Virus record (IMG/VR): IMGVR_UViG_2740892115_000003 | Reading direction: 5' to 3' (one strand) | DNA: 27,180 nt | From: a virus | Lineage: Duplodnaviria > Heunggongvirae > Uroviricota > Caudoviricetes | Shown: positions 1 to 27,180 of the stretch, piece after piece | How the letters are laid out: each line of letters starts with the position of its first letter | How positions within the stretch are numbered: position 1 is the first letter of the stretch | Notes under the pieces: model-generated | What the model saw: only the letters and a program-made list of their open reading frames with translations | What the model was told of the DNA's origin: nothing | The model's database searches: none | Program-made: the position numbers and the translations under genes

Positions 1-1005
1 TTAATCCCCCGTGGACACTGCGTGGACACTCACGCCACCTTTCAGCGGATTAAGGGCCACCGCATCCTGCAGGTAATCCGGTGCAAAATGTGCATATGCC
101 ATTGTTTGCTGAATGGTTGCGTGGCCAAGAATCTTCTGAAGCGCAATAATGTTTCCTCCGTTCATCACAAAATGACTGGCGAACGTATGCCGCAGCACAT
201 GCGCAGCCTGGCCTTTTGGCAAATCGGGCTTAACCCTTTTCAGCGCCAGGCAGAATTCCCGGTACTTCACCTCAAACAAGTTGCCTGTTTCTCTGGTTCT
301 GATCGCCTCACAAACCGCCTGTGAAATTGGCACCGTTCTCTTCCGGCCATTTTTAGTTTCAAGAAACGTTACACGGTTATGAACTATCTGTTCACCACGA
401 AGCTTACAAGCTTCACTCCAGCGCGCCCCTGTGCTTAAACACAAAAGCGCAACACGCCAGTAGTCGCCCTCCAGTGTATCGAGCAATAGCGCCACTTCCT
501 TCTGTGACAGGAACGCCATTTCTCGTGGAGATACATAAAGAATAGAAATTCCCCTTACTGGATGTTCTGCATCCCAAAGACCTATTTTTTTCAGCACGGT
601 AAACATTCCGGATAACCGATTCATGTACCTGTTAGCAGATGACGGTTTCAATCCAGCAGCTATCTTTTGAGAACGCCACGCGATAATTTTCAGCTTATCA
701 AGATCCACAGCCTGCATATCAGCGCCAAGCTCATTGATTATGTTGCACAGTTGTTTTCGGTCTTCTTCCGCCTTACGCCTGTGTTGACCGTGATACATCC
801 ACCACAACTCAAGCAAATCATTTAGCGTTCGGCGATCACGGTAGCCCTGTATATATTCCCGCTTTTCAGCGTTCGCCATGATGTAGCGTTCAGTGGCCAC
901 CGCTACCGATTTTTTGTCAAATACCTTACGCACGCGCTTTCCCTTGCGTCCGTTCGGCCTGATGTCCAGCAAATAACGACCATCTTCGAGCTTCTTAATT
1001 GACAT
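1..1005 (-). CDS. int: Tyrosine recombinase, P2/186-type phage integrase
   Basis: The ORF-track frame 1..1020 begins at a TTG. The ATG at 1005 is preceded by GGAGGG at 7 nt spacing. The C-terminus has tyrosine-recombinase motifs (ARWSEA..., HVLRHTFASHF, ILGHATIQQTMAYAHF). It lies next to the C repressor as in P2. The stop codon is at 1-3, so att lies outside the window. Confidence 0.92.
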   Translation of the reverse strand: MSIKKLEDGRYLLDIRPNGRKGKRVRKVFDKKSVAVATERYIMANAEKREYIQGYRDRRTLNDLLELWWMYHGQHRRKAEEDRKQLCNIINELGADMQAVDLDKLKIIAWRSQKIAAGLKPSSANRYMNRLSGMFTVLKKIGLWDAEHPVRGISILYVSPREMAFLSQKEVALLLDTLEGDYWRVALLCLSTGARWSEACKLRGEQIVHNRVTFLETKNGRKRTVPISQAVCEAIRTRETGNLFEVKYREFCLALKRVKPDLPKGQAAHVLRHTFASHFVMNGGNIIALQKILGHATIQQTMAYAHFAPDYLQDAVALNPLKGGVSVHAVSTGD

Positions 1006-1101
1006 TGCGAAGCCCTCCAATGAACCGCCCTACAATTTCTCCAGCCTCTTTCCAGCAATAATCAGACCAGACAAAGAGCAGGTCTAACCAGTTTTCTGGC
1101 C

Positions 1102-1440
1102 TTAGCGGGGTGATTTTTGGTTTGTTTCGGTTGAAACCTGATCGCCCTCCGAATCGAAGAAGCCATCAAGAGAGAGAGGCGGAGCAATCTGCCCCGTCGC
1201 AGCATTAGTTTGATTAAACATCACCCAATCCGAATACTTCCGAAAACGAGGATGATTCAAAATCAGGAGTAACGTTTCTCCAGGTATCATTCTTCCCAAT
1301 ATTTCATAATTTTTGAGATTGTATTGAGATACCCCTGTCACCTCCTCCATCTCTCTACGTGACAATCCCTCTGCCTCTCGAATCAGGCGAAGTTTTTCTC
1401 CAAGGCTTGATTTATGGATCATATGTGATCTAAACTCCAT
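1102..1440 (-). CDS. C: Immunity repressor, P2 C-type (HTH)
   Basis: The product has an N-terminal HTH (LSRREMEEVTGVSQYNLKNYE). Its C-terminal half, ILNHPRFRKYSDWVMFNQTNAATGQIAPPLS, aligns with P2 C (ILQTPQFTKYTLWFMTNQIAPESGQIAPALA, from memory). It is divergent from cox. The start could instead be the ATG at 1422. Confidence 0.85.
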   Translation of the reverse strand: MEFRSHMIHKSSLGEKLRLIREAEGLSRREMEEVTGVSQYNLKNYEILGRMIPGETLLLILNHPRFRKYSDWVMFNQTNAATGQIAPPLSLDGFFDSEGDQVSTETNQKSPR

Positions 1441-1537
1441 GCTATTGGGTTACATGTGATACAAAACATTCAAATAGCCAAAATAAGCCTATATAAGCCA
1501 TTTTGGGCCATTTGGACGAATTAAGGAGATTACCACA
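1441..1537. promoter_or_regulatory. C/cox transcriptional switch region (face-to-face Pe/Pc promoters and operators)
   Basis: This is the intergenic region between the divergent C and cox genes. A candidate Pe has TTCAAA (1469-1474), 17 nt spacing, then TATAAG (1492-1497). Four 10-bp-phased repeats end in GCCA/GCCT/GCCA/GCCA (1471-1510). They resemble direct-repeat C operators or cox boxes. Confidence 0.6.
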
Positions 1538-1825
1538 ATGAGCGAATCAGAGCTTGAGGGGTTCATTCAGGTAGCACCATATCCACTTGAAGCGGTGCCA
1601 TATCAACTATTTGCCAAGATGATTGGTCGCAAAGAATCAACCGTCAGAACCATGATTGACGCTGCAAAGTTACCAACGATTGACTTTGTAAAACCAGGTT
1701 CAGTGAAGACGCGAGCATCAGAAAACTGGGTATATCTGCCAGCATTTAACGCAGGTATGCGCAAAGCGTTTTTTGATCAGCCGAAAGAACGCCGCGATGC
1801 ATGGTTGTTGTGGCTGGGGCTTTAA
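1538..1825 (+). CDS. cox: Cox-like excisionase / Pc repressor
   Basis: VPYQLFAKMIGRKESTVRTMIDAAKLPTIDF...NWVYLPAFNAGM...RRDAWLLWLGL aligns with P2 Cox (IPYQEFAKLIGKSTGAVRRMIDKGKLPVID...YWVYLPAWNNGL...IRDGWLMWLGL, from memory). An AAGGAG ribosome-binding site lies upstream. Confidence 0.85.
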   Translation: MSESELEGFIQVAPYPLEAVPYQLFAKMIGRKESTVRTMIDAAKLPTIDFVKPGSVKTRASENWVYLPAFNAGMRKAFFDQPKERRDAWLLWLGL

Positions 1826-1831
1826 TCATAA

Positions 1832-2038
1832 ATGACCAGCAATATCACCAGCGCCATTTTGGACCTTGTATTCCTAGAAGTGGGTGTAATAGCGATTTAT
1901 CTGCTTAGCAAGCTAACAGGACAAAAAGAACGCTTTATTGTTCTCAACGTTCATTACCTCGCCGCTTATGCCAGAGGTCTTTTTCCGATCACCATTGGTG
2001 CGGTGCTCATGGCGTTTGTTATTTGGCTCATCGGGTAG
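1832..2038 (+). CDS. Small hydrophobic protein (two predicted TM segments), function unknown
   Basis: This is a 68-aa ORF directly after cox. It has two long hydrophobic stretches (AILDLVFLEVGVIAIYLL and FPITIGAVLMAFVIWLI). Confidence 0.55.
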   Translation: MTSNITSAILDLVFLEVGVIAIYLLSKLTGQKERFIVLNVHYLAAYARGLFPITIGAVLMAFVIWLIG

Positions 2039-2049
2039 AGGCACGAAAA

Positions 2050-2508
2050 ATGAATAAGCAACAGCGAAATGGCAAGCCCCATAACACGGGACTTCGTCGC
2101 AATTACTTTGAAAATGGGCGTTATGCCGGGGAAGTAAATAGGTACGGAGTTTTTGACATGAAGCAACAGTGCAATTCTTCACAGCAGCGCTTCCGCAACG
2201 GTGCGGAACGCCATGCTAACCGTTTCGCTACCAGTGCATCACGCAGCAGCTCTCGCTACAGCCTGAGCGAAACGCATGCAACACCAGACGGACACGCTGT
2301 AAAACAAATCGGCGAGCACACCTGGCTGATTGAGAAAGCAGGAATCGTGGTTCACAGATGCCCACGCAATCCGTTTACCGGAAACCGCATTTTTGCTCTG
2401 AGCAACGGCGACAATCACTTCGGACAGGATTTCACATTATACGAAGCACTTCGCACGGTTGATCGTCTGCTTCGCGGGCAAAGTTTTATTAAACAGGCTG
2501 ATTTATAA
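2050..2508 (+). CDS. Hypothetical early protein (basic N-terminus)
   Basis: The ORF-track frame is 2023..2508. The ATG at 2050 follows GAGG at 8 nt spacing and comes just after the upstream stop. I recognise no family. Confidence 0.6.
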   Translation: MNKQQRNGKPHNTGLRRNYFENGRYAGEVNRYGVFDMKQQCNSSQQRFRNGAERHANRFATSASRSSSRYSLSETHATPDGHAVKQIGEHTWLIEKAGIVVHRCPRNPFTGNRIFALSNGDNHFGQDFTLYEALRTVDRLLRGQSFIKQADL

Positions 2509-2518
2509 CAGGTGCTTT

Positions 2519-2806
2519 ATGACCAAAGAGCATGCACAAGGTGTATTTATCCGTTTTATTGATTTTCGCGGTGAACTGTTATTACGCGCATCCGCTATTG
2601 ATGGAGTGGCTCCGGCGGGTAAAAACGGAGCCGACGAAGCCACTTACGTTTATCTGAACGGCACGCGACTGCTTGTGGAACTTCCGTACCAGACCGTACG
2701 AGAAATCATTAGTGAAGCTGAAAAGGCACGCCTGGCTAATGGCGATGAACCCTATATCGAAATTATTTGTATGGATTCAGAAACTGAAATTCAGAAAGCA
2801 GATTAA
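2519..2806 (+). CDS. Hypothetical early protein
   Basis: The ATG at 2519 lies within track frame 2459..2806. It is tightly packed in the early operon. I recognise no family. Confidence 0.6.
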   Translation: MTKEHAQGVFIRFIDFRGELLLRASAIDGVAPAGKNGADEATYVYLNGTRLLVELPYQTVREIISEAEKARLANGDEPYIEIICMDSETEIQKAD

Positions 2807-2817
2807 AGGGCGTTGCG

Positions 2818-3060
2818 ATGGGCAAAGAATATAAAACTCTCATTAACAAAGCACTTGAGCGTTTTTATTTTCGCTTAAGTGCATCAGGCGCTCATGCTGA
2901 ACGTGCAGCCCGTGACTCATTGACCAGGGCAATCCGGAGTCTGTATGACGTGGCTTTTTACGCTGATGATCTGGATGCACTTAACGAACTTTCCGAGCTG
3001 ATCTGTGCCGCAGAATGCGGGGAACATATTGAACCGTATAAGCTGAGGAATATTGCATGA
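2818..3060 (+). CDS. Hypothetical early protein (helical)
   Basis: This is an 80-aa ORF with an AAGGG ribosome-binding site. It is packed in the operon. Confidence 0.65.
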   Translation: MGKEYKTLINKALERFYFRLSASGAHAERAARDSLTRAIRSLYDVAFYADDLDALNELSELICAAECGEHIEPYKLRNIA

Positions 3061-3170
3061 GTATATTTATCTCATGGCTTGTTCTGATTATTTCGGTAGC
3101 CTGCGCCATTGGGATTATGCGAATTATTCATTCAGTAAAAAAGATTGAACGCTTTTTCACTGGTGAATAA
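3057..3170 (+). CDS. Possible 37-aa single-TM peptide (absent from the ORF track)
   Basis: Its ATG at 3057 overlaps the upstream TGA in an ATGA junction. Hand translation gives MSIFISWLVLIISVACAIGIMRIIHSVKKIERFFTGE, a hydrophobic core followed by a basic tail. Confidence 0.3.
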   Translation: MSIFISWLVLIISVACAIGIMRIIHSVKKIERFFTGE

Positions 3171-3263
3171 CGATACAAATAAAGCATCAAATTAAATAAG
3201 AAAACGTGAAAACCTTCCGTATTAACGGAGGTATTCGCACACGCAAATAACGGAGATACAAAA

Positions 3264-3674
3264 ATGCACGCAAAAGAAGAAGGTATCATCAGAGCACTGA
3301 AAGAAATTTCAAAGACAGAAAACGAAGTAGCGAAAAAAGCCGTGGCAAATGCACATATGGACGTCGCAACCCACACACTGATAGTCGCAAGAGTCACGGC
3401 AGAAGCAGCCGAAATTATCGCAAAACAGGATGCTGAACTGGCGGTTCTCAGAACACAACCAGTCACCGGACTGGATTTGTCTAACACCGGACGCCTTATT
3501 TACACAATTGGCTCGGAGCTACAGCGATACACCATTATCGCCGGATTACAGGATAAATACCTGATCACTCCTCACCCCATAAGGGAATCAGAAATTCTGA
3601 CAAATCTCCGCCTGATAGAGCGCTCTCAAGTCGCATTCATTGATGACGCACAGCGCACCGTATTTAACGCATAG
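3264..3674 (+). CDS. Hypothetical early protein
   Basis: This is a 136-aa ORF with a GGAG ribosome-binding site. Its composition is protein-like, unlike the antisense ORF 3128..3487. Confidence 0.65.
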   Translation: MHAKEEGIIRALKEISKTENEVAKKAVANAHMDVATHTLIVARVTAEAAEIIAKQDAELAVLRTQPVTGLDLSNTGRLIYTIGSELQRYTIIAGLQDKYLITPHPIRESEILTNLRLIERSQVAFIDDAQRTVFNA

Positions 3675-3679
3675 GGTTA

Positions 3680-3901
3680 TTGGACAAAGGGGGCGCAGTG
3701 GCAATTAAGCGTTTTTCCGTCATTCGTTTCACCTCCAGAGGGCGTGAATACGAAGTTGACGAACGGCTGATTAAAACGATCGACCGTCACCGTTCGCAAC
3801 CTGACGCGCATCACATTTATCTCACTGACGACACTTACTTCTGCGCCACCAACGTGGTGCAGGTGAATCTTATCAGACTGGTACAGGAGTCACGCAGATG
3901 A
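3680..3901 (+). CDS. Hypothetical early protein
   Basis: The track start is a TTG at 3680. An alternative GTG at 3698 follows AAGGGGG. Its stop overlaps the next gene's start. Confidence 0.55.
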   Translation: MDKGGAVAIKRFSVIRFTSRGREYEVDERLIKTIDRHRSQPDAHHIYLTDDTYFCATNVVQVNLIRLVQESRR

Positions 3902-4143
3902 CCATTCTGGACTACATCGCCGCCAATCCGGGTTGTAGCGGTGGAGAAATCGCCGCAGCACTGAATACCCCAACCACAGCCATTAATGCGGAGTTACGCC
4001 GACTCTGGCGCAGCGGTTCAGTCATAAGAAAAGAGCGCAAAACAGGTGGTCGCTTTTCTTACCAGATAAACCCGATGCCGTTCGGGTGCGGCAATCCACT
4101 TACCAACATGTTTAACCAGCTACTGAAGGAAGCCAGAGCATGA
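3898..4143 (+). CDS. Small winged-helix DNA-binding protein (putative)
   Basis: MTILDYIAANPGCSGGEIAAALNTPTTAINAELRRLWRSGSVIRKER has a typical wHTH layout. It is coupled to its neighbours by an ATGA overlap. Confidence 0.7.
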   Translation: MTILDYIAANPGCSGGEIAAALNTPTTAINAELRRLWRSGSVIRKERKTGGRFSYQINPMPFGCGNPLTNMFNQLLKEARA

Positions 4144-4439
4144 GCACCATCAACCACCAGGAACTACGCGAACTGGCGACTGACCTGCAACGAATGGCAA
4201 CGCATCAAAAATTACTGGCGTTTCGCGCAATGCTCTCGCCATCTGCCGTGCTGGCACTGCTGGATGAGCTGGAGCACGCCAGAACCATGGCTCCTGCCAT
4301 TCGTCTGACGCTCCATCATGAAATCAAGGATTTCTGCGCGACGCTGGAGTCACCAGGTGAATCAGAAACGCCGGAAGCAATGCAGCAGGAGCTGCTGCAA
4401 CGCATCGACAACGTTTTCGATTTTTTCCTTAACCAGTAA
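4140..4439 (+). CDS. Hypothetical early protein (acidic, helical)
   Basis: This is a 99-aa ORF with an ATGA overlap to the upstream gene. Confidence 0.65.
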   Translation: MSTINHQELRELATDLQRMATHQKLLAFRAMLSPSAVLALLDELEHARTMAPAIRLTLHHEIKDFCATLESPGESETPEAMQQELLQRIDNVFDFFLNQ

Positions 4440-4453
4440 GGGAGTAAATCACA

Positions 4454-5005
4454 ATGAAACTCAAACCAATGGGTACACCTGGTGTGGCTCCGGCACATGT
4501 AAAACCATGGACACAGCAGGAGGATGAACTTTTAGCCACGTTATACCACTCCCACACAGCGCCGGAGCTGACAAAACACCTTCAGAGAACCGAGTCAGCA
4601 ATACGAAGTCGCATCCGTCTTTTGCTCTCTCAGGGGGTTATTCACGCCAAACGCCCCCACCTGAGCACAAAAGAACTCAGCATGCTCATCAGGAATCGCC
4701 ACACAAAAACTATCCGGGAACTCGCGAATGAGCTGGGGCGCTCGCCATCCACGGTGGAACTGAACCTGAGAAAAAGAGGGTATCGGTTCAGGAAATACGG
4801 GGAACTCCACCACAGAACCAGATACAGCGATCACCTGGTGGAGTTGGTAACTGAACTGCGTGATGAGAAGGGGATGACATTCAGCGAAATCAGGAAGCAC
4901 ATCCGGGACACAGCCGGGATATCCCTTAAAAGATGGGTTCCCGCCCGGCTTTACGCACGATATACCGCCGCTGACACCGTGCTTTGCGAACTGCTACCGG
5001 ACTGA
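4454..5005 (+). CDS. Myb/SANT-like HTH DNA-binding protein (putative regulator)
   Basis: An AAGGGAG ribosome-binding site lies upstream. KPWTQQEDELLATLY...TESAIRSRIRLL is Myb/SANT-like. A second HTH-like segment is TIRELANELGRSPSTVELNLRKRG. Confidence 0.75.
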   Translation: MKLKPMGTPGVAPAHVKPWTQQEDELLATLYHSHTAPELTKHLQRTESAIRSRIRLLLSQGVIHAKRPHLSTKELSMLIRNRHTKTIRELANELGRSPSTVELNLRKRGYRFRKYGELHHRTRYSDHLVELVTELRDEKGMTFSEIRKHIRDTAGISLKRWVPARLYARYTAADTVLCELLPD

Positions 5006-5094
5006 GTAACCACTATGCACACACAAAAAAACCGCTTGCCATGCCGCAATCAGTCAGGTTACATTTTCGCTGCACCTCATAAAACGGGTGCCGG

Positions 5095-5120
5095 GTTTCG
5101 CAGCCTGCTGACAACCAAAG
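5095..5120 (+). promoter_or_regulatory. Upstream pair of boxes complementary to the 5188-5263 RNA (analogue of P1 a1/b1 or P4 seqA)
   Basis: TTCGCAG (5097-5103) and CAACCAAAG (5112-5120) are exact complements of 5241-5247 and 5226-5234. Confidence 0.4.
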
Positions 5121-5152
5121 CGCACAACCGCGCCAGCGGTTTTTTTGTGCGT
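5121..5152 (+). terminator. Intrinsic terminator-like hairpin with U-tract
   Basis: AACCGC (5126-5131), a GCCA loop, GCGGTT (5136-5141) and a T-run through 5146 (7 T in total). The outer arms CGCACAA and TTGTGCG could extend the stem. Confidence 0.5.
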
Positions 5153-5187
5153 ACTGTATTGCCACGTTTTTTTCGCACACGAATTAT

Positions 5188-5263
5188 GGCGGGGCGTACG
5201 GGGCCGACTTCGGTCGGGCCGGGTTCTTTGGTTGCCGGTACTGCGAACCCCGTACGTCTCGCC
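5188..5263 (+). ncRNA. Putative cis-encoded antisense regulatory RNA (P1 c4 / P4 CI-like architecture)
   Basis: The hand fold has a 16-bp closing helix, 5188-5203 with 5248-5263. Two of its pairs are G-U wobbles valid only on the plus strand. Inside are hairpin 5204-5217 with a C(UUCG)G loop, hairpin 5218-5239, and a single-stranded junction 5240-5247. The 3' flank is ACCCA. The loop and junction carry the antisense boxes. No credible ORF covers this region. Confidence 0.6.
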
Positions 5264-5270
5264 ACCCACA

Positions 5271-5318
5271 GTTTCGCAGCTCTGGATGGTGAGTTTTCAA
5301 AACTTACAACCAAAGAGG
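5271..5318 (+). promoter_or_regulatory. Downstream target boxes overlapping the ribosome-binding site of the 5326 ORF (analogue of P1 a2/b2 or P4 seqC)
   Basis: TTCGCAG (5273-5279) and CAACCAAAGA (5307-5316) complement 5241-5247 and 5225-5234. The second box overlaps the AAGAGG Shine-Dalgarno (5313-5318), which sits 7 nt before the ATG at 5326. A small hairpin (5292-5304) lies between the boxes. Confidence 0.5.
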
Positions 5319-5325
5319 CCACACC

Positions 5326-5556
5326 ATGGCAAACCGCAAACAGCACCGCGCTATCGCGGAGCGTCGTCACATCCAGACTGAAATCGATCGCAGACTCACC
5401 CGCGCCGCACACATCGCCTTTATCATGCAATCCAACACATTGCACAGACTCAACAGCACTATTTCAGCCGACTACTGCGCCGCTGTATTCAGCTATCTGG
5501 CGGAAGACCTCCTGTCTCTTCAGGATCTCATCCAGCAGCAAAACAAACTCCATTAA
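5326..5556 (+). CDS. Small protein at the icd/eta position downstream of the antisense RNA, function unknown
   Basis: This is a 76-aa ORF with a good AAGAGG ribosome-binding site. Its helical composition is plausible. The competing overlapping ORFs look spurious. Confidence 0.55.
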   Translation: MANRKQHRAIAERRHIQTEIDRRLTRAAHIAFIMQSNTLHRLNSTISADYCAAVFSYLAEDLLSLQDLIQQQNKLH

Positions 5557-5628
5557 TTCCTGTTCCGGGCCTTTCTTGCACCTTGCGGCGGGAGGCCTTC
5601 GCACATCTGTAACCAGAGGATTGCCGCA

Positions 5629-5994
5629 ATGATTCTCGCCAACGACTTTCTTGAATACCTGCTCAACACAGAGCGTGATCTTGCCGTTCGCGTGCGTGAC
5701 CGTTATGACATGTACCTGAAATCCCTGCCTGTACCGCAGCTCGCTGACGGAAAGATTGTTATTGATGGCCGCTACATGATTGACAGCCACGAGGGAAATT
5801 ACAGGCTTTACCGCATTGAAGGTGGCACCCCGTCCGTTATTGGCATTTACCAGCGCCCATCCTCTGCAATCGTCGATGTGATTGCCGACAGCATCCGCAT
5901 CACACATCGCCATGCCGACACAGAAGACACCGTGCTGGAAATTCAGCGGCTGGCTGCCGTCTGCCGCGACACCCTGAATGGCATGACGAAGTAA
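5629..5994 (+). CDS. Hypothetical protein immediately upstream of A
   Basis: This is a 121-aa ORF with an AGAGGA ribosome-binding site. It ends 6 nt before the A start. I recognise no family. Confidence 0.6.
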   Translation: MILANDFLEYLLNTERDLAVRVRDRYDMYLKSLPVPQLADGKIVIDGRYMIDSHEGNYRLYRIEGGTPSVIGIYQRPSSAIVDVIADSIRITHRHADTEDTVLEIQRLAAVCRDTLNGMTK

Positions 5995-6000
5995 ATCACT

Positions 6001-8802
6001 ATGACGGCAGAGTACATCAGGGACTGGCAACAACCGCGCCACGCGGTGGGGCGTGAAGGAACGGGGATCCCCGCTCCTGAATCCGCGCTTTCCTCCTGGC
6101 TGGGCGCCTACCGGGTAGAGAACGAGCGCCGCCAGGAAATGGCTGATGCGGCGTTCTCCGCCACGCCGCTGGGCAACCTGATTAATAAAAGCTTGGACGC
6201 ACAGGAAAAACAGGACAAAACCATCACACTGGCAGGAGACGCCAGAAAACAGGCACGCGGCGCGGTGGATGAAGCCATGGCCTCGCTGCGCCTGCTGCCG
6301 TCCTATCTGCGCGATCCGCTTATTCGCCACCTCTCCTTCCTGCGCAAAAAACAGGAAGCCGATCGCCGGAAAGGCAAAAAGAGCTGGCAGGCGGAACGCT
6401 ATGCACGCGGAACCCTGCGCAAAATATTCGAACGTCTGGACCGCACCGATCACCGCTGGCTGACACCGGGTTATCGCTCCCTTGCTGGACGCGAACGCCT
6501 GGACGATTTGCTTTACCTGCCGCAGCTCAACAAACACCAGATACAGACGCTGGCCACCATGACGGCGGCGATGTTCAGCAGCACCTTCGAAAAACTCTGC
6601 GATGGCTTTGGCGCGACTGATGGCGAACTGACCATGGATGTAACGCTGAAGGCGTATCAGATGCTGGCCCGCATGGCGTTACACCTGCACGCCATGCCTC
6701 CACATTATGACTCACTGACAACAGACAAAGACCGGAGGAACGAACCGGACACAGAGCTGCTGCCGGGCGCAATCCTTCGCCTGACCTGTGCGGAATGGTG
6801 GAAACGCAAACTATGGCTGTTACGTTGCGAGTGGAGAGAAGAACAACTCCGCGCCGCCTGTCTGGTTTCCAGAAAAACATCGCCCTATCTGAGCCAGGAC
6901 GCGTTAAGCGAGTTTCGCGCACAGCGCGAGAAAACACGCGATTTCCTGAAAAGTTTCATGCTGGAAAACGAAGACGGGTTCACGATTGATCTCGAGACAG
7001 TGTATTACGCGGGAGTAAGTAACCCGGTTCACCGTAAGGCAGAAATGATGGCCACCATGAAGGGACTGGAACTTCTGGCCGAAGCCCGTGGCGACAGAGC
7101 GGTGTTTCTGACTGTCACCTGCCCGTCAAAATACCACGCAACAACGGAGAACGGTCATCCGAACCCCAAATGGAACGGGGCCACCATGCGCGACTCCAGC
7201 GATTACCTGGTTAACACGTTTTTTGCGGCGGTCCGCAAAAAACTGAACCGCGACGGCCTGCGCTGGTATGGCATCCGCACGGTGGAGCCTCACCATGACG
7301 GCACCGTGCACTGGCATATGATGGTCTTTGCTCATCCGGAAGAAATCGACAGCATCGTGGCCATCACCCGCGATATTGCCATTCAGGAAGACCGCCACGA
7401 GCTGGGCAATGATATTACTCCGCGCTTTAAAGTGGAGTATGTCGACGGCTCAAAAGGCACACCAACCAGCTATATCGCGACCTACATCGGGAAAAACCTG
7501 GACAGCCGCGCCGTGGATGGCATCGACCCGAAAACGGGCAAACCACGCGTTGACCACGAAACCGGAAAATCAATGGCCGAGAGCGTGGAGCGCGCCATCG
7601 GTTGGGCACGCCTTCACCGGGTCCGCCAGTTCCAGTTCTTTGGCATCCCCTCCCGTCAGGTGTGGCGTGAACTCCGCCGCCTTGCCAGCCAGATGGCACG
7701 CAACCCGGAAGGCCCGCAACGGCTGAAGGATGACGCAATGGATGCGGTACTCGCTGCCGCTGATGCCGGATGTTTTGCCACCTACATAGAGAAACAGGGC
7801 GGCGTACTTGTTCCACGCAAAGACTACCTGATTCGCACCGCCTACGACCTCGCCGATGAGCTGAACGATTACGGCGAACAGAGTGTACAGATTTACGGGA
7901 TCTGGTCACCACTCATCGGGGAATCCTCCCGTGTGTGCACGCACCCGGATAACTGGAAGCTGGTAAGACGTAAACCGGAACAGGAAGGCAGCGCCCACGA
8001 AAATGGTTTTGACCTTCAGGGCGGCCCTGCCGCCCCTTGGACTCGTGGCAATAACTGTCCCCGTGTACAGGAAACGGACAACAACGGGACAGAACAGCCG
8101 GAAGAACGGCCAGCACCGTGGCCGCAGCTTCCTGACGGCGTTGACGTGAACGAATGGATGCGCTCACTGAAACGGCACGAACGCCGGGCGCTGATGCATT
8201 CGCTGCGTGACAAACAGGCAAAAAACAGCAGTGATGAAATGCAGAGCTGGACACAGAGCCGCAAACAGCAGCGGCCTTTGCCTGATAACCACGAATTACT
8301 CGCTAAAGAATGGCGGGAGTCTGCCGAATCTCTCGGCCTGCATATCGGTGAACAGCAGATGCAGCACCTGTTACGGGGCGGCAGTCTGTACGTTGACGGC
8401 AGCATCATTGCACCGCAGGGATTTGAAATTGTACGCAAACCGGATACCCGACCGGACAGCCGGATCACGCAGCTCTGGCAGCGCCTGAGCCGTAACCACG
8501 GCGTAAGCAGTACGGAGATCCGCCATAACCCGGTCGCCAGCTATCTGGAACAGCTGAGGGCATCAGACCCCGAAGCCGCCGCACGCCTGGCATCCACACT
8601 TCAGCAAGACCAGAACACCATGAAAACACCCGTTACCGTGCTTTCTGACATGCTGCGCGCCATCCGCGACGCAGAGCACGCACAGAGAATCAGTGAAACC
8701 ACTGAACGCGCCCGCCGCAAAGCAGACCTGCTGCGGGGTGGCCTGACCAGTGGAAACAAAAAACAGACAGAAACGGGATTTCAGAATCCCGTAAACGATT
8801 AA
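6001..8802 (+). CDS. A: Rolling-circle replication initiator endonuclease (P2 gpA family) with a long C-terminal extension
   Basis: It has an HUH motif (GTVHWHMMVF) and a paired-tyrosine motif (SYIATYIGKN). It aligns broadly with remembered P2 gpA (LTVTCPSKYH and VEPHHDGT.HWHMM). Its position is syntenic. Confidence 0.95.
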   Translation: MTAEYIRDWQQPRHAVGREGTGIPAPESALSSWLGAYRVENERRQEMADAAFSATPLGNLINKSLDAQEKQDKTITLAGDARKQARGAVDEAMASLRLLPSYLRDPLIRHLSFLRKKQEADRRKGKKSWQAERYARGTLRKIFERLDRTDHRWLTPGYRSLAGRERLDDLLYLPQLNKHQIQTLATMTAAMFSSTFEKLCDGFGATDGELTMDVTLKAYQMLARMALHLHAMPPHYDSLTTDKDRRNEPDTELLPGAILRLTCAEWWKRKLWLLRCEWREEQLRAACLVSRKTSPYLSQDALSEFRAQREKTRDFLKSFMLENEDGFTIDLETVYYAGVSNPVHRKAEMMATMKGLELLAEARGDRAVFLTVTCPSKYHATTENGHPNPKWNGATMRDSSDYLVNTFFAAVRKKLNRDGLRWYGIRTVEPHHDGTVHWHMMVFAHPEEIDSIVAITRDIAIQEDRHELGNDITPRFKVEYVDGSKGTPTSYIATYIGKNLDSRAVDGIDPKTGKPRVDHETGKSMAESVERAIGWARLHRVRQFQFFGIPSRQVWRELRRLASQMARNPEGPQRLKDDAMDAVLAAADAGCFATYIEKQGGVLVPRKDYLIRTAYDLADELNDYGEQSVQIYGIWSPLIGESSRVCTHPDNWKLVRRKPEQEGSAHENGFDLQGGPAAPWTRGNNCPRVQETDNNGTEQPEERPAPWPQLPDGVDVNEWMRSLKRHERRALMHSLRDKQAKNSSDEMQSWTQSRKQQRPLPDNHELLAKEWRESAESLGLHIGEQQMQHLLRGGSLYVDGSIIAPQGFEIVRKPDTRPDSRITQLWQRLSRNHGVSSTEIRHNPVASYLEQLRASDPEAAARLASTLQQDQNTMKTPVTVLSDMLRAIRDAEHAQRISETTERARRKADLLRGGLTSGNKKQTETGFQNPVND

Positions 8803-8826
8803 TTAATCAACATAAGGAAAAGCGAC

Positions 8827-9786
8827 ATGAAAATTTGTATCGATGACGGCTCCACCAACATCAAGCTGGCATGGACTGAGAACGGCGAACGCCGCAACGC
8901 CATCAGCCCGAACAGCTTCAAGTCGGAATGGTCTGCGCCGTTCGGTGGCACGCAGCCCGCGAACTACATGCTTGATGGCGTGCGCTATGGTTTTGATCCG
9001 GTCAGCGATCGCTTTGTCCAGACGACTGACACGCAATACCAGTACAGCGATGTGAATGTCATTGCCATTCATCACGCGTTGGTCAAATCAGGCATCACGC
9101 CACAGGAGGTGGATGTGGTTGTCACCCTGCCACTGAGCGAGTATTTCGACACAAACGCACAGCCGGACATAGCCAACATCAACCGCAAAAAAGCGAACGT
9201 TATGCGCCCGGTGGAGTACCAGAACGGCGAAGCATTCACTATCCGTAACGTACGGGTTATGCCTGAATCCATTCCGGCTGGCTTTAAGGCACTGGCTGAC
9301 ATGAGTCCGTTTGAATCCCTGCTGATTGTGGATTTAGGCGGAACCACGCTGGATGTGGCAAAGGTTCAGGGACAACTGGCAGGTATCAGCCAGGTGTTTT
9401 GCGATCCACACGTAGGCGTTTCCCTGATGGCCGATGCCGTACTGTCGGTGATGGCCACTAACGGTATGCGTACCAGTCACCACATCGCCAATACCATTAT
9501 CGAACATCGCCATGATGAAGCCTGGCTGCGCCAGCACATCCACAATGACGCGCATTACGCCAGCCTGATGGCGGTTATTCGTGAAAAGGAAGAAACACTG
9601 AAACAACGCGTGATCCGCGCGCTGGCGGGTTTTTCGGGTTACGGGCGGGTGATGGTTGTCGGTGGAGGGGCGGAGATTGTGGCACCCGCTATCCGCGAAG
9701 CCTGCGGAGTTAATGCGACTTTCATCGCGGACGGGGTGCCACAGTTTGCTCTGGTTAATGGGCTGTACGCAATGGACAAGGAGTAA
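8827..9786 (+). CDS. parM: Actin-like plasmid segregation ATPase ParM/StbA
   Basis: It aligns along its full length with plasmid R1 ParM (from memory). Shared motifs are IDDGSTNIKL, ISPNSFKSEW, VMPESIPAGF, DLGGTTLDV and GGGAE. Confidence 0.93.
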   Translation: MKICIDDGSTNIKLAWTENGERRNAISPNSFKSEWSAPFGGTQPANYMLDGVRYGFDPVSDRFVQTTDTQYQYSDVNVIAIHHALVKSGITPQEVDVVVTLPLSEYFDTNAQPDIANINRKKANVMRPVEYQNGEAFTIRNVRVMPESIPAGFKALADMSPFESLLIVDLGGTTLDVAKVQGQLAGISQVFCDPHVGVSLMADAVLSVMATNGMRTSHHIANTIIEHRHDEAWLRQHIHNDAHYASLMAVIREKEETLKQRVIRALAGFSGYGRVMVVGGGAEIVAPAIREACGVNATFIADGVPQFALVNGLYAMDKE

Positions 9787-9790
9787 ACCA

Positions 9791-10102
9791 ATGACGACAC
9801 CAACCAGACGGATAAGTTTCTATCTGAAGCCTGCGGCCGTCAAGAACGAAAGCGAAGCATGCGCCTGGCTGGACAGCCTTACACCAGAAGCCCGCAAAAG
9901 CGGCCAACGCGTGGCTTTTCTGGCCGGGCTGGCACTACTGAAAATGAATCCGGCAGAGGCTTACCGACTGGCTGCATGGGCTGATGATGAGGCATTATCA
10001 GTGACACAAACCAGGACAGAACGCCCCGCGTCACAGCCAGTATCAGCCGCACAGATAACCAGTCAGATGGCCGGAAATATCCGGGCGTTATTTCCCGAAT
10101 AA
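9791..10102 (+). CDS. parR: ParR-like centromere-binding adaptor (RHH N-terminus)
   Basis: The ATG at 9791 follows AAGGAG. RRISFYLKP...LDSLTPEARKSGQRVAFLAGLALLKMNP parallels R1 ParR (RRTIAFKLNP...LDSIPQGERSRLNRAALTAGLALYRQDP, from memory). It sits immediately after parM. Confidence 0.8.
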   Translation: MTTPTRRISFYLKPAAVKNESEACAWLDSLTPEARKSGQRVAFLAGLALLKMNPAEAYRLAAWADDEALSVTQTRTERPASQPVSAAQITSQMAGNIRALFPE

Positions 10103-10107
10103 CACAA

Positions 10108-10137
10108 CATCAGGGCGCATCCGCCCTGATGACTTTA
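10108..10137 (+). terminator. Perfect 10-bp hairpin after parR (possible partial terminator)
   Basis: CATCAGGGCG, a CATC loop, then CGCCCTGATG (10108-10131). It is followed by ACTTTAA, which is only a weak U-tract. Confidence 0.5.
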
Positions 10138-10165
10138 ACCCGGGAGCATAAACAAGGGGGACACA

Positions 10166-10501
10166 ATGCAACACATTGACAGAGAAAAAGCGCAGCGACT
10201 GATTGAGCGGATGGAAGCGCTGGCGAAAGAAGAAAATGTCAACATCCAAAAAATAGCTGAATGTGGCCAGATAGTTCTTCGTCGTGAAAAAGACCTCAAA
10301 CAACTGATGTCTGGCGAAACCAGCAAAACATGGACTTCAGGCGAGAAGACGGTTTATTGCAGTTTCTGCAATAAATCCCAGTACGAAGTCACAAAGGTGA
10401 TTGCCGGACCGTCTGTTTACATCTGCAATGAGTGCGTGGATTTGTGCAATGAAATTATCAGGAAAGAAGTGACAGACCATGAAGAAAAAACGCATGAATG
10501 A
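10166..10501 (+). CDS. Small protein with a C-terminal ClpX-type C4 zinc-binding domain and no AAA+ module
   Basis: An AGGGGG ribosome-binding site lies upstream. [39 protein letters not shown] closely matches the E. coli ClpX N-domain ([39 protein letters not shown], from memory). The N-terminal ~60 aa are helical. Confidence 0.85.
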
Positions 10502-10667
10502 CGAATTTGACGGCTTTTAATTTTATCGGGGCGCACTGTCGCCCTGCATGGAGAAAAACAATAAAAAAGATGAATAACTGCTCATGTCAGACGCGCTGCG
10601 GGCAAGTCTGGCACCCTGCCCTGTTTCCGCAAAGGCTGTTGTCTTAACACGACAGAGTATGCCAGCA

Positions 10668-11075
10668 TTAAATATAATCTTCTTCGTAGTCGCTGATTAA
10701 TTCATTGCCATAATCAGACAGCAATTTCAAAGCAAAGGTAACTTCCTCAAGGGTAGCTATCCCCATTGCTGAAAACACCGTTAATTTAACCAGCAGCAGG
10801 GAGTTTGAAAGTTCGGAAGAGTTCATCATTAAAAATATTGATGCAGCCTGAAAAGCTGTGCGTTTATTCCCATCATGAAAGGCATGAGCCTTGGCTATAC
10901 CAATCAAATACATAGCAGCCAGAGCATGAATATCATCAACCCCTTCATAGTAGTGTAGTGTCCTGACGCGATTTAAAGCACCTTCAAGTAGCCCGTCATT
11001 GGCATTTCCGCTCTGGGGTAAAGTTTCAGCATGGATACGTTCTACTTGTTCTTTTGACAAAAACACTATGTCCAT
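10668..11075 (-). CDS. doc: Doc (death-on-curing) Fic-fold toxin
   Basis: It carries the Doc/Fic motif HAFHDGNKRTAF. It is 135 aa long, and its start overlaps the stop of the upstream antitoxin ORF. Confidence 0.92.
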   Translation of the reverse strand: MDIVFLSKEQVERIHAETLPQSGNANDGLLEGALNRVRTLHYYEGVDDIHALAAMYLIGIAKAHAFHDGNKRTAFQAASIFLMMNSSELSNSLLLVKLTVFSAMGIATLEEVTFALKLLSDYGNELISDYEEDYI

Positions 11076-11431
11076 CAGTTATCCTCAAGCTTTTTAATGA
11101 TATCCGCATGTTTTTCTCTTGTACGCTTCATTGCATCTTCAAAAGACAATCCTTTTTTTCTCTGTGCGACAAGAGCTGGATGACGTTTTTCCAGATCTCT
11201 CACTGCATTTATTAAGAGTGGTTGCTTCATTTTGTTTATTTGATCCCGCAGTTTTTTGGTTTTGCCAAGGACAGCCCGTATTTCAGGACTAAGATCAGAA
11301 CCAGCAAGAACAACATCCTTCCCTCCCTGCGCAGTGATAACGACACTGCCACCGGAAGAAAGGTAATCCAGAATTTCACTCAGGTTCTCACGAAATTCAT
11401 CATCAGTTACAGTTTTCATATTCATTTCCAT
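11075..11431 (-). CDS. Phd/YefM-type antitoxin (long form)
   Basis: The N-terminus TVTDDEFRENLSEILDYLSSGGSVVITAQGGKDVVL has a Phd/YefM-fold pattern. It is translationally coupled to doc. The start may be an internal ATG (11425 or 11419). Confidence 0.8.
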   Translation of the reverse strand: MEMNMKTVTDDEFRENLSEILDYLSSGGSVVITAQGGKDVVLAGSDLSPEIRAVLGKTKKLRDQINKMKQPLLINAVRDLEKRHPALVAQRKKGLSFEDAMKRTREKHADIIKKLEDN

Positions 11432-11505
11432 TATGCACGCCCATAACGTAAGTATAACGGCTTGTTGGGCAGTAATAACACCGCCATATTTTCATTTTAT
11501 ACACC

Positions 11506-11531
11506 GCACAATAGTGCACAAATTTGCACAA
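11506..11531. promoter_or_regulatory. Three 10-bp-phased GCACAA repeats (TTGTGC on the minus strand), a possible phd-doc promoter/operator
   Basis: GCACAA occurs at 11506, 11516 and 11526. On the minus strand the middle TTGTGC lies 16 nt from TAAAAT, giving a possible -35/-10 pair about 75-100 bp upstream of the antitoxin start. Confidence 0.35.
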
Positions 11532-11539
11532 TTTTTTTG

Positions 11540-11905
11540 AACAACTTTTTACCCTTCCGGCCCGCGTGGCGACTGGATCCGTCAGGGATCCGTGCGTGCA
11601 CAAAAAAACGCGTTTTTTCTGCGCGCAGGTGACGGGGGAACAGCCCGCGTTTCAGGGGGTAAATAGCATTCCCTGAACGATGTCGCAGAGATACAACAGA
11701 ATGGCTGTATTTCTCACGCTGAGCGTGAAAAATACGTGAGGGATTCTGATTTGATGGGGTGAAAGGTAAGGCCGTCAAAATCGCACTGAGGCGGCGAGAA
11801 CATGCAGTCAACGCGGTAGGATTGCGTAAGAGTCTGACCGTCGATGATGGCAATAAGCAGGAAAGCGTCGTGAAATTATCTGATTGATACAGGAGCTGGA
11901 GAGTC
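11540..11905. other. Non-coding region expected to contain cos (cohesive-end / terminase recognition site)
   Basis: In P2, cos lies just beyond the 3' end of Q, so synteny places it here. The region is rich in symmetry elements. These include GGATCC-N5-GGATCC (11574-11590), an A6-CGCG-T6 palindrome (11603-11618), the TTCAGGG/CCCTGAA hairpin (11651-11677), and CACGCTGAGCGTG. Two G-rich candidates loosely resemble the P2/186 cohesive end: GGTGACGGGGGAACAGC (near 11629) and GGCAATAAGCAGGAAAGCG (near 11850). I could not fix the exact site. Confidence 0.4.
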
Positions 11906-11929
11906 GGGGCATAAATTTTTTATGCCCCG
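11905..11929 (-). terminator. Strong hairpin just downstream of Q (possible end of the P-Q transcript)
   Basis: CGGGGCATAAA, a TTT loop, then TTTATGCCCCG gives an 11-bp stem. Neither strand has a clean U-tract after it. Confidence 0.35.
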
Positions 11930-11955
11930 GCGAAGCAGCAGACAAGCGAAGCGCG

Positions 11956-13002
11956 TCAGGATGTGGGCTGGGTGTCTAACAGTGCGTAAGGGTTAAAGCG
12001 GATCACCTCTTCGCCGAGCCAGTCATTGATGTGCTTCATGGCCTCCATGACGGGCATCAGCTCGTTAATTGCGTAAACCCGCGCGGCCTTCTCCACATCA
12101 CCAAACGCACTTTTTTCGCCTGGCATCGCCCCCATCAGTTGCGGCGGAACGCGGTGCGCAGCCAGCACATCATCACGGGATGCCGCCTTAACATTCATGA
12201 ACTCATCCTTTGCAGTGATCTGCTGGAACGGCAAAATTTGCACACCTTCTTTGCCCCCGTTGGGCGCATGGATGAGCACGTTTTTAAACGCACCACCGCC
12301 ACGCGCGCCCTGTAACGTTTCTTTCAGGGAGTCCATGCTTTCGCGGTTTACCTGCGCTGCGCCGATGTAGATGATACACCCGGCGTGGGATCCGTTGTCG
12401 TAATACAGTTTTCTGAACATGTCCGCCGAATGAGACAGGCTGGCCGAGAGTAATGCGCCAAGATATTCCGGCATGCCGTAGATTTCCTGGTTAATATCCG
12501 GATTCATCAGGTGGCACACTTTGCCAGGGCGAAACTGGAACGCGTCCTTGCCATCCTGCACATACCACCATGATTCAAGATCGCTTCCGCGTCGCATGTA
12601 TTTCGCCAGGGCGTGCCGTAATTTAAGCGGTTCGCCGAGCATATTGCTTCGAAGCTCAAGGAATGCGTTACCGAACACAAACCAGTCCAGCGCCAGCGCC
12701 GAGAAATCCTGCCGGGAAAGCAGCGGGTGCGGAATATAGCAGCCGAGCAATACATTGCGCTTAAAGTAAAGCGCAGACTGATGCCAGGACGTTTGCCGGG
12801 CAGCTCTTGCCAGACCGTACCAGTCCACCGGGGTTTCATACCACCGCCCGTTATCAGCACAGTACATATTATCCAGCAGGTCATGCCCGGTCAGGCGATA
12901 AGGACCATCAAATGTGAATGCACTGAGCGACGATTCTTTCCTGAGCGCATCAGCGAGATCAATGCGTGAACTCATGCGCACTTTTTTATTTTTTCTGCTC
13001 AT
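11956..13002 (-). CDS. Q: Portal protein (P2 gpQ family)
   Basis: It is 348 aa and syntenic, with an ATGA overlap to P. It matches the remembered gpQ family in size and arrangement. Confidence 0.95.
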   Translation of the reverse strand: MSRKNKKVRMSSRIDLADALRKESSLSAFTFDGPYRLTGHDLLDNMYCADNGRWYETPVDWYGLARAARQTSWHQSALYFKRNVLLGCYIPHPLLSRQDFSALALDWFVFGNAFLELRSNMLGEPLKLRHALAKYMRRGSDLESWWYVQDGKDAFQFRPGKVCHLMNPDINQEIYGMPEYLGALLSASLSHSADMFRKLYYDNGSHAGCIIYIGAAQVNRESMDSLKETLQGARGGGAFKNVLIHAPNGGKEGVQILPFQQITAKDEFMNVKAASRDDVLAAHRVPPQLMGAMPGEKSAFGDVEKAARVYAINELMPVMEAMKHINDWLGEEVIRFNPYALLDTQPTS

Positions 13003-14753
13003 CAGAACTCCATAACCGTGAAACGCTCGTTTTCTCCTTCGCCGCCAATCGGTTCGTTAATGACAGCAAGCATGGTTGCCCACGCAAGGTCGCCGTGGCT
13101 GATCCCCCTCGCGCGGTCCGTTTCGTAAGTGATAAAGCCGCCCGGTGTTTTCACCTTACGCACGGCGTTAAAGGCCGCGACCAGCTCGCGTTCGGCGCGA
13201 TCGTATTCCCACCGCCCGGCACGCATTATTTGCAGCATTTTCAGTACCAGCGACCGTTTTGATGACAGCGTGAAGGTGTACGGAATAGCAGCAGGGAAAA
13301 ACCGCTTCACTATCTGATAAACAGCCTCCCCGTTCCCGCCCGTCACATCAATGCCGATGTGTTCCACGTTGTAGCGACACGTGAACTCTTCAATGACTCT
13401 GGCCTGTTCTTCAAACTCCAGCCCCTGAACGCGTCGCGTCTCCACCGTTCGAAAACGGCCACCAGGAACAGCCGGAGGAACCACCACGGACACAGCGCCG
13501 CTGTCGCCGTTGCCACTGCTGCCGTTTGCGTCATACCCAATCCATACCGGACGATTCCCCATCGGGCGGGGAGCAAAAGGTTTCCAGTCTTTCCAGTCGT
13601 CGTATCCGTCAACACCGCAGCCAATCAGGATATTCAGGTTAAATGCCGATTCCCCTTCGCGGACAAACTCACACATATAGAGATTGAGGAACTCGTCTTC
13701 GGTGTTTTCATCACGAATTTCGTCGATATCGGTGTGTTTCCAGCCGTGATTAACCACATCTTCCAGCGTGACAATTTGCCGCCACGTCCGGTCAGGGCAG
13801 ATAAGCCCGTTATGCAGCGTTTTCCAGTCAACAGAAAAACGCTGGCGTTTATGCGTGGCCTTTTTCTCGTTCCAGCGGTCGCCGTTCCAGTAGGCGTATG
13901 CCTCGTGCGTTTCGGTGGATGGCGTGGAGAAGTAGGTGCGCCGCAGTCCGCTGAGGGTTGCCATAGCGCCAGCCACCTTGCGCAGTTCAGCAAAGCGACT
14001 GACCCAGAAAAATTCATCAAAATAAAAATTGCCCGTATAGGACTGTGCCGACGCAGCAGAAGTGCCGAGAAAATGCAGCTCTGCGCCGTTGGAGAGGATG
14101 ATTTTATCGCCCCCTTTCAGCTCCACATCAACTTCAGCCGCAGCCTTCTGAATAATGCTTTTAAACTGGAACGCCTGACGACGCGACGCAGACAAAAAAA
14201 TCTGGTTACGCTGGTAAGGTTGCGCCACATCGTCACGCAGCGCCATCAGCAGTGCTTCCTGTGCAAAATACCAGGTCGCGCCAATCTGTCGGGATTTCAG
14301 GATCATCCTGTTACGTATCCCGGCTTCCCTGCAAAGGGTCAGGGAGTCAAACCAGCCCCGCTGATGCCACTCCAGCCTGCTGATGATTTTTTCCCGCAGT
14401 GCGGCAATCTGTTCCGGCGTGAAATGATTTTTGAGTTTTTTCGCCCGGCCTTTCTTTCCTGTGGCCGTCGCATCCGGCTGGCCATCATGCATTTTTTTAA
14501 GCTGCCGGGTCAGCAGGTCTATTTCCTTAAAGTCACCGCCTGTTTTATTCTGTTTTTCAGTAAGCTGGATGAGGCGCGCATCGATGGACTGCGTGACACG
14601 CTGCACGGGTGGCGTTTCATCCCACTGGTCGCGTTTTTTCCACGCATAAATCGTGTTCGGGTTTATTCCCATCAGACGTGATATTTCTGCGGGCGGATAA
14701 CCCTGCCAGTAAAGTTGCCGCGCACGCTGGCGCACAAAAGCGTCCTGAATCAT
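13002..14753 (-). CDS. P: Terminase large (ATPase) subunit (P2 gpP family)
   Basis: It is 583 aa and divergent from O. It has an N-terminal HTH-like region plus a SRQIGATWYFA ATPase-region motif. Its position is syntenic. Confidence 0.95.
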   Translation of the reverse strand: MIQDAFVRQRARQLYWQGYPPAEISRLMGINPNTIYAWKKRDQWDETPPVQRVTQSIDARLIQLTEKQNKTGGDFKEIDLLTRQLKKMHDGQPDATATGKKGRAKKLKNHFTPEQIAALREKIISRLEWHQRGWFDSLTLCREAGIRNRMILKSRQIGATWYFAQEALLMALRDDVAQPYQRNQIFLSASRRQAFQFKSIIQKAAAEVDVELKGGDKIILSNGAELHFLGTSAASAQSYTGNFYFDEFFWVSRFAELRKVAGAMATLSGLRRTYFSTPSTETHEAYAYWNGDRWNEKKATHKRQRFSVDWKTLHNGLICPDRTWRQIVTLEDVVNHGWKHTDIDEIRDENTEDEFLNLYMCEFVREGESAFNLNILIGCGVDGYDDWKDWKPFAPRPMGNRPVWIGYDANGSSGNGDSGAVSVVVPPAVPGGRFRTVETRRVQGLEFEEQARVIEEFTCRYNVEHIGIDVTGGNGEAVYQIVKRFFPAAIPYTFTLSSKRSLVLKMLQIMRAGRWEYDRAERELVAAFNAVRKVKTPGGFITYETDRARGISHGDLAWATMLAVINEPIGGEGENERFTVMEF

Positions 14754-14907
14754 TGCTCCCCCTGAGTAATTACAGGAAGATTACCCGCGCGCGAAACCGT
14801 TCTCCTTAACCCCCTGCTCTGACTGTTTTCTTACAACAAAAGCCCTTTGTATCTGCCTGTTACGCTTTGCCATCATGACTGAAGAACCAGTCAGAGGGGC
14901 AAAAACT
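14754..14907. promoter_or_regulatory. Divergent late promoter region (P_P / P_O)
   Basis: This is the intergenic region between the divergent P and O genes, as in P2. A dyad TGTT-N7-AACA (14824-14838) is centred about 77-78 bp from each start codon. Confidence 0.5.
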
Positions 14908-15744
14908 ATGGCTAATGAAAAAAAGACATCCCGCAAAAAGTTTCGCGTGGCTGTCTCCGGTGTAACGGCAGACGGGCGCGAAATCAACGGCGACATGCTG
15001 AAAGCTGCCGCCACCAGTTATAACCCGTCCGTTTATGGTGCACGTGTGAATATTGAGCACATCCTGTCACCACTCCCCGGTAGCGAGTTTTCCGCTATGG
15101 GCGATGTTGTGGGGTTGAGCACCGAAGACATAACCGATGGTCCGCTGGCAGGCCGCACGGCACTGTATGCCGAAATTGAGCCGACCACTCGCATGATGTC
15201 CCTGCTTAACGATGGTAAAAAAATTTACTCCAGTATTGAGCTGGAACCACAGTCAACCATCACGGGAGGCCCTTACCTGCGCGGGCTGGCAATGACCGAC
15301 ACCCCCGCCAGCCTGGGCACGGAACGTCTGGCCTTTGCGGCACAACAACGTATGCAACTGATGACATTCAACTGTCAGCAGGGAGAGGTGGCGATGTTCA
15401 CCGCCGCTATGGAGTCGGAACTCATCGAACTCACCGAACATCGTCAGGAAGAAGGCACCCAGTGGTTTAACCGCGTTATGGGGATTATTGGCCGTGGCCG
15501 CAAAGCGGATGACGCCAGTTTCTCCCGTATTCAGGAAGCGGTGGAAGGTGTCGCAACGTCACAGGCCGACATTATCGACCGTTTTAATGCACTGGAAACC
15601 CGCCATCAGCAGGACAGCCAGAAAATCACGTCACTGACCACAGAGCTGACAACACTGAAGGAAAAGCTGTGCACGCAGGACGGCGATCCGCAGAACCGGT
15701 TCACCGCAACGGGCGCAGCCTCCGACCAGCTGGCTGACTTCTGA
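14908..15744 (+). CDS. O: Capsid scaffolding protein / protease (P2 gpO family)
   Basis: The ATG at 14908 follows AGAGGGG. The track start at 14875 is in frame but less likely. FRVAVSGVTADGREI...YNPSVYGARVNIEH and GLAMTDTPASLGTE align with P2 gpO (from memory). Confidence 0.9.
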   Translation: MANEKKTSRKKFRVAVSGVTADGREINGDMLKAAATSYNPSVYGARVNIEHILSPLPGSEFSAMGDVVGLSTEDITDGPLAGRTALYAEIEPTTRMMSLLNDGKKIYSSIELEPQSTITGGPYLRGLAMTDTPASLGTERLAFAAQQRMQLMTFNCQQGEVAMFTAAMESELIELTEHRQEEGTQWFNRVMGIIGRGRKADDASFSRIQEAVEGVATSQADIIDRFNALETRHQQDSQKITSLTTELTTLKEKLCTQDGDPQNRFTATGAASDQLADF

Positions 15745-15767
15745 TAAGACAAAGGAGCAAATTTTTT

Positions 15768-16820
15768 ATGAATCTGGTGATGTCAGATAATGCCCGTAAC
15801 AAGCTGGGCCGCTACATGACGCGACAGGCATCGATTAACAATATCCCGGTTTCTGGACTGGTATCGCGATTTACCGTGGAACCCTCGGTGCAGCAGCGTT
15901 TTGAAAACGCCTCAAAGGAAAGTACCGAATTTACGAAAAGAATTAACGTGATCGGCGTGACCGACCAGAAAGGCGAAAAAATCCTCCTGGACACCACCGG
16001 GCCAATTGCGCGCACGAATAGCAGTTATGACGGCATCAAACGCCGTAACCCGAATAACGTGATCGATATGAAGTCTCGTCAGTACCAGTGCGAACAGGTG
16101 AACTACGATACCTTTATTTCGTACCCACAGCTTGATACCTGGGCGGCCCACAGCGATTTTCAGTCCCGTATCAGTACACAGATCACCCGGCAGGTAGCGC
16201 TTGATCGCATCATGATTGGCTTTAACGGCACATCCCACGCCTACGAGTCTGATTTTCACACCAACAAGCTGCTTCAGGACGTTAACGTGGGCTGGCTGGA
16301 GCACATCAGAACCGATGCCAGCGAGCGCGTAATGAATGACGTGACGCTGACCTCCCGCAACATGGACAACACTGTGGCGCACGCGGGTAAATACGCGAAC
16401 CCTGATGCACTGGTACAGGATGCGCGCTCATCCCTGCTGGATGAATGGCACAAGGAAGCAGACGACCTCGTGGTGATTATGGGACGCAACCTGTTTAACT
16501 CGCTGCGTCTGCCCGTACTGAACAGCATCAGCGGCCAGAATCCCAATGCGGAATTACTTGCCGGGCAGCTCATCCTGTCATCGCGCACCATTGGCGGGCT
16601 GGGCGTGTTCCTTGCGCCGTTCTTCCCGGATGCAACGATGCTGATCACCTCGTTCAACAACCTGTCGATTTACTGGCAGAAAGGTTCAATGCGTCGCCTG
16701 ATGAAAGACGAGCCGGAATACAACCGCATCGCCACCTACCAGTCCATCAATGACGCTTATGTCGTTGAAGACTATGGCAAGTGCGCGATGATCACTGGCC
16801 TGAAGTTCGCCGACAGCTAA
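15768..16820 (+). CDS. N: Major capsid protein (P2 gpN family)
   Basis: An AAGGAG ribosome-binding site lies upstream. FTVEPSV.Q, GFNG, VGWL, LSIY and YVVEDY align with remembered P2 gpN. Confidence 0.95.
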   Translation: MNLVMSDNARNKLGRYMTRQASINNIPVSGLVSRFTVEPSVQQRFENASKESTEFTKRINVIGVTDQKGEKILLDTTGPIARTNSSYDGIKRRNPNNVIDMKSRQYQCEQVNYDTFISYPQLDTWAAHSDFQSRISTQITRQVALDRIMIGFNGTSHAYESDFHTNKLLQDVNVGWLEHIRTDASERVMNDVTLTSRNMDNTVAHAGKYANPDALVQDARSSLLDEWHKEADDLVVIMGRNLFNSLRLPVLNSISGQNPNAELLAGQLILSSRTIGGLGVFLAPFFPDATMLITSFNNLSIYWQKGSMRRLMKDEPEYNRIATYQSINDAYVVEDYGKCAMITGLKFADS

Positions 16821-16829
16821 TCAACTCAC

Positions 16830-16848
16830 GGCGGGCATCATGCCCGCC
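16830..16848 (+). terminator. GC-rich hairpin after the capsid gene (attenuator or mRNA-stability element)
   Basis: GGCGGGCA, a TCA loop, then TGCCCGCC. There is no U-tract, so full termination is unlikely. Confidence 0.4.
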
Positions 16849-16865
16849 TGTAACGGAGAGAAAAA

Positions 16866-17666
16866 ATGATTACTCCTGCACAACAACACTGGCTGAACGT
16901 GATGGCACAGCGCGCAGGCCGGGCGAATGAAGGTGTGGACCACGCCGCGCGTACCGCGCATGAAGAGGTGCTGTATCGTCTGCGTCTGGCACAGGCCAGG
17001 CTAAAGGGCGTACAGGCCAGAAGCGCGAAAGCCGCCATCAAAAAAGAGTTGTTGCCGGATTTTTCCGGCTGGATTGAGGGAACGCTGGAAGCTGACGGCG
17101 GGCAGCAGGATGAAGTGATTGCCACGCTGATGGTGTGGGCGATTGACTGCGGCGATCTTCCGCTGGCGCTGCGTATTGGTGCATATGTGGTCCGTCACAA
17201 CCTCATCATGCCGGATAACTTTGGCCGTACTGCTGCCACGGTACTGACCGAAGAAATCTGCAACCCGGTACTGACGCAGGCCGGGACGGATGCCGACGCG
17301 GATTTATCCGCCTTTATCGAACCACTGGACACACTTTGGGAAATTGTCGCCAACCAGGACATGCCGGACGAAGTGCGCGCCAAATTATGCAAGGCGTGTG
17401 CCTTTGCCCGTCGTGGCCTGACCGATGCAGACAACATGGCCTCATCACTGAAGCTGCTGCGCGAAGCGATGCACCTGAACCCGAACGCAGGTGTGAAACG
17501 CGAGATTGCAACCCTTTCCCGCGCCCTGAAAAAAGCCGATTCCGCAGCCGCACCAGAAGACGCCAGCGCACAGCAGACGCAGGACGAAAGCAGCAAAAGT
17601 AAAAAGACAACGCAGAAGCCTGCAACACGAAAAATCACCGCGTCGCAGAAGGCGAAGCGCGGTTAA
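16866..17666 (+). CDS. M: Terminase small subunit (P2 gpM family)
   Basis: TPAQQHW..., KKELLP, DMPDEVRAKL and AGVKREI align with remembered P2 gpM. It has a basic C-terminal tail. Confidence 0.9.
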   Translation: MITPAQQHWLNVMAQRAGRANEGVDHAARTAHEEVLYRLRLAQARLKGVQARSAKAAIKKELLPDFSGWIEGTLEADGGQQDEVIATLMVWAIDCGDLPLALRIGAYVVRHNLIMPDNFGRTAATVLTEEICNPVLTQAGTDADADLSAFIEPLDTLWEIVANQDMPDEVRAKLCKACAFARRGLTDADNMASSLKLLREAMHLNPNAGVKREIATLSRALKKADSAAAPEDASAQQTQDESSKSKKTTQKPATRKITASQKAKRG

Positions 17667-17682
17667 CGACTGACCCCGTCAG

Positions 17683-17755
17683 CGGGCGGCGTGCGCGGTG
17701 TTCCGGTTTGACTCCGTGACCGTTTACACCGCGCACCCACCGCCCGATTTTTTTT
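17683..17755 (+). terminator. Long imperfect hairpin followed by T8, between M and L
   Basis: CGGGCGG (17683-17689) pairs with CCGCCCG (17740-17746). TGCGCGGTG (17692-17700) pairs with CACCGCGCA (17727-17735). A run of eight T follows at 17748-17755, directly before the AGGAG ribosome-binding site of L. Confidence 0.5.
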
Positions 17756-17769
17756 CAGGAGTGAACTCC

Positions 17770-18264
17770 ATGAGTATGGTTGCCAGAACTGAACCAGGAC
17801 CCGCAGAGGACGACATCACCGATACCGATGATGGCGACACTCGCATTTCAGCAGGTGCATTCTGGCCGGATATTGTGCTGCGCGAGCTGCGTCTGGCGGT
17901 ACGACTGCCGGGCCGCGTGACCACCTCCCGCCTGCTGCATACCGCCACTGGGGCCGTGGCTCACGTTACCCGCGAACTGGAAGCGTGGCAGCAGGAACAG
18001 CAGGCGGCTGGCCATCAGACGCTGGCCGATGTTCCGGCACCCGTAATTAACGGAGAAAGCGTCAATCTCTGGCACTGGCGCAATGCTGTTTATACCGCCA
18101 CACGTGCCCTGATTCTGGAGCGTTACCGCGATGCGGACACAACGGACAAGGGCGATCGCCGGGCGGACGCACTGGATATACAGACATCGGATTTGTGGCG
18201 CGATGTGAGCTGGGCCATCTCTGACATTCTGTGCCGCCCGCGAATCTTTGCGGAGTTGTGCTGA
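17770..18264 (+). CDS. L: Head completion / stabilisation protein (P2 gpL family)
   Basis: The ATG at 17770 follows AGGAG. The track start at 17698 lies inside the terminator structure. LADVPA..INGES, ERYRD, KGDRRAD and LWRDV.WA align with remembered P2 gpL. Confidence 0.9.
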   Translation: MSMVARTEPGPAEDDITDTDDGDTRISAGAFWPDIVLRELRLAVRLPGRVTTSRLLHTATGAVAHVTRELEAWQQEQQAAGHQTLADVPAPVINGESVNLWHWRNAVYTATRALILERYRDADTTDKGDRRADALDIQTSDLWRDVSWAISDILCRPRIFAELC

Positions 18265-18464
18265 TGAAAGTGAAGGCACTGGAAGACGACACCGTGGATT
18301 CGCTCTGTTTCCGGTACTACGGCACGACGCAGGGCGTCACCGAAAAGGTGCTGGATGCCAACCCCGGACTCTGTCAGCAGGTATTTCTGGACGCCGGGCA
18401 GGAAGTGGAGATGCCGGAGCCGGAGAAGAAGAAACGAGAAATGATTCAGTTGTGGGGGGAGTAG
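18264..18464 (+). CDS. X: Tail protein X (LysM-like)
   Basis: It has an ATGA overlap with L. DTVDSLCFRYYGTTQGVTEKVLDANPGL aligns with P2 gpX (DTLDAICVRYYGRTEGVVETVLAANPGL, from memory). Confidence 0.9.
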   Translation: MKVKALEDDTVDSLCFRYYGTTQGVTEKVLDANPGLCQQVFLDAGQEVEMPEPEKKKREMIQLWGE

Positions 18465-18466
18465 CA

Positions 18467-18790
18467 GTGAGCACCATTCAAACAGGGATCACAGAGCAGG
18501 TTATTGCGTGGCTCTTTGACCACCTGCCAACGGTGTATGCAGTAGGCGCGGCTGTCAGCATTTCCGCGCTGATGAGTCTTTATGACGGACGAACACTGGT
18601 TCAGACCGTAACGGGATCGCTGGCGTGCGGCGTTCTTGCCATGGCCGTGGCCGGGTCGCTGCGCTTCTTCGGGATCCCTGAGGATGCAGTGACGTTTTTT
18701 GGTGCCTCAATCGGTTTTATGGGCGCAGAGAAAGCACGCGACAAGGTTATTGCAATATTTGATCGCAGGGTGAAGGAGAGGAACGAATGA
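18467..18790 (+). CDS. Putative holin (three hydrophobic segments)
   Basis: The GTG at 18467 follows GGGGGGAG. It has three TM-like stretches and a charged C-terminus (KARDKVIAIFDRRVKERNE). It sits directly upstream of the endolysin with an ATGA overlap. It does not resemble P2 gpY. Confidence 0.6.
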   Translation: MSTIQTGITEQVIAWLFDHLPTVYAVGAAVSISALMSLYDGRTLVQTVTGSLACGVLAMAVAGSLRFFGIPEDAVTFFGASIGFMGAEKARDKVIAIFDRRVKERNE

Positions 18791-19179
18791 GCAACACATT
18801 TAAATTCAGCAGCCGAAGCGAAAAGAATTTGCAGGGTGTAAATCCTGATCTGGTGAAAGTGACCCGACGGGCGCTGGAAATCTCGGAAGTGGATTTTGGT
18901 ATCACCGAAGGATTGCGCAGTCGTTATCGTCAGAAGCAGCTCGTGACCACAGGCAAGAGCCAGACCATGAACAGTCGCCATCTCACAGGGCATGCCGTGG
19001 ATGTTGTGGCTTATGTCGGCAACCAGGTGTCATGGGAATGGCCGCTGTACGAAAAAATCGCAGCAGCATTCAGACAGGCCAGCCAGGAACTGAATATTCC
19101 GGTGGAATGGGGCGGCGACTGGAAGACCCTGAAAGACGGACCGCATTTTCAGTTACCACACGGAGCCTATCCGGCATGA
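18787..19179 (+). CDS. Endolysin, peptidase M15 (L-alanyl-D-glutamate / VanY-type zinc peptidase)
   Basis: It has the zinc-ligand pattern SRHLTGHAVDV ... DGPHFQL. It is 130 aa and sits in the lysis-cassette position. Confidence 0.9.
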   Translation: MSNTFKFSSRSEKNLQGVNPDLVKVTRRALEISEVDFGITEGLRSRYRQKQLVTTGKSQTMNSRHLTGHAVDVVAYVGNQVSWEWPLYEKIAAAFRQASQELNIPVEWGGDWKTLKDGPHFQLPHGAYPA

Positions 19180-19583
19180 AGCTCTGGCCCACGCTTGGCG
19201 TCGCTTTCCTTCTGATTGCCGCATGGGGAACATCCATGCGTCTGTCGTGGTCGCTGGGCCGGGAGAACGCCAGAAACGAAGCGCAGGCCAGCACCCTGAA
19301 AAGTACCGTCGACACACTGAATATCATCAGCGCCGGGGTACAGGATATGCAGCAGGTGCTGGCTCAGCTCCGCGCGGAAAATCAGCAACGCAATCAGGAC
19401 GGAGAGGTAAGACGTGAACAGCTACGCAACGATATTGCAAAAGATGAATGCGCCCACGCTTTGCCTGACGCTCGTTTTACTGACAGGTTGCGCAGGCACG
19501 CAGAACGCGCCAGGGCCAGCGCCGTCAGTCCGGCTTATACCGCAGACGCTGACCATGCCGGTAACGCCCCCCCCCTTCCCTGA
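19176..19583 (+). CDS. i-spanin (Rz/LysB-like)
   Basis: The ATG at 19176 overlaps the endolysin stop. It has an N-terminal TM segment (LWPTLGVAFLLIAAWG), then a coiled-coil-like charged region. Confidence 0.75.
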   Translation: MKLWPTLGVAFLLIAAWGTSMRLSWSLGRENARNEAQASTLKSTVDTLNIISAGVQDMQQVLAQLRAENQQRNQDGEVRREQLRNDIAKDECAHALPDARFTDRLRRHAERARASAVSPAYTADADHAGNAPPLP

Positions 19584-19725
19584 CCCACCCACATGGGGAA
19601 ACCTCGGAATATGGGGCGACCGCCTTCTGGATGCACTGGAAACCTGTAACGCGGATAAACGGGCCATTGCTGAACTGGATAAGAGAATAGCCGAACTGAC
19701 ACACCAGACGGGAGTAACACAATGA
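19444..19725 (+). CDS. o-spanin (Rz1/LysC-like outer-membrane lipoprotein), overlapping the i-spanin in the +1 frame
   Basis: MNAPTLCLTLVLLTGC carries a lipobox (LLTG|C). The mature part is proline-rich. It starts inside the i-spanin and extends beyond it, as with P2 lysB/lysC. Confidence 0.7.
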   Translation: MNAPTLCLTLVLLTGCAGTQNAPGPAPSVRLIPQTLTMPVTPPPFPDPPTWGNLGIWGDRLLDALETCNADKRAIAELDKRIAELTHQTGVTQ

Positions 19726-21602
19726 CCAGTAAGAACTTTGCACTGATTACAGCCATGACACAGGCTGAACTGACTCAAAAGGTGAATGAACATCTTGCGA
19801 AAGGGTGGCATCTTCAGGGGGAGACGCGGGTTGCCTACGAACCCGGCACCCCGTGGTATCTAATGCAGGCAATGGTGGCCGATGGCACTACAGACATCTC
19901 ACCTGATTCCCCCCAGCACGGCAGCGTGCCGGAGTGGTATTACGTGGTGGTACTTGCTGGTCAATCCAATGCCATGTCATATGGTGATGGAATGCCGCTG
20001 CCGGATTCTTACGATGCGCCCCACCCACGCATTAAGCAACTGGCCCGTCGCAACACAGTGACTCCCGGTGGTAAAGCATGCGCATTTAACGACATCATTC
20101 CGGCAGACCACTGCCTGCATGATGTTCAGGATATGAGCGCACTGAATCATCCGAAGGCAGACCTGAGCAAAGGGCAGTACGGCTGTGTCGGCCAGGGCTT
20201 ACATATTGCCAAAAAACTGCTTCCGTATATCCCGAATAACGCGGGGATCCTGCTGGTACCATGCTGTCGTGGTGGTTCGGCATTCACCCAGGGCGCGGAG
20301 GGGACATTCAGTGCGGACACGGGGGCCAGCCAGGATTCGGCGCGCTGGGGTGCGGGTAAGCCGTTATATCAGGACCTGATCGCACGCACCAAAGCGGCAT
20401 TACAGAAGAACCCGAAAAATGTGTTGCTGGCGGTGTGCTGGATGCAGGGCGAATTTGACATGAGCGCTGCCACCTACGCACAGCAACCGGACCTGTTCAC
20501 GGCCATGCTGAAGCAGTTCCGTACTGACCTTTCCGGATTTAACGCGCAGTGCCATGGCGGCAGTGCTGCAGTTGTACCGTGGATTTGTGGCGACACGACG
20601 TATTACTGGAAAAACACATACGGCACACAGTATGACTCCGTCTACGGCGCGTACAAAAACAGGGAGAGCGACAACGTTTTCTTTGTGCCGTTCATGACCG
20701 ACGGTAACGGCAACAACACGCCCACCAACTTACCGGCAGAAGACCCGGATATTGCTGATGCAGGTTATTACGGCGCGCAATCCCGTAGTAATGGTAATTG
20801 GGTATCGTCAAATCGTCCGACACATTTCAGTTCATGGGCGCGCAGGGGCATTATTTCGGATCGCCTGGCAACCGCTATTCTGAACGCAGTTGGTCGAACC
20901 AGCGCCTTCATCAGCGGTACCGCACCGGAGATTAAACCCTCGCCCGGCGGCGACACGCCATCGGGGCCGTCTGATGGTGACACATCCGTTCGTACAGTCT
21001 CCCTGCTGCCGACAGCCGGAGAGGCTGCTGCGCAGGGCTGGACCATCACCGGCGGCAGTGTTGCGCTGGAAGATGGTGTGTTTAAGGTTACCAAGCAGAG
21101 CAATAAAACCTGGTCCCTGATGCATCCGGTGGATGACGCAGTCTCCCTGCTGACACGGGGTGGCAGACTGAGCTGTAAGTTTCGACTGTCAGGCGCACTG
21201 ACCAACAACCAGTTCGGTCTGGGAATTTATCTGTATACCGATGTAGCGTTACCTGACGTCGTGGCGATGACCGGGACTGGTAACCCGTTCCTGATGTCGT
21301 TCTTCACCCAGACCACAGACGGCAAACTGAATCTGATGCATCACAAGAAAGCCGGAAACACAAAGTTGGGCGAGTTCGGGAATTACAGTAACGACTGGCA
21401 GACGCTGGAGCTGGTGTTCACCGCCGGCAGTGCCACGGTTACTCCGAAACTGAATGGAGTGGCTGGCCCGGCATTCCAGGTCATAAAAGACAGTCTGACA
21501 CTGGGGCTGAATGCGCTGACGTTAACTGATATCACTAAAAATGCCGCGTACGGCGTCGATATCGGTAGCCTGGTGCTGGAAATCAATAATCCCGCAGCAT
21601 AA
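19722..21602 (+). CDS. DUF1737 / sialate O-acetylesterase (SASA, SGNH-like) / C-terminal lectin-like protein (NanS-p-like)
   Basis: The N-terminus (ALITAMTQAELTQKVNEHLAKGWHLQGE) is DUF1737-like. The esterase has a GQSN nucleophile motif (VVLAGQSNAMSYGDG), then WMQGEFD and PTHFS. The C-terminal ~200 aa are beta-rich and LamG/ConA-like. Its ATGA start overlaps the o-spanin stop. Confidence 0.85.
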   Translation: MTSKNFALITAMTQAELTQKVNEHLAKGWHLQGETRVAYEPGTPWYLMQAMVADGTTDISPDSPQHGSVPEWYYVVVLAGQSNAMSYGDGMPLPDSYDAPHPRIKQLARRNTVTPGGKACAFNDIIPADHCLHDVQDMSALNHPKADLSKGQYGCVGQGLHIAKKLLPYIPNNAGILLVPCCRGGSAFTQGAEGTFSADTGASQDSARWGAGKPLYQDLIARTKAALQKNPKNVLLAVCWMQGEFDMSAATYAQQPDLFTAMLKQFRTDLSGFNAQCHGGSAAVVPWICGDTTYYWKNTYGTQYDSVYGAYKNRESDNVFFVPFMTDGNGNNTPTNLPAEDPDIADAGYYGAQSRSNGNWVSSNRPTHFSSWARRGIISDRLATAILNAVGRTSAFISGTAPEIKPSPGGDTPSGPSDGDTSVRTVSLLPTAGEAAAQGWTITGGSVALEDGVFKVTKQSNKTWSLMHPVDDAVSLLTRGGRLSCKFRLSGALTNNQFGLGIYLYTDVALPDVVAMTGTGNPFLMSFFTQTTDGKLNLMHHKKAGNTKLGEFGNYSNDWQTLELVFTAGSATVTPKLNGVAGPAFQVIKDSLTLGLNALTLTDITKNAAYGVDIGSLVLEINNPAA

Positions 21603-21625
21603 GGAAGAGCAGGAGAGCAAAACAG

Positions 21626-22093
21626 ATGCTTAAGACAAACAGTCTGCGAGAGTCCATGCTTCATGGGTGTCGGTGGTGCCAGGCTAATCCCGAGAAATTC
21701 ACCATTTTCGTGGAGAGCGGCAACATTGAAACGACCGGAGAAGCGCCCTCGTTTGTTTACCGCTATCAGATGGTGATGTTTGTCATGGATTACGCCGGAG
21801 AGCTGGACGACCTCACGCTGCCGCTGCTGGCGTGGTTATCCGAAAATCAGCCACAGTTGTTGCTCAATCCGGAGCGTAATCAGGACATCAAATTTTCTGC
21901 CGTTATCAATGACGATGACAGCGCCGATCTCCTGTTTACGCTCCCCCTGCGGGAACGCGTTCGCATCACGCGCAACAGTCAGGGCACACCGCAGGCAGAA
22001 CACCTGCCGGAGCCAAAACCCCGTCTGCCTTCTTCCGAAGGCGACTGGTCGCATGTATTCCAGGATGTGACGTGGGGTGAAAGCGATGGATAA
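21626..22093 (+). CDS. R: Tail completion protein R
   Basis: MLKTNSLRE...FVESGNIE...LPLLAWLSENQP aligns with P2 gpR (MLKPDSLRR...FVDNGSIA...VPVLAWLRENQP, from memory). It is 155 aa. Confidence 0.85.
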   Translation: MLKTNSLRESMLHGCRWCQANPEKFTIFVESGNIETTGEAPSFVYRYQMVMFVMDYAGELDDLTLPLLAWLSENQPQLLLNPERNQDIKFSAVINDDDSADLLFTLPLRERVRITRNSQGTPQAEHLPEPKPRLPSSEGDWSHVFQDVTWGESDG

Positions 22094-22721
22094 GGCATTC
22101 ACCAGCGTGGATGAAACCTTTGAGGCTATCCGCGACAGCCTGAATCAGCAGGCCATCAATAACATCGCCAGAAAGCTGGCACAGGATTTACGTCGCGCCC
22201 AGCAGGCACGTATCCGGTCACAAAAAGCGCCGGACGGGACCGAATGGACACCACGCAGACGCCGCGTAACCCGGATACAGGAGCGCATTCGCTTTATCTG
22301 GAATAACGAAGCACGCACGCTGAAAAACTGGCATCACGACACAGGGAAATACGGGCGAACCATTACCGGGTGGGATGAGGATAAAAACAATATCCGCACG
22401 TTTTACCGGGATGACATCGACCGTTTTCTGGAAATACGCACCCGGCGCATCAACCAGGACAGCACAAAGCGCGTCCCCATGTTCGTAAAACTGCGCACCG
22501 CCCGCTACCTGAAAGCCCGTGCAGATGCTTCCGGTGTGACGGTGGGTTACAGCGGCGTGGCCGCACGTATTGCCCGCGTTCATCAGTTCGGTGAGCGCGA
22601 TCAGGTTGCGCCGGGCATTTTCACCGATTACCCGGTACGTGAGCTGCTGGGTATCAGCCAGGCAGATGAGCGCCTGATTTATAACACGGTGCTGGGCCGG
22701 ATTGCGGAGGCTGTACGGTGA
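22086..22721 (+). CDS. S: Tail completion / virion morphogenesis protein S (with an internal insertion)
   Basis: The ATG is at 22086, with a track GTG at 22077 in the same frame. The ends align with P2 gpS (QQARIRSQKAPDGTEW ... MFVKLRTARYLKA ... ARVHQFG ... LLGIS.AD). About 60 extra residues sit in the middle. Confidence 0.8.
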   Translation: MDKAFTSVDETFEAIRDSLNQQAINNIARKLAQDLRRAQQARIRSQKAPDGTEWTPRRRRVTRIQERIRFIWNNEARTLKNWHHDTGKYGRTITGWDEDKNNIRTFYRDDIDRFLEIRTRRINQDSTKRVPMFVKLRTARYLKARADASGVTVGYSGVAARIARVHQFGERDQVAPGIFTDYPVRELLGISQADERLIYNTVLGRIAEAVR

Positions 22722-23299
22722 GCGCAGAACTCATGCGACTGCTGAGCAATATCATCCGCACCGGGATCATCTCTGAAGTTGATGAGAAGTCCTGGCGCGT
22801 GCGCGTTCGCAGCGGCGAACTGGAAACAGGCTGGCTGCGCTGGAACACCACGCGCGCGGGAGCCTTCAATGTGTGGCTGCCGCCATCACCAGGCGAACAG
22901 GTGGTAATTGCCTGCATTGGCGGCAACCCGGAAACCGCCATGATAATTGGCAGCCTGTGGAGTGATGCCAGTCCGGCCCCCGGCAAAAGCCTGAAAGAAA
23001 TCGTGATCAGCGCGCCGGACGGCGCGGTGTTCCGCTACGACGCGGACGCAGGCGCACTGAGCGCCAGCGGCATGAAAACGGCCACTTTACAGGCATCCGT
23101 CAGCGTGAAACTGGACACGCCCGTCGTGGAATGCACAAACCTTCTGAGAACGGCGACGCTTGACGTCACAAAAGGAGGAAAGATGAGCGGCAATATCACG
23201 CACAGCGGCGGCAACTTCACCTCAAACGACATCACGGTGCATACGCATAAACACGGTGGCGTGAAAGGCGGCAGCGATTCGACAGGAGGCCCGCAGTGA
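22718..23299 (+). CDS. V: Baseplate spike / assembly protein V
   Basis: It has a GTGA overlap with S. IRTGII.E.D, W.RAG, GEQV and HTHKH..GG align with remembered P2 gpV. Confidence 0.9.
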   Translation: MSAELMRLLSNIIRTGIISEVDEKSWRVRVRSGELETGWLRWNTTRAGAFNVWLPPSPGEQVVIACIGGNPETAMIIGSLWSDASPAPGKSLKEIVISAPDGAVFRYDADAGALSASGMKTATLQASVSVKLDTPVVECTNLLRTATLDVTKGGKMSGNITHSGGNFTSNDITVHTHKHGGVKGGSDSTGGPQ

Positions 23300-23646
23300 C
23301 AACCCGCTACACAGGAATGAATCCGGACGGGACGGGAAACCTGAACGATATGGAGCACCTGAAACAGTCAGCCAGGGACATCCTGACCACCCCGCTGGCC
23401 AGCCGGGTTATGCGACGGGAATATGGCAGCCTTGTACCTGATTTGATTGACGAACCCATGAATAACACCACGCGTCTGCAATGCATGAGTGCTGCCGTGA
23501 TTGCGCTGACACGATGGGAACCCCGCATTGCCCTGGACGCCATCGACGTTGTCTGGAAAGCGGGAGGCCGCGCCGGGGTGACGCTGTCGGGCACTGTCAT
23601 GCAGACCATGCAGAATGTTGAGTTAACCATCACGCTGAGGGAGTAA
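23296..23646 (+). CDS. W: Baseplate wedge protein W (gp25-like)
   Basis: MTTRYTGMN...DILTTPLASRVMRREYGS aligns with P2 gpW (MTARYLGMN...DILRTPVGSRVMRRDYGS, from memory). Confidence 0.9.
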   Translation: MTTRYTGMNPDGTGNLNDMEHLKQSARDILTTPLASRVMRREYGSLVPDLIDEPMNNTTRLQCMSAAVIALTRWEPRIALDAIDVVWKAGGRAGVTLSGTVMQTMQNVELTITLRE

Positions 23647-23649
23647 ATC

Positions 23650-24546
23650 ATGCCTGCTGTTGACCTTTCCCAGTTACCGGAACCCGCCATCATCGCGAAG
23701 CCTGATTTTGAGGCAATTCTGGCTGACACAAAGGCCATGATGATTGCGTCCTATCCTGCCGAACAGCGTGAAGCCGTCTCCGCCGCGCTGGAGCTGGAAT
23801 CAGAACCCCTGAACGTTATCGCCCAGACAACAGCGTTTCGTGAAATGCTGTTACGCCAGCGGGTCAATGAGGGTGCACGCGCCTGCATGTTAAGCCACAG
23901 CGCCGGGACAGACCTGGACAACCTCACGGGCAATATGAACACAAAGCGCCTGGTTATCACTCCGGCAACGGATACCACCGACGCGGTGATGGAAAGCGAC
24001 ACATCGCTGAGACTGCGGGCGCAACGGGCGTATGACGGTCTGAGTGTTGCTGGCCCGTCAGGCGCATACGAGTATTTTGCACGCAGCGCCAGCGGTCTGG
24101 TACGCGACGCGCGAGCCATCAGCCCGTCTCCGGCCAACGTGACGGTTTCCATCCTGTCCACTGAAGGCGACGGCACAGCAACGGAGGCGTTGCTTAATAC
24201 CGTTCGCGCCGTTCTGAATGCAGAGGATACCCGCCCGGTGGCCGACCGCCTGACCGTACAGAGCGCCAGAATCGTGACATGGCGGCTGAATGCAAAACTG
24301 TACTTTTACCCCGGCCCGGAATCCGAACCTATTCTGGCCGCGGCTGAATCGTCGTTCAGGAAGTGGCTGGCTGAGCAGGGGCTTATCGGTCAGGACGTGG
24401 CGTTGTCCGCCATTGCTGCCGCACTGCATGTGCACGGTGTGCAACGCGTGGAGATAATCGAACCCACACAGAATATGGCCATCAGCGACATACAGGCGGC
24501 GCGCTGTGAGTCATTCACCATCAGCGAAGGTGGACGCAATGAGTAA
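23650..24546 (+). CDS. J: Baseplate protein J
   Basis: It is 298 aa and syntenic between W and I. It matches the baseplate J family in size and layout. Confidence 0.9.
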   Translation: MPAVDLSQLPEPAIIAKPDFEAILADTKAMMIASYPAEQREAVSAALELESEPLNVIAQTTAFREMLLRQRVNEGARACMLSHSAGTDLDNLTGNMNTKRLVITPATDTTDAVMESDTSLRLRAQRAYDGLSVAGPSGAYEYFARSASGLVRDARAISPSPANVTVSILSTEGDGTATEALLNTVRAVLNAEDTRPVADRLTVQSARIVTWRLNAKLYFYPGPESEPILAAAESSFRKWLAEQGLIGQDVALSAIAAALHVHGVQRVEIIEPTQNMAISDIQAARCESFTISEGGRNE

Positions 24547-25147
24547 TTCGTTGTTACCACCATCAGCCAGCAATTTCATGCGTTGTGCCGAAGCCGTCGG
24601 AACACGCATTACAGACATTCCGGTAGACCTCAACACGCTGTGGTCGCCGGACACCTGCCCGGTGCATCTGCTGCCTTATCTCGCCTGGGCGTTTTCCGTT
24701 GACCGCTGGGATCGCAACTGGCCGGAAGAGACAAAGCGACAGGTGATTCGTGATGCATGGCTGATACACCGACACAAAGGGACCATCAGCGCACTGCGAA
24801 GAGCCGTGGAGCCTCTCGGCTACCTGATTGAAGTAAAGGAGTGGTGGCAACTCAACGAGGAGCCGGGAACATTTCGCATTGTTGTCGGAGTACTTGATCA
24901 GGGCATCACCGATGAAATGTATCAGGAACTTGAGCGCCTTATTGCGGATGCAAAACCAGTAAGTCGCCATCTGACGGGGCTGGCGATCAGCCTGAGTGTG
25001 AACGGAAAGATTTTCGTTGGTACGGGATGCTATCACGGCGATGCCCTGACGGTTTATCCCTACACCCCGGAGTCCATTATTGTCGAAGGGGATTATTTCC
25101 CTGCCCCGGCCATTCATTTAATTGATAATCTGAGAGTAAACGCATGA
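24539..25147 (+). CDS. I: Baseplate / tail-fibre-attachment protein I
   Basis: The ATG at 24539 overlaps the end of J. LWSPDTCPVHLLPYLAWAFSVDRWD..WPE..KR.VIRDA...HKGTI.A.RR.VEPLGYL aligns closely with P2 gpI (from memory). Confidence 0.9.
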   Translation: MSNSLLPPSASNFMRCAEAVGTRITDIPVDLNTLWSPDTCPVHLLPYLAWAFSVDRWDRNWPEETKRQVIRDAWLIHRHKGTISALRRAVEPLGYLIEVKEWWQLNEEPGTFRIVVGVLDQGITDEMYQELERLIADAKPVSRHLTGLAISLSVNGKIFVGTGCYHGDALTVYPYTPESIIVEGDYFPAPAIHLIDNLRVNA

Positions 25148-26874
25148 CAGTGAAATACTACGCCATTCTGACTAATCAGGGCGCGGCACGACTGGCTAAC
25201 GCGACGATGCTCGGCAGTAAGCTGAATCTGACGCGAATGGCCGTTGGTGATGCAAATGGTGTGTTACCAACACCAGACCCTGCACAAACAAAACTGATTA
25301 ACCAGAAACGCATTGCACCGCTGAATCTTCTGAGTGTTGACCCTAACAATCAGAGCCAGATTATTGCGGAGCAAATCATCCCTGAAAGCGAGGGAGGATT
25401 CTGGATCCGTGAGATTGGTCTTTATGATGATAAAGGTGTACTCATTGCGGTGGCAAACTGCCCGGAAACGTACAAACCGCAGTTGCAGGAAGGCAGTGGA
25501 CGCACCCAGACTATCCGCATGATTCTGGTTGTCACGAACACCGAAGCCATCACGCTGAAAATCGACCCGTCTGTGGTTCTGGCAACCCGCAAATATGTGG
25601 ATGATAAAATATCAGAGCACGAGCAGTCACGACGTCACCCGGACGCCTCGCTGACCGCAAAAGGCTTTGTTCAACTTAGCAGCGCCACCAACAGCACCTC
25701 TGAAACGCTGGCCGCAACACCGAAAGCGGTTAAGGCTGCATATGACCTGGCTAACGGGAAATATACCGCTCAGGATGCGACTACGGCACGAAAAGGCCTT
25801 GTTCAACTCAGTAGCGCCACAAACAGCACGTCTGAAACGCTGGCCGCAACACCGAAAGCGGTTAAGGCTGCATATGACCTGGCTAACGGGAAATATACCG
25901 CTCAGGATGCGACTGCGGCACGAAAAGGCCTTGTTCAACTCAGTAGCGCCACAAACAGCACGTCTGAAACGCTGGCAGCGACACCAAAAGCTGTTAAGGC
26001 GGTAATGGATGAAACGAACAAGAAAGCGCCCTTAAATAGTCCTGCACTGACCGGAACGCCAACAACACCAACTGCGCGACAGGGAACGAATAATACCCAA
26101 ATCGCAAGCACGGCTTTCGTTATGGCTGCGATTGCCGCCCTTGTAGATTCGTCACCTGATGCACTGAACACGCTGAACGAGCTGGCTGCGGCGCTGGGCA
26201 ACGACCCGAATTTTGCGACCACCATAACTAACGCGCTTGCGGGTAAGCAACCGAAGGATGCCACCCTGACGGCGCTGGCGGAGCTTGCTACATCAGCAGA
26301 TAAACTCCCATATTTTAAAGGGGCAGATCGTGCCGCGTTAACTGCACTGACAAGTGTTGGACGCGCCATTCTTGGTAAGACCAGTATTCAGAGCGTTCTT
26401 GATTACCTTGGTTTGGGGGAAGGCTCTGCATTGCCTGTTGGTGTACCGGTTCCATGGCCCACCGCCACACCGCCAGCAGGCTGGTTACAGTGCAACGGAG
26501 CTACGTTCACCAAAGAACAATATCCTGTTCTGGCCAGAGTCTACCCGACCCTCCGTCTTCCCGATTTACGCGGTGAGTTTATCCGTGGATGGGACGGTGG
26601 TCGCAAGGTTGATACCGGGCGTGCGCTACTTTCATTTCAGGAAGGGACTATCGTATCCGGTTTTGATGATAATGATACCGGAGATATCAGTTCGCTCGGC
26701 TCTACACAATACGGATTTGGTGACGCTTTAACCTCTAATCAACTGGGGGTCATAAATGGCAAAAAGTGGATATTTGATGCATCCTCTAAAGGTGCACGAA
26801 GACATGACTGGTGGGCTTATGTATCAGCTCGCCCCCGCAATATCGCATTTAACTATATCGTGAGGGCGGCGTGA
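25144..26874 (+). CDS. H: Tail fibre protein H (P2-type N-terminal and shaft region, tail-collar-type C-terminal receptor domain)
   Basis: The N-terminal two-thirds are nearly colinear with remembered P2 gpH (GFW.RE.GLYDD.G.LIAVAN, EHEQSRRHPDASLTAKGF, NTQIA.TAFVMAAIAALVDSSPDALNTLNELAAALGNDPNF). After YLGL the sequence switches to a collar-type domain (PVPWPTATPPAGWLQCNGATF...LPDLRGEFIRGWD). Confidence 0.92.
   Translation: MTVKYYAILTNQGAARLANATMLGSKLNLTRMAVGDANGVLPTPDPAQTKLINQKRIAPLNLLSVDPNNQSQIIAEQIIPESEGGFWIREIGLYDDKGVLIAVANCPETYKPQLQEGSGRTQTIRMILVVTNTEAITLKIDPSVVLATRKYVDDKISEHEQSRRHPDASLTAKGFVQLSSATNSTSETLAATPKAVKAAYDLANGKYTAQDATTARKGLVQLSSATNSTSETLAATPKAVKAAYDLANGKYTAQDATAARKGLVQLSSATNSTSETLAATPKAVKAVMDETNKKAPLNSPALTGTPTTPTARQGTNNTQIASTAFVMAAIAALVDSSPDALNTLNELAAALGNDPNFATTITNALAGKQPKDATLTALAELATSADKLPYFKGADRAALTALTSVGRAILGKTSIQSVLDYLGLGEGSALPVGVPVPWPTATPPAGWLQCNGATFTKEQYPVLARVYPTLRLPDLRGEFIRGWDGGRKVDTGRALLSFQEGTIVSGFDDNDTGDISSLGSTQYGFGDALTSNQLGVINGKKWIFDASSKGARRHDWWAYVSARPRNIAFNYIVRAA
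25660..25998 (+). repeat. In-frame 132-bp tandem repeat (about 2.6 copies) inside H
   Basis: Units start at 25660, 25792 and 25924. Each encodes KG(F/L)VQLSSATNSTSETLAATPKAVKAAYDLANGKYTAQDAT.AR. Units 1 and 2 differ at only a few positions. Confidence 0.95.
26396..26421. promoter_or_regulatory. Candidate Din-family (Hin/Gin/Cin/Pin) DNA-invertase crossover site at the H constant/variable junction
   Basis: TTCTTGATTACC-TT-GGTTTGGGGGAA matches hixL (TTCTTGAAAACCAAGGTTTTTGATAA, from memory) at 18 of 26 positions. The ACC-NN-GGTTT core is conserved. It encodes the YLGLGE point where similarity to P2 gpH ends. Confidence 0.45.
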
Positions 26875-26880
26875 TACCGT

Positions 26881-27180
26881 TCAGCCGGCAAGCGCCAGTG
26901 GCGCTTCCGGCCAGCTGATTTCAGGTGCCTTGCTGATATCCAGTGCGTTCAGCTCGTCGATATAATCCAGCACGGCGTTCAGTTTTGCCGTTTCTTCTGG
27001 TTTCAGACTGCGACCTGCCCGCAGTTTGAGGTTGATGAGGTCGATGGACTTCATCGCCTGATCCACCCGTTTCTGGCGTTGCTGTCTGGCAACCTCCAGT
27101 TCTGCGGCTCGCTGCCGTTCAGTATCGGTTACCCACGCCTCACCGTTCCAGGTATCCCATGGCGTGGCTGGCTGTTTTGT
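26881..27180 (-). CDS. Tail fibre assembly (chaperone) protein, Tfa/gpG/U family; N-terminus lies beyond the window
   Basis: The minus-strand frame stays open to the window edge. Hand translation gives ...TKQPATPWDTWNGEAWVTDTERQRAAELEVARQQRQKRVDQAMKSIDL...ISWPEAP. WNGEAWV.D and the terminal WP..P are typical of Tfa proteins. Its stop lies 6 nt from the H stop, tail-to-tail. Confidence 0.85.
   Translation of the reverse strand, partial: TKQPATPWDTWNGEAWVTDTERQRAAELEVARQQRQKRVDQAMKSIDLINLKLRAGRSLKPEETAKLNAVLDYIDELNALDISKAPEISWPEAPLALAG

Follow-up and report, generated by a model that had tools for sequence, protein, structure and literature searches.

The closest described systems are the immI regions of phages P1 and P7, the anti-immunity locus of N15, the immunity region of the satellite P4, and the isrK region of the Salmonella prophage Gifsy-1. 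The hetero-immunity of P1 and P7 rests on differences between their boxes. In P4, pairing of CI with the leader leads to autoregulation through termination, and CI is, to our knowledge, the sole immunity factor. IsrK has been equated with seqA of P4, and C4 with CI (Barquist et al. 2013; PMC3632133). Among the relatives, reporter and mutational data on the leader RNA have been published for Gifsy-1 alone (PMC4825925): its downstream anti-repressor gene is driven from the isrK promoter, IsrK works in trans on the read-through transcript, and STnc1160 is a processed RNA that originates 3' of IsrK. In that work the C4 segment was treated as a translated ORF, and the net effect was activation by IsrK (Hershko-Shalev et al. 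2016; PMC4825925). Lysogens express both IsrK and STnc1160 at high levels (bioRxiv 10.1101/787010).

The window analysed here, the whole stretch of 27,180 nucleotides, can be assigned from its sequence to a P88-like (Xuanwuvirus, Peduoviridae) P2-type prophage of E. coli. Its nucleotide identity is 98.5% to Citrobacter phage Shae_phiSM and approximately 93% to phage P88, both of which belong to Xuanwuvirus. Pfam profiles detected Phage_Cox (80 bits), an HTH repressor, and Phage_GPA (435 bits); the divergent C and Cox genes adjoin the integrase, and P2-type structural genes are also encoded. The P2-type context proposed in the initial annotation is borne out by C, Cox, the GPA-family A protein, and these identities. 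P2 itself shares the integrase, C, Cox, the A protein, and the structural genes with the window. The isrK and C4 models found no match in the whole P2 genome, and an epsilon-like gene is absent between cox and A of P2. In the window, the early operon probably contains, as an insertion, a self-contained cassette for RNA regulation of the kind known from P1 c4, P4 CI, and Gifsy-1 IsrK, which has the following elements:

5036–5065, + strand: sigma-70-type promoter-like site (TTGCCA, spacer of 17–18 nt, TTACAT/TACATT), from a consensus scan
5072–5146, + strand: IsrK/P4-seqA-type leader RNA with boxes a1 and b1, ending in an intrinsic terminator (Rfam isrK, RF01394)
5126–5146, + strand: intrinsic terminator of the leader (AACCGC-GCCA-GCGGTT, then T7), from a terminator scan
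5182–5269, + strand: C4-type antisense RNA with a folded core at 5187–5264 (Rfam C4, RF01695)
5258–5297, + strand: alternative hairpin followed by UUUU, terminator-like, from folding and covariation

The segment 5182–5269 matched the Rfam C4 model at 87.1 bits (threshold 45) over model positions 1–87 of 87, with an E-value of 3.5e-16. The leader matched the isrK model over its full length at 65.9 bits (gathering threshold 50), and the E-values of the two matches lie between 1e-12 and 1e-16. The covariance-model search that had been suggested for this locus thus gave two full-length matches above the gathering scores. The same pair of models also matches P88, phiSM, Gifsy-1, and P4, in the last case over the seqA and CI regions, in line with the comparison to P4 CI made at the outset; the isrK scores are 60.8 bits for the P4 seqA region and 79.3 bits for Gifsy-1 IsrK. 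In comparison with P1/P7, the leader of the window scores as isrK and not as c4-a1b1: the Rfam c4-a1b1 model (RF03163) reached 19.6 bits at 5059–5111 versus a threshold of 46.7, although the boxes are still present and co-vary. The Gifsy-1 leader passes this threshold of 46.7 at 48.1 bits. The module at 5072–5269 genuinely belongs to the C4/IsrK family, a known group of phage antisense RNAs with representatives in P1, P4, and Gifsy-1.

The minimum free energy (MFE) structure of the isolated segment 5187–5264 is exactly the Y-shaped fold that had been drawn by hand. Its closing helix has 17 base pairs and encloses a C(UUCG)G hairpin (5204–5217), a second hairpin (5218–5239), and an unpaired junction (5240–5247). 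From this folded core, a mature RNA of about 77 nt is expected. The free energy was −49.2 kcal/mol (z = −5.05), and none of 200 shuffled sequences was as good; the opposite strand was less stable (−35.3 kcal/mol, z = −2.79). The G-U pairs 5192/5259 and 5194/5257, to which the initial annotation had pointed, are real and are retained in 51–52 of 54 relatives. Among these relatives, 98.7% of the intramolecular pairs of C4 are kept. The closing helix is 100% paired with two compensatory pairs, and a doubly compensated variant of hairpin 1 was found. The label "cis-antisense" given to this RNA needs a correction. The antisense pairing holds, but the usual sense of an opposite-strand transcript does not, since the RNA and its targets share one strand: the C4 RNA is a co-transcribed, trans-pairing antisense RNA.

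The boxes and their targets are as follows:

5097–5103, + strand: box a1 (TTCGCAG), in the loop of leader hairpin 2, complementary to a' (sequence, covariation)
5112–5120, + strand: box b1 (CAACCAAAG), complementary to the C4 loop box b' (sequence, covariation)
5225–5234, + strand: box b' (UCUUUGGUUG), in the 12-nt loop of C4 hairpin 2 (sequence, covariation)
5241–5247, + strand: box a' (CUGCGAA; CTGCGAA as DNA), in the unpaired three-way junction of C4 (sequence, covariation)
5273–5279, + strand: box a2 (TTCGCAG), downstream target of a' (covariation)
5307–5318, + strand: box b2 (CAACCAAAGA, 5307–5316) and the Shine-Dalgarno sequence AAGAGG (5313–5318) (covariation)

All coordinates and sequences given in the initial annotation were correct when re-examined. 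The loop box at 5225–5234 reads TCTTTGGTTG, and the two pairs of complements, 5097–5103 with 5112–5120 and 5273–5279 with 5307–5316, match as had been described. Likewise, b2 overlaps the Shine-Dalgarno sequence ahead of ATG 5326, and the distance from the end of b2 to the ATG is 9 nt in most variants.

The boxes were observed to co-vary with both target sets. In 54 distinct relatives, which were gathered by the exact hairpin-1 motif or by the downstream protein and therefore form a closely related set whose cell counts overstate the independent events, the upstream set (a1/b1 with a'/b') was 99.4% paired, with double-sided changes in 12 of the 16 pairs, and the downstream set (a'/b' with a2/b2) was 97.7% paired, with double-sided changes in 11 of 17. 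For the individual boxes in these relatives, a1:a' was paired in 99.7% of the cells (double-sided changes in 5/7 pairs), b1:b' in 99.2% (7/9), a2:a' in 100% (5/7), and b2:b' in 96.1% (6/10). Slid controls for the downstream set gave at most 52% pairing. The covariation score was 0.642 for the upstream set versus 0.116 after shuffling, and 0.589 versus 0.124 for the downstream set; in both cases none of 500 shuffles reached the observed value. Together with the compensatory changes in the closing helix and hairpin 1, this is the covariation that the initial annotation had anticipated.

These data also bear on the possibility that the fold and the complementarities arose by chance in a GC-rich, functionless intergenic spacer. 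The 7-mer box taken alone is not over-represented and would agree with such a view: TTCGCAG occurs five times in the window versus 5.2 expected. Three of the five copies, however, fall within the module and in the required order, and the 27-kb window contains three copies of the 9-mer CAACCAAAG, all of them within the module, versus 0.31 expected (none of 100 shuffles reached three). In addition to these counts, the two covariance-model matches, the shuffled covariation controls, and the conservation of the module in 1,283 of 5,426 complete E. coli genomes (approximately 24%) all stand against it. The chance reading is already refuted by the comparative data, and its probability is practically negligible.

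Variable columns are concentrated in the boxes (59–80%, versus about 28% elsewhere). In three near-identical phages (96% column identity), nearly all differences are in the boxes, and these are complementary at all three sites. At least 20 variants of b' and at least 11 of a' exist among the relatives; such a number of variants fits the pattern of P1/P7 hetero-immunity. As a separate observation, seven genomes contain two modules each, always with different box sets; with about 30 circulating variants, such differences are near the chance expectation and were not counted as evidence.

Transcription from the promoter-like site at 5036–5065 would start at about 5072, which is the 5' end of the IsrK-type leader. 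All P88-like loci preserve the hexamers and the distance between them, even a locus whose spacer has diverged. The homologous block sets in only about 45 nt 5' of 5072, and the promoter-like site adjoins this breakpoint. Other module classes and P4 have a promoter-like site of their own at the equivalent place. The helix of the leader terminator is 100% paired across the 54 relatives, so that both the promoter motif and the terminator motif are conserved; we take the position of this terminator to be that of the P4 terminator "t1". A second promoter-like sequence at 5159–5187 was considered as a dedicated C4 promoter and rejected. Its −35 hexamer reads TCGCCA in about half of the relatives, and its −10 element overlaps the conserved 5' flank of C4, which means that its transcripts would be without the 5' strand of the closing helix.

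In the alternative hairpin, CUCGCCA, which is the 3' strand of the C4 closing helix, pairs with UGGUGAG, and a2 is in the apical part. This hairpin competes with the C4 fold and is present in the MFE structure of the read-through transcript. Its free energy in isolation is −16.5 kcal/mol (z = −3.1), and its pairing co-varies across module classes (five sequence types). The terminator scan made no call at the hairpin (5258–5293), whose U-tract consists of four residues only. P4 has an equivalent post-C4 hairpin at the same offset. This post-CI hairpin is presumably the published P4 terminator "t4", for which the work of Briani et al. from 2000 is said to be the source.

The initial annotation had found no believable ORF in the module region. 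This was upheld in part: a 205-codon frame (5015–5632, + strand) is open through the whole region and passes the Phage_ASH threshold, but it is without a coding signature. It might be supposed that the region encodes a Pfam "Ash" protein, either as this frame or as a product from ATG 5185, and that the RNA features are secondary. The Pfam Phage_ASH (PF10554) match of 30.8 bits (threshold 26; residues 16–107) points in this direction, as do the RefSeq label "ash family protein" at the module, the open frame in 52 of the 54 relatives, and the reported translation of orf45, the Gifsy-1 counterpart of the ATG 5185 product (PMC4825925). The pattern of variation, however, makes a protein-coding role very improbable. 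Variable columns outside the boxes fall about equally on the three codon positions (0.31, 0.27, and 0.28), which means that there is no third-position excess. The conserved coding signal that the initial annotation had set against an RNA did not appear, as neither synonymous-site nor codon-position bias was seen across the module region. Changes in the boxes are radical for the encoded residues, yet exactly complementary at three sites. Indels of +1 and −1 shift the frame between the boxes in three relatives, an in-frame stop is present in one relative, and stops lie upstream in another. Furthermore, ATG 5185 is not preceded by a Shine-Dalgarno sequence, the 205-codon frame and the conserved epsilon-like ORF overlap in different reading frames, and RefSeq itself flags the entry as an incomplete pseudogene. 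The Pfam match covers exactly the span from isrK to b2, and this suggests that conceptual translations of the module were the source of the Phage_ASH family. In the phage records of P88 and phiSM the module is unannotated; RefSeq gives it as the "ash family protein" pseudogene.

Downstream of the RNA module and in the same orientation are the following genes:

5326–5556, + strand: 76-aa ORF, a distant homologue of P4 epsilon (helper derepression) (PHROG 3688, BLASTP, hhalign)
5629–5994, + strand: 121-aa ORF of unknown function, in the same transcription unit as the 76-aa ORF (PHROG 3237, E = 4e-55)
6001–8802, + strand: replication initiator A of the GPA family (Pfam Phage_GPA, 435 bits; "replication endonuclease" in the P88 and phiSM records)

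The two small ORFs and gene A listed in the initial annotation are present, but the epsilon likeness of the first ORF had been missed. The 76-aa ORF matches PHROG 3688 with an E-value of 1.7e-37. Its similarity to P4 epsilon was detected by BLASTP (29% identity over 66 aa, E = 2e-8) and by hhalign (96.1% probability), and the Pfam Derepression family (PF25738) scored 22.1 bits, under the threshold of 27. The P88 orthologue carries the name "derepression protein". A search of the 76-aa, 121-aa, and A proteins against NCBIfam matched nothing; the 121-aa ORF gave zero matches in Pfam and NCBIfam together, and no similarity between it and P4 ORF151 was found. A matched C4 was present upstream of the 76-aa gene in all 80 related loci sampled, and this ORF is presumed to be the primary target of C4. 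Judging from its homology, the epsilon-like protein may be an anti-repressor. As the first ORF is epsilon-like, the closest parallel in function is an RNA that controls an anti-repressor together with the downstream replication genes. A 31-codon frame from ATG 5286, which crosses b2, was rejected as an icd/orf45-like leader peptide; it has no Shine-Dalgarno sequence and is missing in many relatives.

The layout of P4 had been cited as a precedent for the locus, and a side-by-side comparison showed that the order and strand of all elements match those of the P4 immunity region. In both, a promoter (putative in the window) directly precedes an isrK-type leader with two target boxes and an intrinsic terminator. 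This is followed by a C4-family RNA with its boxes in the hairpin-2 loop and the junction, and then by a second target pair, of which the second box overlaps the Shine-Dalgarno sequence of the first ORF. Both also have a hairpin in which the 3' strand of the closing helix of C4 takes part and whose loop holds the first of the downstream boxes, and in both an epsilon-family gene is followed by a replication gene. The box sequences, however, are unrelated. P4 has a 65-aa ORF between seqC and epsilon, whereas the epsilon-like ORF is the first gene in the window. Furthermore, P4 is a satellite with the alpha primase-helicase, whereas the window is from a complete helper-class P2-type phage with a GPA rolling-circle initiator. 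The window also has a protein C/Cox switch of its own, unlike P4, and compared with P4 CI, its C4 would be an added layer.

By description, the P1/P7 immI and N15 anti-immunity loci share with the window the Rfam C4 family and the order a1-b1, C4, a2-b2; in P1/P7, b2 likewise lies over the ribosome-binding site of the first ORF. The downstream genes are non-homologous, being icd/ant in P1/P7 and the epsilon-like ORF, the 121-aa ORF, and A in the window. Gifsy-1 resembles the window in having an isrK match, a C4 match, and then an anti-repressor-type gene, as well as its own promoter (putative in the window) and a leader terminator, which is leaky in Gifsy-1. In both, the stable predicted fold has the leader paired with C4 in cis. 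Gifsy-1 differs in being a lambdoid prophage, and its downstream gene is an anti-repressor of the Rha/Ant type, not epsilon-like.

From the analogy with these systems, we infer processing by RNase P as well as the sign and mechanism of the regulation. For excision of C4 from the regulated transcript, the window itself offers the colinear placement of the elements on one strand, with the promoter-like site ahead of the leader. Most transcripts initiated at the cassette's own promoter would end at the leader terminator, which would give an IsrK/seqA-type RNA of about 75 nt displaying a1 and b1. Read-through transcripts would carry C4, and cleavage by RNase P with 3' trimming, as in P1 and P4, would yield the stable RNA of about 77 nt. 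Boxes b' and a' of this RNA would find their partners in a2 and b2 on transcripts of the same kind. Since b2 covers the Shine-Dalgarno sequence of the 76-aa ORF, C4 is proposed to block translation of this ORF. The 121-aa ORF and gene A would probably also be silenced in the lysogen, through lost coupling, Rho polarity, or the hairpin at 5258–5297. Pairing of C4 with a1/b1 might strengthen termination in the leader and provide autoregulation; alternatively, free leader might titrate C4 and turn the operon on, for which Gifsy-1 IsrK is a model (PMC4825925). The box sequences would set the specificity, and as they differ between otherwise near-identical phages, such phages would be hetero-immune at this level. 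By homology, the cassette might act as an immunity or replication-control layer over the C/Cox switch.

Two observations count against repression by C4. In the MFE structure of the read-through RNA (5072–5340), the leader boxes a1/b1 pair with a'/b' of C4 in cis and b2 is free, and in Gifsy-1 the C4 region was reported to be translated as "orf45", which was needed for coupling, and its over-expression did not resemble that of a simple repressor (PMC4825925). It should be mentioned that the locus could instead be an activating switch of the Gifsy-1 IsrK type, in which the cis-paired mRNA is inactive, free leader remodels it in trans, and C4 is mainly structural. The cis pairing in the window resembles "structure A" of Gifsy-1, in which anrP translation rose more than 100-fold with IsrK in trans (PMC4825925), and the "orf45" region of Gifsy-1 is an Rfam C4 match. 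We nevertheless consider this switch rather unlikely as the main mode. The covariation of a2/b2 is equally strong and is not needed by a cis model alone, and C4/CI has been described as a diffusible repressor in P1, P7, N15, and P4 (PMC3632133). Moreover, the Shine-Dalgarno sequence and b2 are unpaired in the MFE structure of the window, which means that the cis fold alone would not silence translation. The activating mode and the diffusible-repressor mode are compatible with each other.

The RNA family itself is already known; its P2-type prophage context is undescribed, as literature searches found no description of the module in P2-like, Peduoviridae, Xuanwuvirus, P88, or phiSM phages. With the module recognised as a C4/IsrK-type cassette, the C/Cox switch of P2-type phages, which textbooks describe as protein-only, would gain an RNA layer, and the shared cassette links helper-type phages with the P4 satellite. 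P2, the prototype of the group, is classically non-inducible. The epsilon-like protein, as a candidate anti-repressor, could explain induction of P88-like prophages. In addition, dozens of natural box variants in near-identical backgrounds provide ready orthogonal RNA-target pairs for working out the specificity rules of C4-type RNAs.

A more far-reaching idea, which we regard as conceivable but doubtful, is that P88-like phages carry the whole immunity/derepression cassette of their own satellite P4 (promoter, seqA leader, CI RNA, seqC, and an epsilon-like anti-repressor), so that a helper phage holds an antagonist of C repressors under a private RNA lock with the rapidly changing boxes as address labels. 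If so, each prophage would silence only its own copy, and the epsilon-like protein of an incoming or co-resident phage whose boxes differ could still be made and derepress its rivals. The P2-type group would then have a level of inter-prophage conflict and induction control that is encoded in RNA. As a side observation, plasmid-maintenance genes (ParM, a stability protein, and Phd/Doc) are encoded just downstream in the window; were the idea true, they would fit a plasmid-state lysogeny like that of P4, P1, or N15.

The initial annotation placed a C4/CI-type antisense RNA in the gap that runs from the stop codon at 5005, which ends a 183-aa DNA-binding gene, to the ATG at 5326, and its reading of this gap was correct to the letter. 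At curated thresholds, Rfam gave two matches in the whole window, both inside the gap. The C4 model (RF01695) matched 5182-5269 on the + strand with 87.1 bits (threshold 45; 87 of 87 model positions), and the isrK model (RF01394) matched 5072-5146 on the same strand over its full length with 65.9 bits (threshold 50). The isrK-type leader, the C4 RNA and the downstream boxes a2/b2 are called the module.

Elements of the module and its surroundings
5036-5065, + strand: sigma-70-type promoter-like site (TTGCCA, 17-18 nt spacer, TTACAT/TACATT)
5072-5146, + strand: leader; a1 (5097-5103) in the hairpin-2 loop, b1 (5112-5120) single-stranded
5126-5146, + strand: intrinsic terminator of the leader, after b1
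5187-5264, + strand: C4 core; box b' (5225-5234) in the hairpin-2 loop, box a' (5241-5247) in the junction
5273-5279 and 5307-5316, + strand: a2 and b2
5287-5293, + strand: UGGUGAG, pairing with CUCGCCA of the closing-helix 3' strand in an alternative hairpin after C4; a2 apical, then UUUU

The Y shape that had been drawn by hand is the fold of the isolated 5187-5264 RNA (MFE -49.2 kcal/mol, z = -5.05): the closing helix has 17 bp, hairpin 1 is capped by C(UUCG)G, hairpin 2 has a loop of 12 nt, and the junction spans 8 nt. The complementary strand folds much more weakly (-35.3 kcal/mol, z = -2.79). The RNA had been termed cis-antisense; its antisense character stands, and since it lies on the same strand as its targets, the term is refined to same-strand antisense. 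The 9-mer CAACCAAAG has three copies in 27 kb against 0.31 expected, all inside the module. The 7-mer TTCGCAG is not rare alone, and three of its five window copies are in the module, correctly ordered.

Relatives were collected through the 76-aa protein encoded downstream (80 loci) and through the C4 hairpin-1 sequence (120 loci). The window, Citrobacter phage Shae_phiSM (phiSM) and Escherichia phage P88 show 96% column identity; their differences are almost confined to the boxes, and each is mirrored at three sites.

Boxes of the C4 RNA and their targets
Box a', window: CTGCGAA; targets TTCGCAG, twice
Box a', phiSM: GTTCCAA; targets TTGGAAC, twice
Box a', P88: GTGGAAA; targets TTTCCAC, twice
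Box b', window and phiSM: TCTTTGGTTG; targets CAACCAAAG(A)
Box b', P88: TCTGTAGTTG; targets CAACTACAG(A)

Across all loci, at least 20 b' and at least 11 a' variants occur in many combinations, with constant target offsets. When 54 distinct P88-like sequences were aligned, the C4 boxes paired with a2/b2 in 97.7% and with a1/b1 in 99.4% of cells, counts that overstate the independent events because the sequences are closely related; 11 of 17 and 12 of 16 pairs, respectively, were changed on both sides. The covariation scores were 0.589 (0.124 shuffled) for a2/b2 and 0.642 (0.116 shuffled) for a1/b1, neither being reached in 500 shuffles, and slid registers of the C4 boxes against a2/b2 gave at most 52% pairing. 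The intramolecular helices were paired in 98.7% of cells, with two compensatory pairs in the closing helix. Hairpin 1 was invariant in this alignment because the sequences had been selected on it. Among the protein-fetched loci, however, ten (L007, L012, L030, L034, L035, L046, L060, L064, L069, L079) have CCAGC-AUCA-GCUGG instead of CCGAC-UUCG-GUCGG, that is, two compensated pairs and another tetraloop, approximately 130 nt before the ORF. The b' box of this variant is of yet another type, GUCCUCUGUUAG, and its b2 matches. Despite the kinship of the sequences, such a diversity of box types points to change on repeated occasions. That the RNA is a functional member of the C4 type and pairs with the two sets of boxes is regarded as highly probable.

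Two relatives show mismatches over the equivalent of 5097-5316. L015 has a P88-type b' loop with window-type b1/b2 (two mismatches), and in L027 a1 is unlike a' at two positions; both may be recombinants with weakened control. Seven isolate genomes have two C4 modules each, on different prophage contigs (L119/L011, L167/L074, L084/L134, L085/L115, L089/L095, L158/L162, L198/L189). The box sets were unlike in all seven, one pair being separated by just two b' bases, and with about 30 box variants circulating this is near the chance expectation.

The statement that the gap has no believable ORF needs correction, as a 205-codon frame (5015-5632, + strand) crosses the RNA region. This frame is open in 52 of 54 relatives and matches Pfam Phage_ASH (PF10554) with 30.8 bits (threshold 26), which would suggest that the region codes for an Ash-family protein. 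However, the matched residues correspond to 5060-5335, coinciding with the module, and variable columns outside the boxes are spread evenly over the codon positions (0.31 / 0.27 / 0.28). Moreover, box changes have radical amino-acid effects, +1 / -1 indels shift the frame in three relatives, stops interrupt it in others, and ATG 5185 has no ribosome-binding site. RefSeq labels the feature at the module 'ash family protein' and flags it as an incomplete pseudogene. A coding signal across 5188-5263 was looked for and none was found. The frame was judged non-coding; most likely, the 'Ash' label arose when an RNA locus was conceptually translated. The PF10554 and RefSeq 'ash family protein' frame coincides with the isrK-C4-a2b2 module in the window (5015-5632, + strand) and in L206 (5956-6216); conceptually translated isrK-C4 loci may also have been the material from which PF10554 itself was made. 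A 31-codon frame from ATG 5286 (5286-5381, + strand; MVSFQNL...), which spans b2 and runs over the beginning of the 76-aa ORF, was rejected: it has no Shine-Dalgarno sequence and is missing in many relatives.

Transcription from the 5036-5065 site is predicted to start at approximately 5072, where the isrK match begins. Its hexamers are present in all P88-like loci, including those with a diverged spacer, and a promoter-like site is found at the equivalent place in each other module class and in satellite phage P4. Phages whose upstream genes differ become homologous only approximately 45 nt before 5072. This onset is at CACAAAAAAACCGC (upstream edge approximately 5027), from which phages with at least three unrelated upstream genes are near-identical; from promoter to epsilon, the cassette thus acts as one mosaic unit. 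A second promoter-like site (5159-5187, + strand; TTGCCA, 17-nt spacer, AATTAT), between the leader terminator and C4, is probably non-functional, because its -35 reads TCGCCA in roughly half the relatives and its start would be inside C4.

The alternative hairpin belongs to the MFE structure of the read-through RNA and has z = -3.1 when folded alone. Its pairing covaries across module classes at the same offset.

Alternative-hairpin pairing by module class
CTCACCA / TGGTGAG
CTCGCCA / TGGCGAG
GCTACCA / TGGTAGC
GCTATCG / CGATAGC (also P4)
CACCG / CGGTG

In the predicted read-through fold, the boxes of the leader are paired in cis with those of C4, an arrangement resembling 'structure A', the inactive form reported for Gifsy-1. 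The leader RNA might serve C4 autoregulation, or act as a C4 decoy and activator like IsrK in Gifsy-1.

As claimed, two small ORFs (76 and 121 aa) are followed by A at 6001. The Shine-Dalgarno sequence of the 76-aa ORF, a member of PHROG 3688, is overlapped by b2. The protein scored slightly below threshold with Pfam Derepression (22.1 bits; threshold 27), had 29% identity to P4 epsilon over 66 residues (BLASTP, E = 2e-8), and its family matched epsilon with 96.1% probability in profile-profile comparison; in P88, the orthologue already bears the name 'derepression protein'. These comparisons make the 76-aa protein a remote relative of epsilon, the helper-derepression protein of P4. C4 with a matching b2 precedes the gene in 80 of 80 sampled relatives. 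For the 121-aa ORF, searches of PHROG, Pfam and NCBIfam and comparison with P4 gave relatives only in a PHROG without assigned function. Judging from P1 and P4, it is perhaps slightly more likely than not that C4 acts mainly by occluding the ribosome-binding site of the epsilon-like ORF, while polarity or termination silences A in the lysogen.

The P2-type context was upheld by Pfam matches to Cox (80 bits) and GPA (435 bits). The window is a prophage of the P88 group, genus Xuanwuvirus, 98.5% identical to phiSM over 1.7 kb and approximately 93% to P88, and the three share the order integrase, C, Cox, small early genes, gap, 76-aa ORF, 121-aa ORF, A, ParM. A 100% match adjoins pdxB in one E. 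coli chromosome. The 501-nt module plus first ORF is present in 1,283 of 5,426 complete E. coli genomes; the phage P2 genome has no isrK or C4 match. None of the records compared (P88, phiSM, RefSeq E. coli) has an RNA annotation at the module; in P88, a 'hypothetical protein' is annotated there on the other strand.

P4 gives the same pair of isrK and C4 matches, over seqA and CI, and has the same order: a promoter, a leader that contains boxes and a terminator, CI, the second pair of boxes at a Shine-Dalgarno sequence, and a post-CI hairpin, with epsilon and a replication gene downstream. In Gifsy-1, an isrK match is followed by a C4 match exactly at the described 'orf45'/STnc1160, and then by an anti-repressor-type gene (PMC4825925). 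The C4 match there (L205, 34131-34214, - strand, downstream of IsrK) has 69 bits, so that Gifsy-1 has the IsrK-C4-target layout before this gene. Barquist et al. 2013 (PMC3632133) treated IsrK as the equivalent of seqA and C4 as that of CI, and pointed to IsrK-C4 systems among lambdoid prophages. The lambdoid record LC710660 already bears an 'isrK | C4' annotation. The kind of module is therefore already known; a literature search found no description in P2-type phages, and its occurrence in a P2-type phage, where the cargo is an epsilon-like gene plus gene A, appears to be undescribed. The earlier interpretation is supported and refined in three respects: the same-strand RNA, the epsilon-like first target, and the long non-coding 'Ash' frame.

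In many lambdoid phages (Stx-converting, mEp460, ST64B, cdtI and others), the module precedes Rha or anti-repressor genes. The C4 hairpin-1 core is also present in L085, L087, L094 and related loci, which are lambdoid and in many cases Stx2a-converting; the first ORF past b2 there encodes a Rha/anti-repressor-type protein.

The classical C4-RNA phages P1, P7, N15 and P4 are all phage-plasmids. In this integrated P2-type prophage, A is directly followed by ParM (8827-9786) and a Plasmid_stab_B protein (9791-10102). A Doc/Fic toxin and Phd antitoxin (10668-11431, - strand) also belong to this plasmid-maintenance block (8827-11431).

Follow-up and report, generated by a model that had tools for sequence, protein, structure and literature searches.

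A type II partition gene pair in the conserved replication region of P88-like prophages

parM and parR adjoin the replication gene of a P88-like prophage

The DNA analyzed here, a stretch of 27,180 nucleotides referred to below as the window, belongs to a chromosomal P2-type prophage of Escherichia coli of the P88-like group (Xuanwuvirus) that adjoins pdxB and carries its own integrase gene. The presence of int, C, cox and a GPA-type A gene bears out the original prediction of an integrative P2-like phage. Gene A (positions 6001 to 8802, plus strand) codes for a P2-type rolling-circle replication endonuclease of 933 residues (Pfam Phage_GPA, E = 1.7e-130). It is directly followed, in the same orientation, by parM (8827 to 9786, plus strand), which codes for an actin-like segregation ATPase of 319 residues, and by parR (9791 to 10102, plus strand), which starts 4 nt after parM and codes for an adaptor protein of 103 residues. 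The end of the parMR unit is marked by a G+C-rich inverted repeat of 10 bp (10108 to 10131), located just 3′ of the parR stop codon and terminator-like on the minus strand. The end of the locus as first delimited, at 10137, takes in this hairpin beyond the parR stop at 10102. The genes that follow (10166 to 11431), identified by Pfam and NCBIfam matches, are variable hotspot cargo and lie outside the partition module. They code for a ClpX zinc-finger-only protein (10166 to 10501, plus strand), a Doc toxin (10668 to 11075, minus strand) and a Phd antitoxin (11075 to 11431, minus strand).

Textbooks present type II partition systems as plasmid devices. The order of the two genes, parM then parR, is that of the ParMRC systems (parA/stb) of plasmids R1 and R100, and the proposed relationship of ParM with the R1 protein along its full length was confirmed. 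ParM matches the StbA_N (E = 3.6e-82) and ParM C-terminal (E = 1.3e-68) domains of Pfam, its residues 2 to 316 align with R1 ParM in the PDB (1mwk, E = 9e-93), and it is 47% identical to R100 ParM over 318 residues, i.e., its full length. The motifs DDGSTNIK, DLGGTTLD and GGGAE are conserved between ParM of the window and R100 ParM. Together with the Pfam and 1mwk alignments, this shows that the phosphate-binding and adenosine motifs of an actin-fold ParM, as expected of a type II system, are kept. ParM also belongs to PHROG 691, annotated as “partition protein.”

The next ORF had been identified as parR notably by its LAGLAL helix, and this assignment holds. The protein belongs to the same Pfam family as ParR of R1 and R100, Plasmid_stab_B (PF10784, E = 1.6e-24), and to PHROG 2515, and its N-terminal 56 residues are 34% identical to those of R100 StbB/ParR, with FLAGLAL aligned against LTAGLAL. 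No match to ParR was found in the PDB by phmmer, and the AlphaFold model of the monomer, built from 14 sequences, is of low confidence (pLDDT of 54.6); the ribbon-helix-helix fold is predicted from the sequence. Across 52 distinct sequences from about 90 P88-like loci, the N-terminal segment, MTTPTRRISFYLKP, is invariant, the linker varies, and the NI(R/Q)A(L/F)FPE tail at the C terminus is conserved. Residues 1 to 17 and the C-terminal NIxxLFPE show no variation across the 52 alleles, and the NI(R/Q)A(L/F)FPE tail is constant in 14 diverse alleles. This tail aligns, as N-x-x-x-L-(F/I), with the C terminus of R100 ParR and also with those of other plasmid ParR proteins. A tblastn search for plasmid-encoded relatives of ParR returned phage-derived copies only, and thus no plasmid centromere can be transferred by homology.

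Conservation and distribution of the pair

We compared the copies of the two genes in E. coli, Escherichia albertii and Salmonella. The dN/dS ratios are 0.01 to 0.14 for parM and 0.23 to 0.35 for parR, and the parM ORF is intact in all eight copies compared. These values argue against the idea that parMR is a functionless remnant of an ancestral plasmid-phage fusion. Such decay would fit with the loss of the distal repeat and of the normal A-parM spacer in the window, described below, a deletion that would then mark the loss of function. It would also fit with the truncation of a few of the 52 ParR sequences (a 63-residue out-of-frame product, and truncations of 79, 25 and 46 residues) and with the presence of other pseudogenes in the prophage. 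Nevertheless, the catalytic motifs are intact, both ORFs of the window are complete, and synteny is maintained across five genera at 54 to 63% identity of ParM, which makes a decaying relic very improbable.

Of the complete E. coli genomes, 24% carry the pair, with O157:H7 and ST131 prophages among the carriers. It is present in every P88-like locus inspected, adjoining A, while the genes downstream differ. The variable genes start after the stop codon of parR or inside parR, and for many E. coli prophages that stop codon, position 10102, is where homology ends. The cargo found at 10166 to 11431 in the window is replaced by other genes in P88, AR_0058, ECA64, O111 and L022. Outside E. coli, the order of A, parM-parR and Q (the portal gene) is kept in Plesiomonas, Hafnia, Serratia and Enterobacter, whose ParM proteins are, respectively, 63%, 62%, 58% and 54% identical to that of the window. 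Searches for more divergent lineages found none in a scan of genome contigs, which returned only relatives with 98 to 99% identity, and none among the matches listed in an IMG/VR alignment scan, all with 99 to 100% identity. Using the Hafnia and Plesiomonas sequences as queries yielded one further locus of the NRK type defined below.

Among phage records, ParM proteins of such similarity occur only in P88-like phages (95 to 99.7% identity) and in the phage-plasmid D6 (48%). All plasmid ParM proteins are at most 53% identical to that of the window, indicating that the phage clade is old rather than the product of a recent capture.

The pair had been placed in the slot occupied by tin and old in P2. 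Its location in the interval between A and the portal gene, near cos, is correct, but its status as cargo is not, because parMR belongs to the conserved backbone: it is invariant in the P88-like loci examined and found in the same order in four other genera. This bears on the possibility that parMR serves exclusion, with ParR and/or ParM of the prophage interfering with how incoming plasmids or phages with related centromeres are partitioned, or acting in defense or competition. A documented anti-phage hotspot lies immediately next to the locus (PMC9122126), and ParR is highly polymorphic, with 50 to 97% identity among alleles compared with 93 to 100% among ParM proteins, and a dS of parR of up to 0.70 where that of the adjoining parM is 0.06. 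In contrast, the DNA-binding N terminus of ParR is invariant, and its polymorphism is limited to the linker, which together with the dN/dS of parR gives no sign of positive selection. In addition, PADLOC matched neither ParM nor ParR to a defense system, no relation of the phage region to R1-type centromeres was detected with an R100 iteron matrix (see below), and expression of the pair in the lysogen is doubtful. This third reading offered initially thus found no support, and we consider a role in interference the most improbable of those weighed here.

Another possibility is that ParMR enables the phage to persist as a low-copy plasmid, in a phage-plasmid or carrier state. Plasmid-like persistence of these prophages was speculated by Rousset et al. 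(2022; PMC9122126), and it was the first of the readings offered initially. ParM and ParR are bona fide homologues of plasmid partition proteins, and PLSDB contains one complete circular P88-like genome of 34,461 bp, deposited as a plasmid of E. coli strain Z1323PEC0009 (NZ_CP148288.1), with int, A, parMR and all morphogenesis genes. This lone circular record could nevertheless represent an excised replicative form resulting from spontaneous induction. Other “plasmid” matches are records of 227 kb to 1.4 Mb, or a linear, IS1-ridden fragment of 26.7 kb; the latter type of record, Shigella boydii “plasmid” NZ_CP049283.1, was therefore rejected as an example of an episome. Unlike in R1 and R100, which are low-copy theta plasmids, parMR is found on an integrating rolling-circle phage, at a chromosomal location in 1453 of the 1455 places where it occurs in complete E. 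coli genomes, the two others being on plasmids. In the window, the prophage lies integrated beside pdxB and has an integrase gene. The GPA rolling-circle endonuclease is the sole replication protein recognized by Pfam and in the annotations of the whole prophage, with no theta-type Rep or copy-control gene seen, and no promoter was detected that could drive parMR under repression. Episomal maintenance is therefore improbable.

The A-parM junction and the absence of an iteron array

With the stop codon of A at 8802 and the ATG of parM at 8827, 24 nt separate the two genes, as first described. This short gap is atypical and corresponds to a rare deletion allele; the usual arrangement is a 76-nt gap with two palindromic repeats. 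Alignments with P88 and four other loci placed the deletion junction at 8764 to 8779, where 73 nt were lost between two direct repeats of approximately 42 nt. As a result, the distal palindrome and the normal end of A are missing, and A is fused to a new tail of eight codons. The exact junction, at a threshold of ≥99% match, was present in 3 of 1216 E. coli records, 1171 of which match at only 90 to 95%. Both repeat units are kept in nearly all of 87 P88-like loci sampled separately.

The absence of a recognizable parC, an element of the original prediction, withstood several types of scans. No iteron array was found in the window by a repeat scan or by a TRF tandem-repeat scan. We extended the search for short direct repeats beyond the window to the entire 39-kb prophage, by using a k-mer cluster scan (k = 8 with 1 mismatch, or k = 10 with 2 mismatches, and a minimum of 4 copies per 150 bp). 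The scan yielded about 50 background clusters, with nothing array-like and no canonical iteron centromere; run on two plasmids as positive controls, the script did detect their parC arrays. Rfam gave no match between 8400 and 12000.

Two candidate arrays were tested and discarded. By eye, the A-rich sense strand upstream of parM is similar to R100 parC, but no enrichment in R1-like iterons was found with a weight matrix. The matrix derived from ten R100 iterons gave 1 match upstream of parM in the window compared with 22 in R100, and 1 to 5 in the phage regions, and no prophage window came near the plasmid density. The second candidate, an array of three 10-bp GCACAA repeats (11507 to 11536), lies at the right-hand end of the hotspot and is conserved among the P88-like phages of E. 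coli. The relatives in Plesiomonas, Hafnia, Serratia and Enterobacter lack it even though they have kept parMR, and hence it cannot be attributed to ParR.

Palindromes upstream of parM as candidate ParR sites

The region upstream of parM contains a palindrome, CGGGATTTCAGAATCCCG (8774 to 8791), of the form GGG-N10-CCC (8775 to 8790), located 52 nt upstream of the gene. It is the sole CGGG-N10-CCC sequence within the 27-kb window. Relatives have two such palindromes, at positions −125 and −52 in E. coli, −131 and −59 in Plesiomonas, and −128 and −55 in Hafnia. Their spacing of 72 to 73 nt is thus maintained in three genera, although the flanking sequences are otherwise unalignable. The chance of finding at least two GGG-N10-CCC sequences in a shuffled 200-nt upstream region is 0.0003 to 0.002, for a motif that was chosen after inspection of the sequences. 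In the sample of 87 P88-like loci, the proximal palindrome is GGG..CCT in about 21, and the distal one is AGG..CCC in 3.

The occurrence of the motif follows the type of ParR. The GGG-N10-CCC palindromes are confined to lineages in which the strand of ParR reads TRR(I/V)SFYL, whereas lineages with an NRKISFYL-type ParR have an inverted ATAGAAAAAT/ATTTTTCTAT pair in their place, which is similar to the iterons of plasmids whose ParR contains NRKCSFYI. This covariation is confounded by phylogeny, since the three motif-bearing lineages are each other's closest relatives. On the basis of these sequence features, we propose that the palindromes represent a minimal ParR-binding site, serving as a centromere or operator, of which one copy is left in the window. 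R1 and R100 differ in having ten 11-bp iterons and a promoter embedded in the centromere, while the phages have at most two 16-bp palindromes and the window has one. To our knowledge, two sites, or one as in the window, fall far below any characterized type II centromere.

The palindromes might instead function in RNA or transcription, either as minus-strand terminators that insulate the early operon from leftward transcription of the hotspot, or as hairpins for mRNA processing or stability. ParR would then bind a sequence elsewhere that we did not recognize, or DNA with low specificity. Both E. coli copies are indeed scored as intrinsic terminators of the minus strand, with a stem of 8 pairs followed by a T-rich tail, and the CCC-to-CCT variant found in 21 loci would still pair as G-U in the plus-strand RNA. 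However, the T tracts are not conserved in Hafnia and Plesiomonas, where GGG-N10-CCC, its position and its spacing are. Stem positions 4 and 5 vary without compensation in the E. coli population, which argues against an RNA hairpin, and the 3 to 4 G-C pairs conserved across genera are too weak to close a 10-nt loop. The lack of an Rfam match points in the same direction. We thus consider an RNA or transcription element unlikely, albeit with a real share of the probability.

Expression and possible role of parMR

A consensus scan, a crude method by which a weak or ParR-regulated promoter could go undetected, found no sigma-70-like promoter 5′ of parM in either the window or P88. Similarly, no terminator-like site was detected on the plus strand between A and parM in either sequence. 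Gene A is thus the probable transcriptional partner of parMR, and as no upstream promoter was found, the pair is probably expressed from the early operon together with A. Publications on enterohemorrhagic E. coli omics contained nothing on the partition genes of CP-933T, and no published functional test of this parMR pair was found in the literature searched.

The two genes are both intact, under purifying selection and syntenic with A across five genera. Strong purifying selection and conservation next to the replication gene in these genera imply that parMR must do something for the phage. We propose that it constitutes a functional type II (ParM/ParR) DNA-positioning module of the conserved replication region of P88-like phages and their relatives, a tentative reading to which we assign a probability of roughly 0.45. 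Its most likely role would be to position replicating phage circles, the second of the readings offered initially. This fits best with the lack of an upstream promoter, the shared direction with A and the precedent of the AlpAC proteins of the CGP3 prophage of Corynebacterium glutamicum. Transcribed with A from the early promoter, parMR would be produced after infection or induction rather than in the quiescent lysogen. ParR would bind the GGG-N10-CCC palindromes upstream of parM, normally two sites 73 bp apart (−125 and −52) and one in the window, and the ParR-DNA complexes would cap ParM filaments, such that circular phage genomes would be pushed apart. As P2-type replication is expected to generate monomeric circles that also serve as the substrate for packaging, the benefit might be a gain in the efficiency of replication or packaging, such as that reported for AlpC/AlpA/alpS of CGP3. 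The module may be weakened in the window, since the rare deletion has halved the centromere-like region.

In CGP3, an actin-like protein and a DNA-binding adaptor are likewise encoded in an integrated prophage (PMC4446434). Repeats located upstream of the operon are the binding sites of the adaptor, and the two proteins were proposed to act on the excised, replicating phage DNA (Donovan et al., 2015; PMC4446434). AlpC/AlpA are reported to bind these upstream repeats, and their loss to halve the copy number of the phage DNA (PMC4446434). The two systems differ in several respects. The gene order is reversed in CGP3, with the adaptor first; AlpC is a distant actin-like protein, whereas ParM of the window is of the R1 type; and alpS contains 24 short repeats, compared with two palindromes in P88-like phages. 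CGP3 is a large cryptic prophage of a Gram-positive bacterium, while the P88-like phages are P2-type myoviruses. The StbA-type locus of the P1-like phage-plasmid D6 is the only other one in phage records to encode an R1-type ParM. D6 is a 91-kb extrachromosomal element in which partition has its classical role, unlike the integrated P88-like phages, and its ParM is no closer to that of P88 than ordinary plasmid ParM proteins are.

If positioning is indeed the function of parMR, the idea put forward for AlpAC would extend to the best-studied family of small temperate coliphages. A two-palindrome centromere would bear on the minimum number of ParR sites able to cap a ParM filament. In its fullest form, the proposal is that a quarter of E. 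coli strains harbor a P2-type phage equipped with an R1-type actin machine and a stripped-down centromere of two 16-bp palindromes, which organizes rolling-circle replication and the packaging substrate rather than plasmid inheritance. Such a phage, though small and temperate, would have a cytoskeletal step of DNA positioning, and its centromere would be the smallest natural one known of type II. We regard this whole as possible, though on balance unlikely. The role of parMR is open to direct testing, because P88 can be induced and is amenable to genetics. Should the pair have no measurable effect, the published suggestion of a plasmid life for these prophages should be dropped.

The interval occupied by parMR, from A to the portal gene next to cos, is the gpA-gpQ hotspot that harbors tin, old and anti-phage cargo in P2 (PMC9122126). 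Unlike such cargo, parMR is invariant in its lineage, syntenic across genera and devoid of matches to defense models. The pair is already annotated in P88-like prophages and has been briefly noted in the literature, where Rousset et al. (2022; PMC9122126) counted a “putative plasmid partitioning system” in the hotspot of about one in four P2-like phages of E. coli. That proportion matches the 24% of E. coli genomes found here.

An R1-type ParM/ParR pair in P88-like prophages

The window region matches, at 100% identity, a prophage that adjoins pdxB in the chromosome of E. coli isolate 30345_1#186 (NZ_OZ039818.1). The prophage's integrase, C-like repressor, Cox, A and P2-type morphogenesis genes agree with the original prediction of an integrative P2-like phage carrying int, C and cox. 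The nearest named phage is Escherichia phage P88 (genus Xuanwuvirus, family Peduoviridae). Near attR, beyond the limits of the window (L009, positions 3900-8000), this prophage carries a PIN-domain gene, a Hok/Gef toxin and Com with a DNA methyltransferase; a gpD-like gene there is apparently truncated, and the prophage may therefore not be fully functional.

The parM gene (8827-9786, + strand) encodes a protein of 319 residues with both Pfam ParM domains (E values of 3.6e-82 and 1.3e-68), which over residues 2-316 aligns with the crystal structure of R1 ParM (E 9e-93) and shares 47% identity with R100 ParM, its nucleotide-binding motifs being intact. Four nucleotides after its stop codon, parR (9791-10102, + strand) encodes 103 residues matching Pfam Plasmid_stab_B (E 1.6e-24), with 34% identity to R100 StbB/ParR across the first 56 residues, (F/T)LAGLAL helix included. 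In PHROGs, the ParM and ParR families both carry the label 'partition protein'. The proposed full-length match to R1-type ParM and the ParR N-terminus with its LAGLAL helix are thus confirmed, and homology identifies a genuine and widespread R1-type pair. Of 5426 complete E. coli genomes searched by megablast, 1307 contain the pair; 1453 of its locations are chromosomal and 2 are on plasmids. A ParM 98% identical to that of E. coli on a 226-kb 'Vagococcus sp.' contig (NZ_JBQPOM010000071.1) most likely reflects enterobacterial contamination of the assembly.

The existence of the pair is not new, as it was already reported by Rousset et al. (PMC9122126). Our analysis adds its backbone status and synteny across genera, measures of selection on both genes, the demonstration that the 24-nt gap upstream of parM is a rare deletion, and a specific candidate binding site. 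Our literature search found no paper testing the function of P88-like parMR.

parMR belongs to the phage backbone

In P88, a circular PLSDB record and five E. coli prophages, the layout is A, 76 nt, parM, parR, variable genes, a conserved block, cos and Q. The cargo after parR comprises a ClpX zinc-finger-only protein and a Doc/Phd pair in the window, and wholly different genes elsewhere. This constant layout, with homology lost only at or within parR, argues against the earlier view of the pair as cargo of the P2 tin/old slot. The order A..parM-parR..portal is also kept in P2-like prophages of Plesiomonas, Hafnia, Serratia and Enterobacter, whose ParM proteins are 63, 62, 58 and 54% identical, respectively; Dickeya and Mangrovibacter relatives have plasmid or conjugative surroundings. 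The pair is thus phage backbone, syntenic across genera. The only phage records with an R1-type ParM are those of P88-like phages (95-99.7% amino acid identity) and of the phage-plasmid D6 (48%). Plasmid ParM proteins are at most 53% identical to the phage protein, which points to an old phage lineage rather than a recent capture.

Pairwise Nei-Gojobori comparisons gave dN/dS ratios of 0.01-0.14 for parM (eight copies, ORFs intact in 8/8) and 0.23-0.35 for parR. ParR is highly polymorphic, with 52 alleles from about 90 loci (50-97% identity), and the variation falls entirely in the linker, between an invariant N-terminal segment (residues 1-17, MTTPTRRISFYLKPAAV) and an equally invariant C-terminal tail, NI(R/Q)A(L/F)FPE. 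This tail aligns with plasmid ParR C-termini, that of R100 (...KKNAMKLIN) among them, and is presumably the counterpart of the C-terminal segment that binds ParM in the R1 system. Homology between prophages stops inside parR or at its stop codon (query positions 1019, 1110 and 1276; about 9845, about 9936 or 10102 in window numbering), and parR dS reaches 0.70 in a prophage pair whose adjoining parM dS is 0.06. The left edge of hotspot exchange thus often lies within parR, a recombination mosaic among E. coli prophages.

A candidate ParR site upstream of parM

The reported lack of a recognisable iteron centromere extends beyond the window: repeat finders and a k-mer cluster scan for iteron arrays returned only background across the whole 39-kb prophage. 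On two IncF plasmids, the same methods recovered the dense arrays of 10-11 bp that precede parM, and the R100 array is discernible by eye. A weight matrix built from the ten R100 iterons gave 22 matches upstream of R100 parM, compared with 1-5 ahead of the phage genes. At 11507-11536, three 10-bp units in tandem (GCACAATAGT GCACAAATTT GCACAATTTT) form the first bases of the conserved right-hand block, right of the cargo and ~280 bp ahead of the presumed cos region; they are kept in E. coli P88-like phages, but the relatives in Plesiomonas, Hafnia, Serratia and Enterobacter lack them.

ORF coordinates bear out the 24-nt spacing between the stop of gene A (6001-8802, + strand; Pfam Phage_GPA, E 1.7e-130) and parM in the window; the gap is 76 nt in P88 and all other relatives. 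There, a ~42-nt sequence is directly repeated at a distance of 73 nt, its first copy overlapping the last A codons. The window lacks one repeat unit and the spacer, a loss we attribute to recombination between the repeats, and only 3 of 1216 E. coli records share its exact junction. The A protein has 933 residues, with the Pfam domain limited to residues 179-503; in Hafnia its long C-terminal part is encoded by an ORF of its own (167 aa), and the Plesiomonas and Enterobacter proteins (785-789 aa) lack it.

Each ~42-nt repeat contains the palindrome CGGGAT-N6-ATCCCG, of which other genera share only GGG-N10-CCC. This motif lies in flanks that cannot be aligned among E. coli, Plesiomonas and Hafnia, but its position and spacing are kept: relative to the parM start, the distal and proximal copies lie at -125 and -52 in E. 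coli, -131 and -59 in Plesiomonas, and -128 and -55 in Hafnia. When each upstream region was shuffled, at least two copies of this motif, which was defined post hoc, arose in 0.03-0.2% of cases, and CGGG-N10-CCC occurs once in the 27-kb window, at 8774-8791. The proximal site reads GGG..CCT in 21 of 87 P88-like loci. Upstream of parM in Serratia, Enterobacter and one IMG/VR relative, GGG-N10-CCC was not found; in its place these relatives have a long inverted repeat (GGGAACGAwAyAGAAAAAT, about 33 nt, ATTTTTCTrTTTCGTTCCC), similar in its core to the TTTTTCTATA iterons found on an IncFII plasmid. The N-terminal ParR strand differs accordingly, in a co-variation confounded by phylogeny: TRR(I/V)SFYL in lineages with the motif, NRKISFYL in those without it, and NRKCSFYI in plasmids with T-rich iterons.

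Both E. coli palindromes also resemble minus-strand terminators. A terminator or RNA role is countered by T-tails that the other genera do not conserve, by uncompensated variation at stem positions 4-5, and by the lack of an Rfam match. Because of their conserved position and spacing, their rarity and the split in the ParR strand, we propose the palindromes as a candidate ParR-binding site, which might serve as a minimal centromere or operator.

Expression and proposed role of the pair

In both the window and P88, no sigma-70-like promoter and no + strand terminator was found in the interval from A to parM. The simplest reading is that parMR is co-transcribed with A from the early promoter, in which case it would be expressed after infection or induction and silent in the lysogen. 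In P2, A drives rolling-circle replication, yielding the monomeric circles that are the packaging substrate. Acting on such circles, a ParMR machine could separate or position replicating genomes. A documented precedent comes from the Corynebacterium glutamicum prophage CGP3, where the actin-like AlpC and its adaptor AlpA, which bind upstream repeats, form filaments upon induction, and their deletion reduces phage DNA two-fold (PMC4446434).

The original observation therefore stands, and its interpretation is supported in part. Plasmid-like maintenance, the suggested phage-plasmid lifestyle, is disfavoured by the chromosome-to-plasmid ratio of 1453:2, the presence of an integrase and the absence of a plasmid replication gene. 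PLSDB holds one complete circular P88-like genome deposited as a plasmid, the 34,461-bp pZ1323PEC0009-2 (NZ_CP148288.1), which encodes an integrase; other 'plasmid' matches are records of 227 kb-1.4 Mb or a linear, IS1-ridden 26.7-kb fragment. Exclusion of other replicons found no support, as PADLOC gave no match for the pair. The phage pair lacks two features that define the ParMRC family, an iteron centromere and an autonomous replicon, and we therefore class it as working like a type II system rather than as a canonical member.

Other features of the window

The hotspot gene at 10166-10501 (+ strand), also present in P88, encodes a 111-aa protein with a helical N-terminal part, a ClpX C4 zinc finger (Pfam E 7e-18) and no AAA+ domain; it might act as a decoy in the recognition of ClpX adaptors or substrates. 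The remaining hotspot cargo of the prophage is a Doc (Fic/DOC) toxin with a Phd/YefM antitoxin (10668-11431, - strand), Doc giving weak PADLOC matches to candidate systems (PDC-S23). A 626-aa DUF6645 gene (19722-21602, + strand) sits between the lysis and tail genes, at what looks like a second cargo site. Within the tail-fibre gene, a 132-bp tandem repeat spans 25659-26000 (2.6 copies, 95% matching).

Follow-up and report, generated by a model that had tools for sequence, protein, structure and literature searches.

A ClpX-type zinc-binding domain fused to a two-helix module in P2-like prophages: a possible mimic of the ClpX docking domain

The locus and its neighbours

The window (the whole 27,180-nt stretch of DNA that was analysed) is 100% identical to an integrated prophage adjoining pdxB in E. 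coli NZ_OZ039818.1. The element is a P2-like prophage of the P88 type, integrated in E. coli, and a relative of phage P88 (Xuanwuvirus, Peduoviridae). Its genes run in the order integrase, repressor, cox, early genes, gpA (6001–8802), parM, parR, a gene for a protein with a ClpX-type zinc-binding domain (ZBD), doc, phd, portal, and terminase. The ZBD gene encodes the same protein as WP_063611460.1, which carries the PGAP name 'ClpX C4-type zinc finger protein'. The gene and the features around it are as follows.

9791–10102, plus strand: parR (Plasmid_stab_B in Pfam, 85.9 bits), the upstream neighbour, given for context only
10108–10131, no strand: GC-rich hairpin with a perfect 10-bp stem, after parR and before the ZBD gene, found from sequence and fold
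10154–10161, plus strand: ribosome-binding site AAGGGGGA, whose G run ends 5 nt before the ATG
10166–10501, plus strand: ZBD gene (N-module/ClpX-ZBD protein), a complete ORF with an ATG start, 111 aa plus stop
10584–10642, plus strand: 5'-end remnant of a 174-aa cargo gene, with 82.5% nucleotide identity to ET358 up to about 10642
10668–11431, minus strand: doc-phd toxin-antitoxin cassette, convergent with the ZBD gene
10668–11075, minus strand: doc (Fic/DOC match, 44 bits)
11075–11431, minus strand: phd, adjoining doc

This arrangement agrees with the preliminary description of the DNA, which had seen a phage-borne gene in a cargo hotspot, downstream of a strong hairpin after parR and convergent with phd-doc. 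The hairpin lies in a 76-nt fold of −22.9 kcal/mol (z −3.2) and is poorly suited to terminating rightward transcription, because only the minus strand has the T-rich tail. The gpA–gpQ interval of P2-like phages is a cargo hotspot rich in anti-phage systems (Rousset 2022, PMC9122126); the ZBD gene falls in this interval, with gpA (the replication endonuclease gene) on one side and the portal gene on the other, and relatives carry other cargo there. The ZBD protein has no match among the defence models of PADLOC-DB 2.0. For doc, PADLOC returned only weak candidate-system matches.

The remnant peptide ALRASLAPCPVSAKAVV (10584–10642) matches ALRVGLAPCPVSVEAVV. In ET358-type and P0015-type loci, the full 174-aa cargo gene comes after the ZBD gene; here it is truncated by the doc-phd cassette, with a breakpoint at about 10642. 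We considered the 174-aa gene as a conserved downstream partner and rejected it, as it is 92.5% identical between two contexts whose ZBD genes are only about 54% identical and is also found without a ZBD gene. The downstream neighbours differ between loci. All this makes phd-doc a later, independent insertion and the ZBD gene a self-contained single-gene module.

Adjacency to both modules in the window could suggest that the protein is a third component of phd-doc or of parMR, for instance one controlling ClpXP turnover of Phd, and the Phd protein of P1 is reportedly a ClpXP substrate. However, phd-doc is missing from most ZBD-bearing loci, among them those of P88, ET358, UTI89-type, Salmonella, and P0015, the cassette here replaced an older downstream gene, and the Salmonella, P0015, and D6-type copies lack an adjoining parMR. 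This lack of co-occurrence across loci contradicts a partnership with either module; we rejected both and consider such a role very improbable.

Domain architecture of the encoded protein

The protein divides into four parts.

10166–10309, plus strand: N-module, residues 1–48, a predicted helical hairpin (AlphaFold2 helices 6–23 and 27–48)
10310–10348, plus strand: flexible linker, residues 49–61, with low pLDDT and variable length and sequence
10349–10471, plus strand: ClpX-type C4 ZBD, residues 62–102, assigned from Pfam, structure matches, and model
10472–10498, plus strand: charged C-terminal tail TDHEEKTHE, variable across lineages, a low-confidence helix continuation in the model

The preliminary description had read residues 62–102 as a stand-alone ClpX zinc-binding domain with both CxxC pairs and no AAA+ body, and had proposed a Pfam HMM comparison; the residues it quoted match the translation exactly, and the remaining points are borne out. 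Pfam PF06689 (zf-C4_ClpX) matches residues 64–99 with 64.7 bits (E 7e-18; gathering threshold 27 bits), covering model positions 2–38 of 39, and the best solved relatives are the E. coli ClpX ZBD structures 1ovx (E 5e-20) and 2ds5 (3e-19). The zinc ligands C65, C68, C87, and C90 are spaced CxxC-18 residues-CxxC, align with C15, C18, C37, and C40 of ClpX, and are invariant in all 13 family lineages. As for the AAA+ body, the ClpX equivalogs (TIGR00382 and NF003745) reach 50 bits, short of their cutoffs (371 and 359, respectively), with the match limited to model positions 3–53, and the protein ends at residue 111.

An AlphaFold2 model built on nine family members (mean pLDDT 79) places helices at residues 6–23 and 27–48, disorder at 52–59, two short strands, and a helix at 88–110; the strands and the C-terminal helix belong to the ZBD. 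Confidence is 82–90 in the N-module and 85–91 in the ZBD and falls below 50 at residues 52–59. The modelled ZBD overlays 2ds5, 2ds6, 2ds7, and 2ds8 at 0.6–0.8 Å (target TM-score 0.87–0.91), predicting a treble-clef fold with a C-terminal helix. Both by sequence and by model, this is a true ClpX-type domain. Its zinc ligands and its hydrophobic helix and hairpin residues are conserved. The domain would bind zinc and is probably dimeric.

Similarity to the host domain had been overstated as 'nearly identical': the core shares 31 of 41 residues (76%) with residues 12–52 of K-12 ClpX. The companion claim, that this is not a recent fragment, stands. The codon differs from that of K-12 clpX at 20 of the 32 conserved residues (47 aligned), nucleotide identity is 63%, and the ORF has a GC content of 43% in a window of 53%. 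As synonymous sites are saturated, the capture of the ClpX ZBD is old; a recent clpX fragment or pseudogene was rejected on this codon divergence and on the selection analysis below.

What had been described as a short helical N-terminus is helical, as predicted, but is more than that: it is a two-helix module that is conserved within the family, specific to it, and never seen apart from the ZBD. Residues E17, E23, and L38 are invariant across lineages. The N-module has no match in a Pfam search, nothing in the PDB or BFVD significantly resembles its hairpin in structure, and neither Pfam nor BLAST links it to the Ead/Ea22 proteins that are frequent neighbours. A profile of the N-terminal 58 residues alone, searched against 1.84 billion cluster representatives, recovered 18 proteins, and all the intact short ones also bear a ClpX-type ZBD. 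The remaining matches are truncated or frameshifted copies and three long proteins hit over short repeated stretches; we rejected the latter as another architecture, since they have the appearance of low-complexity noise. Because the profile search found no other architecture, the N-module is family-specific, and among these 1.84 billion proteins it occurs only fused to this ZBD. A bare decoy would have no need of such a module.

Distribution of the family

We define the family by a two-helix N-module, a variable linker, and a ClpX-type ZBD in about 105–130 aa, all of which the protein at 10166–10501 has. A full-length search of 5.8 billion proteins showed the family to be narrow: P88-type members are 90–100% identical, followed by lineages at 73%, 54%, and 45% identity, and most other matches are ClpX N-terminal fragments on short contigs. 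PHROG 6797, which like the PGAP name assigns no function, matches over the full length (E 3.4e-58; residues 1–105 on profile positions 5–106 of 107). The name 'carboxylate--amine ligase' that RefSeq gives to the gene in the P88 and D6 records was discarded, as nothing supports it.

The Salmonella (45%) and P0015 (54%) lineages occur in other P2-like prophages without parMR, where the gene again occupies the interval from gpA to portal, on the same strand as gpA and one to three small ORFs past it. Four diverged P2-like prophage lineages keep this place a short way past gpA, with the strand unchanged. Distant copies (48–51%) are found in the phage-plasmids D6, PhiR41_1, and CMS-2020a and in plasmid pEc1079_2. 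These copies lie within arrays of small early accessory genes (ea22, eaA, DUF4752), where the upstream gene abuts or overlaps the ZBD gene.

Roughly 2% of complete E. coli genomes carry the ZBD gene, UTI89 among them. In a spread sample of the matches, 26 complete genomes carry it with the window's downstream sequence or a close variant; in roughly 85–90 others, including UTI89, a different gene follows, a figure estimated from 17 of 40 evenly spaced rows. Many other genomes in the sample lack the gene, yet their homology extends over the hairpin and ribosome-binding site and the opening ~8 codons, a start that other cargo genes reuse (P0133). The gene is dispensable, being frameshifted or truncated in some prophages and missing from many P88-type loci.

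Selection and expression

The three parts of the protein evolve differently between lineages, which indicates two selected domains joined by an unconstrained tether. In the ZBD, dN/dS is 0.12–0.35 between lineages; in the N-module, synonymous sites are saturated at a dN of 0.46–0.77; dN/dS is well under 1 for both domains. For the linker, dN/dS is about 1 or higher, and its length differs by up to 15 residues. Judged by these substitution rates, purifying selection acts on the N-module and the ZBD but not on the linker. N-module identity between lineages drops to 28–40%, while the ZBDs are 51–89% identical to E. coli ClpX, most of them 70–89%. Synonymous divergence of the ZBD from the P0015 and pEc1079_2 copies is 0.3–0.4, far under that of the N-module, and the pEc1079_2 copy bears a P88-type 5' half of the ZBD. 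Together, these two observations point to recombination between lineages.

The frameshifted and truncated copies could mean that the gene is a decaying, functionless fragment of a host gene. However, an intact frame with a strong ribosome-binding site occurs in at least 13 diverged lineages, both domains have a dN/dS far below 1 at saturated dS, and the two-domain architecture is conserved, leaving decay with hardly any probability in our estimate.

Ribosome-binding sites as strong as that in the window precede the ZBD gene in every other lineage. No sigma-70-like promoter, LexA box, or Ogr-type late promoter of its own was found upstream of the gene in any lineage, and with the LexA box absent we rejected a tum-like SOS antirepressor. 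We infer that the gene is expressed as the distal gene of the early (or parMR) transcript. The lack of a promoter and the operon-end position fit early-operon expression better than they fit a defence gene expressed from the prophage.

Conservation of the ligand-binding groove

In ClpX the N-domain is dimeric and serves as the docking site for SspB, RssB, lambda O, MuA, and the MqsA degron (PMC8808172, PMC5415555, PMC7804408), as the preliminary description had correctly stated for SspB, lambda O, and MuA. The ClpX substitutions L12S, L13A/D, and H23A abolish binding of the MqsA degron, and the largest chemical-shift changes caused by the degron are at D3, K4, L13, K27, I29, and A30 (PMC8808172). 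The same source describes H23 as important for the SspB tail and reports that MqsA and a peptide from the SspB tail compete for the N-domain, which makes competition at this site a real mechanism. The lambda O site is described as a hydrophobic patch around F16 and I46 (mature numbering), in a region shared by SspB and RssB on the ClpX ZBD, and in the account given there lambda O is not degraded by ClpX without its ZBD (PMC7804408).

We compared the groove across 13 family lineages, using ClpX numbering that includes Met1.

ClpX F17: F67 in this protein; invariant in the family
ClpX I47: I97 in this protein; I in 11 lineages, V in 2
ClpX I29: kept in this protein; I in 12 lineages, V in 1
ClpX G31: kept in this protein; invariant in the family
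ClpX A30: A80 in this protein; kept in 12 of 13 lineages
ClpX L13: V63 in this protein; always L, V, or I
ClpX L12: T62 in this protein; Leu in 1 of 13 lineages
ClpX H23: Y73 in this protein; Y in 6 lineages, H in 5, T in 2
ClpX K27: K77 in this protein; K in 7 lineages, Q in 2, R in 2, M in 1, L in 1

The protein at 10166–10501 thus retains F17, K27, I29, A30, and I47, and residues identified by degron or SspB mutagenesis are altered (L12 to T, L13 to V, H23 to Y), as is R26. Five positions that are invariant in 24 sampled ClpX ZBDs (P32, S33, Y35, L43, and N45) are relaxed in the family, most of all in D6-type copies, although this sample was drawn from the matches of the query and is biased towards it (all have N38, where E. 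coli ClpX has D38). Because ClpX-invariant positions are relaxed, the constraint on the family is not simply to look like host ClpX. As aligned, the ligand groove appears largely but not fully conserved, and its specificity may overlap that of ClpX or be shifted.

Relaxation of these surface positions speaks for another reading, in which the protein acts apart from ClpX, as a dimeric treble-clef peptide-binding or dimerisation module, similar to CsfB, regulating a phage or host factor such as a replication, partition, or transcription protein. The zf-C4_ClpX domain also occurs in cyanobacterial sigma factors, and stand-alone ZBD proteins with other extensions are found in actinobacteria (P0074) and in many unrelated phages. 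Moreover, the fixed place beside gpA in P2-like phages could mean a replication-linked partner, and the fold is used outside ClpX, CsfB being one example (PMC5890618). However, in most lineages the ZBD is still 70–89% identical to host ClpX, ligand patch included, compared with ~20% for CsfB, and retention of this kind past synonymous saturation is hard to explain if ClpX ligands are irrelevant. We regard ClpX-independent use as less likely than not, but nearly as probable as the reading favoured below.

The dimer interface bears on another explanation, in which the protein attaches to ClpX, either through a heterodimer of its ZBD with the ClpX N-domain or via the N-module, and its other domain delivers or shields a specific phage or host protein, re-targeting ClpXP. 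A conserved second domain on a flexible linker is the layout of a tethering adaptor, and at the interface described for the ClpX ZBD dimer (PMC5890618) the core residues of the C-terminal helix and hairpin (V34, Y35, I36, V41, L43, C44, I47, and I48) are the same as in ClpX in P88-type and Salmonella-type copies. However, D6-type and P0125 copies alter Y35 (to F or C), L43 (to A or V), and I47 (to V), and because they do, compatibility with the host dimer interface is not family-wide. In addition, a ClpX hexamer has three ZBD dimers at high local concentration, which a free monomer would probably find hard to invade, and no cargo candidate co-travels with the ZBD gene. We consider attachment of this kind unlikely.

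A possible mimic of the ClpX docking domain

The reading that we favour, with a probability of roughly 0.35, is that the protein mimics the ClpX N-domain and competes for the adaptors and degrons that depend on it. A P2-like phage lineage would have captured the N-terminal docking domain of a gammaproteobacterial ClpX, which became fused via a floppy linker to the phage's own two-helix module. The product would be a small, probably dimeric zinc protein made from the distal gene of a polycistronic early operon. Its ZBD would bind adaptor tails such as those of SspB and RssB in place of ClpX, as well as N-domain-dependent degrons including lambda O, MuA, UmuD, and unfolded antitoxins like MqsA. 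Degradation or remodelling of these ligands by ClpXP would slow, and substrates that do not depend on the N-domain (ssrA tags when SspB is absent) would be degraded as before. The N-module may add avidity through self-association or hold a second partner. Both the partners named here and the effect on ClpXP are presumptive.

Several observations are consistent with a mimic. The patch assigned to lambda O, SspB, and RssB (F16 and I46) is kept as F67 and I97 in the aligned protein, and the MqsA-shifted positions L13, I29, and A30 are hydrophobic or identical in nearly all lineages. The layout of two domains and a linker resembles that of tethering proteins. Failure of ClpX without its ZBD on lambda O and the competition between the SspB peptide and MqsA also argue for this reading, as does the fixed site past gpA in four P2-like lineages, with no promoter or LexA box of its own.

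Other observations stand against a mimic. Twelve of 13 lineages lack Leu at position 12, about half have Y in place of H23, and K27 is variable; because the binding groove is only partly conserved, we infer the mimicry rather than observe it. A pure decoy would also leave the obligatory, conserved N-module unexplained, and the gene can be dispensed with: some prophages carry a broken copy and many P88-type loci have none. Furthermore, we know of no ClpXP-dependent step in P2-type development.

The fuller proposal, that a mimic of the ClpX docking domain made in early development soaks up N-domain-dependent adaptors and degrons and so reprograms host ClpXP in temperate enterobacterial phages, is more tentative still. 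Several pay-offs can be imagined: a phage protein could be shielded from ClpXP, sigma-S could be raised, Mu or lambda could be interfered with, or ClpXP-dependent activation of toxin-antitoxin defences could be prevented. The preliminary description had put forward the shielding of phage proteins, a block on competing phages, and the recruitment of ClpX to a new target, all of which are candidate functions. With respect to toxin-antitoxin defences, activation of RnlAB and LsoAB is ClpXP- or Lon-dependent, and MqsA is degraded by ClpXP (PMC10305079).

Relationship to known systems

The closest counterpart of the phage ZBD is the N-domain of E. coli ClpX itself, with which it shares the C4 treble clef, 76% identity over 41 residues, a model overlay of 0.6–0.8 Å, and the zinc ligands, hydrophobic core, and most of the ligand patch. 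Unlike ClpX, it has no AAA+ motor, carries a 48-residue helical module and a linker on its N-terminal side, has changes at L12, H23, and R26, and varies across the family at ClpX-invariant positions.

Phages are known to inhibit host AAA+ proteases: T4 PinA and T7 Gp4.5 act against Lon, and SPO1 Gp53 acts on ClpC. If it is a mimic, the ZBD protein would likewise be a small phage accessory protein altering the targets of a host ATP-dependent protease. However, those proteins bind the protease itself, whereas the phage ZBD would copy a docking domain and bind the clients, and there is no sequence relationship. The anti-adaptors IraD, IraM, IraP, and IraL block delivery of sigma-S to ClpXP by RssB. 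They are small and occupy the adaptor rather than the protease, and a free ZBD that bound RssB would act alike; they differ in having other folds and in being chromosomal stress-response genes, and binding of RssB by the phage ZBD is hypothetical.

According to PMC5890618, the ClpX N-domain and CsfB (Gin), a Bacillus subtilis anti-sigma factor, are the only two treble clefs known to be dimeric. Like the phage protein it is a stand-alone treble-clef zinc protein, dimeric in the case of CsfB. However, it has ~20% identity to ClpX and a surface that is not conserved (PMC5890618), whereas the phage ZBD is clearly ClpX-derived, and CsfB is not among the structural matches of the AlphaFold2 model.

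The domain call is not new, as the PGAP name, PHROG 6797, and Rousset 2022 already have zf-C4_ClpX; Table S5 of the last (PMC9122126) lists the arrangement 'StbA + Plasmid_stab_B + zf-C4_ClpX + ...' without an experimental test. Full-text literature searches found no functional study of the family and no phage mimic of the ClpX N-domain. New with respect to that literature are the obligate two-domain architecture, the restriction to enterobacterial temperate phages, the conserved location of the gene, closing the early operon in P2-like phages, and the partial conservation of the ligand groove.

Implications

ClpXP governs phage and stress biology by way of its N-domain, for example the turnover of lambda O, the remodelling of the Mu transpososome, sigma-S and SOS proteins, and the degradation of antitoxins. 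If the mimic reading is correct, the protein would be the first viral decoy to copy a protease's own recognition domain rather than bind the protease, and it could block protease-triggered toxin-antitoxin or abortive-infection responses or stabilise a phage protein. If it competes for ligands, it would be a natural, genetically encoded off-switch for only the adaptor- or N-domain-dependent branch of ClpXP, and a new type of phage counter-measure or host-takeover function. If its partner instead proves to be ClpX-independent, the family would be an example of phages recycling a host recognition module.

Cargo Junction and Flanking Genes

The boundary of the cargo cassette in this P88-type, P2-like prophage falls within the gene for the stand-alone ClpX-type zinc-binding domain (ZBD) itself (window 10100-10190). 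Even without a ZBD gene, P88-type loci carry the upstream hairpin together with the ribosome-binding site and the gene's first ~8 codons (MQHIDREK...), and the same initial residues begin other cargo proteins, represented by the database entries P0133 and P0129. These loci seem to maintain one fixed translation start, behind which different cargo genes are exchanged.

Exchange is also visible downstream, where the doc-phd cassette of the window cuts a 174-aa cargo gene at ~10642, leaving only its beginning:

10584-10642, 5'-end remnant of the 174-aa cargo gene, peptide ALRASLAPCPVSAKAVV

This cargo gene is intact and lies after the ZBD gene in loci of the type found in E. coli ET358 and in those of the P0015 type, a lineage of the ZBD gene carried by other P2-like prophages. 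Within the interrupting cassette, the phd ORF (window 11075-11431) is 118 aa when counted from the first ATG, while the PGAP annotation gives 114 aa; its Pfam PhdYeFM score of 29.2 is slightly below the gathering threshold of 29.8, and the match is restricted to the N-terminal ~40 residues.

On the upstream side, only 24 nt separate the gpA stop codon from the start of parM, the first gene of the parMR pair (window 8803-10102), in this integrated prophage, a gap too short to hold a parC centromere and a promoter upstream. Only on the minus strand does the strong hairpin 3' of parR (window 10108-10131) have a T-rich tail, and it looks more like a terminator of leftward transcripts leaving the cargo region than one of the parMR transcript.

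Variation among Copies of the ZBD Gene

The ZBD of pEc1079_2 (L003 3776-4138) is a mosaic, with a P88-type first half (86% nucleotide identity over 116 nt, compared to window 10349-10465) and a second half of the type found in phage-plasmid D6. Between lineages, synonymous divergence is far lower in the ZBD than in the two-helix N-terminal module, which suggests that recombination has occurred inside the gene. Some copies are inactivated: the ET358 copy (L007 2567-2901) is missing one A from a six-A run (AAAAAA) at ~window 10241-10246, and several database entries (proteins P0010, P0018, P0126, and P0127) are frameshifted or truncated past the N-terminal module.

Annotation and Occurrence of ClpX-Type Zinc Fingers

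In RefSeq phage records, as in many protein entries at NCBI, the ZBD protein is called "carboxylate--amine ligase", a name for which no search result in this analysis provided support. The RefSeq copies so named are as follows:

NC_026014.1 (P88 gp19), L005 2501-2833
NC_050154.1 (D6 orf93), L002 3980-4300

ClpX-type zinc fingers that stand alone with other extensions recur across unrelated phages (PHROGs 12435, 5259, and 20296), including Pseudomonas phage PP9W2 (a 65-aa protein), Klebsiella phage ST846-OXA48phi9.2, Caulobacter phage Cr30, and Bacillus phage G (gp258). Actinobacteria also encode such stand-alone zinc fingers (e.g., protein P0074), joined to a region that looks like a helix-turn-helix.

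A Possible Second Cargo Position

A further gene of this P2-like prophage separates its lysis genes from its tail genes:

19722-21602 (L001 26623-28503), DUF6645 gene, 1.9 kb

The site of this gene may constitute a second cargo position.

Follow-up and report, generated by a model that had tools for sequence, protein, structure and literature searches.

NanS-p esterases render the O-acetylated sialic acids of gut mucin usable by pathogenic as well as commensal Escherichia coli and have so far been regarded as a feature of lambdoid prophages, those of Stx phages included. Five NanS-p proteins of E. coli O104:H4 C227-11phi-cu and those of strain EDL933 are reported to be active esterases that are needed for growth on Neu5,9Ac2 (review PMC8065619), and nanS-p transcripts increase by 1-2.4 logs in Stx2a lysogens upon treatment with mitomycin C. 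For gp84 of phage phi24B, a 2026 preprint combining cryo-EM and proteomics describes a processed virion protein, the DUF1737 domain of which sits as a hexamer in the pores of capsid hexons, where it is anchored by a loop carrying Tyr42. In the T=9 shell of phi24B, this domain binds exclusively to the flat face-centre hexons (2026 preprint).

The gene studied in this work resides on a stretch of 27,180 nucleotides of viral DNA (IMG/VR record IMGVR_UViG_2740892115_000003), referred to as the window in the following. Taken as a whole, the evidence is best explained by a nanS-p allele encoding a sialate O-acetylesterase of the SASA/SGNH type, which is very probably carried as late cargo by a P88-like prophage and released at lysis. 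The enzyme itself is not new. The new detail, as read from sequence comparison, is a small N-terminal domain that appears restricted to one type of phage head, with a protein body that swaps with lambdoid prophages.

The locus in a P88-like backbone

By its sequence, the backbone of the window is that of a P88-like phage (Xuanwuvirus, Peduoviridae, the P2 family). Pfam detects the P2-type proteins Phage_GPL, Phage_tail_X, P2_Phage_GpR, Phage_tail_S and Phage_base_V, the P2 gene order is kept (Q P / O N M L X, lysis genes, R S V W J I H), and outside the insert the DNA is 96-97% identical to P88 and its relatives. An earlier note, made from the sequence of this DNA, had placed a 626-residue open reading frame between the genes for the o-spanin and tail protein R, and both coordinates and annotated neighbours agree with this reading (Table 1). 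The genes L, X, holin, M15 endolysin, i-spanin and o-spanin (LysC) precede the esterase gene and R, S and V follow it. As had also been pointed out, P2 carries no cargo here: its lysC overlaps R with nothing in between. The encoded protein is 100% identical to RefSeq WP_063611463.1 (record NZ_OZ039818.1), and the coordinates of this identical record confirm the proposed chain of 4-nt overlaps for holin/endolysin, endolysin/lysB and lysC/esterase. In the last case, the ATG start codon overlaps the lysC stop in the expected ATGA (19722-19725), with a GGGAG Shine-Dalgarno sequence ~9 nt upstream of the ATG; the stop codon occupies positions 21600-21602 and R starts at 21626. Open reading frames on the minus strand are also listed inside the esterase gene. 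They were set aside because full-length homology on the plus strand accounts for the region.

Table 1. Features of the esterase locus in the window.
Feature	Position	Strand	Evidence or remark
Holin	18467..18790	+	Pfam Phage_holin_3_1; RefSeq annotation
M15 endolysin	18787..19179	+	Pfam Peptidase_M15_4; phrog_465
lysB-like i-spanin, DUF2570	19176..19583	+	phrog_214, E=9e-42; RefSeq annotation
lysC, o-spanin, lipobox LLTGC	19465..19725	+	Pfam LysC, E=1.6e-13; annotation of identical RefSeq record
Segment absent from P88	19670..21625	+	Replaces last ~50 nt of lysC and ribosome-binding region of R; P88 alignments
nanS-p-like gene, 626 aa plus stop	19722..21602	+	ORF list; phrog_143 over full length, 1079 bits; RefSeq identity
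N-terminal DUF1737 domain, aa 1-55, P2-head-type variant	19722..19886	+	Pfam PF08410, 30.5 bits (cut-off 24)
Linker 1, Ser/Pro/Thr-rich, aa 56-68	19887..19925	+	Predicted disordered, pLDDT <50; fast-evolving
SASA/SGNH esterase domain, NanS homologue, aa 69-398	19926..20915	+	3PT5 match; Foldseek
Ser82 codon, predicted nucleophile, GQSNA block I	19965..19967	+	Aligned with GQSNA 17-21 of 3PT5
Exchangeable body, 99-100% DNA-identical to lambdoid alleles L030/L033	20000..21470 (approximate)	+	Sliding-window identity; breakpoint alignment
His368 codon, predicted general base, R-x-THFS block V	20823..20825	+	Aligned with SHFS (His301) of 3PT5
Linker 2, Pro/Ser-rich, aa 399-421	20916..20984	+	pLDDT <50 for aa 404-422
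C-terminal lectin-like jelly-roll domain, DUF6645, aa 422-626	20985..21599	+	Pfam PF20350, E=2e-19
Tail completion gene R, 23 nt past esterase stop	21626..22093	+	Pfam P2_Phage_GpR, E=1.4e-38
Gene S, virion morphogenesis	22086..22721	+	Pfam Phage_tail_S; RefSeq annotation

By synteny, the slot occupied by the esterase gene lies inside the O late operon of P2. No terminator-like site was found on the plus strand beside the gene, and the only promoter-like match in its vicinity, at position 19696, is weak. Slot and missing terminator taken together make late expression of the esterase gene a sound inference. The operon assignment rests on synteny with P2, since a search of the P/O intergenic region for the P2-type late promoter (TGT-N12-ACA) yielded no convincing match and the pattern occurred at chance frequency. 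We propose that the gene is a non-essential cargo between lysC and R within a late operon of the O type, and that its translation would be coupled to that of lysC. Given this position and the absence of a signal peptide, the esterase would be made only once the prophage enters lytic growth, and would be set free upon lysis of the cell by holin, endolysin and spanins. Induction of P2-family prophages is often poor, which would limit release of the enzyme.

Domain architecture and predicted enzyme function

The combination of a DUF1737-type N-terminus, a SASA/SGNH-type esterase and a lectin-like C-terminus, on which the identification as NanS-p had originally been built, holds with regard to Pfam domains, named motifs and domain order. 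DUF1737 (aa 4-53), SASA (aa 75-271) and DUF6645 (aa 477-587) all score above their gathering thresholds; no NCBIfam model matches the protein. Comparison with solved structures, by sequence as well as by fold, points in the same direction. The esterase domain matches chromosomal NanS (3PT5) with E=3e-123 over aa 69-388 and, upon Foldseek comparison, with a TM score of 0.86 at 57% identity, while the C-terminal domain matches that of NanS-p (6YP6; E=4e-30, Foldseek TM score 0.83), followed as next-best Foldseek match by 2W68, the sialic-acid-binding domain of Vibrio cholerae sialidase. All four active-site blocks listed for NanS (PMC10792757) are present in the protein and invariant among 36 homologues, as are Ser82, Gly184, Glu244 and His368; the motifs GQSN, WMQGEFD and THF occupy residues 80-83, 240-246 and 367-369, respectively. 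Ser82 and His368 are the predicted catalytic pair. Two Ser/Pro-rich linkers, both predicted to be disordered, contain the sequences ISPDSP (linker 1) and KPSPGGDTPSGPS (linker 2). Furthermore, the protein shares 79-80% identity with the products of Stx1a-phage genes annotated as 9-O-acetyl-N-acetylneuraminic acid deacetylase.

By analogy, the allele in the window should encode an esterase active on Neu5,9Ac2 and mucin. Once released, the enzyme would strip O-acetyl groups from Neu5,9Ac2 and from O-acetylated mucin sialoglycans just as other NanS-p proteins do, and Neu5Ac would thereby become available to surviving lysogens. A different target, namely the receptor of the phage, has been raised as a possibility for NanS-p (PMC8065619): de-O-acetylation of O-antigen or of an O-acetylated sialic-acid capsule would aid adsorption or block superinfection, and a lectin-like C-terminal domain with a sialic-acid-binding module as its next-best structural match would suit this purpose. 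We consider such a role improbable. The body of the protein is 99-100% identical to alleles of lambdoid phages equipped with other tails and receptors and is thus not tuned to the receptor of one phage. In addition, the carrier strains belong to many serotypes (O104:H4, O26 and O25b-ST131 among them), the published substrates are host sialoglycans, and chromosomal NanS, to which the protein is ~57% identical, is a catabolic enzyme. While receptor modification, one half of the alternative put forward in the earlier note, is therefore rated weakly, the other half, association with the virion, has gained weight through the phi24B preprint and the head-type-specific DUF1737 domain discussed below.

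Mosaic structure and the N-terminal domain

The gene is a mosaic, as judged from alignments, in which ends belonging to the P88 backbone enclose a body shared with lambdoid phages, the latter being 98-99% identical to the lambdoid alleles L030-L044. The 5'-terminal ~280 nt (DUF1737, linker and the first esterase residues) and the 3'-terminal ~130 nt remain with the P88 backbone, and the 1.5-kb body is swapped with lambdoid nanS-p alleles via homologous recombination, probably with co-resident prophages as partners. Base composition gives no sign of foreign origin (55.4% GC in the gene versus 56% in the flanks). Hybrid loci show that the gene acts as a recombination substrate, and truncated or frameshifted copies exist in the databases (P0002-P0006, P0019). 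Both facts could be taken to mean that we are looking at a decaying, inactive leftover of lambdoid recombination without function in a P2-family phage. This is very improbable indeed, as the open reading frame is intact and of full length, every catalytic residue is kept, the N-terminal domain is under purifying selection and the gene is also present in a second, distant P2-family lineage.

The esterase gene is common in E. coli and not rare. It occupies the P88-like slot in ~373 of 5426 complete genomes (~7%), and in 367 of the 373 the DNA for the N-terminal domain is at least 99% identical, which likewise argues against a mere remnant. Since the same arrangement occurs in these genomes, including those of O104:H4 outbreak strains, the nanS-p alleles of which are reported to be active, enzyme and family are already known, and the interpretation of the locus as a NanS-p cargo gene is supported. 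The allele of O104:H4 C227-11 is 99.7% identical at the DNA level. In wild-type C227-11, blastn finds five nanS-like places, which show no clean one-to-one correspondence with the five alleles of the Stx-cured derivative. The same enzyme body is thus found not just in lambdoid but also in P2-family and Mu-like prophages, and the copies recombine. The P2-family and Mu-like copies affect counts of nanS-p dosage in genomes, and nanS-p copies help to explain prophage-mediated rearrangements.

The N-terminal domain is ~35% identical to lambdoid DUF1737 domains and forms a separate clade. Across ~100 loci, its clade tracks the head type (lambda, phi24B or P2), and in Mu-like prophages an unrelated N-terminus takes the place of DUF1737. 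When residues 1-72 were used for tblastn against 50,697 phage records, only three, all of them P88-like, were matched. The second, distantly related P2-family lineage (L104/L105) has the same N-terminal type in the same slot. The domain is under purifying selection (dN/dS 0.06 versus L025; 0.13-0.15 for distant pairs), whereas linker 1 evolves in a near-neutral manner (dN/dS 0.73), being fully replaced in L025 and unconserved even inside the P88 lineage. The loop at residues 39-46 (A-x-EPG-x-PWY) is invariant inside the P2 clade and represents the segment that varies between head types. AlphaFold2 predicts a beta-alpha-beta-beta arrangement (strands 5-11, 29-38 and 46-53, helix 14-26; pLDDT 66-81) with Tyr39 and Trp45 on loop 39-45 and Tyr46 at the beginning of the next strand. 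This predicted fold agrees with the description of phi24B gp84, i.e. one helix, three antiparallel strands and an aromatic anchor loop. Searches for a solved structure of the N-terminal domain returned chance coiled-coil matches only.

In view of the capsid docking described for the phi24B domain, tethering of the enzyme to the capsid has to be taken seriously as an alternative to its release in soluble form and, as gp84 is a processed virion protein, a view of the esterase as purely soluble cargo may be incomplete. The P2-type DUF1737 domain would then dock on the hexons of P2-family heads as gp84 does on the T=9 head, and esterase and lectin domains would ride on the virion, perhaps until later cleavage in the Ser/Pro-rich linkers sets them free. 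The chemistry would be the same as in soluble release; localisation and beneficiary would differ, with the phage profiting from adherence to or penetration of mucus or from access to the host surface, instead of or besides the feeding of lysogens. Besides the phi24B precedent, the restricted occurrence of the N-terminal domain, its correlation with head type, its recurrence in the second lineage, its constraint relative to the linker, the invariant loop and the predicted fold all speak for this possibility, to which we nevertheless give tentative credence only. Linkage alone would hold a diverged 5' end together with its backbone, and co-variation is therefore no proof of function. P2 heads have T=7 symmetry and are not known to possess hexons of the flat face-centre type bound by the phi24B domain. 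P88 and close relatives with 97% identical capsid proteins do without the gene, which is thus dispensable. In addition, no ancestor was found in the P2 head module: the few stand-alone DUF1737 proteins revealed by exhaustive HMMER searches (54-62 aa, 43-47% identity to the N-terminal domain) sit among early and not head genes, apart from one whose contig is too short for interpretation.

Other candidates did not withstand inspection. Word-index searches for stand-alone relatives of the P2-type domain retrieved nothing but fragments and frameshifted copies of the nanS-p-like gene. The records vB_EcoM-569R5 and vB_EcoM-705R2 had been considered as evidence from virions. On inspection, the former is a partial prophage contig with host genes, cut inside the repeated gene, and the latter likewise ends inside the esterase gene; both are read as prophage contigs with host flanks and hence as no proof of a virion protein.

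In more general terms, the N-terminal module of NanS-p might serve as an exchangeable adaptor that docks to the virion and fits the head type of the carrier phage, behind which a shared payload of esterase and lectin recombines among phages, an idea that we regard as possible rather than probable. If it were true, the protein would be displayed on the capsids of P2-family phages and these myoviruses would be mucus-active particles. The findings bear on the question whether lysogen or virion benefits from NanS-p enzymes; release at lysis for the benefit of the lysogen remains our preferred reading.

Comparison with known systems

The closest backbones are those of P88 and other Xuanwuvirus members. 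The flanking genes (L, X, holin, M15 endolysin, spanins, R and S) are 95-100% identical, but P88 has nothing between lysC and R, and the 3' end of its lysC differs from that in the window. Chromosomal NanS (YjhS, 3PT5) resembles the esterase domain in fold, in sequence (~57-60% identity) and in the motifs GQSNA, RGGSAF, MQGEFD and SHFS. On the other hand, it consists of the catalytic domain alone, without DUF1737 and lectin domains, and belongs to the host nan regulon and not to a phage. In Mu-like prophages (P0107, L101-L103), the same esterase and lectin body is present with 59% identity, preceded by an unrelated N-terminus of ~110 aa without Pfam match; there, the gene has a gin-type invertase on one side and com/mom on the other, and genes for DUF1378 and DUF826 come after it. 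The hexon-centre decoration proteins T4 Hoc and T5 pb10, discussed in the phi24B preprint, combine a capsid-binding module with an outward, glycan-interacting part. Their likeness is one of analogy, capsid binding of the protein from the window being putative.

The lambdoid NanS-p proteins (L0105/z1466 of 933W, vb_24B_21 = gp84 of phi24B, and the L030 type of lambda-head phages) share the order DUF1737-SASA-DUF6645, the catalytic blocks, the absence of a signal peptide and the position in the late region. The body is 98-100% identical to that of some lambda-head alleles, and the whole protein is 53% identical to gp84. The carrier differs, being a P2-family myovirus in the present case with a DUF1737 domain of its own clade. 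The surroundings differ as well, with no DUF1378/DUF826 genes behind the esterase gene in the window. The earlier note had stated that lambdoid nanS-p, too, is found next to the lysis genes. It does indeed adjoin them, albeit upstream, between stx and S, whereas the gene in the window lies downstream of the lysis cassette.

A nanS-p gene between the spanin genes and gene R

The esterase gene directly follows lysC, the o-spanin gene (Pfam LysC, E=1.6e-13), which is partly nested inside the i-spanin gene. Farther 5' lie genes for an M15 endolysin and a holin, tail gene X and head-completion gene L, while gene R begins 23 nt past the esterase stop codon and is followed by S and V. An earlier note, made from the sequence alone, had placed a 626-residue ORF here with an ATG overlapping the o-spanin stop codon. 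The ORF exists at precisely the claimed position; its start shares ATGA with the stop of the preceding gene, and GGGAG is present about 9 nt 5' of the ATG. The chain of overlaps described from holin to esterase is borne out by the gene coordinates in a RefSeq record of 100% identity (4 nt each for holin/endolysin, endolysin/lysB and lysC/esterase), and the stated lack of cargo in P2 agrees with the P2 annotation, in which lysC overlaps R and both are assigned to the O operon. As far as description goes, the note is confirmed. In P88, the closest sequenced relative of the window backbone, the slot between lysC and R is empty. Relative to P88, lysC itself also has its final ~50 nt replaced by the insertion, which gives the carriers' o-spanins a different C-terminus of ~17 residues.

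Positions of features in the window (nt) and in the esterase protein (aa)
Feature	Position	Strand	Remark
Esterase gene (nanS-p)	19722..21602	+	626 aa, ATG start
Insertion boundary in lysC	19670-19725		relative to P88
Exchangeable body (DNA)	~20000-21470		
DUF1737	aa 4-53		Pfam
First linker	aa 56-68		AlphaFold model
SASA	aa 75-271		Pfam
Second linker	aa 404-422		AlphaFold model
DUF6645	aa 477-587		Pfam
isrK sRNA	5072-5146	+	Rfam
C4 antisense RNA	5182-5269	+	Rfam, 87 bits (gathering score 45)
ParM/ParR-like partition genes	~8827-10102	+	RefSeq annotation
Phd/Doc toxin-antitoxin pair	~10668-11419	-	RefSeq annotation

The earlier note had proposed a DUF1737 domain, a SASA esterase and a lectin-like C-terminus, to be checked against Pfam and the structures of NanS and NanS-p, and all three modules were recovered. 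The Pfam domains score above their gathering thresholds, and the whole protein falls into phrog_143 (PHROGs). In a sequence search of solved structures, residues 69-388 match E. coli NanS/YjhS (3PT5, E=3e-123) and residues 431-623 the crystallised C-terminal domain of NanS-p from the lambdoid phage phi24B (6YP6, E=4e-30). The AlphaFold model (36 homologues) has three folded modules and two low-confidence Ser/Pro-rich linkers; its best fold matches are again 3PT5 (TM 0.86) and 6YP6 (TM 0.83), followed by the sialic-acid-binding lectin domain of Vibrio cholerae sialidase. The active site of NanS comprises the four blocks GQSNA, RGGSAF, MQGEFD and R-x-SHFS (PMC10792757), which appear in the window protein as GQSNA (80-84), RGGSAF (183-188), MQGEFD (241-246) and RPTHFS (365-370); Ser82 and His368 are invariant among the 36 homologues. 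Because domains, structure matches and active-site blocks are all present, the protein has every sequence-level hallmark of the NanS-p family, and at this level we consider its chemistry and family, that of a predicted NanS-p sialate O-acetylesterase, to be settled.

Two further groups of genes lie outside the lysis region. In the early region, isrK and C4 stand beside an 'ash family' pseudogene and resemble a P1/P7-type antirepressor immunity module, here carried by a P2-family prophage. In the RefSeq record with 100% identity, the Phd/Doc and ParM/ParR-like genes are annotated between the replication and portal genes.

Distribution and mosaic structure

The DNA flanking the esterase gene shares 96-97% identity with P88 and other Xuanwuvirus phages (Peduoviridae); having no such gene, these phages align in two pieces. 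Of 5426 complete E. coli genomes, 373 possess the lysC-esterase-R arrangement with at least 80% coverage of a 2.8-kb query, and a single record matches at 100% identity; the gene is common rather than rare. The region as a whole is 99.3% identical, and the gene by itself 99.7%, in C227-11, 2011C-3493 and HUSEC2011, which are O104:H4 outbreak strains. Five NanS-p enzymes of C227-11phi-cu, the Stx-cured derivative of C227-11, and those of EDL933 are prophage-encoded; they are active towards Neu5,9Ac2 as well as mucin glycans and allow growth with Neu5,9Ac2 (PMC8065619); the window-type allele is likely one of these five. Family, function, presence in non-Stx prophages and the allele in well-studied strains are already known. 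In the searchable literature, no explicit mention of P2-like nanS-p carriers was found; the sole paper containing both 'nanS-p' and 'P2-like' uses the latter for cdt phages, and RefSeq names the product 'DUF6645 domain-containing protein'. Explicit carriage by P2-family and Mu-like prophages is new, as are the sharp mosaic with its head-type-specific N-terminal module and the recombination between unrelated prophages through nanS-p, each to a modest degree.

The N-terminus is restricted to its lineage. A tblastn search with residues 1-72 against 50,697 phage records matched only three, all P88-like, and none of the ~350 lambdoid carriers that the full-length query retrieves; the DUF1737 domain is ~35% identical to lambdoid N-domains. 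Residues 69-626, on the other hand, are ~88% identical to a Stx1a-phage allele and 98-99% to the alleles of loci L030-L044, and the DNA of the body is 99-100% identical to L030/L033. Both flanks are specific to the P88 lineage, as are the gene's first ~280 nt and its last ~130 nt. Among P88-like carriers body identity ranges from 81 to 100% with an unchanged N-domain, whose DNA reaches an identity of 99% or more in 367 of the 376 genomes possessing it. P88-like and L030-type lambdoid nanS-p genes reside together in several complete genomes (PCN033, 190693, 266917_2, NCCP15648, TOE17 and BEC1-S17-ESBL-09), which would allow gene conversion of the body. Four hybrid contigs have their crossover inside the shared 1.5-kb body: L023 and L024 lead from a P88-like left arm via nanS-p to lambdoid S/R/Rz, in L023 further on to lambdoid terminase and head genes, whereas L079 and L099 join a lambdoid left arm to P2-type R/S. 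The two pairs resemble reciprocal crossover products of two prophages and may be real rearrangements or assembly chimeras. Among the database copies P0002-P0006 and P0019, several are frameshifted just past the N-domain, leaving DUF1737-only ORFs; in P0019 the esterase reads in frame into a tail-fibre Collar domain, pointing to a deletion that runs from nanS-p into gene H.

Probable release at lysis or possible tethering to the capsid

Two views of site and beneficiary stand against each other: the enzyme may be a soluble public good for lysogens, or it may be tethered to the capsid. Since the gene lies inside the O operon, is translationally coupled to lysC and has no flanking terminators, it would be expressed late with this P2-type operon, for which no recognisable late promoter was found. 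In Stx2a lysogens treated with mitomycin C, published nanS-p transcripts rise by 1-2.4 logs. Release at lysis is probable because an N-terminal signal peptide is absent upon direct reading of the sequence and the lysis cassette is adjacent.

Tethering has a precedent in phi24B gp84. Its DUF1737 is reported to sit as a hexamer in the pores of central hexons of a T=9 capsid, where a loop with Tyr42 anchors it; the remainder of the protein is removed by cleavage, and flat face-centre hexons are the only ones bound (bioRxiv 10.64898/2026.04.10.717836). The predicted beta-alpha-beta-beta fold of the window N-domain fits that description. Across ~100 related loci N-terminal type co-varies with head type, which also favours some virion role: the lambda-type N-domain occurs with lambda-like GpA, portal and gpE genes, that of phi24B, differing in its second half, with phi24B head genes, and the P2 type with P2-family capsid genes. 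Such co-variation would, however, also arise from physical linkage alone. Also belonging to the P2-type group is a second, distant lineage of P2-family prophages (L104/L105; P0047, P0064) with a capsid protein only 62% identical and a different, lysozyme-type endolysin; its nanS-p occupies the same spanins-to-R slot and its N-domain is 58-62% identical to that of the window protein. In L105 a DUF1378 gene directly follows nanS-p. Estimates of dN/dS for the P2-type N-domain (0.06 against L025, 0.13-0.15 against L104/L105; 0.73, nearly neutral, for the adjacent linker) indicate purifying selection, again in favour of a virion role, and loop 39-46 (A-x-EPG-x-PWY), invariant across the P2 clade, coincides with the segment in which the head types differ.

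Several points argue against docking. The T=7 head of P2 is not known to have the flat face-centre hexons to which phi24B gp84 is limited, and P88 manages without the gene despite a 97% identical capsid protein. Moreover, the nearest stand-alone DUF1737 proteins (P0137, P0138 in L112-L117; 54-62 aa), which at 43-46% identity are closer to the P2-type N-domain than those of lambdoid NanS-p, are encoded among small early genes near recT, away from head genes. We consider it rather unlikely that the N-domain tethers the esterase to the P2-family head, and the notion of the NanS-p N-terminal module as an interchangeable virion-docking adaptor is equally tentative.

Mu-like prophages (L101-L103) carry the same esterase and lectin body behind an unrelated N-terminus of ~110 aa lacking a Pfam match (P0107). 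Their nanS-p gene is located between a gin-type invertase gene and com/mom; DUF1378 and DUF826 genes come after it, just as in Stx phages.

Follow-up and report, generated by a model that had tools for sequence, protein, structure and literature searches.

An Invertible Segment of the Din Family Predicted to Switch the Tail Fiber Tip of a P88-Like Escherichia coli Prophage

The Tail Fiber Gene and Its Surroundings

The DNA analyzed here (the window) is a stretch of 27,180 nucleotides that ends downstream of a tail fiber gene, H. It is 100% identical to the Escherichia coli record NZ_OZ039818.1, which extends past the window end and thus allows the features that the window cuts short to be followed to completion (Table 1). 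The host prophage is P88-like (Xuanwuvirus, a relative of P2) and resides in E. coli. Its gene order is that of NC_026014, with P2-type late genes, an invertase gene after H, and an FI-U tail module that is inverted relative to P2, and across the invertase and gpU its DNA shares 88.5-89.6% identity with that of P88-like phages. The opposite-strand FI-FII-E-T-U genes, together with a D gene annotated as truncated, had raised the suspicion of a 6-kb invertase-mediated inversion or of decay, which was rejected because phage P88 and all relatives retrieved have the same order. D is intact, starting with an ATG at L001 18349 and encoding 369 amino acids, and the short annotated D coding sequence is therefore an annotation artifact.

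Table 1. Features of the H locus. Positions are those of the window; features lying beyond it are placed on L001, with the window-equivalent position in parentheses.
Feature	Position	Strand or orientation	Remarks
H as assembled now (576 aa)	25144..26874	+	Constant part plus tip cassette A; ORF, Pfam
Hc, constant part of H	25144..26406	+	Retained in both orientations; flipped isomer L017 is colinear here, at 98.8% identity
Left 26-bp crossover site, TTCTTGATTACC-TT-GGTTTGGGGGAA	26396-26421		Core dinucleotide 26408-26409; encodes ..DYLGLGE
Left arm of 229-nt inverted repeat	26405..26633	+	Encodes the Collar domain common to both tips; 90% complementary (L001 10306-10534 pairs with 11688-11916)
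Tip cassette A (155 aa)	26407..26874	+	In frame, collar-type tip now fused to Hc; no tfa downstream on its own strand
tfa', last 99 codons and stop	26881..27180	-	Gene runs on to window-equivalent 27495
Silent cassette B (172 aa)	L001 11396-11914 (27495-28013)	-	Beyond window
Right crossover site	L001 11900-11925 (27999-28024)	Opposite to left site	Beyond window
Serine invertase (199 aa)	L001 11980-12579 (28079-28678)	+	Just outside right site, beyond window

The H product carries a Phage_tail_fib domain at its N-terminus, three Phage_fiber_2 repeats, and a Collar domain (PF07484) at residues 433-480, and the gene ends in a TGA codon (26872-26874). Its identity with P2 gpH is 67% and with P88 H 74%, in both cases only up to residue 426, where the likeness ceases at the motif YLGL(G/Q)E, as had been noted for P2 gpH when the sequence was first read. 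The distal part had been described as a collar tip resembling those of Mu S and P1 S; the Collar domain is indeed present, but Mu S has no Pfam Collar match, and the true relatives of the tip are e14 StfE, HK97 Stf, and the tip of T4 gp37. The domain is recognized in both cassettes (E of 1e-14 for A and 4e-16 for B) and likewise in StfE, and both cassettes pass in frame through LGLGE. The structure of the T4 gp37 tip (2XGF) matches cassette A at the collar and at a C-terminal NIAFNYIVR motif. A further match, to the short tail fiber of phiTE (9CUY), spans the whole cassette by sequence but was set aside, as that part of the protein is experimentally unresolved (PMC11972413). When compared with diverged copies, cassette A gives a dN/dS of 0.12-0.17 and is under purifying selection. 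Only one record in the phage collection holds a close copy of tip A, and its name, which joins a P88 reference to an ST131 host, suggests a prophage prediction; no isolated plaque-forming phage with this tip turned up.

The gene that faces H across the gap encodes a tail fiber assembly protein (PF02413) of 204 amino acids in full, 59% identical to TfaE of e14 and with no PDB relative at E values up to 1. Its stop codon (26881-26883) lies on the minus strand six nucleotides past that of H, in agreement with the coordinates first reported, and its reading frame leaves the window at the end. The stop codon of cassette B overlaps the tfa start (TAATG), and the two are translationally coupled. A search of the minus strand upstream of B and tfa found no sigma-70-like promoter, and no second tfa is annotated elsewhere in the prophage on either strand, including the plus strand downstream of H, where such a gene would have spoken against the original prediction.

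Crossover Sites, Invertase, and the Two Orientations

The left site reads TTCTTGATTACCTTGGTTTGGGGGAA, as originally transcribed, and lies in frame within H at the domain boundary YLGLGE. Its partner is inverted and about 1603 bp away; the inner half-sites of the two are identical, both have a TT core, and both keep the ACC/GGT core arms. When aligned with reference sites taken from the Mu, P1, and K-12 records, the left site matches e14 pixL at 21/26 positions, gix at 17/26, and cixL at 15/26, while its internal dyad symmetry, at 6/12, is weak beside the 7-9/12 of gix, cix, and pix. The e14 sites as a pair are nearly identical to those of this locus. A degenerate pattern drawn solely from gix, cix, and pix, with at most three mismatches permitted, occurs exactly twice in 20 kb, at the left and right sites and in opposite orientation. 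Possession of two sites places the locus outside the Min or shufflon type (at least three sites and more than two isomers), to which its relatives do belong, and multi-site rearrangement, one of the explanations first offered for the absence of a plus-strand chaperone gene, is for the same reason inapplicable here.

The invertase contains Resolvase (PF00239) and HTH_7 (PF02796) domains. Its matches to Gin structures 4M6F and 3UJ3 have E values near 1e-91, and Ser9 is among the aligned residues. Identity is 72% with Gin, 74% with Cin, and 82% with PinE (72-84% when two related prophage invertases are included); wherever these five proteins share an invariant residue, the present invertase has it too. 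Recombination by Gin, Cin, and Hin employs a Fis-dependent recombinational enhancer acting in cis from inside the 5' end of the invertase gene. The corresponding stretch of the present gene (nucleotides 19-90), which starts about 85 bp from the center of the right site, agrees with the P1-annotated cin enhancer at 56/72 positions and with pinE at 62/72; as it also codes for conserved protein and is thus under coding constraint, the likeness is not independent evidence of an enhancer. The interval from the right site to the ATG of the invertase contains an exact P2-type TGT-N12-ACA dyad (L001 11947-11964), although such dyads are not commoner than chance would have them (three found, 5.1 expected) and the -10 region implied is poor. 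The inverted partner site, the alternative fiber end, and the pin/gin-like invertase had all been predicted to lie beyond the window; each is present in the identical record, the alternative end as silent cassette B and the invertase intact and adjoining the segment.

Among publicly available genomes of this prophage lineage, both orientations occur, a single orientation in the population having been the outcome that the original prediction named as adverse. A near-identical prophage in GCA_017978205.1 (contig L017) has exactly this segment inverted, so that H carries tip B followed by tfa. Its flanks are colinear with those of L001 (98.8% and 97.0% identical), and between them a 1608-bp segment is reversed at 99.6% identity without gaps. 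When H is flipped in silico, it is 99% identical to the real protein of the flipped isomer, P0001, along the full length (100%), and that protein equals H of the window at 417 of its first 420 residues. The same module is flipped in ABU 83972 and in phage 503046 (loci L011 and L007).

Taken together, the arrangement is best read as a two-state invertible segment of the Din family (Gin/Cin/Pin type) that would switch the receptor-binding fiber tip of the prophage, a reading to which we assign a probability of roughly 85%. The invertible host-range switch first proposed is thereby borne out in its sites, alternative tip, invertase, and flipped isomer, and the decayed switch proposed beside it is not, given that the invertase, both sites, both cassettes, and tfa are intact and that selection maintains cassette A. 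It is exceedingly improbable that the 26-bp match is a coincidence inside a conserved coding motif and has no function in recombination. P2 gpH has EYLGLQE at the same place without an invertase, so the motif can persist in the absence of a working switch; yet the pattern, which was derived independently of this locus, matches the 27-kb window once, at the left site, and none of 100 shuffles, the partner sits exactly at the far end of the inverted block, and an invertase gene adjoins it.

A more substantial alternative, still very unlikely, is that the locus is a fossil in which sites and repeats persist while inversion is no longer catalyzed in this strain, the orientations seen in databases having arisen by rare RecA recombination between the 229-nt repeats. 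Counting from the core, the repeat arms do not differ in their first 80 nucleotides, so the crossover that separates L001 from L017 maps only to that block, within which RecA recombination is indistinguishable from cleavage at TT; as a test of site-specific against homologous recombination, this pair of genomes is therefore uninformative. All five chromosomes with exactly this Hc and cassette A are in one orientation, and decayed arrays do exist, for instance L005, which has frameshifts, and L019, whose invertase is split. The present invertase, however, is full length, with its invariant columns and Ser9 preserved, and both sites retain their core arms and a common core. PinE, PinQ, and PinR moreover act in trans on the e14 sites, which resemble these so closely (PMC12529663). 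Goldberg et al. (2014) describe a P2-like prophage of EPEC E2348/69 as a shufflon with three inverted repeats that flips at high frequency, four variants coexisting in clonal cultures (PMC4272514). That prophage is probably locus L015, a sibling with three cassettes and one tfa, an identification that follows from the layout and from segment sizes that match only roughly.

If the switch operates according to the Gin/Hin paradigm, invertase dimers bound to both sites would join an enhancer, occupied by Fis and located at the 5' end of the invertase gene, to form an invertasome, which would cut at the 2-bp core, rotate through 180 degrees, and religate. Transcription of the late V-W-J-I-H operon would then give either H-A alone, which is the state of the window, or H-B together with Tfa, so that a population of lysogens would release phage with two adsorption specificities. 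Somewhat less securely, tip A would be functional without a co-oriented tfa, either folding free of a chaperone or using one supplied in trans.

One Chaperone Gene for Two Tips

Only one of the two tips has a tfa, and the canonical layout of one tfa per tip is absent; possession of its own tfa by each tip is a typical rather than a defining feature of the family. Cassette A and tfa lie tail to tail with no site between them and can therefore never be co-oriented. At least 11 independent loci show the same layout with one tfa, which makes a lineage-specific deletion of the plus-orientation chaperone gene, as originally suggested, unlikely. Related arrays hold from two to six collar-type cassettes with one tfa (three cassettes in L015, L009, L010, and L022, five in L004, and six in L020), and at least six cassette types lack a tfa, the next site following closely on the stop codon. 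Assembled genomes contain the tfa-less cassettes A, E, G, and H in fusion with Hc, and at least 13 tip types are fused to this family of H proteins. The orientation of tfa shows no bias across 12 loci that have one such gene, six being co-oriented with H and six opposed, although this is a weak test because the late genes of a prophage are silent. Neither the C-terminal motif nor HxH motifs, compared by eye, correlate with the presence of tfa in a cassette.

A collar tip that is independent of a chaperone, the last of the explanations originally offered, appears to be the best remaining reading of the missing tfa. Whether this extends to all such cassettes, which would then be self-folding, plug-in receptor-binding modules of about 155 amino acids and a distinct class of chaperone-free tip, is in our estimation about an even bet. 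Chaperone supply may itself be phase-variable, the sole tfa being locked to one cassette so that some isomers, including the state of the window, express a tip without Tfa.

T4 gp37 requires gp38 and gp57A, its tip depending on gp38 or a chaperone of the Tfa type, whereas T4 gp12, also a collar fiber, has no need of a gp38-type chaperone. As tip A is related in sequence to the chaperone-dependent gp37 tip, it may not fold alone. It is accordingly conceivable, if doubtful, that the switch flips but that only the B orientation yields working fibers, the A orientation requiring a Tfa with which it is never co-transcribed and the state of the window being OFF or crippled unless Tfa is supplied in trans by another prophage. 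The fixed tail-to-tail arrangement would be in keeping with this, as would the lack of another annotated tfa in the prophage and of a recognizable minus-strand promoter for tfa, the collar and NIAFNYIVR motif that cassette A shares with gp37, and the collar tips of e14, L019, and L021, which do carry their own tfa. Against it, cassette A is under purifying selection although it cannot be co-expressed with the tfa in cis, arrays of up to six cassettes retain a single tfa, at least six tfa-less cassette types leave little space before the next site, and gp12 provides the example of a collar fiber that dispenses with gp38-type assistance; the even split of tfa orientations points the same way, within the limits stated above. 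It is likewise unlikely that tfa-less isomers in general depend on the Tfa of other prophages or give rise to fiber-less particles, which would make the switch an ON/OFF device or a form of inter-prophage dependency as well.

The switch itself is textbook biology, and the value of the locus lies in a clean and fully resolved example. It illustrates that a window ending within an invertible segment can resemble a broken operon, and that annotation pipelines call silent cassettes pseudogenes ("incomplete phage tail protein"). It also draws attention to a cassette family of compact collar-type tips that run from the crossover site to RPRNIAFNYIVRAA, each array combining two to six of them with one chaperone gene. 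Should the tfa-less tips fold by themselves, they would be handy modules for retargeting phages and tailocins; if they cannot, half of the isomers would be non-infective, which would alter the view of such switches as bet-hedging.

Comparison With Known Systems

The locus is a further tail fiber switch of the Din-invertase kind already known from the Mu G, P1 C, e14 P, and p15B Min segments. Much is shared with the P segment and PinE of e14 in E. coli K-12, including the closely related invertase and Tfa, the TT core and the inner half-site GGTTTGGGAGAA in pixL, and a collar-type StfE tip with the same ends, VGLGEGSALPVGVPVPWP ... RPRNIAFNYIVRAA. In e14, however, every tip has a tfa of its own downstream (stfP-tfaP / tfaE-stfE) and the second tip is not of the collar type, and e14 is a defective lambdoid element, whereas the present locus belongs to an intact P2-like prophage.

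The Mu G/Gin and P1 C/Cin systems likewise have a constant 5' fiber part with an in-frame 26-bp site, and their serine invertase genes flank the segment and are read in the same direction as the fiber gene. Their segments are nevertheless larger, at 3-4.2 kb, and are arranged as Sv-U-U'-Sv' with two chaperones, in contrast to a segment of 1.6 kb with one; the gix core of Mu is TC rather than TT, and Mu S, as mentioned, lacks the Pfam Collar domain. The Min system of p15B reportedly has six alternative 3' ends and is approached by relatives of the present locus (L004 and L020), with as many as six collar cassettes to one invertase, while the locus itself has two sites only.

The EPEC locus L015 resembles ours in prophage type, gene order, Hc (about 91% identical in DNA), and invertase-proximal spacer, and also in its collar cassettes and in a single tfa that lies tail to tail with a tfa-less cassette; it differs in having three cassettes, where the present locus has two sites and two isomers. 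Four isomers built on three inverted repeats, with three alternative C-termini, are described for the E2348/69 prophage and fit the L015 layout, the segments of about 2.2 and 1.8 kb given there being those that match only roughly; the accessible part of that report makes no mention of a chaperone asymmetry (PMC4272514). Phage P88 (NC_026014) shares the backbone and an unusual gene order, with the invertase gene followed by the opposite-strand FI-FII-E-T-U module and a divergent D, but carries at this position a larger, canonical segment (H-tfa / tfa'-Hv') with tips of the gp37_C type and two tfa genes.

Anatomy of the invertible segment

BLASTP of the tail fiber protein H gave 67% identity to P2 gpH and 74% to phage P88 H, and both matches end exactly at YLGL(G/Q)E, residue 426, the point at which the original prediction had placed the break in P2 similarity. 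A Pfam Collar domain lies downstream of this residue; the comparison of this tip with Mu S is inexact, since Mu S gives no Collar match and the closest tips to that of H (cassette A) are those of e14 StfE, HK97 Stf and T4 gp37. The sequence, the H stop and, six nucleotides past it, the stop of an opposing minus-strand ORF that runs beyond the window end are as originally described. Further upstream in H, a 132-bp tandem repeat (2.6 copies, 95% matches) encodes three Phage_fiber_2 repeats, compared with two in P2 gpH, giving a 44-aa insertion relative to P2.

Window positions 25100-27180 are 100% identical to E. coli NZ_OZ039818.1, whose locus (L001) continues past the window end; with strain MS 198-1 the identity is 99.5%. 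In L001, the minus-strand ORF is completed as a tail fiber assembly gene (tfa'), and the stop of cassette B, which precedes it, overlaps the tfa start (TAATG). Tips A and B are 56% identical overall, with both ends in common and a differing middle.

Features of the invertible segment and of the surrounding prophage (window coordinate = L001 coordinate + 16099)
Feature	Location	Strand	Description
ParM and partition/stability gene; Phd/Doc pair	window 8827-10100 (+), 10668-11419 (-)		early region; toxin-antitoxin pair adjoining portal gene; coordinates mapped from record annotation
626-aa gene	window 19722-21602		between lysis genes and gene R
H	window 25144-26874	+	576 aa; stop TGA 26872-26874
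Tandem repeat in H	window 25659-26000		
Left crossover site	window 26396-26421		TTCTTGATTACC-TT-GGTTTGGGGGAA; read directly from sequence
tfa'	3' end in window, completed in L001	-	204-aa tail fiber assembly protein, PF02413
Cassette B	upstream of tfa', same strand	-	172-aa collar-type H fragment without start codon
Right crossover site	L001 11900-11925		TTCCCCCAAACC-AA-CGTTTTCGTTTT; after 172-aa H fragment, before recombinase
Late-activator-type dyad	L001 11947-11964 (window-equivalent 28046-28063)		TGT-N12-ACA, TGTATTTTTCACGAAACA; between right site and invertase ATG
Serine recombinase	~55 bp past right site	+	199 aa; PF00239 and HTH_7
FI-FII-E-E'-T-U module and divergent D	L001 12606-19458 (window-equivalent 28705-35557)	opposite (FI to U)	past invertase; tail module inverted relative to P2

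The right site lies in inverted orientation to the left, and the two do not differ in inner half-site or core dinucleotide. Against reference sites drawn from the database records of Mu, P1 and K-12, the left site matches e14 pixL at 21/26 positions, gix at 17/26 and cixL at 15/26. At a tolerance of three mismatches, a degenerate pattern derived solely from gix, cix and pix occurs once in the 27-kb window (26396-26421) and in 0 of 100 shuffles; over 20 kb it has exactly two matches, the left and right sites, on opposite strands. A 229-nt inverted repeat (90% complementary) begins at these sites and codes for the Collar domain common to both tips; within 80 nt of the core its arms do not differ.

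Both isomers of the segment exist. When H was inverted in silico to join its constant part (Hc) to cassette B, a search of the protein collection with the resulting 593-aa product found an actual E. coli protein, P0001, that matches along its full length (100%) at 99% identity. On the P0001 contig (GCA_017978205.1; locus L017), the same prophage reads H-B, tfa(+), A(-), invertase(+), gpU(-). Blastn of L017 against L001 showed colinear flanks (98.8% and 97.0%) and a reversed 1608-bp segment of 99.6% identity without gaps, ending within a few bases of both cores; because the arms are identical for 80 nt, this pair is compatible both with cleavage at TT and with homologous recombination within that block. 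Flipped copies of the two-cassette, one-tfa module also occur in phage 503046 and, in strain ABU 83972, in another prophage family. Among 5426 complete E. coli genomes, the Hc-A junction query was covered to at least 80% in 168 and the Hc-B query in 283, counts that include some two-piece matches from longer arrays as well as direct fusions. The inverted partner site, alternative tip, serine recombinase and flipped isomer together support the predicted invertible switch.

RefSeq labels the silent cassettes "phage tail protein, incomplete; missing N-terminus" pseudogenes (in L001 and the related loci L003, L009 and L010), and in other records they are free-standing CDSs; both labels are by-products of annotation from a single isomer of an invertible gene.

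The invertase and a proposed mechanism of switching

The recombinase shares 72% of its residues with Mu Gin, 74% with Cin and 82% with e14 PinE, and it matches Gin structures 4M6F and 3UJ3 (E ~1e-91) with the catalytic Ser9 in place. The enhancer-equivalent stretch of its gene is identical to the annotated P1 cin enhancer at 56/72 positions, a stretch also under coding constraint. By the Gin/Hin paradigm, invertase dimers would bind both sites, the invertasome would be assembled by an enhancer that lies in the initial ~100 bp of the invertase gene and is bound by Fis, and staggered cuts at the TT core would be followed by subunit rotation and religation. Late transcription through V-W-J-I-H would then yield either H-A (the window state) or H-B with Tfa, and readthrough would reach the invertase gene in either state, as in Mu. 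Because the e14 sites, which are nearly identical to these, are substrates for PinE, PinQ and PinR alike (PMC12529663), resident Pin-type invertases could flip this segment too.

Between the right site and the invertase ATG lies an exact P2-type late-activator dyad. The 55-bp spacer bearing it is near-identical in all collar-array prophages in which the invertase start was found and differs in P88, Mu and e14; over 20 kb such dyads are no more frequent than chance, and no good -10 region follows this one. Directly 3' of the invertase gene, before the convergent gpU, is a hairpin that scored as terminator-like on the minus strand only; because its sequence is symmetric, it may serve both strands.

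Collar cassettes and the single tfa

Cassettes were cataloged by an inner half-site scan in 10 loci and by grouping 120 H homologs according to their C-termini. All begin with [LV]GLGEGSALPVGVPVPWP and the Collar domain, nearly all full-length ones end in RPRN[IV]AFNYIVRAA, and the 60-90 variable residues between define at least 13 types. As the conserved ends match by sequence the collar and C-terminus of the T4 gp37 tip structure 2XGF, each cassette is a collar into which a small variable tip has been placed.

Collar tips followed by tfa are type B, one other array type, e14 StfE and those in L019 and L021 (two related loci), and types A, C, D, E, G and H lack tfa and are packed from stop codon to next site. 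Every array of two, three, five or six cassettes has exactly one tfa, and the layout in the window is therefore a recurrent architecture and not a private deletion; other P88-like prophages, by contrast, retain the canonical two-tfa layout. Co-transcription of A with tfa is precluded in the two-cassette module, where they invariably face each other tail to tail. The prophage annotation lists no other tfa, and no independent sigma-70-like promoter was found for tfa'.

We infer that tip A works without a chaperone in cis. T4 gp12, a collar fiber with no need for a gp38-type chaperone, speaks for such a tip, whereas T4 gp37, which needs gp38 or a Tfa, speaks against it and for a crippled A orientation, an alternative that we consider less likely. 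Although cassette A is never co-transcribed with tfa, its variable part (window 26647-26871, compared with L003, L009 and L011) is under strong purifying selection in distant copies (dN/dS 0.12-0.17 between copies with dS ~0.4). Close copies differ by 1-4 nonsynonymous and 0 synonymous changes, e.g., ARRHDWW vs AQRYDWW, very small numbers that hint that a few residues of the tip are under diversifying selection.

The prophage backbone and comparison with known systems

The window extends from the end of the integrase gene into the invertible segment, and the whole element is apparently a complete P2-type prophage. The suggestion of decay found no support: gene D, divergent from FI, is intact (ATG at L001 18349, 369 aa; called by RefSeq as 266 aa plus a 31-aa "hypothetical" pseudogene), and the inverted FI-FII-E-T-U order is normal for P88 and every relative fetched, which also excludes a rearrangement past the invertase. 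Truly decayed relatives offer a useful contrast to this intact locus, with H split and several cassettes frameshifted in L005 (NZ_CP178694.1), and the invertase split into 116-aa and 86-aa pieces in L019 (GCA_003794355.1).

Elsewhere in the prophage, P2 and P88 have no gene at the position of the 626-aa gene, whose relatives show DUF6645 with SASA (sialate O-acetylesterase-like) and DUF1737 matches; its product may be a surface-glycan-modifying or virion-associated esterase. The ParM/partition and Phd/Doc genes are of plasmid maintenance type, here in an integrated P2-like prophage.

Goldberg et al. describe a P2-like prophage of EPEC E2348/69 with three inverted repeats and four isomers coexisting in clonal cultures, as seen by sequencing and PCR (PMC4272514). 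The E2348/69 locus retrieved here agrees with the window in gene order and, at ~91% identity, in Hc DNA; it carries three collar cassettes but one tfa, and is probably that prophage, although the published segment sizes fit only roughly. What is under-described is the stacking of collar cassettes that lack a chaperone alongside one tfa. The window locus has the defining features of a Din-family invertible fiber segment, departs from the typical, non-defining layout of one tfa per tip and is not itself a multi-site system; it adds to a known class, and a prophage that is probably a close sibling has already been studied experimentally.
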